This document shows positions 1 through 64,000 of a stretch of 64,000 nt of DNA, one piece after another. How positions within the stretch are numbered: position 1 is the stretch's first letter; every line of letters starts with the position of its first letter. A program made the translations under genes and the position numbers. Below the pieces are notes generated by a model that saw only the letters and a list, made by a program, of their open reading frames with translations, was not told the DNA's origin and searched no databases. The stretch is taken from assembly GCA_963664225.1 (NCBI GenBank), contig OY760937.1:3008001-3072000 (forward strand), read 5' to 3'. This DNA comes from Verrucomicrobiia bacterium (GTDB lineage: Bacteria; Verrucomicrobiota; Verrucomicrobiia; Limisphaerales; UBA1319).

Positions 1-46
1 AATTCTGTCATGCACCCGCGACGCCGCCTCATTTGTCATGGCAGGC

Positions 47-3000
47 TCATGCCACTGGCTCGCCATCGAATTGTTTCTGTTCCAGACGCGCCGCGGGCCG
101 GTCGAGGGCTTCGCGGCGCAGGACGAAATTCCATTTCCAGATCTGGTAAATCCCGGGGTAAACCAACAGTTCCAGCAGGAATGAGGTGAAGATGCCGCCA
201 ATCATCGGCGCGGCGATGCGCTTCATCACATCCGCGCCGGTGCCGACGGACCACATGATGGGAACCAGTCCCAGGAACATGGTGGCCACGGTCATGAACT
301 TGGGCCGGAGCCGTTGAACCGCGCCGTTGCGGATGGCGGCCTGCAATTCCACAAGATTGCGCAAGCGTCCCTGCTGCTTCGCCTGTTCGCAGGCGAGGTC
401 GAGATAGATCAGCATGAACACTCCCGTCTCCGCATCCACGCCCATCAGGGCAATCAGCCCCACCCAAACCCCGATGCTCATATTATAGCCGAGGAGGTAC
501 AGGAGCCAGATGGCGCCAACGGCGGAAAACGGCACCGCCAGCAGAACGATGCCCGTTTTGGCCAGAGAGCGCGTGTTCATATAGATCAGCGCCAGGACCA
601 GGAACAACGTCCAGGGAACGATCATCCTCAGGCGCTCTGTCACGCGCTCCATGGCCTCGAATTGTCCGCTCCATAATAACGCGTAGCCGGGCGGCAGGGC
701 CACCTGTTCGCGCAAGGCGCGATCGGCCTGGGCGATGTAGCCTCTGATGTCACTGCCTGATACATCCAGATGCACATAACCGGTCGGCAGTCCGTTTTCA
801 TTGCGGATCATCGAGGGCCCGGAGGTGAGACGCACGCGCGCGAGTTGCCCAAGTGGAATCTGTGCCTGCCCGTCGGCCGACGCGACGAGCACGCGTTCAA
901 TGCTGCTGACGTCGGAGCGAAAGTCGCGCAGGTAACGCACATTGACGGGATAACGTTCATGTCCATGAACGACGGTCGTCACGTTTTCACCGCCAATGGC
1001 GTTGGCCACGGCGACCTGGGCCTCGTCAACGGTCAGTCCGTAGCGGGCCAGGGCGGGCCGGTCCCAATCAATGTCCAGGAAGTAACCGCTGCCGGCGCGT
1101 TCGGCAAACACGCTGCGGGTCCCTGGCACTCCCTTGAGGACGTTTTCGACTTTCGTCCCGATTTCTTCCAGCACCGCCAGGTCCGAGCCGGAAATCTTCA
1201 GGCCCAACGGGGTTCGAAAACCGGTGGTGAGCATCTCGACACGGCCCTTGATGGGCATCGTCCAGCCGTTGGCCAGGCCGGGAATCTGCAGCGCGGCGTT
1301 CATCTGGTTGATCAACTCTTCCTGCGAAAGATGGTCGGGCGTGATGTGCCGCAGCACGCTCTTGAGCCACTCGGGAGACCAGGCCGAATACCAGGTCGGG
1401 ATGCGTCGCCATTCGCTTTTGGGCTTGAGGGTGATGACGGTTTCCAACATCGAGAGCGGCGCGGGATCCGTGGCCGTTTCAGCGCGGCCGGCCTTGCCCA
1501 GAACGCGGTCCACCTCCGGGAATTGTCGAATGATCCGGTCGGTGACTTGCAGGACCTTCTGGGCTTCCGCGATCGATATGCCGGGCATGGTCGAGGGCAT
1601 GTAAAGGACCGAGCCTTCCTCGAGCGGCGGCATGAATTCGGAGCCGAGCTTGAAGAATACCGGGACGGTGATGATCACCAAGGCCGCCGCGGTTCCGATG
1701 ACGAACCACTTGCGGTTCAGCGACCAGGTCAACACCGGGTTGTAGAGACGAATCAAAACGCGGCTGATGGGATGCGTCGATTCGGATCGGATGCGTCCGG
1801 CGAAAAGCGACGTGGCGATGCGACTCAGCCATTGGGGGCGAAATTTGAAGTTGCGGACATGGGTGAGCGTGACGCGCAGCGCGGGATCCAGGGTGATGGC
1901 CAGCAGCGCGGCGATGATCATGGACAGTGACTTGGTGTAGGCCAGCGGCTTGAACAGCCGCCCCTCTTCGGCTTCGAGGGTCAGCACCGGCAGGAACGAA
2001 ACCGCAATCACCAGCAGGGCGAAGAATGAGGGGCCGGCCACTTGTTTGATCGCGCGGACGACGACGTCCTGGTAATGACCGGGGCGACCCTCGCCCTCCC
2101 ATTTCTCCAGACCCTTATGCACCTGCTCGACGACGACAATGGCCGCATCCACCAATGCGCCAATCGCGATGGCCAGGCCACCCAGGGACATGAGGTTCGC
2201 GGTGATTCCCATGAGTCGGAAAGGGATGAAGGCGACCAGAATGGCAATGGGAATGGTGATCGCCGGGATGATCGCGCTGGGCGGATGCCACAGGAAAATG
2301 AAGACAATGAGAACAACCGTGATGATGACCTCGATCATCGTGGCTTTGAGATTGCTAATGGCCCGATGAATCAGGTCGGACCGGTCATACACCGGGACGA
2401 TCTTCACCCCCTGGGGCAGCCCGGGTTCGATCTCGCGAATCCGCGCCTTGACCCGTTCGATCACTTCGAGCGCGTTCTGGCCTTGTCGCATGATGACGAT
2501 GCCGGAAACCGCCTCGCCCCTGCCGTTGAGATCGGTCACGCCCCGGCGCAGGTCCGGACCGAAGGCGACCTGGCCCACATCGCGAATGCGAATGGGGGTG
2601 CCGTTGCGGCTTTCGAGCACGAGATCCTCGATGTCTTCCAGGGACCGGATGTAGCCGTGGCCTCTCACCATGTACTCGCTGCCGCCAAACTCGACCAGCC
2701 GCCCGCCAGTCTCCACATTTCCGGCGCGCAGCACATCCGCGATCCGGCGCACGGGGATGCCGTAAGCCTGGAGGCGGTTGGGGTCGAGGTTGACCTGGTA
2801 TTGTTTGCCAAAGCCGCCCACAGGTGCGACCTCGGCAACGCCCGGCACCGATTTGAGGTGGTAGTTCAGGTACCAATCCTGGCAGGCGCGCAGATCGGCC
2901 AGCGAGTTGGTCCCAGATTCGTCCACCAGCGCGTATTGATAAACCCAGCCCAGGGCCGTTGCGTCCGGTCCCAGCAAAGTCGTCACGCCCTGGGGCAGGC

Positions 3001-3355
3001 GCGGCGTCACTGCGGCGAGGTATTCCTGTATGCGCGCCCGTGCCCAATAGAGATCGGTGCCTTCTTCAAAAATGACATGGACGTACGAATAGCCGAAGTC
3101 GGAGAAGCCGCGGACCGCCTTGACTCTTGGCGCGCCGAGCAGCGCGGTGACAATGGGGTAGGTCACCTGGTCCTCCACCAGATCGGGACTCTGATCCCAG
3201 CGCGAGAAGACGATCACTTGCGTGTCGCCCAGATCTGGAATGGCATCCAGGTTGACATGCTGAAGGGACCACCACCCCGCAATGCAGGCCACACCGGTCA
3301 GGAGAAAAACCAGGAACCGGTTGCGCACCGAGAAATCAATGATGCGGTTTATCAC
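47..3355 (-). CDS. cusA: CusA/CzcA-family heavy-metal efflux RND permease
   Basis: 1102 aa; N-term MINRIIDFSVRNRFLV, LDAIPDLGDTQVIV, GPDATALGWVYQYAL, SEFMPPLEEG, RLRPKFMT, MKRIAAPMIGG match CusA. Confidence 0.95.
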   Translation of the reverse strand: MINRIIDFSVRNRFLVFLLTGVACIAGWWSLQHVNLDAIPDLGDTQVIVFSRWDQSPDLVEDQVTYPIVTALLGAPRVKAVRGFSDFGYSYVHVIFEEGTDLYWARARIQEYLAAVTPRLPQGVTTLLGPDATALGWVYQYALVDESGTNSLADLRACQDWYLNYHLKSVPGVAEVAPVGGFGKQYQVNLDPNRLQAYGIPVRRIADVLRAGNVETGGRLVEFGGSEYMVRGHGYIRSLEDIEDLVLESRNGTPIRIRDVGQVAFGPDLRRGVTDLNGRGEAVSGIVIMRQGQNALEVIERVKARIREIEPGLPQGVKIVPVYDRSDLIHRAISNLKATMIEVIITVVLIVFIFLWHPPSAIIPAITIPIAILVAFIPFRLMGITANLMSLGGLAIAIGALVDAAIVVVEQVHKGLEKWEGEGRPGHYQDVVVRAIKQVAGPSFFALLVIAVSFLPVLTLEAEEGRLFKPLAYTKSLSMIIAALLAITLDPALRVTLTHVRNFKFRPQWLSRIATSLFAGRIRSESTHPISRVLIRLYNPVLTWSLNRKWFVIGTAAALVIITVPVFFKLGSEFMPPLEEGSVLYMPSTMPGISIAEAQKVLQVTDRIIRQFPEVDRVLGKAGRAETATDPAPLSMLETVITLKPKSEWRRIPTWYSAWSPEWLKSVLRHITPDHLSQEELINQMNAALQIPGLANGWTMPIKGRVEMLTTGFRTPLGLKISGSDLAVLEEIGTKVENVLKGVPGTRSVFAERAGSGYFLDIDWDRPALARYGLTVDEAQVAVANAIGGENVTTVVHGHERYPVNVRYLRDFRSDVSSIERVLVASADGQAQIPLGQLARVRLTSGPSMIRNENGLPTGYVHLDVSGSDIRGYIAQADRALREQVALPPGYALLWSGQFEAMERVTERLRMIVPWTLFLVLALIYMNTRSLAKTGIVLLAVPFSAVGAIWLLYLLGYNMSIGVWVGLIALMGVDAETGVFMLIYLDLACEQAKQQGRLRNLVELQAAIRNGAVQRLRPKFMTVATMFLGLVPIMWSVGTGADVMKRIAAPMIGGIFTSFLLELLVYPGIYQIWKWNFVLRREALDRPAARLEQKQFDGEPVA

Positions 3356-3358
3356 ACC

Positions 3359-4822
3359 CTAACGTTCCTGCATTTTATGGTCTGATTTGGACATCGATGC
3401 CACCTGGTATTTCACTGGGCTTTCATCGAATTGCTTTTTGCAACTCTCGCTGCAAAACACAAACCGTTTTCCCTCATACTCACTGGTCAGTTGTGCGGTT
3501 TTTGCCCGGGCTTCGTTCACCTTCATCCCGCAGACTGGATCGGTCATCGGCCTGGATTGAACACCCGCAGCGGCCAATTTCATCCGGCTCTCGGAATCGA
3601 GCAGGAAATATCCTGACACCACAATACGTTCATCAGGCATCAGCCCCTTCACGATTTGGACCTGGTCCCCGTGGCTCCAGCCCGGTTCCACTTCGCGCGG
3701 TTCGAAAACGCCCGGCCCGCTCTCGACAAACAGGGTTTTGCGCATTCCCGAATCCAGGATCGCACTCCTGTTGACCACGATGGTCTCGGAATAGGGAACC
3801 GTCAGTTCCACGTCCACAAACATATCCGGGCGCAGCCGGTAATCGGCATTCCCGACTTCCAGACGCACCTGCAGGGCGCGCGTCACCGGGTTAAACTGGG
3901 GAAGCCCGTTGCAGACTTTCGCCTCCAGCGGGGCGCTTTCCCCGTGGATGCTCACACGGGCGGCCGTGCCGGGCTTCAAGTCCCGCGCCTCATCGCCAAA
4001 AACATCCGCCACAATCCACACATGGTTCAGCTCTCCCACGCGGAAAAGTTCCGTGCCACGGTCGAACCGCAACCCGGGAAAGGCGTTTCGAGCAAGAACC
4101 ACGCCCGCGACCGGGGACCGTAGCTCGATGTTCCGGGCAATCTGCCGCGTGCGGGCGATCTCCTGAATCTGCGGCTGGCCCATGCCCAGAAACTCCAGAT
4201 TCTCCTCGGCGGATCGGATCTGAACCTGGGTCATTTTGATTTGTTCCGCGCTTTCCGTATCCTTCGCCCGATCCATGGTGTTGAGCGCATAGAGGTAGGT
4301 CTGCTGCGCGGTCAGGAAGTCCCGGTTATAGTAGGTGGCCAGTATTTCGTCCTTCTGCACAAGGCTTCCCGATACTATGGGACCGGAGCTGCGAACCCAC
4401 CCATCCACCGCCGACGCCACGCGATACACGCAGGTCTCATCCAGTGCCACCTTGCCCAGCACCCGGACCACCCGCGTTCCAGAGGTCTTTTGAGCGCGCG
4501 CCACTTCCACCCCGATGAGCTGTTGTTTTTCAGGGGTGATTCTAACACTTCCCGCAGGCAGGGAGGCGGGCGCGGACGTTCCATTCGCTCCCGCCGCCGC
4601 ATCCGCATACACCGGTTCCATTTTCATCCCGCAGGGCGCCAGGCCGGGCTTGTCCGACGTGTGGGCCGGATTCATCGGGTCCACGTAGTAAAGAATCTTG
4701 TGGGTTTCCAGGGATTCGTTGAAGGCAAAGTCCCGATGGCCATGCCAGGTGCCAGCCAGAAAGGCCGCAATCCCAACCAATCCAACCAAACCGATTATTG
4801 CCGGAAATCGAAATTGTTTCAT
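3359..4822 (-). CDS. cusB: CusB-like RND periplasmic adaptor with N-terminal heavy-metal-binding motif and C-terminal YHS domain
   Basis: YYVDPMNP...APCGMKMEPVY motif; membrane-fusion core (LRPDMFVDV); C-term DPVCGMKV...YEGKRFVFCSESCKKQF; ends 3 bp before cusA. Confidence 0.92.
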   Translation of the reverse strand: MKQFRFPAIIGLVGLVGIAAFLAGTWHGHRDFAFNESLETHKILYYVDPMNPAHTSDKPGLAPCGMKMEPVYADAAAGANGTSAPASLPAGSVRITPEKQQLIGVEVARAQKTSGTRVVRVLGKVALDETCVYRVASAVDGWVRSSGPIVSGSLVQKDEILATYYNRDFLTAQQTYLYALNTMDRAKDTESAEQIKMTQVQIRSAEENLEFLGMGQPQIQEIARTRQIARNIELRSPVAGVVLARNAFPGLRFDRGTELFRVGELNHVWIVADVFGDEARDLKPGTAARVSIHGESAPLEAKVCNGLPQFNPVTRALQVRLEVGNADYRLRPDMFVDVELTVPYSETIVVNRSAILDSGMRKTLFVESGPGVFEPREVEPGWSHGDQVQIVKGLMPDERIVVSGYFLLDSESRMKLAAAGVQSRPMTDPVCGMKVNEARAKTAQLTSEYEGKRFVFCSESCKKQFDESPVKYQVASMSKSDHKMQER

Positions 4823-4844
4823 GCGCCCTAAAACCGCATCGAAG

Positions 4845-4872
4845 AAACCCCGGCGTCTTGACGCCGGGGTTT
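4845..4872 (-). terminator. Intrinsic terminator-like hairpin between oxidase and cusB
   Basis: Perfect 13-bp inverted repeat AAACCCCGGCGTC-tt-GACGCCGGGGTTT, reading into TTTCTT on the minus strand, just after the oxidase stop. Confidence 0.7.
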
Positions 4873-4898
4873 GTCCTCTGCCGTTGGTCTTATCAATT

Positions 4899-7166
4899 CT
4901 AATCTCGATGGCCTTGGCCCCGGGCGGGTGTCACGATCATCGCGTGCATCATGTCATGCTCTTCGTGTTCGAGAATGTGGCAGTGCCACACAAACTCGTA
5001 TCCCTTGACGCCATAGCTGGCCAGCAACCGTGGACTGTACGGCGCATTGCCTGGAGGCAGATCGAACTTCATATCCACAGTGACCACCTCGCCGGGATTC
5101 ATCCGCACTGTTTCTTTCCAGCCCGCCTCGTTTCCGTCGGGTCCGCGTCCCGTGTTCGGAATGGCGAAGGGCATTCCATGCGCATTCAAGAGCGGCACGG
5201 TTTCCCCGGACGAATTTGTCCCGAAGGCCCATTGCTCCCGTTTCCGAACGGCCACATTGACCAGATGGAAGTGCATCGGGTGCGTGTCCCCCGTGAAGTT
5301 GAAGATTTGCCACCGCTGAACCTCGCCGTCCTCCGCCACTTCCGTCGGAGTGGAAACAAACATCGCCGGATTCGGCGCGCCGATCAATTGACGCAGGCGT
5401 CCGAATTCATCGAAGTCCTCGTTCAGAGTCTTCACCTTGGCCGGAGTTTTGGGGAATATCAGCATCGACGGCTGCGTCAGCGCGAAGGTGATCGGAAGCG
5501 CCAGTTTCAGCGTGTTCAACGTGTTGGTGAAATTCAATTCGCTCACCGTCTTCGAGCCGACCTTGAACTTCATGATGATCCGGGTGTCGGGACCCTGGCC
5601 GGCCAGATTCGCGGGCGCCCCGCCGATGCTGCTGAGGTCCGGGCGGCCGGTGTAATAGTCGTTGCGGATGTCCCCGCATGGGAACGGTGCGGGCGCGTCG
5701 TTGTAAAGAATGATCTCGCTGCCGGGCGCTACATCGCGGAAATCGACGATGATGTCCGCCCGTTCCGCCGGAGCCAGCAACAGGTTGTAGCGGTTGACAT
5801 TGCCCAGCGTCGGGTCGCTGGCTCCAAAGCGAGAGGTCGTCTTGAAACCCAGCGGTACGGCCGGATCGTTGAGCACCACCGGCTGCAACAGAAAACCGCA
5901 CTCATTGCCAATCTGGATCATTCTCGGTCCCGAGGCGTTCGTGGGAATCTGAAGCGGGTTTCCGTTGGGGTCCACCTCGGTGAGCGACGGCGCCAGCGTG
6001 ATCCCGTCGGCGGAACCATCCGCCTTGTAAAGCATCAGATTGAAGAACCGCGCCTGCGACCCGTTCAGTAGCCGGAACCGGTATCTCCGCCGATCGACCG
6101 GCAGCACCGGATAGGGAGCCCCATTGACCAGCATGGTATCCGAGAAGAATTCGGGAACCGTCGAGATCGGAGGAGTGACAATTCCTGGATTGTCCCACCG
6201 GCCCGTTCCACTCGTGCTCAGGTTGGGATCCGAGAACAGCATCGAGGGCAGGGGCGGCACTTCATAGGCGTGCGGATACCACAGGCTGCCCGCCACGGCT
6301 CCGGGCGCGCTTTGGTTGTAGAGCGGATCGGTGGCGGTGGCGCCGCCATCCCAGAAGGTCTTATCCTGGATGACCAGCGGTATCCCGAGTGGGAACGCGC
6401 CGCCATGATTCGGCAGAATTTGGCGGCGAACCAAGTCCGCTTCAGCATCGTCGGTGATCAGGTAGGCGCTGGCCAGGCCCGCATACGCATTGAGCCGGGT
6501 AATCCCATGCGCGTGATCATGATACCATAGGAAACGCGAGCTCTGGTCGTTGGGATAATCGTAGATTGCGGCACCCGGCTCGGCCCCGTTGAGATAGCTT
6601 GCGCCATGCAAAAAGTTGTTCGCACTCGAATACCATGCGTATGGGCCGCCGTCACTGGTCCAATGGAGCAGGCCGCCGTGAAGGTGGACGGCCATGCGGT
6701 CCGGACGTGCTTCGTTTACGATCGTATTGTCGAGCGCAGTCGGATCAATCGGCAGGATGTGCTGGCCCGGCAATTGGTTGATCATCTTGAGCTTCACCGG
6801 TCTCCGCCGTTTGGCCACAATGATCCCGCCCAGATACTTGCTATCGGGCGACTTGGCATCCGCGTAACCCCAGAAGGTCGTCGGCGGGATGTCCGGATGT
6901 AACTGCTGGGTGAACTGTTTGGCCACGACTTCGTAATAGTCCGTGCCTTTGTGCTTTTGGGTGTCTGGTGTCAGCACCGGAATGTAGTTTCCGAAATTGT
7001 TTGCCCCGCCCGGCCCGAGCGCTGGCAATCCCACAAGGAACTTGCGAATGCCCGCCGGGCTTTGGCTGTAGGGGAAGGCCATGTTTGGAAGGAGCGTGAT
7101 GCCAGCTCCGGCAAGGGCCGTCCGTTTCAGGAACTGTCTTCTGCTGAATTTGCTGTAGTTACTCAT
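4899..7166 (-). CDS. Tat-exported multicopper oxidase (CotA/bilirubin oxidase-like)
   Basis: Tat signal SRRQFLK; all four Cu motifs HLHG, WYHDHAHG, HPMHFHL, WHCHILEHEEHDMM; start set at 7166 behind a GGAGG RBS. Confidence 0.93.
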   Translation of the reverse strand: MSNYSKFSRRQFLKRTALAGAGITLLPNMAFPYSQSPAGIRKFLVGLPALGPGGANNFGNYIPVLTPDTQKHKGTDYYEVVAKQFTQQLHPDIPPTTFWGYADAKSPDSKYLGGIIVAKRRRPVKLKMINQLPGQHILPIDPTALDNTIVNEARPDRMAVHLHGGLLHWTSDGGPYAWYSSANNFLHGASYLNGAEPGAAIYDYPNDQSSRFLWYHDHAHGITRLNAYAGLASAYLITDDAEADLVRRQILPNHGGAFPLGIPLVIQDKTFWDGGATATDPLYNQSAPGAVAGSLWYPHAYEVPPLPSMLFSDPNLSTSGTGRWDNPGIVTPPISTVPEFFSDTMLVNGAPYPVLPVDRRRYRFRLLNGSQARFFNLMLYKADGSADGITLAPSLTEVDPNGNPLQIPTNASGPRMIQIGNECGFLLQPVVLNDPAVPLGFKTTSRFGASDPTLGNVNRYNLLLAPAERADIIVDFRDVAPGSEIILYNDAPAPFPCGDIRNDYYTGRPDLSSIGGAPANLAGQGPDTRIIMKFKVGSKTVSELNFTNTLNTLKLALPITFALTQPSMLIFPKTPAKVKTLNEDFDEFGRLRQLIGAPNPAMFVSTPTEVAEDGEVQRWQIFNFTGDTHPMHFHLVNVAVRKREQWAFGTNSSGETVPLLNAHGMPFAIPNTGRGPDGNEAGWKETVRMNPGEVVTVDMKFDLPPGNAPYSPRLLASYGVKGYEFVWHCHILEHEEHDMMHAMIVTPARGQGHRD

Positions 7167-7554
7167 GACCGCCTCCATCTAGTATGGTTCGCTGTTGACT
7201 GATACTGCATTTGTTTGCCGCCCCAATTGAGTCAGGTCGGCTTGGACCAAACTTCCAGGCTTCAATGCCCGCCCATGAAATCCCCCCACTCTGTTCCCAC
7301 TGACCATCCCCTTTATGAAGGCATGAGTCGCTTGAAGGTTGATTGATTCTCAAAGTAGGTGAACGGCTCCTTTATAACAATAGGGGCGGGTACTATCGAT
7401 GCGTAGGATGGCGTCCTATTAAATTATTCGAATCGACGAAGGCCGCCGGAATAAGTTCCCGCAGCATGAATGGTGAGGCGAGCGACATATTCCTTCTGCA
7501 ATAGTGACCAGCCCAAAAAATGCCGGTGGAGTAGTTAGCGTGACTGCCATCCCC

Positions 7555-7584
7555 GGAGAGCCGGTCTCCAGACCGGCTTACCGC
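7555..7584 (+). repeat. REP hairpin downstream of RAYT
   Basis: GGAGAGCCGGTCTCCAGACCGGCTTACCGC; same palindromic core as the 8497-9005 copies. Confidence 0.85.
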
Positions 7585-7628
7585 CTGCGAATCACCATAC
7601 GGGTGATAATCTCCCCATATCGGCCTTC

Positions 7629-8456
7629 TTAAATCTCTGTCTTTTTTTCGCGTAAATTCGACTGTTGTTCAATATTGCGGGTCGGCAGACGCAGCACGGC
7701 ATAATCATCGCGATACCGTGCGCTGCTCCATGGCCAGACCTTTGCCTCGCCAACCAATCCAGCTTTGACGGGATTGGTTTCGATGTAGTGCAAGGCTTTT
7801 CGGCGCTGATCTTCGCTTCTAATCAAAGTATCCCAATATTCCCGTTCCCAGAAACTTCCTTCACGCCGTATTTTCTTATTTCCCTCACGCGCGACAAATC
7901 CCTTCCAACTCTTTACGAGCGCCGATAACGGTGTTTCCCATATCTGTAAGATTACGTGAACATGATTTGGCATGATGACCCACGCGTCCAGTTCATACCG
8001 CTGTCTGTCGAAAAACCGCAGTGCTGCGTCGGCCAGTTGCGCCAGGTTGGGATCTCGAAGCCAGCAAGCCCCATGCCCCATGTCCAAATAGGCCTCCAGG
8101 CGCTTGCTCCGTTCACGCCTGTCAACCAAACGCAACAAGGCTTCCCACTCGTTCCGACGGTTGGCTGGCATTGAGTCCCAAAGCCGAAAAGTGACGAACT
8201 GTGTCACGCCAGGAAAATCGCAGTGCGGCAAAATACCCCGTTGATGCCATCCGAGAAAACCTTTCGCCTTTACTTCTTCGTTCAATGGCTCATACCAGAC
8301 GCGTTTTCCTTCCACGAGTTGCTGCAAACCCGGATTGAAGGGAGGGCTCGAGCGCGCATATCGATGGGCAGAGGCTGGCTTTCTGTCCTTGGAGCTAGGT
8401 TCAGCAGGTTGGGCTTCACTTGGCTGATCCGGATTCATTTCAAAACGGTTGGTCAA
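7629..8456 (-). mobile_element. REP-associated tyrosine transposase (RAYT/TnpA-REP, HUH Y1 family)
   Basis: RGILPH..FVTFRL, WVIMPNHVHVIL (HUH), FWEREYWD..IR, YIETNPVKAGL..WPWSS; flanked by REP hairpins. Confidence 0.9.
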
Positions 8457-8493
8457 TTTGTTTGTCCAAAGTCCATTTAAATTCAGCCCATCG

Positions 8494-9106
8494 TTCGGAG
8501 TGCCGGTCTCCAGACCGGCTTACCGCGTTCGCACCACATCACGTCCACCCAATGACCACAATCCATCAGGTCGCCTCAATCTACCGTTTCTGCCTTTCTT
8601 TCACCGTTTCTCAATCCCACGCCTGATGCTGACAAAAAACCAGCGCACCGGTCGGAGTGCCGGTCTCCAGACCGGCTTACGGCGTTATTGAATCCAACGG
8701 TTCCAAATGCGCCGCAGGCCCCGCACGCTGCGGTCTTCGGAGTGCCGGTCTCCTGACCGGCTTACCGCGTCCGAACTACCTCATGTCCAACCAATCACCA
8801 CAATCCATCAGGTCGCCTCAATCTACCGTTTCTGCCTTTCTTTCACCGTTCCTCAATCCCACGCCTGATGCTGACAAAAAACCAGCGCACCGGTCGGAGT
8901 GCCGGTCTCCAGACTGGCTTATGGCGTTATTGAATCCAACGGTTCCAAATGCGCCGCAAGCCCCGCACGCTGCGGTCTTCGGTGTGCCGGTCTCCTGACC
9001 GGCTTACCGCGTCCGAACTATCTCACGTCCACCCAATCACCACAATCCATCAGGTCGCCTCAATCTACCGTTTCTGCCTTTCTTTCACCGTTCATCAACC
9101 CCACGC
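8494..9106 (+). repeat. Tandem array of ~2.5 x 242-bp units holding five REP hairpins
   Basis: GGAGTGCCGGTCTCC(A/T)GACCGGCTTA-type copies start at 8497, 8654, 8739, 8896 and 8981 (period 242 bp, gaps alternating 157/85); inter-REP sequences are also repeated. Confidence 0.95.
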
Positions 9107-9183
9107 CCCAAGCCGGTTAAATATCGGTGCATCGTCCGGTGTTGCATTCGTTCGGATGCCAACCGCCAACCGACTCCTGACCC

Positions 9184-11070
9184 TCATCTGACTATGATCA
9201 CCTCAGGCATCGTCACCAGATCGAACACGAAGGCCGAAGAGGTTTCGTGGTGGATATTTTCCCATGGGGCGAGTTCCAGGACCGGGCTCGAATCGGACGT
9301 CTGCATGAGTTGGGCCTCGGGGGCATCCAGTTTCGTAACTGTTGGAAAACGATTGGCCTCAGGCAACTCGATGTGACCTTTACTGGTCGTGCGGGCCACG
9401 ATAACAGGACGGGCCTTGTCCACATTGGCCAGCATCAGGTGCGGCCCGACCCATAGGGTGACGCCTTCCTGGCGGTTGATCTGTCCGGACTTCAAAACCA
9501 CCGGTTGCATCCGGCGATCCTCAATGCGGGGCGCACCGGAGAAAGTCACCGTGGCCTCTCCTTTGGAACTGGCGCGCAGGGCCAGGCGCAGATAGCCGTT
9601 CTCCTCCCGGACCCGAAGCGCGCGGCCCGAGCCGTCCTCAGCGGTCACTTGCGTGGCCCAATAGGGACGCCGCACAAAGAGCTCCGGCAGCTTCTCACTG
9701 TTTTCGGTCGATTCCAGATGAATCCGGCATTGAATTTCGCCCAGGGTGGCTTCGGTGGCATTCACCGCCACCTTCCATTGCCCACGCGCGGTCTGCACCG
9801 GAGCCGTGGCTGTCACAGGGAAGTTGACGAACACGCCTTTGGGACTGCCGACCACAACGTAGCGCTTGAGAGTATCGAGACCCATCAAACCATGGAACGT
9901 GCAGCACCAGACGGCCTCGGTGAATTGCGGTTGCATCAGCATCGGGCCTGTGGCGTCGCAAATAAACTCATGATGGCCGTAACCGCCATTGGCCGTGCGG
10001 TTCATGGCATAGTGGTTGAAGGCGTGTCTCTCCGCCATGTCGAGGAATTGCGTTTGGCCGGTGAGTTCCCATAAACGCAGGTTGAGCCGCAGCCAGTCGG
10101 CCTCGCTGCAACCTTCGTCCCGGAGAAAACTGACCTGGAATTTCTCGCCCACACCGCCCATGGGCCAGACGTAGCCGTTCTCGACGGCCTTGCGCCATTG
10201 GGCAATGGGACGCGCCAGGTATTCAGACTTGCCGGTGACTTCGTAGAGGGCCAGGAGCCCGTAATGGGTCAGGAGATTGCCATGGCTGTGGTCCACCGGC
10301 AGCGTGTCGAACCGCCGGAAAAATTCCGCCATGCGTTCCGCCTGCTGGAGGTAACGTGCTTCGTGCGTCTCTTTATAAAGCAGCACGAGACCTTCGATCG
10401 CGGGGAAGTAGCACGTTGTGTAACCGGCGGCGTAAGTGCCGGTCATGCGATATTCCGCCTCATGCGCGGGATCGAGAAAACGGTTGGTCGTGGCGCAGTA
10501 AAAATCCCCCAGGCGTTTGGCGGCGGTCAGGCACTCCTCATTTCCGAAGGCCCGATACGCCTCGACCAAACCCACCAGCAGGCGCGAGTTTCCCCAAAGT
10601 ATGGGCAGCAGCTTGGCGCTGGAACTCTCCGGCTCCATCGGCATGTTCCAATCGATGTCGCGTCCGAAGTGCCCATCGGCCTTCTGGTATTTGCCGAAAT
10701 CCTTGAGCACCTCGGGCAATGTGGGTGGCGTCATTTTCCCAATCGGCGACACCAGGCTGGCGATCTGCATGAACCGGCCGGAGATATCCCCGCTGTAGTT
10801 GACGAAAACGCGGTTGGTCTCAAACGAGACATCCGAGCGCAGGAAAACCGCGGAATCATACGGAGACTCGCTGAGGCGTTTGATGCCCAGGGTGTAGGCC
10901 GTGCCCAGGGATCCACCCAACTCCACATCCCGCGCTCCGGGCAGTGTCCAGACGGGACCGGAACCGGATCGATTCGGGGCGGAAGACGGCGTGGCGGCAC
11001 TGGCCAGCGACACGGCGCAGACCAGTAATGGCAAGGTGATGCGAATTGGGTTCATACTATTTAAATTCAT
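9184..11070 (-). CDS. Secreted GH127/GH146-like glycoside hydrolase (beta-L-arabinofuranosidase-like)
   Basis: Signal peptide; EGCSEADWLRL and WCCTFHG Cys motifs; GGVGE; ATGA overlap with the upstream gene. Confidence 0.75.
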   Translation of the reverse strand: MNLNSMNPIRITLPLLVCAVSLASAATPSSAPNRSGSGPVWTLPGARDVELGGSLGTAYTLGIKRLSESPYDSAVFLRSDVSFETNRVFVNYSGDISGRFMQIASLVSPIGKMTPPTLPEVLKDFGKYQKADGHFGRDIDWNMPMEPESSSAKLLPILWGNSRLLVGLVEAYRAFGNEECLTAAKRLGDFYCATTNRFLDPAHEAEYRMTGTYAAGYTTCYFPAIEGLVLLYKETHEARYLQQAERMAEFFRRFDTLPVDHSHGNLLTHYGLLALYEVTGKSEYLARPIAQWRKAVENGYVWPMGGVGEKFQVSFLRDEGCSEADWLRLNLRLWELTGQTQFLDMAERHAFNHYAMNRTANGGYGHHEFICDATGPMLMQPQFTEAVWCCTFHGLMGLDTLKRYVVVGSPKGVFVNFPVTATAPVQTARGQWKVAVNATEATLGEIQCRIHLESTENSEKLPELFVRRPYWATQVTAEDGSGRALRVREENGYLRLALRASSKGEATVTFSGAPRIEDRRMQPVVLKSGQINRQEGVTLWVGPHLMLANVDKARPVIVARTTSKGHIELPEANRFPTVTKLDAPEAQLMQTSDSSPVLELAPWENIHHETSSAFVFDLVTMPEVIIVR

Positions 11071-13568
11071 GGTTGAAACAAGCGCTTGAGAACACGCGGA
11101 TCTTCTTTTGCGGACGGATTGATGAGGACCACCGGCTCGCTGGCCAGGGCCCCGGCATAATCCGGAACGCGATCCCCTGTGTCCCGACGCCAGATCAAGT
11201 CGAATTGATATTCCATGATGCCGTGCTCGTCAGCAACAAAGTTGGTGTACCAGAAATTGTTGAAGATCATGGCCAGCAACCGGTTGGGATCGGCTGGCGG
11301 AGATTGGCGCAGGGCCAGCGTGGGCGAACGGCCAAAGGTGACCAGCGGCGCATCGCGGCTCACCCAGAGCCAATGGCCTTCCGGGGTCGTATAGTCGGCC
11401 CAGCCGTCGATGGCGAAATAATCCCGGCAGGTCCCCTGCAACTGGTCTGTGAAGGGCGTGTAGGGCTGGCCGCCGCTGCTGACCACGGGCAGGGTATTCC
11501 CCGTCGGCAGCGGAAAGGCGACGTAAAAGATTTCCGGCGCGGCGGACGAAATCCGGTTCAGGCGCAGTGTGAATCGGGCGCGCGGCGTGTTCTTCCAAAT
11601 CTCCACCACGCGCGTGGCCCATTGAAGCCGCGGATGCCGCAGCGCCTGTGTATAAATGACCGTGTGCGGCGTTTGCTCCACCGTGGCCTGCTCCTCCTCC
11701 GCGCCCACTTCGCCAAGCACCTCGCGACGCAGGCGCTCCCGTTCCTCACCTTGTCGTCCGCGAATGTCCCCCAGCACATGACGCGGCGCGAAGCCCTTGA
11801 CCTGGATGGCCGAGAAATCGCCAAATCCTTCCAGAAAGAGGGATTGTTTCATGCCTGGCCATGAGGCGGAAAGCGGCCATCCATGTGGATTGGTTTTGAT
11901 TTCAGGCGTCGTGGGACTCGATGGTTTTTCCTCCATCGCCTTCGTGCTCAGCCGCAGGTGGCGGACGGAATCCGCCGGGAGTTTCTCCACCCAGAACTTC
12001 GCCACGCGGTTGGGAACGCGGTCCGGGAAGGTGGCTGAAATATCCTCACGGCTCAGGTCCTCAGGTTTTTCGGGGCGGCCCCATTGAACGCCCGGCTCAA
12101 AATACAGCTTCATTCGCGCCCCCGTCTGCGGATCCTCAACGGACTGGTAGTTATCGCGCAGACTGGTGGCGATTACCCGCACCCAACCGCTGAACGGCGC
12201 TTTGGCCGGATTGGCGACAAATATACCTTCGCCTTCATTGGCGAGCCGCGTGTGCGCGCGCTGGGACAACAACCATTCGGCTTTGGCCATGGGCCGATAA
12301 GCCAGCAGGCTCTTTTCCGTGAACTGCGCCTGCGTATCCAGACTGTAGGGCTTGGCCACGCTGAGACTGGAACCCCAGGTGTGCTCGTCGAAGAGGCAAA
12401 GATCGCGATACAGCGAATTCATGGTTTCCAGGGCGCGCGGATCCGAGGGCCCCCAAACGGGCGACTGCGCGGCGGCCAGATAACGCTTGGCCGCGCGGCT
12501 GGCGGCCACTTCGCGAGGCGCGGACCCGGTGCCGTTGGCCCACCAGTCGGTCCATTCACCGGTGTGCTCCGGTGCGGTCGGTCCCATGGCCTTTTCCATG
12601 CGCGTCATGGCGTCGGCCGCCGTGGTGAGTCGCAGGATGGGCTGGAGCTTCAGCCGGTTCCATTCCGCAACGAAATCGGCCAGCGGAGGAAACGGGGGAT
12701 CGTTGTCGAAACGCCATTGGCTGGTGATGGAAATGGTTAACAGATCGTGCTTGTAGCCGGACTTCTCCAATTGACTCAACCGTTCCAGGCAGAGCTTATG
12801 CGCCGCGCGCACGGAGGCCTCGTCGCTGCCGAGGATGTCCCCAGCCCGAGGCGGACGGAACGCGGTATCCGAGGCGCGGGGCACAGGTCCGCGACGCCAC
12901 TCGCCCGGCTCGAAGAAATCAAAGCCGGACCCGTAGCCGATGTTCAGCCAGACGAAGAGGCGGCGGCCATCGGGCATTTTCCACCAGAAGGCTGAGGGAC
13001 GCTGGAACGGCACCCCGCCGCTGTCCTCGTTGATGCCGGTGAAGAGCTGATGCACCCCGCGATCCAGCAACGCCAGCGCGGCGGCGCGGGGCACGCCGTT
13101 GACGTCGTTCTGGATGGCCACCGTGGGACGGACATTCCGCCACAATTCTTCCGGCAGCCAGTGGACCATCGTCTGCCACTGGTCGGCGTTCATGAAGGGC
13201 GTGTTATTGCAGGCCAGCGCGGAGACCTCCAACTGACCGGCGCGAACGGCCTTGAGAAATTGTTTTCGGCGTTCCGGCGTCGCCGCCTGCCACCAATCGT
13301 TCACGGCCAGCGTGGATTCCGCCGTCCAGTAAAAGCGTTTCGCGGCCGGGCCTTTCATCGAGTCCAGAATGGCGTCCACCGCGATGTCGAGATACCGCCG
13401 GTAAAGCTCGCGACACACACTGGGACTGTCCGTGAAACCCACATCGGTGTGTGAGAAATGAACCAGGTTGATTTCCTTGATGACTGGTTTGGATACAGGC
13501 GGCGCATCGGCGGCCGTGGCCACCAGGGCCGTGAACGCGAACAGTGGCAATAAGGATTTTAATCGCAT
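11067..13568 (-). CDS. Secreted glycoside hydrolase with GH38-like N-terminal domain
   Basis: Signal peptide; HFSHTDVGF metal motif, QNDVNG, WKMPDG, FDEHTWG, NNFWYTNF. Confidence 0.7.
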   Translation of the reverse strand: MRLKSLLPLFAFTALVATAADAPPVSKPVIKEINLVHFSHTDVGFTDSPSVCRELYRRYLDIAVDAILDSMKGPAAKRFYWTAESTLAVNDWWQAATPERRKQFLKAVRAGQLEVSALACNNTPFMNADQWQTMVHWLPEELWRNVRPTVAIQNDVNGVPRAAALALLDRGVHQLFTGINEDSGGVPFQRPSAFWWKMPDGRRLFVWLNIGYGSGFDFFEPGEWRRGPVPRASDTAFRPPRAGDILGSDEASVRAAHKLCLERLSQLEKSGYKHDLLTISITSQWRFDNDPPFPPLADFVAEWNRLKLQPILRLTTAADAMTRMEKAMGPTAPEHTGEWTDWWANGTGSAPREVAASRAAKRYLAAAQSPVWGPSDPRALETMNSLYRDLCLFDEHTWGSSLSVAKPYSLDTQAQFTEKSLLAYRPMAKAEWLLSQRAHTRLANEGEGIFVANPAKAPFSGWVRVIATSLRDNYQSVEDPQTGARMKLYFEPGVQWGRPEKPEDLSREDISATFPDRVPNRVAKFWVEKLPADSVRHLRLSTKAMEEKPSSPTTPEIKTNPHGWPLSASWPGMKQSLFLEGFGDFSAIQVKGFAPRHVLGDIRGRQGEERERLRREVLGEVGAEEEQATVEQTPHTVIYTQALRHPRLQWATRVVEIWKNTPRARFTLRLNRISSAAPEIFYVAFPLPTGNTLPVVSSGGQPYTPFTDQLQGTCRDYFAIDGWADYTTPEGHWLWVSRDAPLVTFGRSPTLALRQSPPADPNRLLAMIFNNFWYTNFVADEHGIMEYQFDLIWRRDTGDRVPDYAGALASEPVVLINPSAKEDPRVLKRLFQP

Positions 13569-13570
13569 AA

Positions 13571-14530
13571 TCAGTCAGGGTTTTTCGGTTGAAGGGTGAA
13601 GAGTCGATTTTCGTTCGAGATTGCGTTTCGGGGTGGAGCAAAACCGGCAAGTATGATCGCGCCGAGAATCAGCAGTCCGCCGAGCAACGTCCGCAGGGGA
13701 GGGACCTCGTGGAGAACCATCCATGCCAGGGAAATACCATACAGCGGCTCCAAACCAGTGAGAACGCTGGCCACCTGGGCGCGAACGGTGGCCAATCCCC
13801 GGATGAACAGCACATGCCCGCATGCGGTGCACAGCAGGCCAAGGACGATCAGTAGCATGGCATCGCGGAGAGTCATGTGGATCCCGCTCCCGCAGACGAA
13901 GGGCAGTAGCAGCACGGTGGCCACCGCGTTTTGCCCGGCGCCCAGTTCCACCATTTCAACCATGGCCAGCGCCGGGATCCCTCGCACGTATTTGCGGTTT
14001 AGTATGGAGAGGATGGCGAAGGTCAGGCCCGATGCAGTGCCCCAGACGACTCCCTGGGTCGGGTGCTGACTCAGGTCGAAATTGGGCGCCACCAACACCA
14101 GTCCCGCAATGACCAGCAGGCAGGTCATAAGATCGAATGCCTGGAGCCGTTCACGAAAGGCAACCGGTTCAAGAATCGTTACAAACAGTGGAAACGAGGA
14201 AAAACTGATCAGGCCGATGGCCACCGTCGAGACCTGGATGGACTTGAAAAATGTCAGCCAGTGAACGGCCAGCACCGATCCCGTCACGGCAAAGAAAAAC
14301 CAATGCGGCGATTTCAGCGGCCGCGATGAATTTCGAATCCACAGCAATGACCCCAAAGCCAGGGCGGCCAGCAGCGCACGGCTGAAAACGATGACAGGCG
14401 GCGGGAGGGTGAGCATTTTTCCAAGCAACCCCGCCAGGCCAAAAAGAAAGACCGCAACATGGATGGACGCCAGTCCGCCGGGGACACTCTTCCTGGCTCC
14501 GACTGAAACCGACAGGTGAGCCTCATTCAT
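13571..14530 (-). CDS. DMT/EamA family transporter
   Basis: About 10 hydrophobic helices, HWLTFFKSIQVSTVAIG, LEPLYG; start at 14530 behind GGAGG. Confidence 0.88.
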   Translation of the reverse strand: MNEAHLSVSVGARKSVPGGLASIHVAVFLFGLAGLLGKMLTLPPPVIVFSRALLAALALGSLLWIRNSSRPLKSPHWFFFAVTGSVLAVHWLTFFKSIQVSTVAIGLISFSSFPLFVTILEPVAFRERLQAFDLMTCLLVIAGLVLVAPNFDLSQHPTQGVVWGTASGLTFAILSILNRKYVRGIPALAMVEMVELGAGQNAVATVLLLPFVCGSGIHMTLRDAMLLIVLGLLCTACGHVLFIRGLATVRAQVASVLTGLEPLYGISLAWMVLHEVPPLRTLLGGLLILGAIILAGFAPPRNAISNENRLFTLQPKNPD

Positions 14531-14600
14531 CCGGCCTCCATGGATGTTCGAATGCGCAGCATGGAGGCTGCGATCGCCCGCGGGATGGAAGCGCGTCCAC

Positions 14601-14741
14601 TCATTCCACCGCGCCGCCGTGAACCCCATGGAGGCGAGTCCAGACGTTGTATTTTTTTTGCGAGCAGGGCATCCATTCCATGTCGTGGAGATTGCCATCC
14701 CACAGTAGGATGTCCACAATTTCCGTATTTTCCATGGTCAT
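14601..14741 (-). pseudogene. Decayed N-terminal fragment of a single-domain response regulator
   Basis: ATG overlaps the kinase TGA; MTMENTEIVDILLWDGNLHDMEW..KKYNV..RLHGVHGGAVE* parallels the receiver consensus ILLVEDN..D.EL....KK.N...IHVV.DG.EALD, then stops. Confidence 0.6.
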
Positions 14742-17011
14742 TCCGCCGCCTGCAGGCTCAGAAAGAACGTGGCGCCCTTGTCCGGCTCCGCCTGGGCCCA
14801 CACGCGTCCGCCGTGGAGTTGGACAATGCGCTGGACAATGGCCAGTCCCACTCCCGTGCCCTCAAATTCGCGATCGCTGTGCAAACGGTTAAACACACTG
14901 AAGAGTTTCGTGGCGTGCCGCATGTCGAACCCCACGCCGTTGTCCCGGACGTAATACACGATTTGCGATGGGTCGATGGGCGGTGCTGGTTGCTTGGGCG
15001 CTTCCACGGATGCCCAGGCGGGATCGACACCCGCCGCGATAGCGGGCCGCGCGCTGTATTCGGCCATCGTCATGGACCCAACCTCGATCACCGCGCGTTC
15101 TTTTTTCGAGGAATACTTGATGGCATTGCCGAGCAGGTTCACCCAAACCTGGCGCATCAGTATCGGATCTCCAAGGGCCTGGGGCAGGGCGCCCACACGG
15201 AAATCGATTCGCTGCCGCCCATCCGGCGTGGTCAATTCCAGGAACAATGAATTCACCAGACTCGCCATGTTCAAGGAGGAGGGATGCAACGCCGCCCGAC
15301 CGATGCGCGAGAAGGTCAGCAGATCATCGATCAAGCGGCTCATGTTCCGGGTGTTGTCACCAATGACCGCGCAAATGCGCCTCCCCTCGTCGTCCAGATT
15401 CGGACCGTAGCTCTCCTGCAGGATGTGCGCAAAGCCGTTAATGGCGCGCAGCGGCGCGCGCAGATCGTGGGAAACCGAGTAGGTGAAGGATTCGAGATCC
15501 TTGTTCGCGGCTTCGAGCTGCGCCGTGCGCTCCAGAACGCGCACCTCCAGGCCCGCGTTGAGCTCCCGGATCGTCTCCTCCGCGTGTTTGAGTTCCGTGA
15601 CATCCGCGCCCACGCTGAATATCTCGGAGACCTGGCCCTGGGCGTCCCACACGATCCGGTTTGTCCAGGCGATCCAGACCCGCTCCCCGTTGTGTCGGAT
15701 GTTTTCATTCACGTTCTGTTCGAAGGCCACCGGATCGGCGCAAATTTGTTCCATGAGACCGCGCATGTCGCGGCCATTGCTGTCCGTGGCCGGAACGATG
15801 GTGCCCATGACATGGCGGCCGATGATCTCCTCGGCCGAATATCCGAAAAACTCCAGGCCAAACTTGTTCAGGAAGTTGATTTTCCCATCCGAACTCCAAC
15901 GGAGAATAATGCTGTTGGCCTGCTCCACCAGCTCGCGGTATTTCCGCTCGCTATCGAGCAACGCCTGCTCCGTGAGCTTTTGGTCGGTCACGTCCCGAAG
16001 CACTTCAATGGCACCGCAGCGGCGACCCTCGGCATCGAACAGCGGCGCCGCCACACCCCAGATATGAGCCCCCCGGCCACCCCGCAGGAGGGGTAGGAAG
16101 TCCTCCGCAAAAACCCTGTCGCCGATCTTCCAGACGCGCTTGTAAAGCGCCTCCGCCTCGCGCGATGGCTGGTCCAGCAGATCCACCAGAACCGGCCTGC
16201 GTTTCCCGAAAAAAGGCTCGGCATAGGCGTAATCCCCCCTTCCCAGCACCGCCTCCTTCATCACGCCCGTCATGACCTCGCAGGCCCGGTTCCACGCCAC
16301 AATCCGTTTGTCGTGGTCGATGACAAATGTGGCGTCCGGCAGAAACTCGATGATGCTCGTGAGTTGCCGATTCGCCAGCAGTAACGCCTCGTCGGCCTGC
16401 TTGCGCGCAGTGACATCCGTGACCACGCCGTCCCAGACCACCTGGCCGTCGGGCTTCAAGCGCGGACGCGAGCGTATCTGCATCCAGCGCCACACTCCAT
16501 CCACCCGCTGCATCCGCACCTCCATTTCGAAGTCAGTCATTTTGGCAAGGCTGCTCGCCTCGACGACCCGTAGCGTATTGAAATGCTCCGGTGCGATCTG
16601 CCGATGCAGCACGCCTGGGTCCCTCAACGCATCGGCCACCTTCACCCCATGCAGCCTCTCCACCCCCGCGCTCAGATAGACAAAGCGTGACGCGCCGTTG
16701 GGATCGTGGAGATACTGGTAAACGTAGCTGTCGGGAAGGTTGTCCCCAAGCAAACGCAGCCGTTCCTCGCTTTCGCGCAATGCGTTTTGGGCCTTCTCGC
16801 GCGCCATCAATTCCATCCGCAGCAGGGAGGTCAGCAGCGCCGCAGTCACAATCACAAACGCCAGGCCTTTGTAAATCGACCAGAGTGTGCGGGTGTCCGG
16901 ATCGGTCACCAACACCGCCAGCAGACGGTCCGAGAGGAGAATCCACAGCCCGGCAAACACAACGTAAGGCAGGACTATCCGCACGATCCCTTGATTAACA
17001 GCATTCTTCAT
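14738..17011 (-). CDS. Membrane-anchored multi-PAS sensor histidine kinase
   Basis: Two N-terminal TM helices, three PAS/PAC blocks, SFTYSVSHDLRAPLR H-box, NLLGNAIKY, DNGVGF, GTGVGLA. Confidence 0.93.
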   Translation of the reverse strand: MKNAVNQGIVRIVLPYVVFAGLWILLSDRLLAVLVTDPDTRTLWSIYKGLAFVIVTAALLTSLLRMELMAREKAQNALRESEERLRLLGDNLPDSYVYQYLHDPNGASRFVYLSAGVERLHGVKVADALRDPGVLHRQIAPEHFNTLRVVEASSLAKMTDFEMEVRMQRVDGVWRWMQIRSRPRLKPDGQVVWDGVVTDVTARKQADEALLLANRQLTSIIEFLPDATFVIDHDKRIVAWNRACEVMTGVMKEAVLGRGDYAYAEPFFGKRRPVLVDLLDQPSREAEALYKRVWKIGDRVFAEDFLPLLRGGRGAHIWGVAAPLFDAEGRRCGAIEVLRDVTDQKLTEQALLDSERKYRELVEQANSIILRWSSDGKINFLNKFGLEFFGYSAEEIIGRHVMGTIVPATDSNGRDMRGLMEQICADPVAFEQNVNENIRHNGERVWIAWTNRIVWDAQGQVSEIFSVGADVTELKHAEETIRELNAGLEVRVLERTAQLEAANKDLESFTYSVSHDLRAPLRAINGFAHILQESYGPNLDDEGRRICAVIGDNTRNMSRLIDDLLTFSRIGRAALHPSSLNMASLVNSLFLELTTPDGRQRIDFRVGALPQALGDPILMRQVWVNLLGNAIKYSSKKERAVIEVGSMTMAEYSARPAIAAGVDPAWASVEAPKQPAPPIDPSQIVYYVRDNGVGFDMRHATKLFSVFNRLHSDREFEGTGVGLAIVQRIVQLHGGRVWAQAEPDKGATFFLSLQAAE

Positions 17012-17407
17012 GGCGAATATGCGTTGGCGTTTCTCGCTGGTCATTGCCGCAGGAACGAAATGCGGCGGGCACTGCGACAGACCCACCCGGCTTTAGCCCA
17101 TGTCCAAACACCAGCTTGGAAATTGGTTACAAGCCCGAGTATAATTCCGAATGGCTGCTAACACAAGGTTCGAAAGAGGGTTCGAAACCTCACACAGTTC
17201 CGCTCACCTTCTTACCGCGTCCAAATTTATTTCCCCACCCCAACTCATCCGTGGTTGGTAATCCTGTCCATCCTGACTATCCATGTGAATAACCCACAAT
17301 GCTCTTGCCTCTTTGCCCTTTCCCGGCCTTGATGGGCCCATTGCCTTAGGTTGGTTGGCGGTGGACCGCGAAGAATGGATGGCCCGTCACGTTTACGGAG
17401 AGTGATT

Positions 17408-19882
17408 ATGAAAACATTGATGCGAATTTCAGTTGGCCTGTCCTTGCTGGTCTTGCTGGCCGCGCGGGCCGCTGCCGGTGAGGTCGCGCCCCGGCATCTG
17501 ACGCCCATTCCCATTCAACAGGTGACCGTTGACGATGATTTCTGGTCGCCGAAGCGGAAGGTCTGGCGGGAGGTGACCATTTTCGATGCCCTCGACAAGT
17601 TTGAAAAGGATGGGGCCATTCGCAACTACGATCGGATTCGCGATGGCGCCAGGGACGGCCATGAAGGACCGCCTTTTCTGGACGGCCTGCTCTGCGAGAC
17701 CATCCGGGGCGCGTCCGATTTTCTCCTTTCCAATCCAAACCAAAACCCCACCCTGGAGAAACGCCTCGATGGTTACATCGATCACATCGCCGCCGCGCAG
17801 GCCAGGGATCCGGAGGGCTACATCAATACCTACACGCAATTGGCGGAGCCGGGGCATCGTTGGGGACTCCATGGCGGCAACGATGTGGTTTCACACGATG
17901 TCTATAATGCCGGCTGCTTGATCGAGGCTGGCGTTCATTACTACCAGGCTACCGGCAAGACCAAGCTGCTCAGTGTGGCGGCGCGCCTGGCGAATCACAT
18001 GTGCGACGTGATGGGGCCGCCGCCCAAAAACAACGTCGTTCCCGGACATGCGATCTCGGAAGAGGCCGCCACAAAATTATACCTCCTCTTTCACAGCCAA
18101 CCGGCGCTCAAGGGAAAAATGCCGTTTGCCGTCCAGGAAGACCGCTATCTGAAACTCGCCTCATTCTGGATCGAGAATCGCGGCAATCACAAGGATCGGC
18201 AGGATTTCGGAAAATTCGCCGGGGCCTACGATCAGGACCACATGCCCGTGCTCGAGCAGCCCAGCATCGAGGGACATGCCGTGCGGGCCACGCTGATGTG
18301 CGCCGGTCTGAGCGCCCTGGCAGGCGTCAATGATCGGGAGGATTATCGCCAGGCCTCCGAACGGCTTTGGCAGAGTCTGACCGGGCGCAAAATGTACATC
18401 ACGGGCGGAGCGGGCGCCACGGCCGAGTATGAGGCGTTTGCGCCCGACTTTGTGTTGCCCAATGACGGCTACCTCGAGACCTGCGCAGCGGTCGGCGCCG
18501 CATTTTTCAGCCGCAACATGAATCTGGTTTGCGCCGATGCCCGGTATGCAGACGAAATGGAGCGCGTCCTTTACAACGGCGCCCTGTGCGCGGTCAGCGT
18601 GAAAGGCAACACCTACTACTATCAGAATCCGCTCGATGTGAAGAAACCGCTCGAGCGCTGGTCATGGCATGGCTGCCCCTGTTGCCCGCCCATGTTTTTG
18701 AAGATCATGGGCGCAATGCCGGGCTACATCTATGCGCAGGATCCATCCGGCCTCTATGTGAATCTGTTCGTCGGCAGCCGTGCGCAAGCACAACTACCCG
18801 GCGGCAAAGTGGTGCTCCGGCAGACAACCCGCTACCCCTGGCAGGGTGAGGTGAAAATTGTAGTCGAACCCGAGAAAAGCACCGCATTCGATCTCCATAT
18901 CCGCATCCCAGCCTGGTGCCAGGGCAAATCGTCAACGGACGACCTCTACCAAATCGCCGGCCGTCCGGAACACGGTGGGGCGCTGTTCAAGATCAATGGC
19001 AAAACGATTGAGAATCCAGAAATCGTTCGCGGTTATGCCCGGTTCAATCGCAAGTGGAAGTCTGGCGACACGGTTGAGTTGACCATGGACATGCCGGTGC
19101 GCCGTGTGAAAGCCAACCCCAGGGTCGAGGCCGATATCGATCGCGTGGCCTTGATGCGCGGGCCCATTGTGTATTGCGTGGAGGGCATCGATAACCCCGA
19201 TGGCATGCGCAACCTGTTTCTCTCCAAGGAAGCGGTATTCACGGCGGAACATCGTGATGACCTCCTGGGGGGAGTCACCTTGGTGCGAGGAACCGTTCAA
19301 GGGGCCTATCGAAACACCGATGGCCGCGTGGAAACAAAGTCCGCGGAAATGGTCGCCATCCCTTACTATGTCAATTCCAACCGCAAACCTTCCCAAATGA
19401 TGGTGTGGTTGCCGGAAACACCGGGGCTGGCTCAACCCCAACCCGTGCCAACCATCGCCAGTCGCGCCCGGCCCTTGGCCTCGCATTGTTGGCCCGCGGA
19501 CAGCCTGGCCGGCATGAACGATCAGATCGAGCCCTCGGCTTCAGACGATACCCGGATTCCGCGCTTCACCTGGTGGGATCACCGGGGCACAAAGGAATGG
19601 GTGCAGTATGACTTCGACAGGCCGCAAAAGGTCTCCGCCGTGGACGTGTATTGGTGGGACGAGCGGCGCATCCAGGCGCACTGCCGCGTGCCGCAATCCT
19701 GGCAATTGCTTTACAAGGACGGCGACCAGTGGAAACCGGTTTCCGGCGCAACCGAATACGGCCTTAAAATGGACCAGTATAATCACGTCCGATTCGCTCC
19801 GGTCACCTCCACCAGCCTGCGCATCGAGGTCCAACTCCAGCCCGATTGGTCCGGCGGCATCCTCGAATGGCGCGTCGAGTAA
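17408..19882 (+). CDS. Secreted GH127 beta-L-arabinofuranosidase-like protein with C-terminal discoidin/F5-8C-like domain
   Basis: Signal peptide; GHAVRA, YITGG, ETCAAVG, CPCCPPM, ALMRGPIVYCVE; C-term EWVQYDF...GGILEWRV. Confidence 0.9.
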   Translation: MKTLMRISVGLSLLVLLAARAAAGEVAPRHLTPIPIQQVTVDDDFWSPKRKVWREVTIFDALDKFEKDGAIRNYDRIRDGARDGHEGPPFLDGLLCETIRGASDFLLSNPNQNPTLEKRLDGYIDHIAAAQARDPEGYINTYTQLAEPGHRWGLHGGNDVVSHDVYNAGCLIEAGVHYYQATGKTKLLSVAARLANHMCDVMGPPPKNNVVPGHAISEEAATKLYLLFHSQPALKGKMPFAVQEDRYLKLASFWIENRGNHKDRQDFGKFAGAYDQDHMPVLEQPSIEGHAVRATLMCAGLSALAGVNDREDYRQASERLWQSLTGRKMYITGGAGATAEYEAFAPDFVLPNDGYLETCAAVGAAFFSRNMNLVCADARYADEMERVLYNGALCAVSVKGNTYYYQNPLDVKKPLERWSWHGCPCCPPMFLKIMGAMPGYIYAQDPSGLYVNLFVGSRAQAQLPGGKVVLRQTTRYPWQGEVKIVVEPEKSTAFDLHIRIPAWCQGKSSTDDLYQIAGRPEHGGALFKINGKTIENPEIVRGYARFNRKWKSGDTVELTMDMPVRRVKANPRVEADIDRVALMRGPIVYCVEGIDNPDGMRNLFLSKEAVFTAEHRDDLLGGVTLVRGTVQGAYRNTDGRVETKSAEMVAIPYYVNSNRKPSQMMVWLPETPGLAQPQPVPTIASRARPLASHCWPADSLAGMNDQIEPSASDDTRIPRFTWWDHRGTKEWVQYDFDRPQKVSAVDVYWWDERRIQAHCRVPQSWQLLYKDGDQWKPVSGATEYGLKMDQYNHVRFAPVTSTSLRIEVQLQPDWSGGILEWRVE

Positions 19883-19913
19883 GCATAAATAAAGCCAGAA
19901 ACTGGAATTTATT

Positions 19914-19962
19914 TGCGCACATGTTGCGCACCGACGATTTACAGGTGAGCAAAATTTGCGCA
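19914..19962. promoter_or_regulatory. Pair of dyad sites, candidate upstream activator sequences for an NtrC-family activator
   Basis: TGCGCACATGTTGCGCA (19914-19930) and TGAGCAAAATTTGCGCA (19946-19962), 32 bp apart, 120-170 bp upstream of a sigma-54 site. Confidence 0.65.
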
Positions 19963-20081
19963 CGCAGTATTGGAGGGGGAAGGAGTGTTCAATGCATGGA
20001 TTCAGCAAAAAAGGCCAATCGGCCATCAAAACACAGCATTTGGCACGTTCAAGGCGCCGCAGGCCGGGCTGTCAGTCCGGG

Positions 20082-20097
20082 TGGCATCCCTATTGCT
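20082..20097 (+). promoter_or_regulatory. Sigma-54 (-24/-12) promoter
   Basis: TGGCATCCCTATTGCT fits TGGCAY-N5-TTGC with exact GG-N10-GC spacing. Confidence 0.8.
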
Positions 20098-20200
20098 AGG
20101 AGGATGTTTGAAACGCATGGGACTGGGACTAATGTACTGTTGTCACAGCCAATTTGGACCGGGTCCCACAAACTCAAAAAAACGGGAAGTGAGAGCAGTT

Positions 20201-20776
20201 ATGAAGAGAATCATTAAATCGACATTGTTGGCCGGAGCGGTCCTATTGTTTTCGGGGTCGGCGTCCCTTTGGGCGCAACCCGCCGCGGGAGGTCCCGGCG
20301 GCGGTCCGGGAAATTTCGATCCGGCGCAGATGCAGCAACGGATGATGGATCGTTTTCGCGAACAGTTGGACGTCAAGAGCGATGACGAATGGAAGCTGAT
20401 CCAGACGCGCATTGAAAAAGTCATGACCGCCCGGCGCGAAGCCGGCGGCATGGGAATGGGCGGGATGGGCATGATGGGGCCCCGCCGCCAGCAGCAGCAA
20501 GGTCAGGACGCCCAGGCCGCCCCCAGCACGAACAATCAGCAGCGCCGTCAGCGCGGCGGGATGTTCGGTCCCCAGACGCCCAATCCGGACGCGGAAGCGC
20601 TCCAGAAGGTGATCGAGTCCAAGGGATCGAAAGAGGAAGTCAAAGCCAAGCTGGATGCCTACCGCGCGTCGATGAAGACCAAGGAGGCGAATCTGGAGAA
20701 GGCCCAGTCGGACCTGCAGCAGGTTCTCTCGGTCAGCCAGGAGGCCCAATGCGTCCTGATGGGACTCTTGAAGTAG
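20201..20776 (+). CDS. Periplasmic helical protein, Spy/CpxP/ZraP-like
   Basis: Signal peptide ending SLWA-Q; Gly/Met/Gln-rich linkers; helical segments; C-term LQQVLSVSQEAQ resembles an LTxxQ motif. Confidence 0.55.
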   Translation: MKRIIKSTLLAGAVLLFSGSASLWAQPAAGGPGGGPGNFDPAQMQQRMMDRFREQLDVKSDDEWKLIQTRIEKVMTARREAGGMGMGGMGMMGPRRQQQQGQDAQAAPSTNNQQRRQRGGMFGPQTPNPDAEALQKVIESKGSKEEVKAKLDAYRASMKTKEANLEKAQSDLQQVLSVSQEAQCVLMGLLK

Positions 20777-20811
20777 TCTGAACGCGGATTGCAGGAAAAA
20801 GCGATTTACCC

Positions 20812-22491
20812 ATGGCGGATATGCAGGAATTGCTGGGTCAAATGATTGAGAGGCGGCAGATGTCGCCCCGGGATGCGGAACTGCTGGCACACCAGTGCCA
20901 GCAGGGCCGCAATCCGGCCGTTCAAAGCGAGGATGATGTGCTGCGCTGGCTGGCCCAGGAATATGACCTGAGCTTTTCGGCGCTGGAAGGCATCGAACTC
21001 GACCGCCAGTTACTGTCGCTTTTTCCCGCCCGCATCTTATTCAAGGAGCAGGTATTACCCCTGAGCCGGACCAACGGAACGGTGGAGATTGCCACCAGCC
21101 GTTTGTTTTCCACCCAGGGTCTGGATGCGCTCAAGACCCTGACCGGTCTGAAACTCAAGCCGGTGCTGGCACCCACGGAGGCCATTCAGCGCGAGATCAA
21201 GAAACAGTTGGGCGTTGGCGCGGACACGCTGGGCACGCTCGAGGAAGAGACCCCTCTCCAGGTGGTGGACGAGGATCGGGACGAGGATACCAATCTGGAC
21301 AGCGCGGCGGAGGATGCCTCGATCATCCGGTTCGTCAATCAGGTGCTCCACGACGCGGTGGAATTGCGGGCCTCGGATATTCATCTGGAGCCATTTGAGA
21401 ACGAACTGCAAATCCGCTACCGCATTGACGGCGTGCTCCAGGAAGTGCCCGTTCCCCCGCAAATCAAACGCTTTCAGCCGGCCATCGTCTCCCGCGTCAA
21501 GATTTTGAGCCATTTGAACATCGCCGAAAAACGACTGCCCCAGGACGGACGCATCAAGATCCGCTCGGACAAAATCGAGATCGACATCCGCGTGTCGATC
21601 ATTCCCATGCTGCATGGGGAGGCGGTGGTCCTGCGTCTTTTGCGCCAGGACACCTCGTTGTTCAACATGTCCGACCTGGGCATGGCGGACCGGGAATACA
21701 AACTTTTCAAGTCGGTGCTGGGGATGCCGCATGGGATCATGCTGGTGACCGGGCCGACCGGCAGCGGCAAGACGAGCACGCTTTACACCGCGTTGAACGA
21801 AATCAACGACAAGGTGCGCAAGATCATCACGATTGAAGACCCCATCGAATATCAGATGCGCGGGATCAACCAGATTCAGGTTTCCGAGAAATCGGGCCTG
21901 ACATTTGCAAGGGGATTGCGTTCGATTTTGCGCCACGATCCCGATGTGGTGCTGATTGGTGAAATTCGCGATGAAGAGACGGCGCAGATCGCCGTGCAAG
22001 CCTCGCTCACAGGGCATCTGGTGTTTTCCACGCTGCACACGAATGACGCGCCCGGGGCGCTGACACGCCTGGTGGACATGAACGTGGAGCCTTACCTGGT
22101 GGCCTCGTCGCTGGAGGCGGTGCTGGCGCAACGGCTGGTGCGTGTGCTCTGCCCGCACTGCAAAACGGTGGATGATTCGCCGGCGGCCAGGGCCTTGACG
22201 GAAGAAGAGCCGCAACTGCACGGGGCGAAGTTGTTCCGGGCGGTCGGATGCCGGGAATGCCGGGAGACGGGTTATTTCAGCCGGCACGCCATTTTTGAAA
22301 TGATGGTGCTGGATAACGAGATCCGGCGGATGATTCTCAAGAGTTGCTCCAGCGGGGAAATTCTTGAGGTGGCCCGGCGCAACGGGCTCAGAACCCTGCG
22401 CCAGGACGGCTGGCGGTTGGTGCACGAGGGAGTGACCACGGCGGACGAAGTCATGCGTGTCACCAAGGATCAGGCCACGATCCGGGAGTAA
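20812..22491 (+). CDS. gspE: Type II secretion/T4P assembly ATPase GspE/PilB family
   Basis: ASDIHLEP, RLPQDGR, Walker A GPTGSGKT, TIEDPIEY, LRHDPDVVLIGEIRD, TGHLVFSTLHTN, CPHC..CREC. Confidence 0.96.
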   Translation: MADMQELLGQMIERRQMSPRDAELLAHQCQQGRNPAVQSEDDVLRWLAQEYDLSFSALEGIELDRQLLSLFPARILFKEQVLPLSRTNGTVEIATSRLFSTQGLDALKTLTGLKLKPVLAPTEAIQREIKKQLGVGADTLGTLEEETPLQVVDEDRDEDTNLDSAAEDASIIRFVNQVLHDAVELRASDIHLEPFENELQIRYRIDGVLQEVPVPPQIKRFQPAIVSRVKILSHLNIAEKRLPQDGRIKIRSDKIEIDIRVSIIPMLHGEAVVLRLLRQDTSLFNMSDLGMADREYKLFKSVLGMPHGIMLVTGPTGSGKTSTLYTALNEINDKVRKIITIEDPIEYQMRGINQIQVSEKSGLTFARGLRSILRHDPDVVLIGEIRDEETAQIAVQASLTGHLVFSTLHTNDAPGALTRLVDMNVEPYLVASSLEAVLAQRLVRVLCPHCKTVDDSPAARALTEEEPQLHGAKLFRAVGCRECRETGYFSRHAIFEMMVLDNEIRRMILKSCSSGEILEVARRNGLRTLRQDGWRLVHEGVTTADEVMRVTKDQATIRE

Positions 22492-22734
22492 CGCCATGAC
22501 CCATCCCGGTAAGAGCATGACCAGGTTCGCAAAAGGGGCTTCCAGCGGGGAGACGCCAGCGATACAACCCGACTTCTGCGGCACAAACCTGCCTTCATTA
22601 ACTTCAATTGCGGGTGGCCACAGGTCCTCGCAGGCAGGGACGTCTGCACTACAGCCCAATTTCCAGTGGAGGGATGCCGCGGAAACCTTCCGGCAAGGCC
22701 CCCTGCGCCACAGCCCAATTTTCAGGAGGCTCGC

Positions 22735-23976
22735 ATGATCGCATTTGAATACCGGGCGATCGAGCCCAAGGGAACGGTGGTTACCGGGAACCTCCAGGCC
22801 GAAGGGCGGCAGGACGCCTTTCGCCAGTTGGAGGCCAAAGGCCTGAGACCCCTCAAGCTTGCCGAGACCAATGCCGCCACCGGCACGGCCAAGGACAAGG
22901 ACGACGCGAAGGGTTGGAACCTGGAATTGCGGTCGAACAAGATCACGGCGCGGATGCTCGAGGATTTCACGCGGCTGCTATCGAACCTTCTTGCGGCGGG
23001 CATTTCTCTGAGCCGCGCCCTGGTGATTCTGCACCGGGAAGCCCCGTCTCCCGCAGCGGCGGAGAAGTGGAAGGCGATTCATGACCGGGTGGTGGACGGA
23101 ATGTCCCTGGCGGACGCGATGGCCCTGTCCCCGGAGGTGTTTCCGAGGGTTTATGTGGCCATGGTGCAGGCGGGCGAGGCGGGCGGCTTTTTGGACGTGG
23201 TGCTGGCGCAGATCGCGGATTTTCAGGCGCGGGACAAGGAAATGCGCTCGAAGATGCTCACGGCGATGCTTTACCCGATGATTTTGCTGGTGCTGGCGGT
23301 GGGGGTGTTGATCTTCCTGCTGGTTTTCTTTATTCCACAGTTTCAGCTTTTGTTTGCCGGGTTTGGCGCGGCGCTGCCCTTGATCACCCAGATCATCGTC
23401 GGGGCCAGCGTGGTGGTGCGCACCTATGGACTGTTCGTGGCGGCGGCGATCGCGATTGTGTTTTTCTCGGTCCGCAACTGGTTCAAATCCCCGGCGGGCA
23501 GCCGTGTATGGGAGAAATTGATGTTGCGAATGCCCGTGGTGGGGCCGCTGGTGGCGAAGTTCGCCATGGCGCGCTTTTGCCGGATGCTCGGGACGCTGCT
23601 GGGCGCGGGGGTGCCCTTGATCAACGGGTTGAACGTGGCGCGCAAATCGCTGGGCAACCAAATGCTGACCGATGCGGTGGCCGAATCGATTGAGCGGGTG
23701 CAAAAGGGCGATCCCCTGGGAACAAGCCTTTCGGGCTGCAAAGAGCTGTTCAGCGGTTCGGTGCGGGAGATGATTTCTGTGGCGGAGGAAACGGGGCGAC
23801 TGGACCAGGAACTGGTGCGTCTGGCCAATGTGACCGAGGTGGACCTGGACCGTCAGTTGAAAACGGCCGTGGCATTCGCGGAGCCGGTGATGCTCTTTGT
23901 GATCGCCGGGTTCATTGGCACCATCTTCATCGGCATGGTCATCCCCATATTCTCAGTTCAGGATTATATTAAATAA
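22735..23976 (+). CDS. gspF: Type II secretion inner-membrane platform protein GspF
   Basis: FEYRAI, MVQAGEAGG.LD, AMLYP, EETGRLD, EPVM..; GGAGG RBS before 22735. Confidence 0.94.
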   Translation: MIAFEYRAIEPKGTVVTGNLQAEGRQDAFRQLEAKGLRPLKLAETNAATGTAKDKDDAKGWNLELRSNKITARMLEDFTRLLSNLLAAGISLSRALVILHREAPSPAAAEKWKAIHDRVVDGMSLADAMALSPEVFPRVYVAMVQAGEAGGFLDVVLAQIADFQARDKEMRSKMLTAMLYPMILLVLAVGVLIFLLVFFIPQFQLLFAGFGAALPLITQIIVGASVVVRTYGLFVAAAIAIVFFSVRNWFKSPAGSRVWEKLMLRMPVVGPLVAKFAMARFCRMLGTLLGAGVPLINGLNVARKSLGNQMLTDAVAESIERVQKGDPLGTSLSGCKELFSGSVREMISVAEETGRLDQELVRLANVTEVDLDRQLKTAVAFAEPVMLFVIAGFIGTIFIGMVIPIFSVQDYIK

Positions 23977-23995
23977 ACCCAATAAAAAGACGTTT

Positions 23996-24454
23996 ATGCA
24001 AATCAACACGCGCATCGCGCTTCGAAACAAACTCGGATCCCGCAGCGGCTTCACGCTGGTGGAATTACTGCTGGTGCTGGTGATTCTGGCCACCCTGGCG
24101 GCCATTGTGGTTCCCAAATTCTCAGGCCGCACCGAACAGGCGCGGGTGACGGCGGCCCAGACCCAGATCTCCAACTTCGGCGTGGCGCTGGATTCCTTCG
24201 AAGTGGACTGCGGCTTTTATCCCAAGGGCAAATCCGGGTTGCAGGACCTGGTGACACAGCCCCGGGACGCCGCCAACTGGCACGGGCCTTATATCAAGGG
24301 CGAGATTCCCAAGGATCCATGGGGCAACGAATACGTTTATGAATGCCCCGGCAAACATAACGACAAATCCTACGACATCATGTCGATGGGGCCCGACGGA
24401 CGGACCGGCGGGGATGACGACATCTGCAACTGGCAGACCAACTCGAAGAAGTAA
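23996..24454 (+). CDS. gspG: Major pseudopilin GspG
   Basis: SGFTLVELLLVLVILATLAAIVVPK; WHGPYI, PKDPWGNEYVY, SMGPDG..GGDDDI.NW. Confidence 0.95.
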   Translation: MQINTRIALRNKLGSRSGFTLVELLLVLVILATLAAIVVPKFSGRTEQARVTAAQTQISNFGVALDSFEVDCGFYPKGKSGLQDLVTQPRDAANWHGPYIKGEIPKDPWGNEYVYECPGKHNDKSYDIMSMGPDGRTGGDDDICNWQTNSKK

Positions 24455-24456
24455 TC

Positions 24457-25014
24457 ATGCGGTTCCCGGCAAACAACGTGGCGTTCACCCTGGTGGAACT
24501 CATCCTGGTGATGGCGCTGCTGACGATCGTCATGGCGGTGGCCGCGCCCTCGTTGTCCAAGTTTTTTCGCAGCCGGGATATCGAGACGGAGGCGGGTCGT
24601 TTTGTGGCGCTGACGCGCTACGGACAAAGCCAGGCGGTGTCGCTGGGTAAACCGATGGTTTTGTGGGTGGATCCCCAGGAGGGCTGTTACGGATTGGATG
24701 AGCAGGGAACCTCGCCAGCCAACAGGGTCCGAACTGGCAACGACCGCAATAAAACCCAGACGGGCGTGAGCGATGGGAGCGGGCGGTATTTCGAACTGCG
24801 CGAGCACAGCAGCATCGAAGTGAGCCGCACGGACCAGCTCACCAATGGACTGGCCTCCATGCGATTCACGCCGGACGGGGCCATCGATGAGAACAGTGTG
24901 CGGCAGGTATTCATCCGGGACGATGAGGACAGCGCCATCCCGGTCCAGCAATCACGCAACCGGTTGTATTATGAAATTGGGCCACGCACCAACATGGTCA
25001 ACGCGAGGCGTTAG
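24457..25014 (+). CDS. gspH: Minor pseudopilin GspH/FimT-like
   Basis: AFTLVELILVMALL..AAPSL; RFTPDG; position after gspG. Confidence 0.85.
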   Translation: MRFPANNVAFTLVELILVMALLTIVMAVAAPSLSKFFRSRDIETEAGRFVALTRYGQSQAVSLGKPMVLWVDPQEGCYGLDEQGTSPANRVRTGNDRNKTQTGVSDGSGRYFELREHSSIEVSRTDQLTNGLASMRFTPDGAIDENSVRQVFIRDDEDSAIPVQQSRNRLYYEIGPRTNMVNARR

Positions 25015-25366
25015 GCGGGCGTTCACCTTCGCGGAGGTGCTGGCGGCACTGGCCTTCATGGCCATTGTTGTGCCGGTGGCCATGCGGGGCGTGCAGGTGG
25101 CCAACCGCGCGGGAGCCGTGGCCGCGCGCAAGGGGGTGGCAACCCGACTGGCGGAAACGAAGCTGCAGGACCTGGTGGCGACGGGGGATTGGCGCACCGG
25201 AGTGCGACAGGGACAATTTGAAGGGCAATGGAAAGATTACCGGTGGCGGTCGTTGAATGAGACCTGGAGCCAGGACAGCATGCGGCTGATCTCGGTGGAA
25301 GTGACTTACGTGGTTCAAAACCAGGATTACACCGTTCTTTTGGGATCCCTGGTGGTAAACAATTGA
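24971..25366 (+). CDS. gspI: Minor pseudopilin GspI-like
   Basis: RAFTFAEVLAALAFMAIV prepilin motif; short; YRWR..ISVEVTY. Confidence 0.85.
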   Translation: MKLGHAPTWSTRGVRRAFTFAEVLAALAFMAIVVPVAMRGVQVANRAGAVAARKGVATRLAETKLQDLVATGDWRTGVRQGQFEGQWKDYRWRSLNETWSQDSMRLISVEVTYVVQNQDYTVLLGSLVVNN

Positions 25367-26145
25367 TGAAAGCGATCCATGTCATGCGGTCAGGCCGGCG
25401 CCTCCCGGGGTTCACCCTGGTGGAGGTGCTTGTGGCCACCGTTTGCATTGCGATCGTCATTCTGGCGCTCAATTCCACCATCTTCACCGCCATGCGGCTG
25501 CGCACGAAAACGACGGAACTGGTGGAAAAGGCCATTCCGTTGCAACATGCGCTGACCCTGATCACCCGGGACTTGCAGGGGATCATGGCCTCCAACGGAA
25601 CCCTGGCGGGATCGTTGACCGCAGGAACCTCCCTGAGCACCGGATCCGCGCAGATGGGCGCCAACTCGGGCACCGCCCAGCCGGGATCGATTCAGTTCCG
25701 CACCTCGACGGGCGTGATCAGCGACGATGAAGAGGTTTACTGGGGGGACGTTCAAAACGTGTCCTATTATTTGCGCCAGTCCAGCACCTCCGATGACACT
25801 TCCGCTCCTGGAAAGGAACTGGTGCGGGCTGTGACGCGCAACCTCCTGGCCGTCAATACGAACGATTTGACCGAACTGCCGCTCCTGGATGGGATCAAAA
25901 CCCTGGAGTATCTGTTCTACGACGGCACGCAATGGACCAATGCCTGGGATTCGACGGTGGCCAGTCCCGCATTGCCGCAGGCCATCAAGCTGGTCATCAC
26001 GATGGAGCCGGATGAGGACCAAAACCAAAACCACCAAAACCACCAAAACCAGATACAGCTCCAGACGCCCTTTGAAATCACGGTTCCCGTGCTTGTTCAA
26101 ACCCGGTCCAATGTGACGGCGTCGGCCAGCGGAGGTGGAATGTGA
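25363..26145 (+). CDS. gspJ: Minor pseudopilin GspJ-like
   Basis: GFTLVEVLVA; ITRDL; FYDGTQWTNAWDS...LPQAIKL. Confidence 0.87.
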   Translation: MMKAIHVMRSGRRLPGFTLVEVLVATVCIAIVILALNSTIFTAMRLRTKTTELVEKAIPLQHALTLITRDLQGIMASNGTLAGSLTAGTSLSTGSAQMGANSGTAQPGSIQFRTSTGVISDDEEVYWGDVQNVSYYLRQSSTSDDTSAPGKELVRAVTRNLLAVNTNDLTELPLLDGIKTLEYLFYDGTQWTNAWDSTVASPALPQAIKLVITMEPDEDQNQNHQNHQNQIQLQTPFEITVPVLVQTRSNVTASASGGGM

Positions 26146-27527
26146 AGGTGCTCGCGATCATCAACGTGGGAGCAGGCACGATGCGGCGGCGAAGCGGCCA
26201 GGGTGGAACGTGCGGCTCGGTGTTGATCATTGTCCTGTGGATTGCCTTCGGGCTGGTGAGCATCGCCCTTTATTTCGGGCATTCGATGGTCTTTGCCTAT
26301 CGCGCCTCCGACCAATACCAGGCGGGTGTGGAAGCGGACCTGGCGATGGAGGGGGCGGCGCGTTACGTCGGCTACATCCTCACCAACGCGGCCAGCATCG
26401 GCCAGATTCCCGAAACGAACGCCTATCTGACGGCGGGGGTTTCCATCGGCAACTCGACGTTCTGGCTGATCGGTCGGGGCGATCCGGAGGCCCGGCAGAC
26501 GGTGCCCACCTATGGCCTGATCGATGAGGCGTCGAAATTGAATCTCAACACCGCCACCACGAACATGCTCGAGGGTCTGCCGCGCATGACACCGGAACTG
26601 GCGGCGGCCATCATCGACTGGCGCGATTCCGATGAGGAGGCCACGAGCGGTGGGGCTGAGGCTGAATATTATCAACGGCGCAATCCGCCCTATTATTGCA
26701 AGAACGCGCCTTTTGAAACCATCGAAGAATTGCGTCTGGTGGCGGGAACCGACCTGACCATCCTTTACGGGGAGGACGCCAATTTGAACGGGATTCTCGA
26801 TGCGAACGAGAACGATGGTAATGCCTCGCCGCCGGATGACAACCGCGACGGCAAGCTCGATCCGGGCATTCTGGAATATGTGACGGTGTTTTCGCGGGAG
26901 TCCAATATTCGCACCAACGGGGAGCCGCGGATCAATGTGAACAGCTCGACGAATAATGCCGCGCTCAGGACGTTATTGCAGACGGCGATCGGGCAGCAGC
27001 GCGCCGGCCAGGTGCAGAGCCGGATTTCGGCGGGCGCGGGACGGTGGCGCAGCCTGCTGGAAGTCTATCTCAACAGCGGAATGACGACGGCGGAATTCGG
27101 GCTGGTTTACAACGACATCAGTGTGACCAACCGGGCGCAGATCGAGGGCCTGATCAATATCAATACGGCCCCCGCCGCCGTGCTGGCCTGCATTCCCGGC
27201 ATCGGTCCGGACAATGCGCCCCAGGTGCTGGCCTACCGCCTTTCCAAAACGGTGGACGAACTTAAATCCGTGGCCTGGATCACACAAGTGCTCGACCGGG
27301 CCTCCGCGATGGCGGCGGGCCCCTACATCACCACCCAGAGCTACCAATTCTCCGCGGACATCGCGGTCACAGGCCATGATGGCAAGGGCTATCGGCGTAG
27401 CCTGTTTGTTTTCGATACGAGCGAAGGCGCGTCCAAGATTCTCTACCGCCGCGATCGCGGGCGTTTGGGCTGGGCACTGGGCGCCGAATCCCGGACCGGC
27501 CGGACGCAAGGAAAGTTAATTCGTTAA
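26142..27527 (+). CDS. gspK: Minor pseudopilin GspK-like
   Basis: GSVLIIVLWI, DEASKLNLN, IIDWRD.D, PFETIEELRLV, ININTA helix-hairpin-helix. Confidence 0.9.
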   Translation: MKVLAIINVGAGTMRRRSGQGGTCGSVLIIVLWIAFGLVSIALYFGHSMVFAYRASDQYQAGVEADLAMEGAARYVGYILTNAASIGQIPETNAYLTAGVSIGNSTFWLIGRGDPEARQTVPTYGLIDEASKLNLNTATTNMLEGLPRMTPELAAAIIDWRDSDEEATSGGAEAEYYQRRNPPYYCKNAPFETIEELRLVAGTDLTILYGEDANLNGILDANENDGNASPPDDNRDGKLDPGILEYVTVFSRESNIRTNGEPRINVNSSTNNAALRTLLQTAIGQQRAGQVQSRISAGAGRWRSLLEVYLNSGMTTAEFGLVYNDISVTNRAQIEGLININTAPAAVLACIPGIGPDNAPQVLAYRLSKTVDELKSVAWITQVLDRASAMAAGPYITTQSYQFSADIAVTGHDGKGYRRSLFVFDTSEGASKILYRRDRGRLGWALGAESRTGRTQGKLIR

Positions 27528-28963
27528 TGAAACTGTTTAAATCATATCGCCCCTCGTCGGTGTTGGGCCTGGCGTTGGAAGGCCGCCAGCTCGAAGGAGT
27601 CTTGTTGCGACGCTCCAATGGAGGGTTCATGGTGGCGCGCCGATTGCACACCACACTCTCCCTGGATCTCCTGACGGACGATCCGGAACTGGTGGGCCGT
27701 GAAATCCGCAATCACCTCGAGGAGGTGGGCATCCACGAGCGCCGGTGCGTGATGTGCGTGCCCCTGCAATGGGCGTTGACGCTCTCGGTGCCGGTTCCCG
27801 ACCTGTCCGCGGAGGATGCGGAAGCCTTTCTGCACATGGAAGCCGAACGGAGCTTTCCCTATTCGCCTGACGATCTTTCGATCATCCAATCCCGGCATGT
27901 CGATGCCAGGGGCGGCGGTTATGTCTCGCAGGTGGCCATTCCCAAGGCCCACCTGGCGCGCGTGGAACAATCTCTGCGGGCCGCGCGGCTCAAGCCGGTA
28001 AGTTTTTCTCTGGGGATCACCACGCTCACTGCGGTGGCGCCCACCACGGAGGGTTTGCTCACGCTGACGCTGGGGGAAGGTTCCGTGGAATTGCAGGTTT
28101 CAACCGGCGGCGGGGTGGCGGCGCTCCGAACCATCGAGGGCGCCTTTGAAACCGACGGTGGCAGGACCTGCGCGGATGCGGATCTGGTGAGCCGGGAAAT
28201 CCGCATCACCCTTGGCCAATTGCCCAAGGCGCTGCGGGATCCCATCAAGCGGGTGCGGGTGTTTGGCCCCGAGACCGGGGTGCATCCATTGCTCGACGAA
28301 CTCCGGCCCGGCCTCAAGGAAATGAACCTGGCGTGTGAGCAGGGGGTTCTGCCGTCGATCGATGGATTCGATTCTCTGGCACCCGGACAAAGCGGGGCGG
28401 CCGGAGCGGCGGCTCTTGCGGCGGTTTGGCTCAAGGGGGAGGAACCGGATTTCGAATTTTTGCCGCCGCGCCAGAATCCCATGACCCAGATGCTCACGCG
28501 GTTCTCCTCGCGGCGTGTGCTCTATGCGGGGGCGGCGGTGGGGGCGGTGGCGCTGGTGGTGGCACTGATGTTTTCCTGGCAGCAATGGAAGCTCTCCTCG
28601 CTGGAATCGCGCTGGCGGGAGATCAAGCCGCGTGTGGAGGACATTGTGGCCATCCAGCAGCAGATGCGAAAATTCCGGCCGTGGTTCGATGTCTCGGCGG
28701 AGAACCTGCGCGTGCTGCGCAAGCTCACCGAGGCGTTTCCCGTGGAAGGTTCGGTCACAGCGAAGACGCTGGAAATAAAGGATTTGACCGAAATCAATTG
28801 CTCGGGCCAGGCCCGGGACAACCAGGCGATGCTCAAGCTGCTGGATCAATTGCGGGTGTCTCCGGCGATCAGCGATGTGAAAGTCCAGCAGGTGCGCGGC
28901 AAGTCTCCCCTGCTATTCAATCTGAGCTTTCGATGGACGGAAGGGGCAAGCCATGAAAATTAA
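27527..28963 (+). CDS. GspL / PilM-PilN-like alignment protein
   Basis: Cytoplasmic actin-like N-part, single TM, C-terminal PilN-like fold (SGQARDNQAMLKLLDQL); position after gspK. Confidence 0.72.
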   Translation: MKLFKSYRPSSVLGLALEGRQLEGVLLRRSNGGFMVARRLHTTLSLDLLTDDPELVGREIRNHLEEVGIHERRCVMCVPLQWALTLSVPVPDLSAEDAEAFLHMEAERSFPYSPDDLSIIQSRHVDARGGGYVSQVAIPKAHLARVEQSLRAARLKPVSFSLGITTLTAVAPTTEGLLTLTLGEGSVELQVSTGGGVAALRTIEGAFETDGGRTCADADLVSREIRITLGQLPKALRDPIKRVRVFGPETGVHPLLDELRPGLKEMNLACEQGVLPSIDGFDSLAPGQSGAAGAAALAAVWLKGEEPDFEFLPPRQNPMTQMLTRFSSRRVLYAGAAVGAVALVVALMFSWQQWKLSSLESRWREIKPRVEDIVAIQQQMRKFRPWFDVSAENLRVLRKLTEAFPVEGSVTAKTLEIKDLTEINCSGQARDNQAMLKLLDQLRVSPAISDVKVQQVRGKSPLLFNLSFRWTEGASHEN

Positions 28964-29486
28964 GAATCGCGAGAAATTATTGCTGTTGGGCGCGGCCCTG
29001 GTGGTGGGGCTGCTGGTGGGGGATAAACTGGTGCTCACGCCCCTGACGCGGGTCTGGACGGCGCGTTCGAAGGCAATCGCGGACCTTACCAAATCACTCA
29101 ACGACGGCTCGGTGCTGCTGAGCCGGGAACGCGATGTGCGCGAGCGCTGGACGGGCATGACCAGCAACACGCTTCCGGCCAATGTCTCGATGGGCGAGAG
29201 CATCGTCCTCAAGGCCGTGGACCGCTGGGTGCAGGCCAGCCAGATCAGTTTCACGTCGATCAAACCGCAATGGAAACAGAACGCCGAGGATTACATGACG
29301 CTGGAATGCCGGGTGGATGCCTTTGGAGGGATGGAAGCCCTGACCCGTTTTCTATACGAGATGGAGACCGATCCCCTGGCCATCAAGGTGGAGGATCTGG
29401 AAATTACCGCGCGCGACACGGCTGGACAACAGCTCTCTCTGGGCGTGCGCTTCACCGGCCTGATGCTGACTCCCGAGAAAAAATGA
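28953..29486 (+). CDS. GspM / PilO-like protein
   Basis: MKIKNREKLLL + TM, C-terminal ALTRFLYEME..IKVEDLEI. Confidence 0.72.
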   Translation: MKIKNREKLLLLGAALVVGLLVGDKLVLTPLTRVWTARSKAIADLTKSLNDGSVLLSRERDVRERWTGMTSNTLPANVSMGESIVLKAVDRWVQASQISFTSIKPQWKQNAEDYMTLECRVDAFGGMEALTRFLYEMETDPLAIKVEDLEITARDTAGQQLSLGVRFTGLMLTPEKK

Positions 29487-30493
29487 AACCGCTTGAAAAA
29501 CGACGAAAACGGACCGGTTCAGGGCTGCGACTCCTGGTGGCCCAGGGGATGGCATTGCTATGGCTGGGCGGAGTGGTGACGCCAGCCCAGCAAGGGCCTC
29601 CGGGCCCGGATACGAACCAGCCTGGGCCATCAGCCCAGGAACCCTCCGCAGGACCGGAGACCAACCCACCAGCCGGACCTGCCGCCGAGCCGCCCATGAA
29701 CCCGGGGCCCGATCAAGGCCCGCCGCCGGAACAGGAACCGGACGCAGACGCGCAAGCCAAAACACAGGAGGCGCCGGAGCAAATCAAGGTTTCGCCCGCG
29801 GCAACCAATCCATCGGCGATCACGGAGAAGAGACCGGTCCCAACCTCTGGAACCAACCAATTGCAATCGCTGGCCGCAGAGCAAAAGCCCGTTGCCACCG
29901 GGACAACCAACTCACCGGTAGTGCGGGAACAGAAATCGACCAGGAACCGGGAATCCAGGCGTCGGACGGCGCCGGAGGAGGATTCCGCCGTGGGCACGGG
30001 AACGAATCTGTTGGCCTTCAAGATCATTTACGAGCGCAATATATTTAATCCGAATCGCGGACCGCGCGCCTCGCGCCGCAATGAGGCGGATGCGCCCAAG
30101 CCGGTGAAGATCGAGGGTTTTTCACTGGTGGGAACGTTGATGTCGGACAAGGGGGCCTATGCCTTCTTCGATGGCACGGAGGCCCGCTACCAGGCGGCGC
30201 TCCAAACCTCCAATAAAATCGCCGGTTATACGGTGGCGGCGATCAACCCGAATTTTGTCACGCTGCGCTCGCCCAGCAACAGCTTCGATTTGGTCATGAA
30301 CATGCAAATGCGAAAACAGGACGAGGGGGACTGGGAATTGACGGTCGCGACGGGTTCCTGGAACAGCACCAACAGCGCTTCTTCAACCAACGCCACCGTG
30401 GGGGCTTCGGATGAAGAAGGGGGCAACGATGCCGCGGCGGATGCAGTGATGAAACGATTGATGAAAAAACGTGAAGAGGAGTTGAAAAAATGA
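29483..30493 (+). CDS. GspC/PilP-like protein with long Pro-rich linker
   Basis: N-terminal hydrophobic segment, Pro/Thr-rich linker, ERNIFNP..FSLVGTL..AFFDG..IAGYTVAAI..VTL; overlaps both neighbours. Confidence 0.55.
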   Translation: MKPLEKRRKRTGSGLRLLVAQGMALLWLGGVVTPAQQGPPGPDTNQPGPSAQEPSAGPETNPPAGPAAEPPMNPGPDQGPPPEQEPDADAQAKTQEAPEQIKVSPAATNPSAITEKRPVPTSGTNQLQSLAAEQKPVATGTTNSPVVREQKSTRNRESRRRTAPEEDSAVGTGTNLLAFKIIYERNIFNPNRGPRASRRNEADAPKPVKIEGFSLVGTLMSDKGAYAFFDGTEARYQAALQTSNKIAGYTVAAINPNFVTLRSPSNSFDLVMNMQMRKQDEGDWELTVATGSWNSTNSASSTNATVGASDEEGGNDAAADAVMKRLMKKREEELKK

Positions 30494-32106
30494 AAGCTTT
30501 GAAATTGTCCGGTTTACTCATGATCTCGGCGATGGGGATCCATCCGGCCCAGGCGCAGGAGGCGACCAACGCCGCTCCCGCAGAAACCAAACCCGTGCTG
30601 AGCGCGCCAGCCCAGACCAATGACACCGCGCAGGCCAATCCGCCCCCGGCGGATCAAAAAGGAACGCCCCCGGCGGCCACGCCCGTGCCCATGGTGACGA
30701 CGGCAACGAACTCCACGGTGTCTTCGAATGCGGCGCCCGGGGCCCTGACGAATGCCGCGGGCGAGAAGTTGTTGCGCCTGAATTTCCATGGGGTGCCGCT
30801 CTCGATGGTGCTGACCTACCTGAGCGATGCGGCCGGGTTCATCATTGTGCTGGAGACCGAGGTGACCGGCAAAGTCGATGTCTGGAGCCAGAACCCCGTG
30901 ACGGTTGACGAGGCGGTCAACCTGCTCAACTCCATCCTCAATAAAAATGGCTACGCCGCCATTCGCAACGGACGCACGCTCACGGTGGTCAGCCGCGCCG
31001 ATGCCAAGACGCGCGATATCCCGGTGAAGATCGGCAGCAACCCGGCGGAAATTCCCAAGAACGACGAAATGGTCACACAAATCGTTCCCGTCCGCTACGC
31101 CAACGCGGTGCAAATGGTCAAGGACTTGCAACCCTTGCTGCCGGCCTATGCGTCGCTCACGGCCAATGAGAGCGGCAATGCGCTCGTTTTGACGGACGTG
31201 CAGTCGGATATCCGGCGCATCGTTCAAATCGTCAAGGCGCTGGACACCTCCATCTCGAGCATTTCCACGGTCAAGGTGTTTCCGCTGCGTTTCGCGGATT
31301 CCAAGGAACTGGTGGCGGAGGTCAAGGAGCTGTTCCCCACCCAAAACGCCGCGGGCAACGGCGCTAACAACAATCCCATGGCGATGTTCCCGGGCTTCGG
31401 CGGACGAGGCCGGCAAAACACCCAGGCCGCGAGCACCAGCGAAGCCCGCACCGCCGCCGGACGCGTGACGGCCGTGGCGGATGAACGCACGAATTCGTTG
31501 GTCGTGAGCGCCCCGGATGATGCCATGCCGGTGATCGAACAGTTGGTCAAGGAAATCGACACCAACGCGGAAAACATCACCGAGCTGCGGGTTTTCCATC
31601 TCAAATATGCCGATCCCGTGGAAATGGCCGATCAGTTGACCTCGCTGTTCCCGGATACGACATCGAGCGCCAACGCGCGCTCCTCGATCCAGTTCGGACG
31701 GGGCGGATTCATGCGCGGGGCCATGGGGGGCGCCCAGGCCGCGACCTCCAGCAGCCGGGCCCAGCAAAAGAACCGCGTGCTGGCTGTGCCGGATCAGCGC
31801 ACGGCCTCGGTGATTGTGACCGCGGCATCCGATCTGATGCCTCAGATTTCGCTGATGATCGAACAGTTGGACGCGAACCCGGCGAAAAAGCAGAAGGTGT
31901 TCGTCTATTCGCTGGAAAACGCCGATGTGGATAATGTCGTGGGCGTTTTACAGGACATGTTCCAATCCTCGAACTCGCGCGGCTCCTCGACGAGCACACG
32001 GCAGAATAATGCCCTGAGCACGCGCCAAACCCAATCCAGCCAGTCCACGTCCTCTTCGACGTCGGGTAACAACCGCAGCTCGGGTGGCGGAGGCTTCGGA
32101 AACTAG
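30490..32106 (+). CDS. gspD: Secretin N-terminal periplasmic domains only (N0/N1/N2 plus first half of N3)
   Basis: Signal peptide; LRLNFHGVPL (N0), repeated NolW-like domains (VRYANA, LRFADS, LKYAD, LENAD; ADERTNSLVV); ends in a Ser/Gly loop with no secretin barrel. Confidence 0.85.
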   Translation: MKALKLSGLLMISAMGIHPAQAQEATNAAPAETKPVLSAPAQTNDTAQANPPPADQKGTPPAATPVPMVTTATNSTVSSNAAPGALTNAAGEKLLRLNFHGVPLSMVLTYLSDAAGFIIVLETEVTGKVDVWSQNPVTVDEAVNLLNSILNKNGYAAIRNGRTLTVVSRADAKTRDIPVKIGSNPAEIPKNDEMVTQIVPVRYANAVQMVKDLQPLLPAYASLTANESGNALVLTDVQSDIRRIVQIVKALDTSISSISTVKVFPLRFADSKELVAEVKELFPTQNAAGNGANNNPMAMFPGFGGRGRQNTQAASTSEARTAAGRVTAVADERTNSLVVSAPDDAMPVIEQLVKEIDTNAENITELRVFHLKYADPVEMADQLTSLFPDTTSSANARSSIQFGRGGFMRGAMGGAQAATSSSRAQQKNRVLAVPDQRTASVIVTAASDLMPQISLMIEQLDANPAKKQKVFVYSLENADVDNVVGVLQDMFQSSNSRGSSTSTRQNNALSTRQTQSSQSTSSSTSGNNRSSGGGGFGN

Positions 32107-32114
32107 GAACCATC

Positions 32115-33341
32115 ATGAACCTGGCTAATAAAACCATTTTGAATAAAGAAAGAAATATGATTGCAAGGCATTTTCGATTTGCGGGCGTTCTGGCCCTGCT
32201 CCTGGTGTTGTTCCTGGCCGACGCCACGCGCGTCCTGGCCCAGGCCACGCGCAGCGGCAGTTCAACCCGCAGCGGCAGCAGTTCCCGCTCGGGCTCCAGC
32301 TCCCGCTCGTCCACGCGGGAATACAACTCCAACGGCATGATCGGTGATGCCATGATCAGCAGCGATCCCGAGACGCGCCGCATCATTGTGATCACCGACG
32401 AAGACACCAATCTGAGCATCAGCCAGGTGGTGACCAATCTGGACCGGCCCAAGCCGCAGGTCCTCATCAAGGTCGTGTTCCTCGAGGTCACGCACAATGG
32501 CGGTTCGGACATTGGTGTGGAAGGCAGTTACACCCACAAGATCAGCAACTCGACAACAGGGACTGTTTCAACGCTCTTCGGCGGAATGGCCCAGCAGACC
32601 AGCGGCGGATTCTACAAGGTTCTCAGCGATGATTTTCAGGTGACCTTGCGGGCCATTCAAACGGCCGGAAAAACCGAGGTGCTCTCCCGCCCGTCGATTC
32701 TGGCCCGGAATAATCAGCTGGCGACCATCATCGTGGGTCAGGAGATTCCCATCATCACGGCCACCCGGCTGGATATTAACAATAATCCCATCAACACCAT
32801 TTCCTATCAGGACATCGGCATCATCCTGCGAGTGACCCCGTTCATCACCTCGGACAATCTGGTGGAAATGATCGTCTCGCCCGAGATTTCGAGCCTCACG
32901 GACCAGACCGTGCCCATCGCCTCCAACGTCAGCGCGCCGGTCATTTCAAAGCGCTCCGCGGACACCGTGGTGGTCACACCCGACGGCTCGCCCGTGGTCA
33001 TCGGCGGTTTGATGCAGAACCAGAAGATCGAATCGGTGCAGAAAGTGCCGCTGCTGGGGGATATCCCATGGCTGGGGATGGCCTTCAAACGCACCATCAA
33101 AACGGACACAAAAACCGAGTTGATTATGATTCTGATTCCGCATATTGTACAGAAGCCCTCGCAACTGGCCGCCATGTCGGATCATGAGCGCGGGCAGAAC
33201 GAAATGACCCCCAAGGCCTTTTCTGAGAAGGAGCTCGACCGCTACATCGACACTCTGCCGGTGAAGACGGAGACAGTGCCTGGAACCGATCCCGTGCCAG
33301 ACACCACGAAGAAATCATCCAGCAAGAAGAAGAAAAAGTGA
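32115..33341 (+). CDS. gspD: Secretin C-terminal barrel protein with its own signal peptide
   Basis: Signal MIARHFRFAGVLALLLVLFLADATRVLA-Q (alternative start 32157); LDRPKPQVLIKV, LSRPSIL, VGQEIP, YQDIGIILRVTP, IGGLM, KVPLLGDIPWLG.AF, TELIMILIPHIV. Confidence 0.9.
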   Translation: MNLANKTILNKERNMIARHFRFAGVLALLLVLFLADATRVLAQATRSGSSTRSGSSSRSGSSSRSSTREYNSNGMIGDAMISSDPETRRIIVITDEDTNLSISQVVTNLDRPKPQVLIKVVFLEVTHNGGSDIGVEGSYTHKISNSTTGTVSTLFGGMAQQTSGGFYKVLSDDFQVTLRAIQTAGKTEVLSRPSILARNNQLATIIVGQEIPIITATRLDINNNPINTISYQDIGIILRVTPFITSDNLVEMIVSPEISSLTDQTVPIASNVSAPVISKRSADTVVVTPDGSPVVIGGLMQNQKIESVQKVPLLGDIPWLGMAFKRTIKTDTKTELIMILIPHIVQKPSQLAAMSDHERGQNEMTPKAFSEKELDRYIDTLPVKTETVPGTDPVPDTTKKSSSKKKKK

Positions 33342-33348
33342 CCCACAC

Positions 33349-34968
33349 ATGTTCGCGCGCAACAAACTAATCTTCCGCCTGCTGGTGGCTGTGTGGGCGG
33401 TCATCATCGTCTGGCAGGCGATGGAACATCACCGGGTGACGGAGCAGGCCCGAACGGCGGTCATCAGCCGCGCGCGCGACATCACGGGCACACTGGGGCT
33501 GGTCATCCGATCCCAGCGGCGGTTTGGCGCCATTGTTTCCAAACCCAGGCTCGAATCCGCCCTCAAAGAGCTGGTCAACTCCGACAAGCTCAAATCGATC
33601 GTTCTGCTCAATGCCTCCGGGGACGAGGTGGTTTCCGCGGGCGAACCAGTCGATTTGAACAACAAAGGCGTGCCTCAAAAGGATATTCACTGGGGCAAGA
33701 ACACCGTGACCATTGTGAACCTGGTGGATCTGGGGGCCTCGCTCCAGCAGGACGGCACCAATTCTGTTCCCACCATTGTCGTCACGGAGCCCAATCCCCG
33801 GGATATTCATCGGGACAACTGGCCCCGCTTTGGCCCCCCGCCTGCGGGCACGGGCCCCGGTGATGAAGGCGGCACCAACAGGCCCGCCCCCGATATGACG
33901 CGCACCAATATCCCCCCGCCGCCACCCAACATGGAGCATGGTGAAGACGGGCCCGGCGATGGTCCGCCCCCGCGCGACATGGTGCGCTCGAATATGCCGC
34001 CTCAGGACATGCGCCGCTTTGCGGGCCCCCGTTCCGGCTTTCGCCGTCCGCCCTGGATGAGCGAGGAGGAGTATAAATCGGTGATTGAGAAGAAGGGTTT
34101 GCACGGTCTGGCGGTGGTGCTCTCCACCATTGATTTTGAGGAGGCATCGATGCGCGATCTTTGGATGCGGCTGGTGATCTGCGGATTTGCCGGATTATCG
34201 GTCGTGAGTTTTGGACTGGCCTGGCGGAACCTGGTGAAGTCCTCCGAATTGCAGATGCGCCTGGTGCGCGCCCGTGAGGCCAATTCGCAGTTGCGCGAGA
34301 TGAACGTGGCGGCGGCGGGCCTGGCCCACGAGACCCGCAACCCGCTGAACATCATTCGCGGCCTGGCCCAGATGATTTCCAAGGCGCCGGATGTGCCGCA
34401 GGAAATCCGCCAGAAGTCCGTGGATATCACGGGCGAGGTGGACCAGGTCACGGTGCGGCTCAACGAATTCATCAATTATTCCAAGCCACGCGAGGTGCGC
34501 CGCTCCCCGGTGCTGGTCAGCGCGGTGGTCGCGGATGTGGCGCGTGCTCTCAAGAGCGACCTCGAGGACAAGGAGATCACACTGGAGCAGCGTGTGGAAG
34601 GCATCACGATCAACGCCGACCAGCAGTTGCTCCGTCAGGCGCTCTTTAACCTGGTGCTTAACGCGATCCAATCCGTGGAGCCCAAGGGCAGGATTGAGAT
34701 TGCCACGCGCAAATCCGGTCCGCAGGAGGCCTGTTTCGAGATCTCGGACAACGGTCCGGGCGTGCCGGAAAGCCAGCGCACCGAGATCTTCCGCCCCTAT
34801 TTCACGACCCGCGAAAAGGGCACCGGCCTGGGCTTGGCCATTGTCAAACAGATCGTCATGGTACATGGTTGGGAAATCGAGTGTCTGGCCAATGACGGCA
34901 AAGGCGCGCTATTCCGCGTCAGCCGCATTGAGCTGATCGCTCCCAAAACCGAACATGCCGCCAGCTAA
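33349..34968 (+). CDS. Membrane sensor histidine kinase (ZraS/NtrB-like)
   Basis: Two TM helices around a Pro/Met-rich periplasmic domain; AAGLAHETRNPL, NLVLNAIQ, DNGPG, GTGLGLA. Confidence 0.92.
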   Translation: MFARNKLIFRLLVAVWAVIIVWQAMEHHRVTEQARTAVISRARDITGTLGLVIRSQRRFGAIVSKPRLESALKELVNSDKLKSIVLLNASGDEVVSAGEPVDLNNKGVPQKDIHWGKNTVTIVNLVDLGASLQQDGTNSVPTIVVTEPNPRDIHRDNWPRFGPPPAGTGPGDEGGTNRPAPDMTRTNIPPPPPNMEHGEDGPGDGPPPRDMVRSNMPPQDMRRFAGPRSGFRRPPWMSEEEYKSVIEKKGLHGLAVVLSTIDFEEASMRDLWMRLVICGFAGLSVVSFGLAWRNLVKSSELQMRLVRAREANSQLREMNVAAAGLAHETRNPLNIIRGLAQMISKAPDVPQEIRQKSVDITGEVDQVTVRLNEFINYSKPREVRRSPVLVSAVVADVARALKSDLEDKEITLEQRVEGITINADQQLLRQALFNLVLNAIQSVEPKGRIEIATRKSGPQEACFEISDNGPGVPESQRTEIFRPYFTTREKGTGLGLAIVKQIVMVHGWEIECLANDGKGALFRVSRIELIAPKTEHAAS

Positions 34969-36349
34969 AGGATCCGCAGACCATAACGAGGGGCCGTGCA
35001 TTCTGATCGTCGATGACGATGCGGGACAGCGCAGCCTGCTGGACTCCTTTTTGCGCGGCCAGGGTTTCCAAACCATCGTCGCCTCCTCCGGGGAAATGGC
35101 CCTTGAAGCCCTGGGCGTCCACCCCGTGAGCATGATGATTTCGGACGTTCGCATGCCGGGCATGACCGGTCTGGAAACCCTTCGCAAGGCCCGCCAACAG
35201 CATGCCGTCCTGCCCGTCCTGCTCGTCACCGCGTTTCCCGATGTGCGTGACGCCGTGGGGGCTATGCGCGATGGCGCGGTCAATTACCTGGAAAAACCGA
35301 TCGACCTGGACGAATTGCTGGCCACGGTGCGCAAAACCACCGGAATGGAAACGCCCGCCGCGCCCATACTGGCCCAGATGCCGCCGTTGCCCGAAGGAGT
35401 CGTGGCCATGAGCCCGCTCATGCAGGCCGTGTTCCGGGACGCCTTCCTGGTGGCCACCTCGGACAGCCGCATCCTCATCACCGGGGAAAGCGGCGTGGGC
35501 AAGGAAATCCTGGCCGACGTCATCCACGCCTGGAGTCCCCGCGCGGCGGGTCCGCTGATCAAAATGAATTGCGCAGCCATTCCCGAGAACCTGCTGGAGA
35601 GCGAGCTTTTCGGACACGAAAAAGGGGCGTTCACCGGCGCGGTCAGCCAGCGCATCGGGCGGTTCGAGGAAGCCAGCACAGGCACACTGCTCCTGGACGA
35701 GATTGCGGAACTCTCCTCCGGTCTCCAGGCCAAGCTCCTGCGCGCGGTTCAGGACGGGAAGTTTCAGCGCGTGGGTTCCAACAAGGAACTCCACACGCAC
35801 GCCCGCATTCTCGCCGCCACGAATCGGAATCTGGAGAAGGAAGTGGAGCAGGGGCGGTTTCGCGAGGATTTGTTCTACCGCCTGAATGTCATTGAACTTT
35901 TCGTTCCGCCGCTGCGCGAACGCGTGGCGGACATTGTGCCACTGGCGGGCCAATTTGTGGCTTCATTTTCAAATCGCCGGGCCCGCTTTTCCGCCGCGGT
36001 CATCCAGGTGCTCGAGCATTATTCCTGGCCGGGAAACGTGCGCGAACTGCGCAACGCCATGGAACGGGCCACCCTGCTCGCCCACGGTGAATTGATCCTG
36101 CCGGACCACCTGCCCATGCGGATGCGCCAGCCAGCGCCCGGCGTGGCCGTCCCCGATGGTTCGCAACCCGGCCCGGCCAGTCAATCCAGTCAATTGGAAG
36201 ACCTGGAACGCCAGGCCATTCTGCAGGCCCTGAGCGATCATCGCTACAACCGCACGGAAACCGCCAAGGCCCTGGGCATCAGCCGCCGCGCCCTCACCTA
36301 TAAAATCCAGTATCTCAAGGAAGCCGGTTTCCAGACCGATCCGGTGTGA
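34955..36349 (+). CDS. Sigma-54-dependent response regulator (NtrC/ZraR family)
   Basis: Receiver ILIVDDD..SDVRMPG; GESGVGKE, GAFTGA, FREDLFYRLNV, WPGNVREL; Fis-type HTH. Confidence 0.96.
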   Translation: MPPAKGSADHNEGPCILIVDDDAGQRSLLDSFLRGQGFQTIVASSGEMALEALGVHPVSMMISDVRMPGMTGLETLRKARQQHAVLPVLLVTAFPDVRDAVGAMRDGAVNYLEKPIDLDELLATVRKTTGMETPAAPILAQMPPLPEGVVAMSPLMQAVFRDAFLVATSDSRILITGESGVGKEILADVIHAWSPRAAGPLIKMNCAAIPENLLESELFGHEKGAFTGAVSQRIGRFEEASTGTLLLDEIAELSSGLQAKLLRAVQDGKFQRVGSNKELHTHARILAATNRNLEKEVEQGRFREDLFYRLNVIELFVPPLRERVADIVPLAGQFVASFSNRRARFSAAVIQVLEHYSWPGNVRELRNAMERATLLAHGELILPDHLPMRMRQPAPGVAVPDGSQPGPASQSSQLEDLERQAILQALSDHRYNRTETAKALGISRRALTYKIQYLKEAGFQTDPV

Positions 36350-36436
36350 GCCGGGGCGTAGGAATCGCATTCGCCGCGGCGAATGATTACGGGTGCATGG
36401 GATTTTCGGGTGGTGTTATTTCCAAAGGAATTGATG

Positions 36437-36527
36437 CAACTCCTTCGGAGTAGGGTTGGGGGGCTGCTTCCCGGGGTAGCCCTCGGCGGGCAACTCCGGG
36501 CTGTGTGATTTTCATTCTTTCAGAATG
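36437..36527. repeat. Three-hairpin intergenic palindromic element
   Basis: ACTCCTTCGGAGT, CCGGGGTAGC..GCAACTCCGG and CATTCTTTCAGAATG; architecture similar to 40162-40264. Confidence 0.45.
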
Positions 36528-36564
36528 AACCAAGGGGATGGCAATGGAGGCCTCTCCGCAGTTC

Positions 36565-37263
36565 TCAAATTGCCGAGCGGCGCTGCAAGGCCGCCTGTCG
36601 GAAGTGGCCACCGCGTGGGGTTGGCTGGGGCAGGGCATGTGTTTTGGCGGCGGTGCAGCCGCAGCGCACCTGATCCCGGCATTTGGCCACCGGGGTGCGC
36701 CGGGCGTATGCGGTTATGGATTCAAAGGTGTCCAGCCCCGCGGATTCCAATCGCTGGCGGTAAACTTTCTCGAATAACTCCACGACGGCCATAACGTCGT
36801 TCTTGGCCTGGTGGCTCTGACTCGGAGTCAGGTGAAAGCACTGTTTGAGGACATCGAGGCGGCAACTGCTGGTTTCCGTCACCAGTCTGCGTGCCAGCAT
36901 CATGCTGCAAAAGCCCCGCTGCCCAATCCGGGGAACGCCCAGTCTCGTCCACTCCGGCTCAAGGCATCGGTTCCAGTCGAAGCTCAGATTATGCGCCACC
37001 AGCGGGTAGTCTCGGGCGTAGTCTCGAAAGGCTTCATGGACATGACGCGGCTCCTGGCCGTGCCTCCGCAAATATTCCCGGGTGTAGCCGTGAACCGCGA
37101 CCGCCTCCGGTGGTATCGGCACATCGTGATTGAGCCACATTTGAAACGGCTCGCCGACCCGCTCCCAGCCCTCCATCAACTGGCCGGACAGTTCAACGAC
37201 GTGGATGGGATCCAAAAGGCCGTCGGTCTCGGTATCGATGATGACCCAGCGTGTTCTTTTCAT
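36565..37263 (-). CDS. DEDDh 3'-5' exonuclease (DnaQ-like)
   Basis: IIDTETDG (ExoI), VAHNLSFD (ExoII), HQAKND (ExoIII). Confidence 0.88.
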   Translation of the reverse strand: MKRTRWVIIDTETDGLLDPIHVVELSGQLMEGWERVGEPFQMWLNHDVPIPPEAVAVHGYTREYLRRHGQEPRHVHEAFRDYARDYPLVAHNLSFDWNRCLEPEWTRLGVPRIGQRGFCSMMLARRLVTETSSCRLDVLKQCFHLTPSQSHQAKNDVMAVVELFEKVYRQRLESAGLDTFESITAYARRTPVAKCRDQVRCGCTAAKTHALPQPTPRGGHFRQAALQRRSAI

Positions 37264-37500
37264 GGCATGGTGCCTTGGGTGAGCCTGTCTTCCTTGGAGG
37301 CTCCAGATCGCTTCAAACGATCGAGGATATCGAGTGCCTTCTGTTTCATCGGGTGCGATGTTAGAAGAAACGCGCTGAAAAACAACAATGGATCTTCACC
37401 CGACGGATATGGGGGTGCAGGGCAAAATTCAGGAAGCTGGTAGAAGCCTAAACCGTACGAACCCAGCCAGGACTCCAGTCTGCGATGTGGGGCATGTAAT

Positions 37501-37590
37501 CCGACGCGGCGGTATCCTCCAAACCGTGCAATAAAACCAGGGCTCGCAATACTTCTCCCTCTCCGCTCTGGGGAGAGGGGCGGGGTGAGG
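37501..37590 (+). repeat. Diverged copy of the DUF559-flanking repeat
   Basis: ACGCGGCGG..CAATAAA..GCTCGCAATACTTCTCCCTCTCC..GGAGAGGG.CGGGGTGAGG aligns with 39151-39240. Confidence 0.8.
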
Positions 37591-37733
37591 TGGCTTTTCG
37601 GTTCCCATCATTCCCGTCCAAATACACCAGCAACCCCCAATTCCTCCTTCTTTTGGAGAAGGCCGGGATGAGAATTCCCCTAAACAGAAATTTCGCGCAT
37701 TGAACCCCTGAACCATGTATTTATGCAAGTTTC

Positions 37734-37917
37734 TTGTAATGAAAGACATCCCACTTTGGGTTCATGGGGAGGGCGGTCGTCCTTTCAAATCTGACTTTTG
37801 CCGGACCCTCAATCGGCGTCCGCCCATTCCCGAAACTCTTACTATATTTGTTTCGTATATACTCACATGCCCTTTTTAAGGACTTTTCGCTTACCGAAGA
37901 ATTTTGTCCTGTGCCCC
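37734..37917 (+). repeat. ~180-bp dispersed repeat, copy upstream of GH43
   Basis: Highly similar to 40467-40651 (CACTTTGGGTTCATGGGGAGGGCGGTCGTCCTTTCA.ATCTGACTTTTGCCGGACCCTCAATCGG...). Confidence 0.92.
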
Positions 37918-38025
37918 GGATATGGCCGATCCCCGTGAATTGTGCCAGGCCGGATCGAAGAGCCGTTCGAAAAAGTCAGCACCAGGGATTGCGCAAATGC
38001 CAAAACAATGATGATAATCCGGCCC

Positions 38026-39084
38026 ATGATGAAACTGCATTGGATGGGCTTGCAGGCGGCGCTCTACACGACGCTCTGCACGGCGGTCTGGGTGTTGGCG
38101 GGCGCGTGTGTTGCATTCGGCCAGTCCGCGGCGCCCGTGAAGTCTGTTGAGGGATCGAGCGTGGAAGCGCCCCGGTCGGGCAACCCCATTCTCCACGGCT
38201 GGTATGCGGATCCCGAGGCCACGGTCTTTGGGAACCGCTATTGGATCTATCCCACCTTCTCGGCCCTTTACGACGAGCAGTTGCACTTCGACGCCTTTTC
38301 CTCGCCGGACCTCGTGCATTGGACGACGCACGCGCGCATTCTCGACAACAAGGAAATCCGCTGGGCCAAACGCGCCATGTGGGCGCCCGCCGCCGTGGAG
38401 CGGAACGGAAAATACTACCTGTTCTTCGGCGCGAACGACGTGCACGAGGGCGAAATCGGCGGGATTGGTGTTGCGGTGGCGGATCGGCCGGAGGGACCGT
38501 TCAAGGATTTGCTGGGCAAGCCGCTGGTCAACCAGATCGTCAACAAGGCGCAGCCCATCGACCAGTTTGTGTTCCAGGACAAGGACGGCCAGGATTACCT
38601 GATCTACGGCGGGTGGTCGCACTGCAACATCGCGCGGTTGAAGGCGGACTTCACCGGCCTGGTTCCGTTTGCCGATGGGACCACGTTCAAGGAGATCACG
38701 CCGGAGCGTTACGTCGAGGGTCCCTGCATGTTTATCCGCAATGGCAGGTATTACTTCATGTGGTCCGAGGGCGGCTGGACCGGCCCGAATTATTCGGTGG
38801 CCTACGCCATCGGCGATTCCCCGCTCGGCCCGTTCAAGCGCATCGGGAGGATTCTCCAGCAGGATCCGCAGGTGGCCACCGGCGCGGGGCACCATTCGGT
38901 CATCAAGGTTCCAGGGGCGGATGAGTATTACATCGTTTACCATCGTCGGCCGTTGACCGAAACCGACGCAAACCACCGGGAGACCTGCATTGAGCGGATG
39001 GAGTTCGATGGAGAGGGCTTCATCAAACCGGTCAAAATCACCCGGGAGGGAGTCGCCAGCAGGCCCCTGAACGCAGCGCGCTGA
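38026..39084 (+). CDS. Secreted GH43 glycoside hydrolase
   Basis: Signal peptide; GWYADPE, WAPAA, QPIDQFVF, YVEGP, GAGHHS; start uncertain (38008-38029). Confidence 0.92.
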   Translation: MMKLHWMGLQAALYTTLCTAVWVLAGACVAFGQSAAPVKSVEGSSVEAPRSGNPILHGWYADPEATVFGNRYWIYPTFSALYDEQLHFDAFSSPDLVHWTTHARILDNKEIRWAKRAMWAPAAVERNGKYYLFFGANDVHEGEIGGIGVAVADRPEGPFKDLLGKPLVNQIVNKAQPIDQFVFQDKDGQDYLIYGGWSHCNIARLKADFTGLVPFADGTTFKEITPERYVEGPCMFIRNGRYYFMWSEGGWTGPNYSVAYAIGDSPLGPFKRIGRILQQDPQVATGAGHHSVIKVPGADEYYIVYHRRPLTETDANHRETCIERMEFDGEGFIKPVKITREGVASRPLNAAR

Positions 39085-39128
39085 CGCCATCCGCAGACAC
39101 GCCCCAATGCCTTTTTTATTTCATTGTC

Positions 39129-39245
39129 CATTCCTCCGTTCGCCAAGCCCACGCGGCGGCACCTTCCCAACCGCCCAATAAACCCGCCGCTCGCAATACT
39201 TCTCCCTCTCCGTCGCCAGATGGAGAGGGCCGGGGTGAGGCTCTC
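39129..39245 (+). repeat. Left direct repeat of DUF559 gene
   Basis: CATTCCTCCGTTCGCCAAGCCCACGCGGCGGCAC...CCCTCTCCGTCGCCAGATGGAGAGGGCCGGGGTGAGGCTCTC. Confidence 0.92.
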
Positions 39246-39288
39246 CTTTTCTATTCCATACACGGACATTGAATGCTACAATTCACTC

Positions 39289-39687
39289 ATGTCCAGCGCC
39301 GCCTGTGCTTTTCGTAAGAAGCCCACTTGGGCCGGACACCTTGTTTGGAGCTGGCTGCGTGACAGGCGGTTCAGCGCCTTCAAATTCCGTCGGGAACATC
39401 CCATGGGAAAATACTTCCTGGATTTTTACTGCGCTGAAGCCTGTCTCTCGATTGAACTCGACGGCGGACATCACGGATATCCTGAACAACAGGCTCACGA
39501 TGCCGAACGGACGAAATTCCTCACTGCACTGGGCATCAAAGAGCTGCGCTTCTGGAACTCACACTTGAGGCGCGACAAACAGGCGATTCGCGACACGATA
39601 TTCCGAGAGTTACAGGAGCGCGCACCGCATCCGCTTCCTCATTACACCCGGCCAATGACCCTGCCCGACAAATCTGGATCAATTTGA
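39289..39687 (+). CDS. DUF559 / Vsr-like endonuclease-domain protein
   Basis: W..LRDRR...KFRREHP.G.Y.LDFYC....L.IELDGGHH.....HDAERT.FL...GI..LRFWN. Confidence 0.88.
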   Translation: MSSAACAFRKKPTWAGHLVWSWLRDRRFSAFKFRREHPMGKYFLDFYCAEACLSIELDGGHHGYPEQQAHDAERTKFLTALGIKELRFWNSHLRRDKQAIRDTIFRELQERAPHPLPHYTRPMTLPDKSGSI

Positions 39688-39771
39688 GATCAAAACAAAA
39701 AACAGCCCTTGTGGAGACATTAACAGTGTTTAGCCATCCCCACTCAAACCCAGATAGCGGCATTCCAGTTT

Positions 39772-39889
39772 CATTCCTCCGTTCGCCAAGCCCACGCGGC
39801 GGCACTTTCCAAACCATCCAATTGTTCCAGAACCGTCCAATACTCCTCCCTCTCCGTCGCCAGATGGAGAGGGCCGGGGTGAGGCTCTC
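39772..39889 (+). repeat. Right direct repeat of DUF559 gene
   Basis: Same two conserved blocks as 39129-39245, with a divergent ~30-bp middle. Confidence 0.92.
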
Positions 39890-40161
39890 TGGTTTGAACT
39901 GCTGGGGCATTCAATACCTCATGCGTCCCCACCCGGCGTCCGGGGTTCGTCATTGCAGTTCGGTTGATTAAGAAACCGCCGCGTGCGTCGCCCCACGGAT
40001 CGCGACGTCCAAGGCTTCTGTATGGAGTCCCGTCTTTAGACGGCACAGTGCGCAAAAGCGAGTGTTCATGAATATTTTTAAACCTCTCGATAATCCGAAA
40101 ACCTTCGCGAAATCCCCAAGCTCACCATTGCTCTGTCTCCCATTCAAACGATTCCCTCCAA

Positions 40162-40264
40162 GCATCCCGGCAGGGATGCCAGCGATTAGCCGGGGGTCGA
40201 GGTCGTCCGCGACCGACACCCCCGGACACGCACCCCCAAACGATCACGATCCCGGCAGGGATCG
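40162..40264. repeat. Three-hairpin intergenic palindromic element
   Basis: GCATCCCGGCAGGGATGC ... CCGGGGGTC..GACACCCCCGG ... CGATCCCGGCAGGGATCG. Confidence 0.65.
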
Positions 40265-40466
40265 CAGACCCTTTTCAATGAGGTCGTGCGTCCCCGCCCG
40301 GTCAATCGCAATCAAGAACTCCGTAGGACCACCACGTTTATCCAACTTTAAAACCTCCATTTTCAATTATCCATTTCCTTCCTCGTCCGTGATATCAGTG
40401 GTTAAAAATCCTGCTCATCCTGCTTATTCATGTTGATATTTTTTCACCCACTTCTTTCCATGTAAT

Positions 40467-40651
40467 TTGTAACGAGTGACATCGCACTTTGGGTTCATGG
40501 GGAGGGCGGTCGTCCTTTCAGATCTGACTTTTGCCGGACCCTCAATCGGTCCCCGGCCATTCCCGAAGCTCTTGATAAATTTGTTTCGTATAGACTCACA
40601 GGCCCTTTTAAAGGTCTTTTTCGCTTGCCGAAGAATTCTGTCATGCACCCG
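40467..40651 (+). repeat. ~180-bp dispersed repeat, copy upstream of GH106
   Basis: Matches 37734-37917; its last 18 nt are identical to window positions 1-18. Confidence 0.92.
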
Positions 40652-40734
40652 TGGCAGGCTGAGCGATTGGATTTGCCACCAAAGCACGATCCCATTAAGA
40701 ATGGCGCTGTTGCATCCACACCGCCTTGAAATCC

Positions 40735-43704
40735 ATGCAAAAAATACGTTCGAACATTACGGCAACTTTCGCGCTCCTGGCGATGGTCTGCGCACTCCCC
40801 GGAAACGCGTCCGCCGTTGAATCGCTGCAGGAGAGCTTCGCTCATCCACCGTCCGCCGCAAAGCCATGGGTGTATTGGTATTTCATGGATGGCAACCTGA
40901 CACGCGAAGGAATGACCGCGGATCTGGAGGCCATGAAGCGCGCGGGCATCGGCGGAGGGACTTTTCTCGAGGTCAACATCGGCATACCGCGTGGACCGGT
41001 CGATTTTATGAGTCCGCAATGGCAGGACCTGTTCGCCCACGCCATGAGTGAGGCCGACCGGCTCGGCATCCAGATCGCGCTGGGGGCGGGTCCCGGCTGG
41101 TGCGGCACGGGCGGCCCTTGGATCAAGCCCGAGTTGTCGATGCAACACCTGGTCGCCAGCGAAACCAATATGACCGGGCCTGCAAAGTTCTCGGGAACAC
41201 TTCCGCAGCCACAGCCCCGCACCCCCTATTTCGGTGAAGGCACGCTGACGCCACCCCTCAAAAAACAATGGAAGGAGTTCTATCGCGACGTGGCTGTGCT
41301 GGCGTTTCCAACCCCTGCAGGCACCAACCGCATCGCGGATGTGGATGAAAAGGCCCTTTATTATCGGGAACCGTTTTCCTCGAAAGCCGGGGTGAAACCG
41401 TTTTTGCCCGCTCCGGCGGAATATCCGGTCCTCGCCGTCAATGCCTGTATTCCGACGGGCGGGATCGTGGACCTCACCAAAAAGATGTCTGCGGACGGTC
41501 AATTAACCTGGAGCGTGCCTCCGGGTCAGTGGACCATCATGCGCCTGGGCCGCACGCTCACCGGCCAGACCACGCGCCCGGCGCCGGACCCGGGTCTTGG
41601 CTTTGAGAGCGATAAGTTCGATCGCGCCGCACTCGACGCGCATTACGCGGACTTCATACAAAAGCTTTTATCGCGGGTGTCGCCGCACACCAATTCCAAC
41701 GGCGGCCTGACCATGCTGCATTTCGATAGCTGGGAAATGAGTTCGCAAAACTGGTCGCCCCGCTTTCGTGAGGAATTCAAGAAACGGCGCGGTTACGATC
41801 CGTTGAAGTATTTGCCCGCCTACACAGGCCGCATTGTGGACAGCGCGGAAATGTCCGAACGGTTTCTGTGGGATCTGCGCCAGACCGCGCAGGAGCTGGT
41901 GGTCGAAAACCACGTCGGCTACCTGAAAACATTGGCCCACAAAAACAGTCTCTCGTTTTCGGCGGAACCCTACGATCTGAACCCGTGCGGCGATCTGACC
42001 CTGGGCCGCGTGGCCGATGTGCCGCAATGCGAGTTCTGGTATCGCGGCTTCGATACGACTTACAGCGTCATCGAGGCGGCCTCCGTCGCGCACACCTGCG
42101 GGCGCAACATCGTGGTCGCGGAAGCCTTCACATCGGAGCCGGGGGAGGATTGGACGGCGGATCCGGCGGCGTTGAAACCGCTGGGCGACTGGGCCTTTTG
42201 CGCCGGGGTGAACCGTTTTGATTTCCACCGTTTCCAGGCCCAGCCCTGGAACGACCGCAAGCCGGGCATGACGATGGCCGATTATGGCGTTCACTGGGAC
42301 CGCACTCAGACCTGGTGGGACATGGTCCCGGCGTATCATGAATACCTCGCGCGCTGCCAGGCCCTGTTGCAGCGCGGTGTGACCGTGGCCGATGTCTGTT
42401 TCCTCGCGGCGGAAGGGGCGCCGCAGGTGTTTCGCCCGCCCACCTCCGCGGTGAGGGGGACACCGCCCGATCATTCCGGCTACAATTTCGATGGCTGCGC
42501 GCCGGAAACCCTGCTGGAACGCGCCGTGGTGAAAGAGGGGAATATTGTTTTCCCCGGCGGCACCAGTTATCGAATTCTGGTTCTTCCCGAGGTCCAGACA
42601 ATGACTCCCCAACTCCTGCGCAAAATCGAATCGCTTGTGCGCGCTGGTGCCACGGTTTGGGGGCCGGCGCCCGTAAAATCGCCAAGCCTGCAGAATTATC
42701 CAAAGTGCGATGCCGAGGTGAAGAAGCTCGCGCAGGAAATTTGGGGCAACTGCGATGGCAAAACCGTTTTCTCGCATGCATTGGGCAAGGGCAGGATGGT
42801 CTGGCTCAAGAACGAGATCAAGCCGACGGAGCAATACGGGGATTTCGCCGCCATCACCACTGTGCTCAGCGAAATGGAGGTGACGCCTGATTTTGAGGCC
42901 GATGGACCCATCCGGTTCACGCACCGCCGGGATGGAGAGGCGGAGGTTTATTTCGTTGCGAACCGCGAACCGCAGGCGGTCGAGGCCAGTTGCCTCTTTC
43001 GCATCGCCGGGAAGCAGCCCGAACTTTGGGACCCGATGACGGGCGCCACCCGCGCATTGCCGCAATTCACCGAGCGTGACGGACGCACCACCATCCCCAT
43101 GCGCTTTGAGGCGGCGCAGTCGTTCTTTGTCGTCTTTCGCGCGCCGGCAAAGAGCAATGAACCCGGCGCGCAGAATTTCACTCCCTTGAAACCGGCCTTC
43201 AGTTTGACAGGTTCCTGGGAAGTGAGCTTCGACCCCAAGTGGGGCGGGCCGGAAAAAATCAATTTCGATTCGCTCGCCGACTGGAGCCAGCGAACGGAGC
43301 CCGGCATCAAATACTATTCCGGCAAGGCAACCTATCGAAAAACGTTTGAAGTCCCGGACGCGCTCCTGGCATTGGGTCAAAAATGCACACTCGACCTGGG
43401 CGCGGTGAAAAATCTGGCGCGCGTTCGATTGAATGGACGCGATCTGGGGGTTGTGTGGTGCGCGCCGTGGCGCGTGGAAATCTCCGAAGCCCTGACCAAG
43501 GGAACCAATCGCCTGGAAATCGAATTGGTCAACCTGTGGGTCAACCGGTTGATCGGTGATAAGTCATTGCCGGAGAATCAAATGTACACCTGGACGACCC
43601 GGAATCCCTACAAAAAAGATTCGCCACTCCTCCCATCCGGCCTGCTTGGACCCGTGAGTGTTTTGACGGATGCGAAAACTACAATCAGGCCGCCCAACAA
43701 CTGA
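40735..43704 (+). CDS. Secreted GH106-like glycoside hydrolase (alpha-L-rhamnosidase-like)
   Basis: Signal peptide; PWVYWYFMDGN..REGMTADLEAMK, HFDSWE, PQCEFW, AEAFT, PGMTM..YG, VNLWVNRLIGD, PSGLLGPV. Confidence 0.88.
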   Translation: MQKIRSNITATFALLAMVCALPGNASAVESLQESFAHPPSAAKPWVYWYFMDGNLTREGMTADLEAMKRAGIGGGTFLEVNIGIPRGPVDFMSPQWQDLFAHAMSEADRLGIQIALGAGPGWCGTGGPWIKPELSMQHLVASETNMTGPAKFSGTLPQPQPRTPYFGEGTLTPPLKKQWKEFYRDVAVLAFPTPAGTNRIADVDEKALYYREPFSSKAGVKPFLPAPAEYPVLAVNACIPTGGIVDLTKKMSADGQLTWSVPPGQWTIMRLGRTLTGQTTRPAPDPGLGFESDKFDRAALDAHYADFIQKLLSRVSPHTNSNGGLTMLHFDSWEMSSQNWSPRFREEFKKRRGYDPLKYLPAYTGRIVDSAEMSERFLWDLRQTAQELVVENHVGYLKTLAHKNSLSFSAEPYDLNPCGDLTLGRVADVPQCEFWYRGFDTTYSVIEAASVAHTCGRNIVVAEAFTSEPGEDWTADPAALKPLGDWAFCAGVNRFDFHRFQAQPWNDRKPGMTMADYGVHWDRTQTWWDMVPAYHEYLARCQALLQRGVTVADVCFLAAEGAPQVFRPPTSAVRGTPPDHSGYNFDGCAPETLLERAVVKEGNIVFPGGTSYRILVLPEVQTMTPQLLRKIESLVRAGATVWGPAPVKSPSLQNYPKCDAEVKKLAQEIWGNCDGKTVFSHALGKGRMVWLKNEIKPTEQYGDFAAITTVLSEMEVTPDFEADGPIRFTHRRDGEAEVYFVANREPQAVEASCLFRIAGKQPELWDPMTGATRALPQFTERDGRTTIPMRFEAAQSFFVVFRAPAKSNEPGAQNFTPLKPAFSLTGSWEVSFDPKWGGPEKINFDSLADWSQRTEPGIKYYSGKATYRKTFEVPDALLALGQKCTLDLGAVKNLARVRLNGRDLGVVWCAPWRVEISEALTKGTNRLEIELVNLWVNRLIGDKSLPENQMYTWTTRNPYKKDSPLLPSGLLGPVSVLTDAKTTIRPPNN

Positions 43705-43808
43705 TACGGTTCCAATGGTATGTTGAAACCATGAAAAGAATAATGAGCTGCCGGGCGAATGTATTTGGTGGAGTTGAGGCGATCCTCCGTGTTGTTTAAC
43801 CAAGAGAT

Positions 43809-44297
43809 ATGACACCCGTTGGATATCAGCGATGGATCTGGACACTCACGGCGCTTTTGATCGCGGCATTCCTTTGCACGGGTTATTGGTTTGTGCGTTG
43901 GGGTTTTCTCCACGTGCAGGTTGCGTCTGGCGAGGAGCAGACGCGGATGTTTGAGGAATGTCTAAATCAGGCATTGCAGAGTACCCAGCCGGAACGGATC
44001 GTTGGATTGATGGAGGCTGCCATCATTTACTATCCATCTGGGACGAAGCAAACCGCCGGTTCGCATCTTGACCGAATGGTCGAGCGGAGTCGCCAGCGAA
44101 CGATTCAAGACATGATTACCCATTTACGAGCCACGACCAAAGCAGATTTGGGAAGCAATTCACAAGTGTGGATCGATCGATACGGAGAAAAAACACTCCT
44201 CCAATCAGATGGACCAACAAACGTGAGCCAGACGATACGCTCACTTACCAATGCAACGTCATCGGTGGCTGGCTCCCATCGCGAAACTCTGAAATAG
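43809..44297 (+). CDS. Hypothetical membrane-anchored protein, cassette-like
   Basis: 162 aa, N-terminal TM, lower GC; C-terminus runs through an imperfect palindrome. Confidence 0.65.
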   Translation: MTPVGYQRWIWTLTALLIAAFLCTGYWFVRWGFLHVQVASGEEQTRMFEECLNQALQSTQPERIVGLMEAAIIYYPSGTKQTAGSHLDRMVERSRQRTIQDMITHLRATTKADLGSNSQVWIDRYGEKTLLQSDGPTNVSQTIRSLTNATSSVAGSHRETLK

Positions 44298-44300
44298 GGC
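44199..44300 (+). other. Degenerate attC-like site
   Basis: Imperfect palindrome CCAATCAGA..GAGCCAG...CTGGCTC..TCTGAAATAGG; next ATG follows 6 bp later. Confidence 0.45.
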
Positions 44301-44306
44301 ACAAAC

Positions 44307-44618
44307 ATGCGACAAGTATTACTCATCATTTCGGTGGTTGGCTTTATTATTTGCTTTTTGAGTATCGATGCCTCCTTAGGCAGGCCTACATCTTTCGACC
44401 TACTGAACGATGCGGTTCAGAAAGCAGAAGCTCAATCGCCGGGCTTGGCACCGGAGTCGCGTAAGCAGATTCAGTTTTGCATCGGGGAGTTAAGACGCTT
44501 TCATTTGGCGGAGGTGGACCGTTGCGCTACAGCGCATCAAATTGCCTTGGGTGGGTTGTTTGGGATTTCACTGACTTCACTATTCCTTTATGTCTATTCG
44601 AGACGAAAGTGCGTCTAA
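44307..44618 (+). CDS. Small two-TM hypothetical protein, cassette-like
   Basis: 103 aa with hydrophobic ends; TAA lies inside GTCTAAT (R''-like). Confidence 0.6.
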   Translation: MRQVLLIISVVGFIICFLSIDASLGRPTSFDLLNDAVQKAEAQSPGLAPESRKQIQFCIGELRRFHLAEVDRCATAHQIALGGLFGISLTSLFLYVYSRRKCV

Positions 44619-44764
44619 TCAATGCGTTGCTGCGAACCTGCCACTCCGGCGTCCCTTTTGAGTGCCTCACAGCTTTCAGCATTTCAGTTTTGAATATTTC
44701 CACGTCTGTGCACCTGTTTTTCCGCCCCACCGGGTTCCCGTTCGTGCCAATTCAGATTTAGGGC
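44613..44764 (+). other. Degenerate attC-like site
   Basis: Begins GTCTAATCAATGCGTTGCTGCGAACC (R''/L''-like) and ends TTTAGGGC; the right arm is poorly complementary. Confidence 0.35.
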
Positions 44765-44952
44765 TGGAGGTTGGAATCGCGCGTTCGGTTCATTCAATTG
44801 TGTGCGACAGCTCTTTGTATATGCATTGGCAGCGTTCTTGAGGGTTTCTCCTTTTGAATGTGAAATTTGTTCTGCCCCCGCCAAGGAGCCAGGGACGTCA
44901 AATGGGTAATCCGCTTGCCGGGGTGGCCAGGACAGGCTAGGTTTCCTTCAAT

Positions 44953-46056
44953 ATGGCCGACCCTGAACCTCCGGTTTACGGAAATTTCAATCCGCCGCCT
45001 CTGACCGCGCCCGTGCCGCCACCCCGGCGCCGGGGCCGGGGGTGGATGGTGTTATCGCTGGTGCTGATGCTCCTGCTCTTCTTGGTCCTGGCCAGCGATT
45101 TCGTCCGCTTTGTCCACAGCCTCATGGGAGGCTCTCACGCCGCGCGCAGTCGTCCAAACAACCTCATTGAATCGGTGGTTGAGGACAATGGCGCAAAAGA
45201 TAAATTTGTGATCATCGATATCCAGGGGATCATCACCGGAGATCTATTGGATCGTGGAATGGACATGGTGGAGTTGGTCAAGGACCAGCTCAAGGCCGCC
45301 GCGGAGGACAAGGAAGTGCGCGCGGTCATTCTCAAGGTGGACTCCCCGGGGGGAGAAGTCATGGCTTCGGACGCGATCAGCGAGGCGATTTCCCGTTTTC
45401 AAAAAACGTCGCGAAAACCGGTCATCGCCTCGTTTGGAAGCGTGGCCGCCTCCGGTGGCTATTACGTCAGCGCGCCCTGCCGCTGGATTGTCGCCCATGA
45501 ATTGACGATGACCGGCAGCATTGGTGTCATCATGCATGGTTACAACTACCGGGGATTGCTCGATAAAGTGGGCGTGCGTCCGGTCGTTTTCAAAAGCGGT
45601 CCCTACAAGGACATGCTGCGCGGCGATAAAAGCGATGAGGAGATTCTGCCTGAAGAACGCCGCATGACCCAGGCCTTGATCGACCAGACTTACAACCGCT
45701 TCAAGGAAGTCGTGTCCGCAGGCCGACACGATTTCCGCGATAAGAATAAAAACTTCGGCAAAGCGCTGGTCAGCGACTGGGTTCAATACGCCGACGGCCG
45801 GGTTTTCTCCGGCAAGGAAGCTTTTCAATACGGGTTTGTGGATGAATTGGGGAATTTTGAGACGGCGGTGGAAAGGGCGAACATTTTGGCGGGAACACGC
45901 GAGGCCAACCTGATTCGCTATGAGATGCCCTTCGAATTGGGAAACATCCTGCGCATGTTTGTCAAGAGCCAGCCGCCTGTCATCAAGCTGGAGATGGGAG
46001 TGGAGGCGCCCAAACTCAAGGCCGGTCATCTCTATTTTCTGAATTCGGCTCTCTAA
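44953..46056 (+). CDS. sppA: Signal peptide peptidase SppA (S49)
   Basis: TM anchor; VDSPGGEV, AASGGYY, TGSIGVI, KSGPYKD, DGRVFSG..A...G.VDELG. Confidence 0.95.
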   Translation: MADPEPPVYGNFNPPPLTAPVPPPRRRGRGWMVLSLVLMLLLFLVLASDFVRFVHSLMGGSHAARSRPNNLIESVVEDNGAKDKFVIIDIQGIITGDLLDRGMDMVELVKDQLKAAAEDKEVRAVILKVDSPGGEVMASDAISEAISRFQKTSRKPVIASFGSVAASGGYYVSAPCRWIVAHELTMTGSIGVIMHGYNYRGLLDKVGVRPVVFKSGPYKDMLRGDKSDEEILPEERRMTQALIDQTYNRFKEVVSAGRHDFRDKNKNFGKALVSDWVQYADGRVFSGKEAFQYGFVDELGNFETAVERANILAGTREANLIRYEMPFELGNILRMFVKSQPPVIKLEMGVEAPKLKAGHLYFLNSAL

Positions 46057-46087
46057 ACGAATTATCGCACGGCGATTGATCCGAGAC

Positions 46088-46609
46088 ATGAGCGCTCTGG
46101 AACCACCAGATACGCATTATTTATCAGCCGCTGAGGGTTGGTTGATGCTTGGTGTATTGCACGAAGCACGCCGTGAGCTGGGCCGGGTCCAGCCTGAGAA
46201 CCGCCGCCATTCCGAGGTCCTGAAGGTGCGCTGGCGCATTTACGCCGCCGCCCACAAATGGCGTGCCTGCCTCTCTGTGGCCCAAACCCTGGTGTTTGAG
46301 GAGCCGGCCAATCCTTTTGGGTGGGTGCATCGTTCTTTCGCCCTGCACGAGATGCGCCGCACTCATGAGGCCTTTGAGGGGCTTCTTCCTGCCGTCGAGT
46401 TATTTAAGAAGGATTTCATCATTCCTTACAATCTCGCCTGTTATGCCTGCCAGTTGGGTCATCTTACGGAGGCATGGACGTGGTATCGACGCGCGCGCGG
46501 CCTGGCCGATGGCGGCATGGTTCAAGCCATGGCCTTGGAGGATAATGATTTACAACCAATATGGGATAAAATCCGCCTCCCGGGAAAACGCACCTCCAAT
46601 CCAACCTGA
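46088..46609 (+). CDS. TPR-like protein
   Basis: AAEGWL.LG, YNLACYACQLG, ALEDNDL.PIW helical repeats. Confidence 0.8.
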   Translation: MSALEPPDTHYLSAAEGWLMLGVLHEARRELGRVQPENRRHSEVLKVRWRIYAAAHKWRACLSVAQTLVFEEPANPFGWVHRSFALHEMRRTHEAFEGLLPAVELFKKDFIIPYNLACYACQLGHLTEAWTWYRRARGLADGGMVQAMALEDNDLQPIWDKIRLPGKRTSNPT

Positions 46610-46745
46610 GACACACTTGGAATAAGCAGACGCGAAATTTATGTTTAAGGCCGCAGACTGTTATGCCGATCTACAGTCATACAAAAGGCCCCGTTCCGGC
46701 TGTAATGCAATGGTATGCGGCATCGGGCCGGCTTTTTGTATAGAA

Positions 46746-49700
46746 ATGATCGGATTATTTCCAAAATTAACCTTTTTTTTGGCGTGCTGCATCTGTTTCC
46801 AGGGGAACACAATGCGGGCTGTGGCGGAATCCGCCACCAATGCCACCGCCTTGGTTTCCTCGGTCGCAGAACTGCAGGATCTGCCTGCGGACGAGGCTCT
46901 CAATGACATTCCAGTCAGGATTAGCGCCACCGTGCTTTACCACGATGTCGGCTGGCGAAACCTGTTTTTGCAGGACGGCGGCCGGAGATTGTATTTGTCG
47001 GCTATTGATAATCAAACCCAGTTTGAATCCGGAGATCTGGTTGAAGTTTCTGGCTCCACCGACATTGAAAGCGGTCGGATTCAGGTTTACAAGCCTCAGC
47101 TTCGTTTTCTGAGTCATGGCCCGGTGCCCAAGCCACTAAAGTCCACGATTCGAGACCTGCGTCAGAATTGGGGGGCGTGGGTCGAGTTGGAGGGTACAGT
47201 CAAGTACGTTGGAGTGAATAAAGGCCGGTTGCTATTGAATCTGGAGCAGGCAGGCGAACGATTTCAAGTGACCTGCCTGAACCCGAATGCCGGAGACAAT
47301 TACTACTGGCTGGTGGACGCGCATCTGCGTCTGAGGGGAGTCAATGGAACTGATTTCAACATCAACCCCGTCCTAAACCACTTGTTCACGCCGGGCTTCA
47401 CCAACATCACCATTCTGGCGGCTGGCAGCACCAACTTCATGCGGCTGCCAACGGTGACGGTCAAATCCCTGTTGGCCATGGGAGCAAACCGCACCGCCAA
47501 CTCAAGGGTTCATTTGCAGGGAGTGGCTGCGGATATCCGACAGAGTGGCGCGATCAGCCTGACCGATTCGACGGGAACGATACTGGTCAAAATCCCCAAC
47601 AACATGGTCCCGGATACGCAGGAAGCCATCAATGTCTGGGGTTATCCGGTTTTCAGCCAGGGCCAAATATTGATTGAGGATGGCATAATACAGTTGGTAA
47701 GCATCAAAACTCCCTATCCGAGAAACGCAACGCAACCCAGCCAGGAGGACGCCAGGAATCCAACCCCCACGCTCATTACAAAGGTCAAGGAGCTGAGGGC
47801 TTTGGCCGCTGATGTGGCTGTTAAAAAGATTCCGATACGGTTTCGCGGGGTGCTCACTTATTATGATTCGGACTGGAAAAATGTTTTTTTCCATGACGGC
47901 GAAGAAGGGATTTATCTCTTTTTAAAAGAGTATCCCACGAACCTGTTTTGCAGCCAACAAGTGGAAGTGACCGGAGTCACCGATCCCGGCATGTACGCTC
48001 CCACTGTCGCAGAGGGGGTTTTAAGACTTTTCGGCGCGGCCAAAAAACTGCCCGAGCCGACCAGGGCCACATTGAGTGAACTGCGGACCGGAGCCTTCGA
48101 TTCGCAGTGGGTCGAGACTGAAGGGGTGGTGTCCGATGTGGATTCCAAACCCCGGCATCTTCAATTGGAAGTCCGCGCCCAATCAGGCCGGTTCAAAGCA
48201 ATCATCCCAAACTACGATGACGAGACGCCGACCAATCTGATCGGCGCGCGCGTCTTGTTGCGAGGGGCGTGTGGCGCGGACATGGGTTGGGACAGAACCA
48301 AACTGGTGGGTATCAACCTGAACATGGCCACTCTAAGCGCTCCGTTTTTCGAGATATTGAAACCATCGCCCAGGGACCTTTTTGAGGCCAAAGCCGTCGA
48401 GATTCAGAGTCTTTTTCTCTATAATCCAGCCCTCAGTTCAGGGCAGATGGTCAAGATATCGGGGCGGGTGACGCTGATTGAGAGCGGCCTCGATTTATAT
48501 CTTCAGGATGCCACCGGCGGTTTGCACGTTCAACTGCTGCGACCGGAGGTTGTGCGTTTGGGGGACGTGATCGAGGTGATTGGATTTCCAACCTCTAACA
48601 ATGGAGCGATCTCCATCACCGATGGCCGCCTGCGGATTCTGGAATCGGGCCGCCCGGTGACGCCCGTGGAAGTTGAGAATATCGAAAAGATTCTTTACAC
48701 CCAGGTCTATGACAATCAACTCATTCGTTTGAAGGCGTATCTGCTCGAACCGGTTCTTCCGCAGGATCGTCCCCAACTGAAGCTGGAGACCGGGGCCTCG
48801 ATGTTCATCGCCACGCTCGAGCAAAGCGGACCCAACAAACCCATGCCCGCGTTGCAACCAGGCAGCCTGCTGGAGCTGACGGGAATTTGCATTTTGCAGG
48901 TCGGCGAAGAAAGGCGTCCCAACAATTTCCGATTGTTGCTCCGCAATACGGATGACATCCGGCTGGTGCAGGGCCCGAACTGGTGGACACCGCAACGCAC
49001 TTTTCGGGGGTTGCTCATTCTCGTGGCGTTTGCCGGGGCGGCGATGGGGTGGGTCTGGCTTTTGCAGCGGAGCGTGCGGGAGAAGACGGCCCAAATTAAG
49101 GAACAAATTAAACAGGAGGAGGTTCTTGAATCCCGCTACCGGGAATTGTTCGAGAATGCGAACGATCTGTTTCTGACAATGGATTTGCAGGGGCGCTGCA
49201 CTTCGCTCAACCGCGCCGCCGAGCGATTTTTCGGCTATACGCGCCAGGAGGCCCAGGGGATGAGCTTCACCGATGTGGTGGTGCCCGGGCAAGTGGAGAT
49301 GGTGCGAGGAAGGCTCCAGACCCTTTTGAATGGGCGCACGCCGGAAACCATCGAGTTGAAGGTCATTCAGAAGAGCAAGAAAATCGCGATCATCGAGATC
49401 AACGCCCGGGTATTCCACAAGAATGGCCAGCCCGCAGGGTTGCAGGCGATCGGGCGCGATGTCACCGAACGCACACAATTCGCGCAGGCACTGGAGCACG
49501 AGCGCAATTTGCTGCGCATTCTGATCGATCACATGCCCGATTCGGTGTTCGTCAAGGATTCCCAGGAACGCTTTCTGATCACCAACAAGGCGTATGGCCG
49601 CATGAGAGGCAACGAGGTTGCCGATGCCTATATTGGGAAGACTGTTTTCGACCTTTTTCCCGCCGAGATGGCCGACCGGTTCCATCAAGACGACCTTTTG

Positions 49701-51401
49701 ATTTTGAAGCAGGAGAAATCGTTTTTTAATCACGAGGAGAAGACCATCGACGCCCAAGGGGCCGCCCGCTGGCTGGTGACCACCAAAGTGCCGCTCAAGG
49801 ACAGCCAGAACGATGTCATCGGATTGGTGGGTATCAGCCGGGACATCACCGAGCAGAAGGAAAAAGAGAAGCGGCTGCGGCAGCTCTCCATAGCGGTCGA
49901 ACAATCCCCGGCCTCCATTGTCATCACGGATACCAAGGGAGTCATTGAATATGTGAATCCCAAATTCACCGAGCAGACCGGGTATTCGCTGGAAGCCATC
50001 CGCGGGAAAAACATGCGAATTCTCAAGCCGGACTCCTCCCAGCAATCGGTTTATCTGGAATTGTGGTCCAATGTATCCGCAGGCAGGGAGTGGAAGGGGG
50101 AACTGCAAAACCGCAAGGCGGATGGCCGTTTGTTCTGGGAATCCGCGCATATCTCTCCGATCAAGAATGCGACTGGCGAAGCGACTCACTTCCTGGGCAT
50201 CTATGAGGATATCACGGAGCGACGCAGTCTCGAGGCGCAGTTGCGGCAGTCGCAAAAGATGGAATCCGTGGGTCAATTGGCGGCGGGCGTGGCGCATGAT
50301 TTCAACAACATCCTCACGGTGATTCAAGGGCACGCGGAAATGTTGCACGCGGAGCCGTCCATCACTTCTGAAAACCGGGAGGCGCTGGACCAGATCACCT
50401 CATCGGCAAAACGCGCCGCCAATCTCACCCGCCAATTACTGCTTTTCAGCCGCAAACAAGCCATGCAGCCCCAAGCCCTGGATTTAAGCCATTTGATTGG
50501 CGACCTGGGTAAAATGCTCCAGCGAATTCTGGGCGAGCAAATCGAGATGCATACCACTTACCAGAGCGATGGTATCATCATACAAGCCGACCCTGGAATG
50601 GTCGAGCAGGTCATCGTCAATCTCTGCGTCAATGCGCGCGATGCCATGCCCGACGGCGGCCTGTTGCGTCTGGAAACCAATCTGGTTGAGTTTGCCGAAA
50701 ACACTCCGCTGCCTCACGCCGAGGCCAGAACCGGCCGGTTCCTCTGCCTGTCCGTGGCTGATTCGGGTTGTGGAATGGATGAGCCAACCCTGTCCAGGAT
50801 TTTCGAGCCGTTTTTCACCACCAAGCCCAAAGGCAAGGGAACAGGCCTCGGATTGGCCACCGTTTACGGCATCGTCAAACAGCATCAAGGCTGGGTTGAC
50901 GTCAGTAGCGCGCCTGGCAAGGGCACCACTTTTCGCATTTACTTTCCGGCCGCCGAAAAAGAGGTCAAAGCCAGTCGCGACAACCCGGCGTCCGAGACGG
51001 CCCGTGGTGGCTCCGAATGCATCCTCGTTGTTGAGGACGAGGATTCTTTGCGACTGATGGTAAGGATGGTCCTCAAACGGCAGGGCTACCGGGTGATCTG
51101 CGCCTCCTCGGGGCTGGAGGCTTTAACCTTGTGGAAAGACTGCGCCAGCGATGTGGATATCCTGCTCACGGACATGGTCATGCCGCACGGCATCACGGGA
51201 CGCCAACTGGCCGACCGGCTCCTGGCGGAGAAACCTTTCCTGAAGGTCATTTACTCCAGCGGCTACAGCGTGGATCTGGCCTCCTCCGGACATATGTTCC
51301 AGAATGGCTTTAATTTCCTGCCCAAACCATACCGCCCAGAAGATTTGGTTAAAATTGTCCGGAATTGCCTGGATCACAATCAGGAAAAAGCGAACGCGTA
51401 A
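46746..51401 (+). CDS. Giant hybrid sensor kinase (repeated extracytoplasmic modules, three PAS, HisKA, HATPase, receiver)
   Basis: [52 protein letters not shown] after NWWT; start uncertain. Confidence 0.93.
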
Positions 51402-51445
51402 CGCCCGCACTATGGACGCAAAGACGTAAGCGCCAGAACCCTTTT

Positions 51446-52858
51446 TCAGGCCCTCTCCACGATCGCCTCCGCGGCGCTGTGGTCCACCACGCGCACCGCA
51501 ACTCCCGCCTCGATCATTTCCCCCTGAGTGATCACGTCGATGATTTCCTCACCGAACCGGGCCTTGCCTCCCGGCCGCAATGCAGAGACGGCGACGCCCA
51601 CCTGTCCCATGCGCGATTTTTGGATGCGTTCCGCGGCCTCCACGGACGTCACACCGCTTGCTGAATGGGAAACCAGTTCTCCATAAATCGCGGTTTTGGG
51701 CAAAAACCGGCTCAAGATAAAACCCACCGCCAGACTACCGAAAATCGCAATGGCCATTCCCTGCAAAGGCATTCTTAACTGCGGCAGGCTGGGAATGACT
51801 GGCATGCCTGGATACACATCCACCATCGCCATCATTAGCCCCAAAAACATCAGGGCCGCCCCACTTGCTCCCAAAATGACGGTTCCCGGAAACACGAATA
51901 TTTCGAGGATCACCAGCACCATTCCCAGAAAGAATATGGCGGCCCATTCGAGACCCGAAAGCCCGCCCACGTAACCGCCGAGGAAATAGATCGCGAAGGC
52001 CAGCACGCCGACAATGCCCGGGATGCCGAAGCCGGGGGTTTTGAATTCGATATACACGCCGATGATGCCAATGATCAGGAGAATCGGGCTGATGGCATTG
52101 ATCCATGTGGCCAATTTCTCCGCGCCTGTGGGCTGGATGTCCACGCGCCGCGCTCCGGCGTAGCCCAAATCCTTGAGAACATCCTCAATCGAATCGCGGG
52201 TGCCCAGCGATAGCAGCGGTTTGGGCGGCGTGCCAAATTCCTTCTCCGCCTCGACATTGGTCAGCGTGAGAATCTCCCCTTTTTCATTAATCACCTGGCC
52301 ATCGATGATCAGGTTTTTGTTCTTGTCAATCATGGCATCGACCACGGCCTTATTATGGCCGTTTTTTTCGGCGCAGGTGCGCACCAACGCGCTGATTCCA
52401 GAGGTGATCTTTGCCTCATAGGTGTCCGTGGTTTTTTCGATTCCCGTGCCACCGGGCGAAAGCATGATTGGTGCGGCGGCCCCAATGACGCTCTGGGGGG
52501 ACATGTAGATTTTCTGCGTGGCCACGGATATGAAGGCTCCGGCGGAAAAGGCCTTGCGATTCACGAAGGTGGCGGTCTGGCCCTTGAATTGGCCCAGAAT
52601 CTGAATGATCTCCTCGGTCACATCCACCCGTCCCCCGTTGGTGTCCATGTCCAGCACCAGCAGATCGGCGTTGGCTTCCATGGCTTCTTTGACGCCGCGT
52701 CGCACCAGATAGACCAGGGGCGGCATGATATCCTCGCGGATTGGAATGACATACACCAGTGAAGCCTTCTCGGGATTCAAGACCGTCCTGGCGACCGCAC
52801 CCTGCGGAGCCGCAACCCAGGAAAACAACAGAAAGAGAAAAGCAAGCCACTGTTTCAT
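51446..52858 (-). CDS. nfeD: NfeD-family membrane protein with ClpP-like protease domain
   Basis: DMDTNGGRVD, AFSAGA, IGAAAP, EFKTPGFG, LEIFVFPG, C-terminal LRPGGKARF..DVITQG OB domain. Confidence 0.9.
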   Translation of the reverse strand: MKQWLAFLFLLFSWVAAPQGAVARTVLNPEKASLVYVIPIREDIMPPLVYLVRRGVKEAMEANADLLVLDMDTNGGRVDVTEEIIQILGQFKGQTATFVNRKAFSAGAFISVATQKIYMSPQSVIGAAAPIMLSPGGTGIEKTTDTYEAKITSGISALVRTCAEKNGHNKAVVDAMIDKNKNLIIDGQVINEKGEILTLTNVEAEKEFGTPPKPLLSLGTRDSIEDVLKDLGYAGARRVDIQPTGAEKLATWINAISPILLIIGIIGVYIEFKTPGFGIPGIVGVLAFAIYFLGGYVGGLSGLEWAAIFFLGMVLVILEIFVFPGTVILGASGAALMFLGLMMAMVDVYPGMPVIPSLPQLRMPLQGMAIAIFGSLAVGFILSRFLPKTAIYGELVSHSASGVTSVEAAERIQKSRMGQVGVAVSALRPGGKARFGEEIIDVITQGEMIEAGVAVRVVDHSAAEAIVERA

Positions 52859-53025
52859 ACAGCCAGCCTAATATCCATCACGCCAGAATGCAATGGGATC
52901 CATGGGAGTGGGCGCAAGACAAAGCTCCTCAACGAGCGGGGAAAAGCCCCTTCCGTGTGGTGATTGAATGAATGGATTATTTCGCTTGCGGATGATATTT
53001 GCATGCCCCACTTGCTGGTGGTCAA

Positions 53026-55005
53026 TCAACGGGTCTTGATCAGGCGATAGAATCGGTTCTGTCCGGTGGCATCATTGGTGATGGTGTTCCACCAATCAAC
53101 CCGAGCAGGCGCATTGCTTTGTGTGAACCAGCCATTGGGATCCTTCAGGTTGGTCGTGCTTTGAAGGTTGTATCCCAGGAGGAAACTGCGCCAGGAGATC
53201 ACATGGCTGGTCTTGAGCTCGGTGATGGCCAGCAGCGGCGCGGGGCGCACGACTTCCAGCGCGACCAGTTCGATGCCTGGGCTGTTGGTGTCGAGATTGC
53301 GGCTGTATTGTTTGGTGACCGGGCTGTTCCAATGTTCATGAACTCCCAGGCTGGGCAGACGTGTGCCGGTTTTGGCCGGGTCATAGAAGGTGCCGGACGG
53401 CGGATCATCGGCCAGGGCGGCTTCGTGCAGGTAATCCTCCGCGCCGCCGGCCATGTCCGCTTGATTCACAAGGTTGGGCCATTCATTCAAGAGAAAGTCA
53501 TAGCAGACGGAATCAATGGCCACGGGATCCTGCGAAGCAAAAAGGCTGGATGGCCAATTTCCATTGAACGGGGCGGTGTTCCACTTATACGGATGGGAAC
53601 TCCAATTCTGCCCGGCATACAATCCATCCACGAGGTAGAGCATCACCTTGCCACCCAGATGCGGGTGGCCCATTAAATCCACATGGGCACGGTAATGTCC
53701 CAGGCCCGGCTGACCCGTCGCCCACGGCAGACTTTTGTGCATGTCTGAGTAATTCACAATCCCGGGTTGGTTTCGCCCGAAGGCGTCGCGGAAATACCCG
53801 TCGGGGCAACGGAGCAGCGCGCCATAGTAATTCTTGGCGCAGGCGGTGATCCCACCGCCGCTGTGCGATTTGATCACAGGCAGATTGATGATGTAATCCG
53901 CAATGGCAAACGGTACAGGCACGTAATCCTGCAGCACTGGTCCTGATAGCGGCGAGTTGGTGACGCTCCAATTGAATGGGATCGTCGAGAACTCGGTTCG
54001 CATCCTCCCCGAGCCGCCGTAATTATCGAAATAGTTCACATCCGGGAATTCCGGGTGCAGTTGGTCCCAGAGGTATTTCGGAAATAATCCCGTGGGATCG
54101 CCGATGTAGAGATTGGTCTGATCGACGCGCACGGTGTAAACCAGTTGCCGCAGCAGGGTGAGAATCAACTGAGGGGCGACATCGACCGAATTCAGCCAGT
54201 GCCCGTCGTAGGAGTTCTTCTTTTCGTAGTTGCCGTAAATATCCACGGTATCGGTGCCTGATCGGGCGTTGCACGTCGTCAGGTTTATCTTGATGGCGAT
54301 CTTCTCTCCCGGCTGGTAACCGACCACACCCTTCCCATGTTTGGCGTTAAAGTAGGTGAAAATGGATTTCCAGGCTTCCGCATCCGAGTTGGTTCCTCCG
54401 AGGGACTGAATGGCCCTGGATAGCATGGTTTCGACTGTGGTCAGGTCGGTGTGGTTTGTTTCATACCAGTGTTCGGGGGAACTGTATCCCTCCCAGGATT
54501 CGCCATCGGGACTTACCGTTCCGGAGAATGTGCTGTCAGGAGCGTGAACCCAGACCACGCGACCGGGAAAAACACCTTTCCCGACGCCGATGGGGCCATG
54601 GGCCGGATTGCTGGCGAGTGATCGCGCGATCGGCAGGCTGGTGACCACCAGCACGGCGGCGGCCAGTGCAGCCGATCCCCATAAACACGTTTTCCAGAAT
54701 TGAAGATCGCGGGTTCGACTTCTGCGCCAGGCAGCGGCGGCCCCGAGCAATGCCAGCACCCAAACCACAAAGCTGCTGGCCAGCGGAAAGGCCACCCGCT
54801 GGCATGGATACGCAGCCCGGCTGGGCTTGGGAAGGACCCGGATGAGAAACCAGATCAGGGAAAAGAACCCCATGCCCGTAAAAACCCAGGCCAGCCAATT
54901 GTGCCTGGGGGCAGGGCCGATCACGCGCCCCGTCACAGGGCATGTCTGCGGTTTATCAGTGGTGCGTCTGGAAAATAGACCGGTCAAGAGCTTGGGCATA
55001 CTCAT
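53026..55005 (-). CDS. DUF362-domain protein with C-terminal beta-rich tail
   Basis: PKPSRAAYPCQR, PGRVVWVH, GEKIAIKIN, IINLPVIKSH..GITACAKN.YG, SQDPVAIDSV, GVHEHWN. Confidence 0.8.
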   Translation of the reverse strand: MSMPKLLTGLFSRRTTDKPQTCPVTGRVIGPAPRHNWLAWVFTGMGFFSLIWFLIRVLPKPSRAAYPCQRVAFPLASSFVVWVLALLGAAAAWRRSRTRDLQFWKTCLWGSAALAAAVLVVTSLPIARSLASNPAHGPIGVGKGVFPGRVVWVHAPDSTFSGTVSPDGESWEGYSSPEHWYETNHTDLTTVETMLSRAIQSLGGTNSDAEAWKSIFTYFNAKHGKGVVGYQPGEKIAIKINLTTCNARSGTDTVDIYGNYEKKNSYDGHWLNSVDVAPQLILTLLRQLVYTVRVDQTNLYIGDPTGLFPKYLWDQLHPEFPDVNYFDNYGGSGRMRTEFSTIPFNWSVTNSPLSGPVLQDYVPVPFAIADYIINLPVIKSHSGGGITACAKNYYGALLRCPDGYFRDAFGRNQPGIVNYSDMHKSLPWATGQPGLGHYRAHVDLMGHPHLGGKVMLYLVDGLYAGQNWSSHPYKWNTAPFNGNWPSSLFASQDPVAIDSVCYDFLLNEWPNLVNQADMAGGAEDYLHEAALADDPPSGTFYDPAKTGTRLPSLGVHEHWNSPVTKQYSRNLDTNSPGIELVALEVVRPAPLLAITELKTSHVISWRSFLLGYNLQSTTNLKDPNGWFTQSNAPARVDWWNTITNDATGQNRFYRLIKTR

Positions 55006-55100
55006 CGCAACAACCTTTGGATTGAATCAAATCAAATGTGCGCTGCTGTGGGATGGAGTCAAGGGTGGCATTGATGGTCAGAATTTGTAGGGAAGCCTCC

Positions 55101-55206
55101 ATCGACGATATTCAGTTTTCCACGCAGGCCGTGCCAGAGCAAGGCACGATCGCCCTGTTTGCATTGGGCGCGATTGCGATGATGGGGCAATTCGCGCGGC
55201 GCAAGG
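55101..55206 (+). pseudogene. Orphan PEP-CTERM-type C-terminal sorting tail
   Basis: IDDIQFSTQAVPEQGTIALFALGAIAMMGQFARRK = VPE(P>Q), TM helix, basic tail; no signal peptide or gene body upstream. Confidence 0.6.
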
Positions 55207-55294
55207 GTTTATGCAAGCAGTTCTGGCATAACTCCGGGTTTGGCCGGAAAAAACTTTGTCGGATTTTATCGCTGGTGGGTATTAAATGGGTGAG

Positions 55295-56695
55295 ATGAAT
55301 CCGAAATCGGACGCCCAACTACTCCGGGAATACGCCGGGCACGGCGCGGAGGGGGCGTTTGCGGAGATCGTTCACCGGCACACGAGCCTGGTGTATTCGG
55401 CGGCATTGCGGCAGGTGAATTCGCCCGACGTGGCCGCCGAGGTGGCGCAGACCGTGTTTGTGGACCTGGCGCGCGGGGCAGGGGCGTTGTGCCCCCGGCT
55501 GCCTGAGGACGCTTCGCTGGCTGGCTGGCTATGCCGCAGCGCCCGGAACATTTCGCTCAACCTCCGGCGTAATGAATTCCGCCGGCATTCCCGCGAAAGG
55601 CTGGCCATGGAGCAGTTCGATCCAAACCCTGAAACCAACCCGGACTGGGAACCGCTGCGCCCCGTGGTGGATGAAGCGCTGGGCGAATTGAGCGAGCCCG
55701 ATTATGACGCGCTGGTGATGCGGTTCTTCAAGAACCAGGATTTGCTCTCGGTGGGCCGCGCGCTGGGCGTGAGCGATGACGCCGCCCAAAAGCGGATATC
55801 ACGGGCGCTCGAAAAACTGCGCGACATTTTATCCCGGCGCGGCATCACGACCACGTCCGCGGCGCTTGCCGTTCTGCTGTCCGCGAACGCAGTCCAGACT
55901 GCGCCCGTCGGATTGGCGGTTGCCATTTCCAGCGCCGCCGCGTTGGCCGGAACCGCACTGGCCACCACCGCTGCCTCAGTGACCGCAACAGCCACCCAAA
56001 CCCTCGTTATGACGACTCTGCAAAAAACTCTTGTTACAATCGCCATCATTGCCGCCGGTGTGGCGACTCCGCTGGTGATTCAACACAAAGCGCAGGTCCG
56101 GTTGCGTGCGGAAAACCAATCGTTGCGGGAGCAGGTGGATCGATTGTCACAGCTCACCGCGGAGAACGAGCGCCTGTCAAATCTGGTCGCCAGGGCAACC
56201 CCGCCCGCGCCAGGCGGCGTGTCCTCCGATGTGCTCAGGCTGAGGGGCGATGTGGGGCTTTTGCGGCGGGAGAATGAAGAGTTGGGCCGGCTCCTGGCGC
56301 AGCAACAAAAGACGACGGCCGATTTCATTCCGAGCACGGCCTGGGCTGATGCTGGCACAGCCACCCCGGAAGCGGTCGCAGGCACTTTCGCGTGGGCCAT
56401 CAAGGAGGGGAACAAGGAGAAGCTCGCGGAAGTATTGACGTTCATGCAGGACCAGACGAATGCGAATACGGCTGGATTTGTCGAAGACGTCTCCAAGTTG
56501 TTTCTGCCGCTGATGTCCGAGATTGAATCCTCACGGCTTGTTTTCACGGAAAACCCCGCGCCGGATGAGGTGACGTTCTGGTATCAAAGCCGGTTCAAGG
56601 ACGGACACTCGATGGTGTCTCCGATCAGCGTCAAACAAGTCGATGGTCAGTGGAAGGTGAAATTGATTATAGGCCCCTCAGGCGTGAACAAATGA
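55295..56695 (+). CDS. ECF sigma-70 factor with long C-terminal TM/periplasmic extension
   Basis: Region 2 AFAEIVHRH..LVYSAALR..LAGWL; region 4 RFF..VGRALGVSDDAAQKRISRALEKLR; Ala/Thr-rich hydrophobic stretch, coiled coil. Confidence 0.92.
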   Translation: MNPKSDAQLLREYAGHGAEGAFAEIVHRHTSLVYSAALRQVNSPDVAAEVAQTVFVDLARGAGALCPRLPEDASLAGWLCRSARNISLNLRRNEFRRHSRERLAMEQFDPNPETNPDWEPLRPVVDEALGELSEPDYDALVMRFFKNQDLLSVGRALGVSDDAAQKRISRALEKLRDILSRRGITTTSAALAVLLSANAVQTAPVGLAVAISSAAALAGTALATTAASVTATATQTLVMTTLQKTLVTIAIIAAGVATPLVIQHKAQVRLRAENQSLREQVDRLSQLTAENERLSNLVARATPPAPGGVSSDVLRLRGDVGLLRRENEELGRLLAQQQKTTADFIPSTAWADAGTATPEAVAGTFAWAIKEGNKEKLAEVLTFMQDQTNANTAGFVEDVSKLFLPLMSEIESSRLVFTENPAPDEVTFWYQSRFKDGHSMVSPISVKQVDGQWKVKLIIGPSGVNK

Positions 56696-56725
56696 GGACG
56701 GTGCCGCGACTTCATCCTCCCCCGT

Positions 56726-58354
56726 TTACACGGCCGGTCGTTTAAGCCCCATTTTTTTCATTCTTGAGAGCAGCGTGGTGGGTTTGACTCCCAGGAGTTC
56801 GGCCGCGCCGTCAGCGCCTTTAATCCTCCATCCGCTGCGTTCGAGAACGGCGAGCAGGTTCTCACGTTCGCGGCGCTGCATTTCCGCTTCGGTGAGGAAC
56901 TCAGGTGCTGTGGTGTGGGCGGGATGCGGCTTGGTTGAAGGCGCGGAGGATGCGGAATCGGTCTTGGGCAGGTCAAAGTATAATGCGCCGCCGCGCGCCA
57001 GGATCACGGCGCGTTCGATCACGTTGCGCAATTCCCGGATGTTTCCCGGCCAGTTGTAGCTCTGAAGCCGGACCACGGCCGCGCGCGTCAACAGCGGTTT
57101 CGGGCACCGGAGTTCCTTGACTGACAACTCGACGAAATGCTTCGCCAGGAGCGGGATGTCGTCCTTGCGTTCCCGCAGGGGGGCCACCTGGATTGGAAAC
57201 ACATGGAGACGATAGTAGAGATCCTCGCGAAAACGGCCGGCCGCCACCTCTTTCTTGAGGTCCCGATTGGTGGCGCCGATGATGCGGACGTTGGCCTGGC
57301 GCGTGCGGTCCTCACCCACGCGTTCGTAGCGTTTCTCCTGGAGGACGCGCAGGAGTTTGCCCTGCATTTCCATGGGAACCTCGCCGATCTCGTCCAGCAA
57401 CAAGGTGCCGTTCTCGGCCGTCTCAAAGCGGCCCGCGCGATCCTTGATGGCGCCCGTGAAGGCACCTTTCACATGTCCAAAGAATTCGCTTTCGAACAGT
57501 TCGCGGGGAATGGAGGCGCAGTTGACCCGGACCAGTGGGCCGTCCTTGCGCAGGCTGCGCCGATGGATTTCGTGCGCCACGAGTTCCTTGCCGGTGCCGG
57601 TTTCGCCCAGGATGAGAACCGAGGCCTCGGTAGGAGCCACCAGATCGATCTGGCTGATGATCTGGCGCAAGGCGGCGCTTTGGCCCACGAGGTCGCCGAA
57701 GGCCTTGGCCTGGACCACTTCCTCCAGCAGGTAGGTGTTTTGGAGCTCCAATTGTTCCTTCAGGCGTTGGATTTCGGCAAACGCGCGCGAATTGGCGATG
57801 GCTGCGGCGACCTGGTCGGCAAAGACCCTGCCCCATGTCCCTGATTCCTCCGGAAGATCGTCGCGGGTGAAACCGATCATGACGCCCAGGGTCTCGCCTC
57901 TGAAAATGATTGGTGTTGCGCCACAGCCGCGTATTTCCTCGTGCTTCACCCACTCAAATCCGAACATGGTTTCGGACTGTTTGTCCATGTGCCTGAGGAC
58001 GAGCTGTTGGCCCGAATTCGCCACTTTACCCATGATACCCACTCCCAGCGGTAACCGGGCGGTCAAATCGTCAAAACGCGGAATATCCGTCGCGGAATCG
58101 GAGATGGACACGCCTTTGCCTGCTGCAAGATGAAGACATTGGGTTTGGTCGGGGCAATCTGGCCGACGCGGGCAATGGGAACACCGGTCGCCCTTATCAA
58201 TGAGCCAAATCTGCAGGGACGCAATGTCAGGACGCTCGACTCCCCGGCAGACAAACTTCTGCAGGAGTTGGTCGAGGGTCTGCTCATGCGCCATATCCAG
58301 GAGAATGTGGGCGACGACATTGGGATCGAACCGGTTATCGCTGGTAACTTCCAT
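56726..58354 (-). CDS. GAF-domain sigma-54 enhancer-binding protein (FhlA/HyfR-like)
   Basis: GAF with CSHCPRRPDCPDQTQC; GETGTGKE, GAFTGA, WPGNIREL, GAAELLG.KPTTL.SRM. Confidence 0.93.
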   Translation of the reverse strand: MEVTSDNRFDPNVVAHILLDMAHEQTLDQLLQKFVCRGVERPDIASLQIWLIDKGDRCSHCPRRPDCPDQTQCLHLAAGKGVSISDSATDIPRFDDLTARLPLGVGIMGKVANSGQQLVLRHMDKQSETMFGFEWVKHEEIRGCGATPIIFRGETLGVMIGFTRDDLPEESGTWGRVFADQVAAAIANSRAFAEIQRLKEQLELQNTYLLEEVVQAKAFGDLVGQSAALRQIISQIDLVAPTEASVLILGETGTGKELVAHEIHRRSLRKDGPLVRVNCASIPRELFESEFFGHVKGAFTGAIKDRAGRFETAENGTLLLDEIGEVPMEMQGKLLRVLQEKRYERVGEDRTRQANVRIIGATNRDLKKEVAAGRFREDLYYRLHVFPIQVAPLRERKDDIPLLAKHFVELSVKELRCPKPLLTRAAVVRLQSYNWPGNIRELRNVIERAVILARGGALYFDLPKTDSASSAPSTKPHPAHTTAPEFLTEAEMQRRERENLLAVLERSGWRIKGADGAAELLGVKPTTLLSRMKKMGLKRPAV

Positions 58355-58397
58355 GATGGTTACACTCTGACAGAAAGGGGGCGAATTGGCAACACGA

Positions 58398-58429
58398 CTC
58401 GAACGATATATCGTTCGAGCGAAATATCG
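58398..58429. promoter_or_regulatory. Perfect 22-bp palindrome plus adjacent related site, candidate activator-binding sites
   Basis: CTCGAACGATATATCGTTCGAG (58398-58419) then CGAAATATCG (58420-58429). Confidence 0.7.
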
Positions 58430-58501
58430 CACCTTAGCTAATTCCCCATAATTTTGTCGATATGCCCTTACCATCAATAGTTTACATCGTTATAATCGGC
58501 C

Positions 58502-58517
58502 TGGCACAGATAATGAT
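58502..58517 (+). promoter_or_regulatory. Candidate sigma-54 promoter with variant -12 box
   Basis: TGGCACAGATAATGAT: perfect -24 TGGCAC, -12 reads ATGA instead of TTGC; 22 bp before the thioredoxin ATG. Confidence 0.5.
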
Positions 58518-58539
58518 TATTTAACGGTGAAGGTAACTA

Positions 58540-58929
58540 ATGAACGATAATACGAACGAAACACCGATCCGCCGGATCGCTGAAAAGGACTTCGAGTTGG
58601 AAGTTCTGCGGGCGAAGCTGCCGGTATTGGTGGCGTTCGAGGCGCCGTGGAGTCGCCCCTGTCATGTGCTTTTGCCGGTGATGGCTGAAGTGACGACCGC
58701 GTGTTGCGACAAAGTGAAGTGTTTCACGGTCAATGTGGATGACAATCCCGACCTTGGTTTGTGGTATGGGATTCGGTCCATTCCCACTCTGGTTTTTTTC
58801 CTCAACGGGAAGATACGGGACAAGATCGTCGGAACGGCCACCAAGGAAGCGATTCTATGCAAACTGCAGACAGTCTTCCAGCGTGGTGAATCGACAACTC
58901 CGCCTCCTGAATCAGATCACGAAATATGA
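58540..58929 (+). CDS. Thioredoxin-like protein with WSRPC (SxxC) site
   Basis: PVLVAFEAPWSRPC, VNVDDNPDL..YGIRSIPTL.FF.NG. Confidence 0.9.
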   Translation: MNDNTNETPIRRIAEKDFELEVLRAKLPVLVAFEAPWSRPCHVLLPVMAEVTTACCDKVKCFTVNVDDNPDLGLWYGIRSIPTLVFFLNGKIRDKIVGTATKEAILCKLQTVFQRGESTTPPPESDHEI

Positions 58930-59249
58930 GCGGTACTACTTGTGAGCCTCATCCTAAAGAACCGGTGTCCCGTTACTCAGCGAAACGGACGCGGCATCAT
59001 ATTGATTTCTTCTGCCATGCGCCCGGCGCAAAGCAGGTCAGCCTCGCGGGAGATTTTAACGATTGGCAACCAATGGCAAATCCCATGCAACGGATGCCGG
59101 ATGGAAACTGGATGCTCAGTCTTGAACTTTCCCACGGTTACCATCAATATGTATTTTTGGTGGATGGACGTTCGGTACTGGATCAGAACGCCACAGGCAC
59201 GGCGCGCAACGAGCGTAATGAACCGGTATCGTTGATCGCGGTCAGTTGA
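58926..59249 (+). CDS. Stand-alone CBM48/AMPK-beta-like glycogen-binding domain protein
   Basis: APGAKQVSLAGDFNDW...PM...G.W...L.HGYHQYVFLVDG; 4-bp overlap with thioredoxin. Confidence 0.88.
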   Translation: MSGTTCEPHPKEPVSRYSAKRTRHHIDFFCHAPGAKQVSLAGDFNDWQPMANPMQRMPDGNWMLSLELSHGYHQYVFLVDGRSVLDQNATGTARNERNEPVSLIAVS

Positions 59250-59330
59250 AATCCCCCGTAAACTCCACCTTTAACACGGAGCCATACTTTGAAATTTCGA
59301 AATAATATCCACTCATCCGCAATTGTTCCT

Positions 59331-60548
59331 ATGCAACTTAATAACCAGGCTCATCATTTTACGACTCATTGGAAAGCGCTCCTGGCAGCCCTCTTGTGTG
59401 GGTTGACCCTGACCGCCTGCAAGCGCCAGGCCCAGGCTCCCATGACACCCCCCACGCCGGAAGTGGCGACGGTGACCGTAGCGCGGCAGAAGATCACCCT
59501 GACCACGGACTTGCCCGGGCGCACCTCCCCATTTCGCATCGCGGAAATACGGCCGCAGGTCAACGGCCTGATCCTGAAACGCTTATTCACGGAAGGTTCC
59601 GACGTCAAGGAAGGGCAGGAATTATACCAGATCGATCCCGCCCCGTTCCAGGCCGCGCTTGACAATGCCATGGCGGCGCTGGGGAGGTCGGAGGCAAACC
59701 TGCCTTCCATTCAGTCCAGGGTGAACCGTTATAAAGAAGCCCTGGCCGACAAGGCGGTCAGCAAACAGGATTTCGAAGATGCCGATGCCGCCCTGAAACA
59801 GGCGACGGCCGATGTTCAGTATTATAAGGCGATGGTGGCGACGGCGACCATCAATCTCAAATACGCCCATGTGGTCTCGCCGATCTCCGGTCGCATCGGC
59901 ATGTCCACCGTGACGGATGGCGCCATCGTCACCGCGTATCAGCCCGTGGCACTCGCGACCATCCAGCAACTGGATCCCATCTATGTGGATGTGCCCCAGT
60001 CCACCTTTGAGCAACTCCATTTGAAGGAGCATTTGGATGCCGGTCACATCAATCGCGACGGAACGAACCAGAACCAGGTGCAACTCATTCTCGAAGACGG
60101 CTCGGCATATCCCCTGGAAGGAACACTTCAATTCCGTGACATCTCGGTCGATCCGACGACCGGTTCTGTGATTTTGCGGATGGTGTTTCCCAATCCAAAC
60201 CGGGTTCTGCTTCCAGGAATGTTTGTCAGGGCGATCGTCAAGGAAGGGGACACCGACCAGGCGATCCTGATCCCGCAGCAATCGGTTTCACGCGATCCCA
60301 AGGGCAATCCTGTGGCGTTGATTGTGGGCGCGGAAGGCAAGGTCGAATCGCGGATGCTCACGGTGGAACGCACCATCGGCGATCAATGGCTCGTCACCTC
60401 CGGGCTTCAACCTGGCGACAAGGTGATCGTGGAAGGCATGCAAAAAGTGCGGCCAGGCGTCCCGGTCAAAGAGGTCCCCTTTGTGGCCGGTCAGAAGCCG
60501 CAGGCGGCGCCCGCAAAAAAGGTGGAATCGGTTTCAACTTCGAAATAA
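59331..60548 (+). CDS. acrA: AcrA/MexA-family RND membrane fusion lipoprotein
   Basis: Lipobox LTAC; LPGRT..RIAEIRPQV.G, LYQIDP, SPISGRIG, QQLDPIYVD, LLPGMFVRA. Confidence 0.94.
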   Translation: MQLNNQAHHFTTHWKALLAALLCGLTLTACKRQAQAPMTPPTPEVATVTVARQKITLTTDLPGRTSPFRIAEIRPQVNGLILKRLFTEGSDVKEGQELYQIDPAPFQAALDNAMAALGRSEANLPSIQSRVNRYKEALADKAVSKQDFEDADAALKQATADVQYYKAMVATATINLKYAHVVSPISGRIGMSTVTDGAIVTAYQPVALATIQQLDPIYVDVPQSTFEQLHLKEHLDAGHINRDGTNQNQVQLILEDGSAYPLEGTLQFRDISVDPTTGSVILRMVFPNPNRVLLPGMFVRAIVKEGDTDQAILIPQQSVSRDPKGNPVALIVGAEGKVESRMLTVERTIGDQWLVTSGLQPGDKVIVEGMQKVRPGVPVKEVPFVAGQKPQAAPAKKVESVSTSK

Positions 60549-60560
60549 CGGAGGCACGCA

Positions 60561-63500
60561 ATGCTATCAAGATTCTTCCTCCAGCGTCCTGTGTTCGCCT
60601 GGGTCATCGCCATCATCCTGATGGTGGCGGGTGGTCTGGCGATTCACAACCTGCCCATATCCCAGTATCCGCCGATCGCACCCCCGTCGATCGCCATTAC
60701 GGCGTTCTATCCTGGCGGTTCTGCGGAAACAGTTGAAAACAGTGTCACCCAGATCATCGAGCAGAAGATGACCGGGTTCGACAAGATGCTCTACCTCTCG
60801 GCGAGCAGCGAATCGTCCGGCGCTTCCCGAGTCGAACTCACCTTTGCCCCGGGAACGGATCCCGACATGGCCTGGTCGCAGGTGCAGAACAAGCTTCAAC
60901 TGGCCATGGCGAGCCTGCCTGAAGTAGTGCAGCGCCAGGGTGTGCGCGTCAGCAAGAGCACGCGCAACTTCCTGTTGGTTGTGGGAATGATTTCGGAGGA
61001 TGGGAGCATGGACGGAAACGACCTGCGCGATTACGCCCAGTCCAACCTGGAGAAGGTGCTCTCACGGGTGCCGGGCGTGGGTGAGGTTCAGGTCTTCGGC
61101 AGTCAATACGCCATGCGCGTTTGGCTCAACTCGGACAAGATGAATGAATTCAAGATGACGATTGAAGATGTCGTCACGGCGATGCGGGCTTACAATGTGG
61201 AAGTTTCCGCAGGCCAATTCGGCGGCGCGCCTGCAGTGCCCGGCCAGCGGTTGAACGCGAGCATCGTCGTCCAGAGTCTGCTCAAGACACCCGAGGAGTT
61301 TGCCTCGATTCCCATCCGCACCAATCCGGATGGTTCCGTCGTTCGCGTCAAAGATGTGGGCCGTACGGAACTGGGGACGGAGTCTTACGATGTGGATGTC
61401 TATTATAATGGGAAACCCTCCTCCGCACTGGCCATCCGACAATCGGCCGGCGCCAATGCGCTCGAGACGGCGGACAATGTCAGGGCCAAGATGAAGGAGT
61501 TGAGCGCCTTTTTCCCAACCGGAATGAGAGTCGTTTATCCCTATGACACAACACCCTTTGTGAGAGTCGCCATTGGCGAAGTGGTCAAGACCCTGCTGGA
61601 GGCCATTCTGCTGGTGTTCCTGGTGATGTATCTGTTTATGGGAAACATGCGGGCGACGCTGATCCCGACCATCGCTGTGCCGGTGGTCATCCTGGGAACG
61701 TTCGCGGTGCTGGGATTTTTCGGTTTTTCCATCAACATGCTCACGATGTTCGCCATGGTGCTGGCCATCGGCCTGCTGGTGGACGACGCCATCGTGGTGG
61801 TGGAAAACGTGGAACGCATCATGAGCGAGGAGGGACTTTCACCCATGGAGGCCACGCGCAAGTCCATGGACCAGATTACCAGCGCATTGATCGGCATTGG
61901 CCTGGTCCTCTCGGCGGTGTTTGGACCGATGGCGTTTTTCGGTGGGTCCACCGGTGTCATTTACCGGCAATTTTCCATCACCATCATGGCGGCCATGCTT
62001 CTTTCGGTTGTTGTGGCCCTGGTGCTGACGCCGGTGTTGTGCGCGTCCCTGCTCAAGGCGGTGCCCAAGGGGCATGAGCCTGCGGAAGCAGGGATTTCAT
62101 TCATGCGCCCGTTCTTCCGCTGGTTTGACCGCCTCTTTTTTGGGGCCAGGGAGCATTACCTGCTCCAGGTGGGCCGTTCGCTCACTCACAAGGCGCGCTA
62201 CCTGGTGATCTTTGTCCTGATCGTGGTGGCGATGGGATTCCTATTCCGACGGATGCCCACGGCTTACCTTCCGGACGAAGACCAGGGGATATTGATGGTT
62301 CAAGCCATTCTCCCGGCCAATTCGACCCTGGAACAAACCAAGGAGGTGATGAATCAAGTTCGAGAGCATTTCATGGTTGCCGAGAAAGATGTCATCGAAT
62401 CGTGCATGACCATTTCGGGCTTTAGCTTCTCCGGTCAGGGACAGAACTCAGGCATGTCCTTCGTCAAATTGAAGGACTGGAAGCTCCGCGAACGGCCGGA
62501 TATGAAGGTCATTCCCGTGGCCGGGCGAGCCATGGGAGCATTCTCCCAGATTCGCAACGCCATGGTGTTTGCCTTTGCGCCACCGGCGGTCATCGAACTG
62601 GGCATTTCCAAGGGATTCGATTTTCAGTTGCTCGATCGTGGTGGACTCGGGCACGCCCAATTGATGGGCGCCCGCAACCAACTTCTGGGGATGGTCGCAA
62701 CAAGTCCGGTGTTGACCAAGGTGCGTCCCAACGGACTGGAAGATGTGCCCGAATACCGGGTGGATGTGGATTGGGAGAAGGCGGGCGCCTTGGGTGTTCC
62801 CATCACCTCGATCCATAATACAATCGCGGCCTCTTTTGGCAGCGCCTATGTCAATGACTTCATTCAGGGCGGTCGGGTAAAGAGGGTGTATGCCCAGGCC
62901 GACGCGCCGTTCCGCATGTTGCCCAAGGACCTGGAGCGCCTTTACGTTCGCAATAGCGCGGGCAGGATGGTTCCTTTCTCCGCGTTTGCCTCCAACCACT
63001 GGACCTCCGGTTCGCCGAAGCTCGAGCGTTTTAATGGATTTCCGTCGTTGAACATTGTGGGTGAAGCCGCACAGGGAAGAAGTTCCGGAGAGGCCATGCA
63101 GACGATGCAGGATTTCGTGAAGAACCTTCCACAGGGAGTCGGCTATGACTGGACCGGGCTTTCCTACCAGGAGCGCCAGGCCAGCGCCCAAACCGGACTG
63201 CTTTATTCCTTTTCCATTCTGGTTATCTTCCTGTGCCTTGCGGCGCTGTATGAGAGTTGGCCGATCCCCATCTCGATTCTGATGGCGCTGCCTCTAGGCG
63301 TCATTGGCGGTGTGATCGGCACCACGATGCGGGGATTGCCCAATGACGTTTATTTCCAGATCGGGTTGTTGACCACACTGGGTCTGACGACAAAGAACGC
63401 CATTCTGATCGTCCAGTTCGCCAAGGCGCGCGTGGATGAAGGGATGGGCATGATCCCGGCGACACTGGAGGCGGCGAAACTGAGGTTACGTCCCATTGTC

Positions 63501-63734
63501 ATGACCTCTCTGGCCTTCGGTTTCGGCGTGCTGCCGCTGGCCTTTGCGAACGGCGCGGGCGCAGGCGCCCAGATGGCCATCGGCACCGCGGTGCTGGGTG
63601 GCGTGGTAACCTCCACATTCCTGGTGACTTTGTTTGCGCCACTATTCTATGTGTTGATCCAAACCACCTTTGGCAAAAAGAGAACGGCGGCGGCAGCCAC
63701 AGGCGGCGAGACAAACTCTTCTGCGAATCATTAA
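60561..63734 (+). CDS. acrB: AcrB/MexB-family (HAE1) RND efflux permease
   Basis: RPVFAWVIAI, QYP.IAPP, GLLVDDAIVVVENVER, KNAILIV, RLRPIVMTSLAF. Confidence 0.96.
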   Translation: MLSRFFLQRPVFAWVIAIILMVAGGLAIHNLPISQYPPIAPPSIAITAFYPGGSAETVENSVTQIIEQKMTGFDKMLYLSASSESSGASRVELTFAPGTDPDMAWSQVQNKLQLAMASLPEVVQRQGVRVSKSTRNFLLVVGMISEDGSMDGNDLRDYAQSNLEKVLSRVPGVGEVQVFGSQYAMRVWLNSDKMNEFKMTIEDVVTAMRAYNVEVSAGQFGGAPAVPGQRLNASIVVQSLLKTPEEFASIPIRTNPDGSVVRVKDVGRTELGTESYDVDVYYNGKPSSALAIRQSAGANALETADNVRAKMKELSAFFPTGMRVVYPYDTTPFVRVAIGEVVKTLLEAILLVFLVMYLFMGNMRATLIPTIAVPVVILGTFAVLGFFGFSINMLTMFAMVLAIGLLVDDAIVVVENVERIMSEEGLSPMEATRKSMDQITSALIGIGLVLSAVFGPMAFFGGSTGVIYRQFSITIMAAMLLSVVVALVLTPVLCASLLKAVPKGHEPAEAGISFMRPFFRWFDRLFFGAREHYLLQVGRSLTHKARYLVIFVLIVVAMGFLFRRMPTAYLPDEDQGILMVQAILPANSTLEQTKEVMNQVREHFMVAEKDVIESCMTISGFSFSGQGQNSGMSFVKLKDWKLRERPDMKVIPVAGRAMGAFSQIRNAMVFAFAPPAVIELGISKGFDFQLLDRGGLGHAQLMGARNQLLGMVATSPVLTKVRPNGLEDVPEYRVDVDWEKAGALGVPITSIHNTIAASFGSAYVNDFIQGGRVKRVYAQADAPFRMLPKDLERLYVRNSAGRMVPFSAFASNHWTSGSPKLERFNGFPSLNIVGEAAQGRSSGEAMQTMQDFVKNLPQGVGYDWTGLSYQERQASAQTGLLYSFSILVIFLCLAALYESWPIPISILMALPLGVIGGVIGTTMRGLPNDVYFQIGLLTTLGLTTKNAILIVQFAKARVDEGMGMIPATLEAAKLRLRPIVMTSLAFGFGVLPLAFANGAGAGAQMAIGTAVLGGVVTSTFLVTLFAPLFYVLIQTTFGKKRTAAAATGGETNSSANH

Positions 63735-63735
63735 C

Positions 63736-64000
63736 ATGAACAAGAACCTTATTCTTTTGCTGGTTGGAATCGCCAGCGTCCCGGCCGCCTGCACCCTGGC
63801 TCCCAAGTATTCGCGTCCACAGGCTCCGGTGCCTGCGGCATGGCCCGCTGGCGGGGCTTATACGGAAGCGCTGGCATCAACCAACGCCACGGAAGTACCG
63901 AATCTGCGATGGCAGGAATTCTTCTCGGACGAGAAGCTTCAAAAAGTCATCGGCACCGCCCTGACGAACAACCGCGACCTGCGGCTGGCCGCCTTGAATG
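63736..64000 (+). CDS. OprM/NodT-family outer-membrane efflux lipoprotein, truncated by window end
   Basis: MNKNLILLLVGIASVPAACTLAPKYSRPQAPVP...WQEFFSDEKLQKVI..AL.NNRDLRLAALN. Confidence 0.9.
   Translation, partial: MNKNLILLLVGIASVPAACTLAPKYSRPQAPVPAAWPAGGAYTEALASTNATEVPNLRWQEFFSDEKLQKVIGTALTNNRDLRLAALN

Follow-up and report, generated by a model that had tools for sequence, protein, structure and literature searches.

Type II and type III secretion, type IV pili and the export of filamentous phages all share one kind of outer-membrane gate, the secretin, which is regarded as a single-chain homo-oligomer. In the 64,000-nucleotide stretch of Verrucomicrobiia DNA analysed here (the window), a secretin lies at the end of a type II secretion system (T2SS) operon as two adjacent open reading frames. 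Is this a broken gene, or do two genes jointly encode one secretin? A sequence-only reading had proposed the latter, with two separately exported proteins cut inside the N3 domain. All features described below are on the plus strand.

A secretin gene pair at the end of a T2SS operon

We observed a complete T2SS operon from gspE to gspM (20812-29486) upstream of the gene pair. Pfam matches identified gspE (20812-22491, T2SSE), gspF (22666-23976, T2SSF), gspG (23915-24454, T2SSG), gspH (24457-25014, GspH), gspJ (25363-26145, T2SSJ) and gspK (26142-27527, T2SSK), with a small ORF without a name (24845-25366) between gspH and gspJ. These are followed by a GspL-like (PilM/PilN-like) gene (27527-28963, weak PilM_2 and PilN matches) and a GspM/PilO-like gene (28953-29486, T2SSM_b/PilO match). 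The next ORF (29483-30493) encodes a 336-aa protein of no recognised family; it overlaps its neighbours at both ends, its start with the stop of the GspM-like gene and its stop with the start of the secretin pair. The Pfam search gave no match for it at E<=5, and the PDB sequence search none at E<=1. From its position in the gene order, it might fill the GspC/PilP role.

The pair itself consists of gene 1 (gspD-N, 30490-32106, 538 aa), the periplasmic secretin module, and gene 2 (gspD-C, 32115-33341, 408 aa), the secretin barrel module, both assigned from the ORF list, Pfam, the GspD model TIGR02517 and AlphaFold2 models. The two ORFs lie exactly where the sequence-only reading had placed them. 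The TAG stop of gene 1 is followed by an 8-nt gap and the first ATG of gene 2 at 32115, and the two genes are in different frames. A second ATG occurs at 32157 (Met15); this methionine is invariant in the alignment, and the close relative P0123 was called to start there. The boundary (32107-32156) is low in G+C, with a drop to 0.33, and we saw no promoter-like or terminator-like site in it on the plus strand.

Domain organization of the two proteins

Gene 1 starts with a predicted signal peptide (residues 1-22, 30490-30555) that ends in A-Q-A before a Q, with residues 5-14 helical in the AlphaFold2 model. The N0 domain follows (residues 93-168, 30766-30993; PF21305 at 97-162, 44 bits), and then three complete ring-building N domains at residues 194-253, 260-362 and 364-461 (31069-31872), which correspond to the three stretches of Secretin_N (PF03958, 131.6 bits). 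The model shows N0, three whole beta-alpha-beta-beta-alpha domains and a lone helix at 480-496. In the second and third N domains, helix 1 and strand 2 are joined by a long loop of low confidence, as seen from the AlphaFold2 secondary structure and pLDDT. From the profile match and the model, residues 468-496 (31891-31977) are strand 1 and helix 1 of one further N domain, left as an orphan. A low-complexity Ser/Thr/Gly tail, evident from the translation and alignment, runs from there to the stop codon (31978-32106). It contains a short motif in which L509 is present in at least 90% of sequences and R512 is invariant, and the model places a low-confidence short helix there (508-515).

Gene 2 begins with a predicted signal peptide (32115-32240), recognised from conservation and the model, with a hydrophobic core at about residues 22-36 and A42 before Q43. 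Hydropathy, conservation and the -3/-1 rule served to recognise the signal peptides of both genes; by eye, the gene 2 N terminus shows a basic n-region, a hydrophobic core and small residues at -3/-1. At least 90% of the 50 gene 2 sequences in the alignment retain A42 and Q43, and 107 of the 120 gene 2 relatives listed have a hydrophobic N-terminal stretch. The others among the listed relatives (13/120), like 16 of 79 loci from a species collection, fall below a crude hydropathy threshold, several of them being sequences whose start lies within the hydrophobic stretch or of which a short segment was assessed. These observations support a conserved predicted Sec-type signal peptide in gene 2, for which the sequence-only reading had noted a hydrophobic signal peptide.

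The putative signal peptide is followed by a Ser/Arg/Gly repeat linker (32241-32351), identified from the translation and alignment and disordered in the model, and whose last residues (68-79) form a conserved R-x-Y-x-x-N-G-x-x-G-x-A motif. The second half of an N domain (strand 2, strand 3 and helix 2; residues 80-112, 32352-32450) comes next, orphaned in its turn and placed by profile, model and alignment. The secretin barrel domain (residues 113-346, 32451-33152) is the only Pfam family found in gene 2 (PF00263, residues 180-346, 150 bits against a cut-off of 27.5). The AlphaFold2 model gives a hydrophobic helix at 7-42, disorder at 42-76, strands at 80-84 and 89-93, a helix at 96-110 and then barrel strands, and the best fold matches are PulD 6hcg (E 9.9e-20), 5zdh, 5w68, 5wq7 and 5wln. 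The protein ends in a C-terminal extension (33153-33341) with predicted helices at 348-363 and 371-379 and a Lys-rich end; F369, L374 and P382 are conserved in the alignment, and it may be the equivalent of the S domain.

The cut falls inside the last N domain

The two orphan pieces complement each other. Gene 1 residues 462-538 match positions 1-26 of the 69-position Secretin_N profile (18 bits) and gene 2 residues 60-118 match positions 31-69 (14.9 bits), both below the 28.2-bit cut-off, so that the flanks of the cut tile one profile and neither chain has the whole unit. The gene 2 half aligns with the second half of N3 in XcpQ, PulD and E. coli GspD. As originally read, the cut is inside an N3-type domain, the N domain adjoining the barrel, and it falls in the loop that joins helix 1 to strand 2. 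The name N3 fits by position, this being the last N domain before the barrel, and fails by count, since it is the fourth Secretin_N-type domain.

Over the whole length, gene 1 covers positions 1-292 of TIGR02517 (229.5 bits) and gene 2 positions 267-599 (226.8 bits). Each score is under the 351.35 cut-off, and neither chain passes as a single-polypeptide GspD. Taken together, the pair has the domains and the gene context of a GspD: N0 and Secretin_N repeats in gene 1, PF00263 in gene 2, and a T2SS gene cluster around them.

We further estimated how well the halves are conserved. Mean column identity was 0.67 for the gene 1 half and 0.80 for the gene 2 half, as compared to 0.74-0.78 for the halves of intact N domains (0.74-0.76 for those of the first-half type) and 0.38-0.57 for linkers. 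On these values, the two orphan halves are about as well conserved as halves that belong to intact domains.

The split is conserved across the order

A stop codon inside a gene family that is usually in one piece could stem from faulty sequencing or assembly, or mark a recent pseudogene; the bare stop is all that favours this. The relatives were decisive here. The split was present in 33 of 33 orthologous loci from related genomes (19 + 8 + 6) and in 79 of 80 loci of the species collection (a set that overlaps the first in origin), the remaining one being without upstream DNA; none was fused in either set, so that the single-chain close orthologues that would have spoken against a genuine split were absent. 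These loci span more than 80 genera, and gene 1 and gene 2 are neighbours at all the loci examined. Across the order, amino-acid identity is 50-66% for both genes, and the domain cores are conserved. In two studies, sequencing runs gave contigs that cover 31500-32800 without a difference or gap, one of them possibly being the source of the sequence itself, and no indel was seen at the junction. An in-frame TAA occurs within gene 2 of one relative (G300, locus L040).

The same was seen with protein searches. All 120 listed gene 2 relatives of near length were 373-483 aa long and carried PF00263, three of them with PF03958 as well, and the 120 listed gene 1 relatives were 453-614 aa long (lengths up to 942 aa were allowed), all without PF00263. 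In an exhaustive search of 50% clusters, the best 23 matches were 266-480 aa long, and the first one-piece protein appeared at 45% identity. The nearest fused relatives of gene 2 were planctomycete GspD proteins, at no more than 50% identity.

Judged from these comparisons, finding the same cut in every orthologous locus examined is far beyond chance, and the split is inherited by an entire order of the Verrucomicrobia rather than being a broken gene. The comparative data lead us to reject an error or a pseudogene, the probability of which we consider negligible.

A second possibility was that ribosomes still make a single polypeptide, reading through the stop codon or shifting frame at the junction. 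A single stop does separate in-phase frames in 8 of 27 loci. However, in the window the frames differ, the gap intervenes and the boundary shows the drop in G+C to 0.33, and elsewhere the spacing varies and the genes share a frame in 11/27 and 29/79 loci, near the one-third expected by chance. Moreover, a recoded product would carry a conserved hydrophobic signal peptide with its Ala-Gln site in the middle of a periplasmic loop. We regard recoding as very improbable.

We also asked whether the two genes are inherited together, using 201 genomes of the order. Of these, 122 had both genes and 67 had neither, so the system is dispensable; one gene only was found in 12, at least four of which reflect cuts at contig ends or scores just under threshold.

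Comparison with known secretins

The best sequence and fold matches of the pair are the classical single-chain GspD proteins (PulD 6hcg, XcpQ 5wln, E. coli GspD 5wq7 and EpsD 5wq8), which have the same domain families in the same order and the same gspE-to-gspM partners. In contrast to these, the secretin described here is encoded by two genes with two predicted signal peptides and is cut in the N domain adjoining the barrel, and it has one N domain more than the classical N1-N3.

The one-piece GspD proteins of planctomycetes (Phycisphaerae, Tepidisphaeraceae, Humisphaera; P0004, P0007, P0021) have the same last N domain. As seen by eye, they carry a Gly/Ser/Thr/Asn-rich loop of tens to more than 100 residues between helix 1 and strand 2, exactly at the position of the cut, with helix 1 followed by a similar short motif. 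Their loop is unbroken, without a stop, a start or an internal signal peptide.

Our literature search on split secretins yielded only RhcC1 (NolW) and RhcC2 of the rhizobial-type T3SS, which is a different case. The N-terminal periplasmic part and the barrel are described as separate gene products there (PMC3574062, PMC3973906). Abby and Rocha take RhcC1 to be a remnant of the T3SS secretin and RhcC2 a later-acquired Tad-type secretin with a BON domain, and not the outcome of fission (PMC3459982). Gene 2 had no BON domain in the Pfam search and its best match is GspD, so it is not of the Rhc type. By these accounts the RhcC1 and RhcC2 genes lie apart and serve a T3SS, whereas the present genes are 8 nt apart, belong to a T2SS and would derive from one ancestral gene cut inside one domain. 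Fission into adjacent genes has been proposed for TadB/TadC, the inner-membrane platform of Tad pili (PMC6668835). That cut, as described there, separates two repeated T2SSF domains, while the present one passes through a single small domain and would need a new signal peptide.

A proposed two-chain secretin

We think it probable that the pair is a working two-chain secretin that arose by fission of an ancestral one-piece GspD, with half-domains that interlock in the periplasm. The break would have fallen in the last periplasmic N domain, where a long disordered loop joined helix 1 to strand 2, and the downstream half would have gained a start codon and a Sec signal peptide for itself. The two products would be exported separately. 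Gene 1 would contribute N0, three N rings and the first strand and helix of the last ring; the other two strands and the second helix of that ring would come from gene 2, along with the outer-membrane barrel. In the periplasm, the half-domains would interlock by fragment complementation; each ring protomer would then be a gene 1/gene 2 heterodimer, in a channel laid out like the classical GspD multimer. Because the complementary half-domains are conserved like intact ones, we infer that the domain is rebuilt across the two chains; export of both chains, their stoichiometry and a function in secretion are likewise presumed.

Half of a beta-alpha-beta-beta-alpha domain is unable to form a sheet or core alone. 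Two real proteins could nevertheless exist without rebuilding the domain: gene 2 would be a self-sufficient short secretin, and gene 1 would form an adaptor ring of its own in the periplasm and touch the barrel or the inner-membrane platform in a different manner, the half-domains being relics or serving another contact. Short secretins (phage pIV, RcpA) are indeed among the fold matches of gene 2, and gene-1-like paralogues exist away from any barrel gene (see below). As reported in one study, the N3 + C + S core of PulD assembles without N0-N2 (PMC4604470); the barrel protein may thus cope with an incomplete N3, and gene 1 might bind otherwise. Against this, halves that could not fold alone are both conserved as strongly as intact ones and jointly tile one Pfam domain, and the genes are adjacent at every locus examined and co-inherited (both in 122 genomes, against 12 with a single one). 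We therefore consider a separate adaptor ring unlikely, and favour the two-chain secretin with a rebuilt domain.

Orphan gene-1-like paralogues

Of 127 genomes of the order, 8 have a second gene-1-like gene; a search of the present genome found none. These orphan genes lie far from any secretin or T2SS gene. Their products begin with a signal-peptide-like segment, continue with N0 and N domains, and share with gene 1 the orphan strand-helix and the tail motif. At E<=1e-60, the genomes that carry them showed only a single barrel of the gene 2 type. The orphan genes are a hint towards the detachable or exchangeable vestibule that the sequence-only reading had proposed. As a tentative and rather doubtful extension, the secretin could be modular, with gene 2 as a common outer-membrane socket whose half-domain is a docking site into which different exported N-modules plug by completing the domain. 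If so, a swap of the N-module would alter the inner-membrane platform or the cargo that is served. On the same tentative reading, the cut may couple multimerisation of the barrel to the presence of the periplasmic module.

Significance

The split has consequences for annotation. Equivalog models miss both halves, databases label them 'hypothetical protein' or 'secretin N-terminal domain-containing protein', and some gene calls wrongly fuse the two genes (P0002). For secretin biology, this is a natural cut, kept throughout the history of the order, through a domain of the assembly core (N3 + C + S in PulD; PMC4604470). The N domain would accordingly be one that tolerates fragment complementation in vivo. 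The gene pair offers a system for asking which half drives multimerisation, whether vestibule or barrel assembles first, and whether vestibules can be swapped.

Results

We observed that gene 1 (gspD-N, the periplasmic module of the two-gene type II secretin) occupies positions 30490-32106 of the + strand in the ORF list, encoding 538 aa and ending at a TAG stop. Gene 2 (gspD-C, the barrel module) follows at 32115-33341 on the same strand, 8 nt past the gene 1 TAG and in a different frame, and encodes 408 aa. The coordinates of this adjacent pair agree exactly with those of the sequence-only reading. Pfam assigned N0 (PF21305) and three stretches of Secretin_N (PF03958) to gene 1, and Secretin (PF00263) alone, at residues 180-346, to gene 2. 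The two proteins tile the NCBI GspD equivalog TIGR02517, gene 1 matching profile positions 1-292 (229.5 bits) and gene 2 positions 267-599 (226.8 bits), and each score lies below the cut-off of 351.35 bits.

The pair stands at the end of a full type II secretion cluster lying on one strand of the window, as seen with Pfam. The order is gspE, gspF, gspG, gspH, a small unnamed ORF, gspJ, gspK, a PilM/PilN-like equivalent of GspL, a GspM/PilO-like gene, a 336-aa protein and then the secretin pair. The 336-aa protein (29483-30493, + strand) contains a Pro/Gln/Ala-rich region and is flanked by the GspM-like gene and gene 1, in the GspC/PilP position; its start overlaps the stop of the GspM-like gene and its own stop overlaps the start of gene 1. 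It had no Pfam match at E<=5 and no PDB sequence match at E<=1. Directly downstream of the secretin genes (33349-36349, + strand) are a histidine kinase (HisKA and HATPase_c, with a Pro/Gly-rich insert) and a sigma-54-dependent response regulator, a layout similar to that of PilS/PilR. Neither a promoter-like nor a terminator-like site was found on the + strand between gene 1 and gene 2, which hints at their co-transcription. The G+C content falls to 0.33 at their boundary.

To locate the cut within the fold, we used AlphaFold2 models, profile scans and solved structures. The gene 1 model (mean pLDDT 63.6) has N0 at 93-168, followed by complete beta-alpha-beta-beta-alpha domains at 194-253, 260-362 and 364-461; in the latter two of these three, helix 1 and strand 2 are joined by a long loop of low confidence. 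Past residue 461 come a lone helix (480-496) and a disordered tail with a short helix (508-515). In the gene 2 model (mean pLDDT 69.4), a hydrophobic N-terminal helix (7-42) and a disordered stretch (42-76) precede two strands (80-84 and 89-93) and a helix (96-110), and the barrel strands begin at 115. Scanned alone, residues 462-538 of gene 1 matched positions 1-26 of the 69-position Secretin_N profile, and residues 60-118 of gene 2 matched positions 31-69. The best fold matches of gene 2 were T2SS secretins, and a profile of its relatives aligned to GspD chains of known structure, starting at the second half of N3 (XcpQ 5wln, 272-586; PulD 6hcg, 295-601; GspD 5wq7, 267-585). Since the models, the two Secretin_N halves and these alignments agree, we conclude that the cut runs through the helix 1/strand 2 loop of the N domain adjacent to the barrel. 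This domain had been called N3, a label that holds by position, as it fills the slot of N3 in classical GspD, and fails by count, as it is the fourth N-type domain here.

Past the barrel, gene 2 carries a C-terminal extension (residues 347-408; window 33153-33338) with two modelled helices, a Lys-rich end and conserved F369, L374 and P382. This may be the equivalent of an S-domain or of a pilotin-binding region.

We further evaluated whether the split is kept among relatives. Orthologues of gene 2 were present in 40 related genomes at 50-66% identity. A gene 1 homologue lay directly upstream as its own ORF in all 19 loci returned, and the same was seen in 8 of 8 further loci and in 6 of 6 loci picked for long-looking open frames (up to 942 aa). 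A scan of one genome per species, in a set overlapping that of the related genomes, returned 80 loci at 48-67% identity, of which 79 were split, none was fused and one had no upstream DNA. Thus no close orthologue was single-chain in the 33 related-genome loci or the 79 species-collection loci. Six orthologues in open frames of 614-942 aa had appeared as fused exceptions and were rejected, since these frames overlap a separate gene 1 in another frame. Two database proteins were likewise set aside as chimeric or miscalled: P0001 joins GspE domains and a Secretin domain in one call, and P0002 has an internal signal peptide after an apparent out-of-frame reading of gene 1. One locus (L040, G300:C129) has an in-frame TAA inside the gene 2 orthologue, and is either a pseudogene or a draft-genome error.

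Among the 201 sampled genomes of the order Limisphaerales, gene 2 was found in 129 (E<=1e-60) and gene 1 in 127 (E<=1e-50); 122 had both, 67 had neither and 12 had one alone, at least 4 of these 12 being truncated by contig ends or barely below threshold. In the phylum outside the order, no gene 2 orthologue was found in 200 sampled genomes at E<=1e-60. Beyond the order, this layout does occur in divergent proteins, one of them labelled Candidatus Sumerlaeota. The best 120 near-length relatives of gene 2 (373-483 aa) all had PF00263, three also having PF03958, and the best 120 relatives of gene 1 (453-614 aa, with a limit of 942 aa) had N0 and Secretin_N, with PF00263 in none. When representatives clustered at 50% identity were searched exhaustively, the top 23 matches were of 266-480 aa and the first one-piece protein came at 45% identity. 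The source names of the relatives pointed to Verrucomicrobiota (subdivision 3, Pedosphaera, Limisphaerales). Typical split pairs were also seen on MAG contigs titled Akkermansia muciniphila, Bifidobacterium sp., Omnitrophota, Cyanophyceae and Haliangiales (loci L045, L049, L060, L062, L083, L086 and others). These titles are probably labelling or binning artefacts and were not taken as taxonomy; they could mislead claims on taxonomic spread.

Recoding and assembly error were considered as alternative explanations of the split. Gene 1 and gene 2 lie in one frame at 11 of 27 loci, with a single stop between them at 8 of these 11, and at 29 of 79 species-collection loci. Both fractions are near the third that chance alone would give, and recoding is therefore disfavoured. 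As for an assembly error, contigs from public runs of two studies spanned window positions 31500-32800 with no differences and no gaps, and in a third public run two identical pieces covered the junction; these are assembled contigs rather than raw reads, and one run may be the source of the window. No indel fusing the ORFs was seen in the contigs crossing the junction. The earlier view that the split is not a simple error is borne out by the comparative, database-wide, frame and contig evidence, which agree. Judged from these sequence comparisons, the split is genuine, old and under selection.

When we examined the N terminus of gene 2, we observed a basic stretch followed by a hydrophobic core, with V-L-A ahead of Gln43. 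A 12-residue window near the N terminus with a mean Kyte-Doolittle value above 2.0 was present in 107 of 120 gene 2 relatives, and several of the 13 failures begin within the hydrophobic stretch. Ala42 and Gln43 were conserved in at least 90% of 50 aligned sequences, and the remainder of the peptide was variable. This is expected for a cleaved signal peptide, and we infer cleavage from it. The proposal that gene 2 has its own signal peptide is thus upheld as a prediction.

Among one-piece relatives, planctomycete GspD proteins come closest, at 50% identity to gene 2 or less. By eye, their last N domain has a Gly/Ser/Thr/Asn-rich run of tens to more than 100 residues between helix 1 and strand 2, and the gene 1 model shows comparable loops in the two adjacent N domains. 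Since length and disorder were thus in place beforehand, the fission would have required no more than the gain of a stop, a start and a signal peptide within this loop. In barrel-domain trees, 30 split-type representatives including that of the window formed one clade (FastTree 99; IQ-TREE quick SH-aLRT 100). The protein P0314 (344 aa, Logan), in which a signal peptide is followed by a short linker, the strand-strand-helix and the barrel, fell among one-piece planctomycete-like secretins in both trees, and may represent a second fission in this loop. The AU test did not reject a tree that unites all 31 split rows in one clade (p 0.287); one origin is therefore sufficient and a second is not established.

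In another database protein, P0291 (588 aa, JGI metagenome), a signal peptide precedes the latter half of the previous N domain, which is followed by one complete N domain and the barrel; here the cut would fall in the corresponding loop of the preceding domain. The sister of the split clade in the barrel-domain trees consists of giant proteins or ORFs, about 1,700-5,300 aa long, with a secretin domain at the C-terminal end. Examples are G010:C16:32377-33384, G016:C162:92420-93172 and G007:C1:73964-74719 (genome, contig and positions), and the proteins P0325, P0338, P0359 and P0383. None of the 7 Secretin matches in the genome of the window was a giant protein of this kind.

We also observed a second gene-1-like gene at another locus in 8 of the 127 genomes with gene 1, at 39-50% identity to gene 1 of the window (L187-L194, on G003:C312, G008:C106, G272:C35, G277:C960, G247:C23, G319:C24, G297:C131 and G326:C9). 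Each encodes N0 and N domains behind a signal-peptide-like N terminus, together with the orphan strand-helix and tail motif seen in gene 1. The 5-8 kb examined around them contained no secretin-domain ORF, and the 12 neighbouring frames scanned showed no T2SS family; genes nearby encode, among others, a CotH/EF-hand protein, a GT4 glycosyltransferase, URO-D and a phage terminase. The gene-2-type gene was present only once per genome at E<=1e-60. The genome of the window has no second gene-1-like paralogue. These orphan genes are a hint compatible with the exchangeable periplasmic vestibule proposed in the sequence-only reading.

Discussion

A half beta-alpha-beta-beta-alpha domain lacks both a full sheet and a core, and still the orphan halves are as conserved as those of their intact neighbours. 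The mean column identity was 0.67 and 0.80 for the orphan halves, 0.74-0.78 for the intact halves and 0.38-0.57 for the linkers. Conserved motifs flank the cut, L509/R512 in the gene 1 tail and R-x-Y-x-x-N-G-x-x-G-x-A before strand 2 in gene 2. We propose that both chains would be exported by Sec, and that the split N domain would then be rebuilt in trans to give a heterodimeric protomer. Such complementation would be the simplest reading of these patterns and the best-supported mechanism.

The assembly-competent core of PulD, as described in an excerpt of that study (PMC4604470), consists of N3, C and S, and N0-N2 are dispensable for assembly. The dispensability of N0-N2 leaves room for a rival explanation, in which gene 2 would function with an incomplete N domain. 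Since the PulD core in this excerpt includes N3, the cut in the present secretin crosses a core domain and does not follow the border between core and vestibule. It is conceivable on this ground that assembly of the barrel is coupled to the presence of gene 1.

We found no split T2SS secretin in open-access text; the split-secretin matches were to RhcC1/RhcC2 of the Rhc-type T3SS alone. In the sections available of Abby and Rocha (PMC3459982), RhcC1/RhcC2 is explained by partial gene replacement, with a remnant N-terminal T3SS secretin and a Tad-type barrel with a BON domain, encoded by genes that lie apart. The present case differs from RhcC1/RhcC2 as presented in those sections, since here one ancestral gene is cut inside one domain. 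No RhcC2 annotation was present among the 60 of 1088 records listed (tblastn, plasmids). A survey of type IV filament machines discusses the TadB/TadC fission, and a split secretin is absent from the portion of its text examined (PMC6668835). The two-chain secretin formed by intradomain fission is of clear interest for research on secretin assembly.
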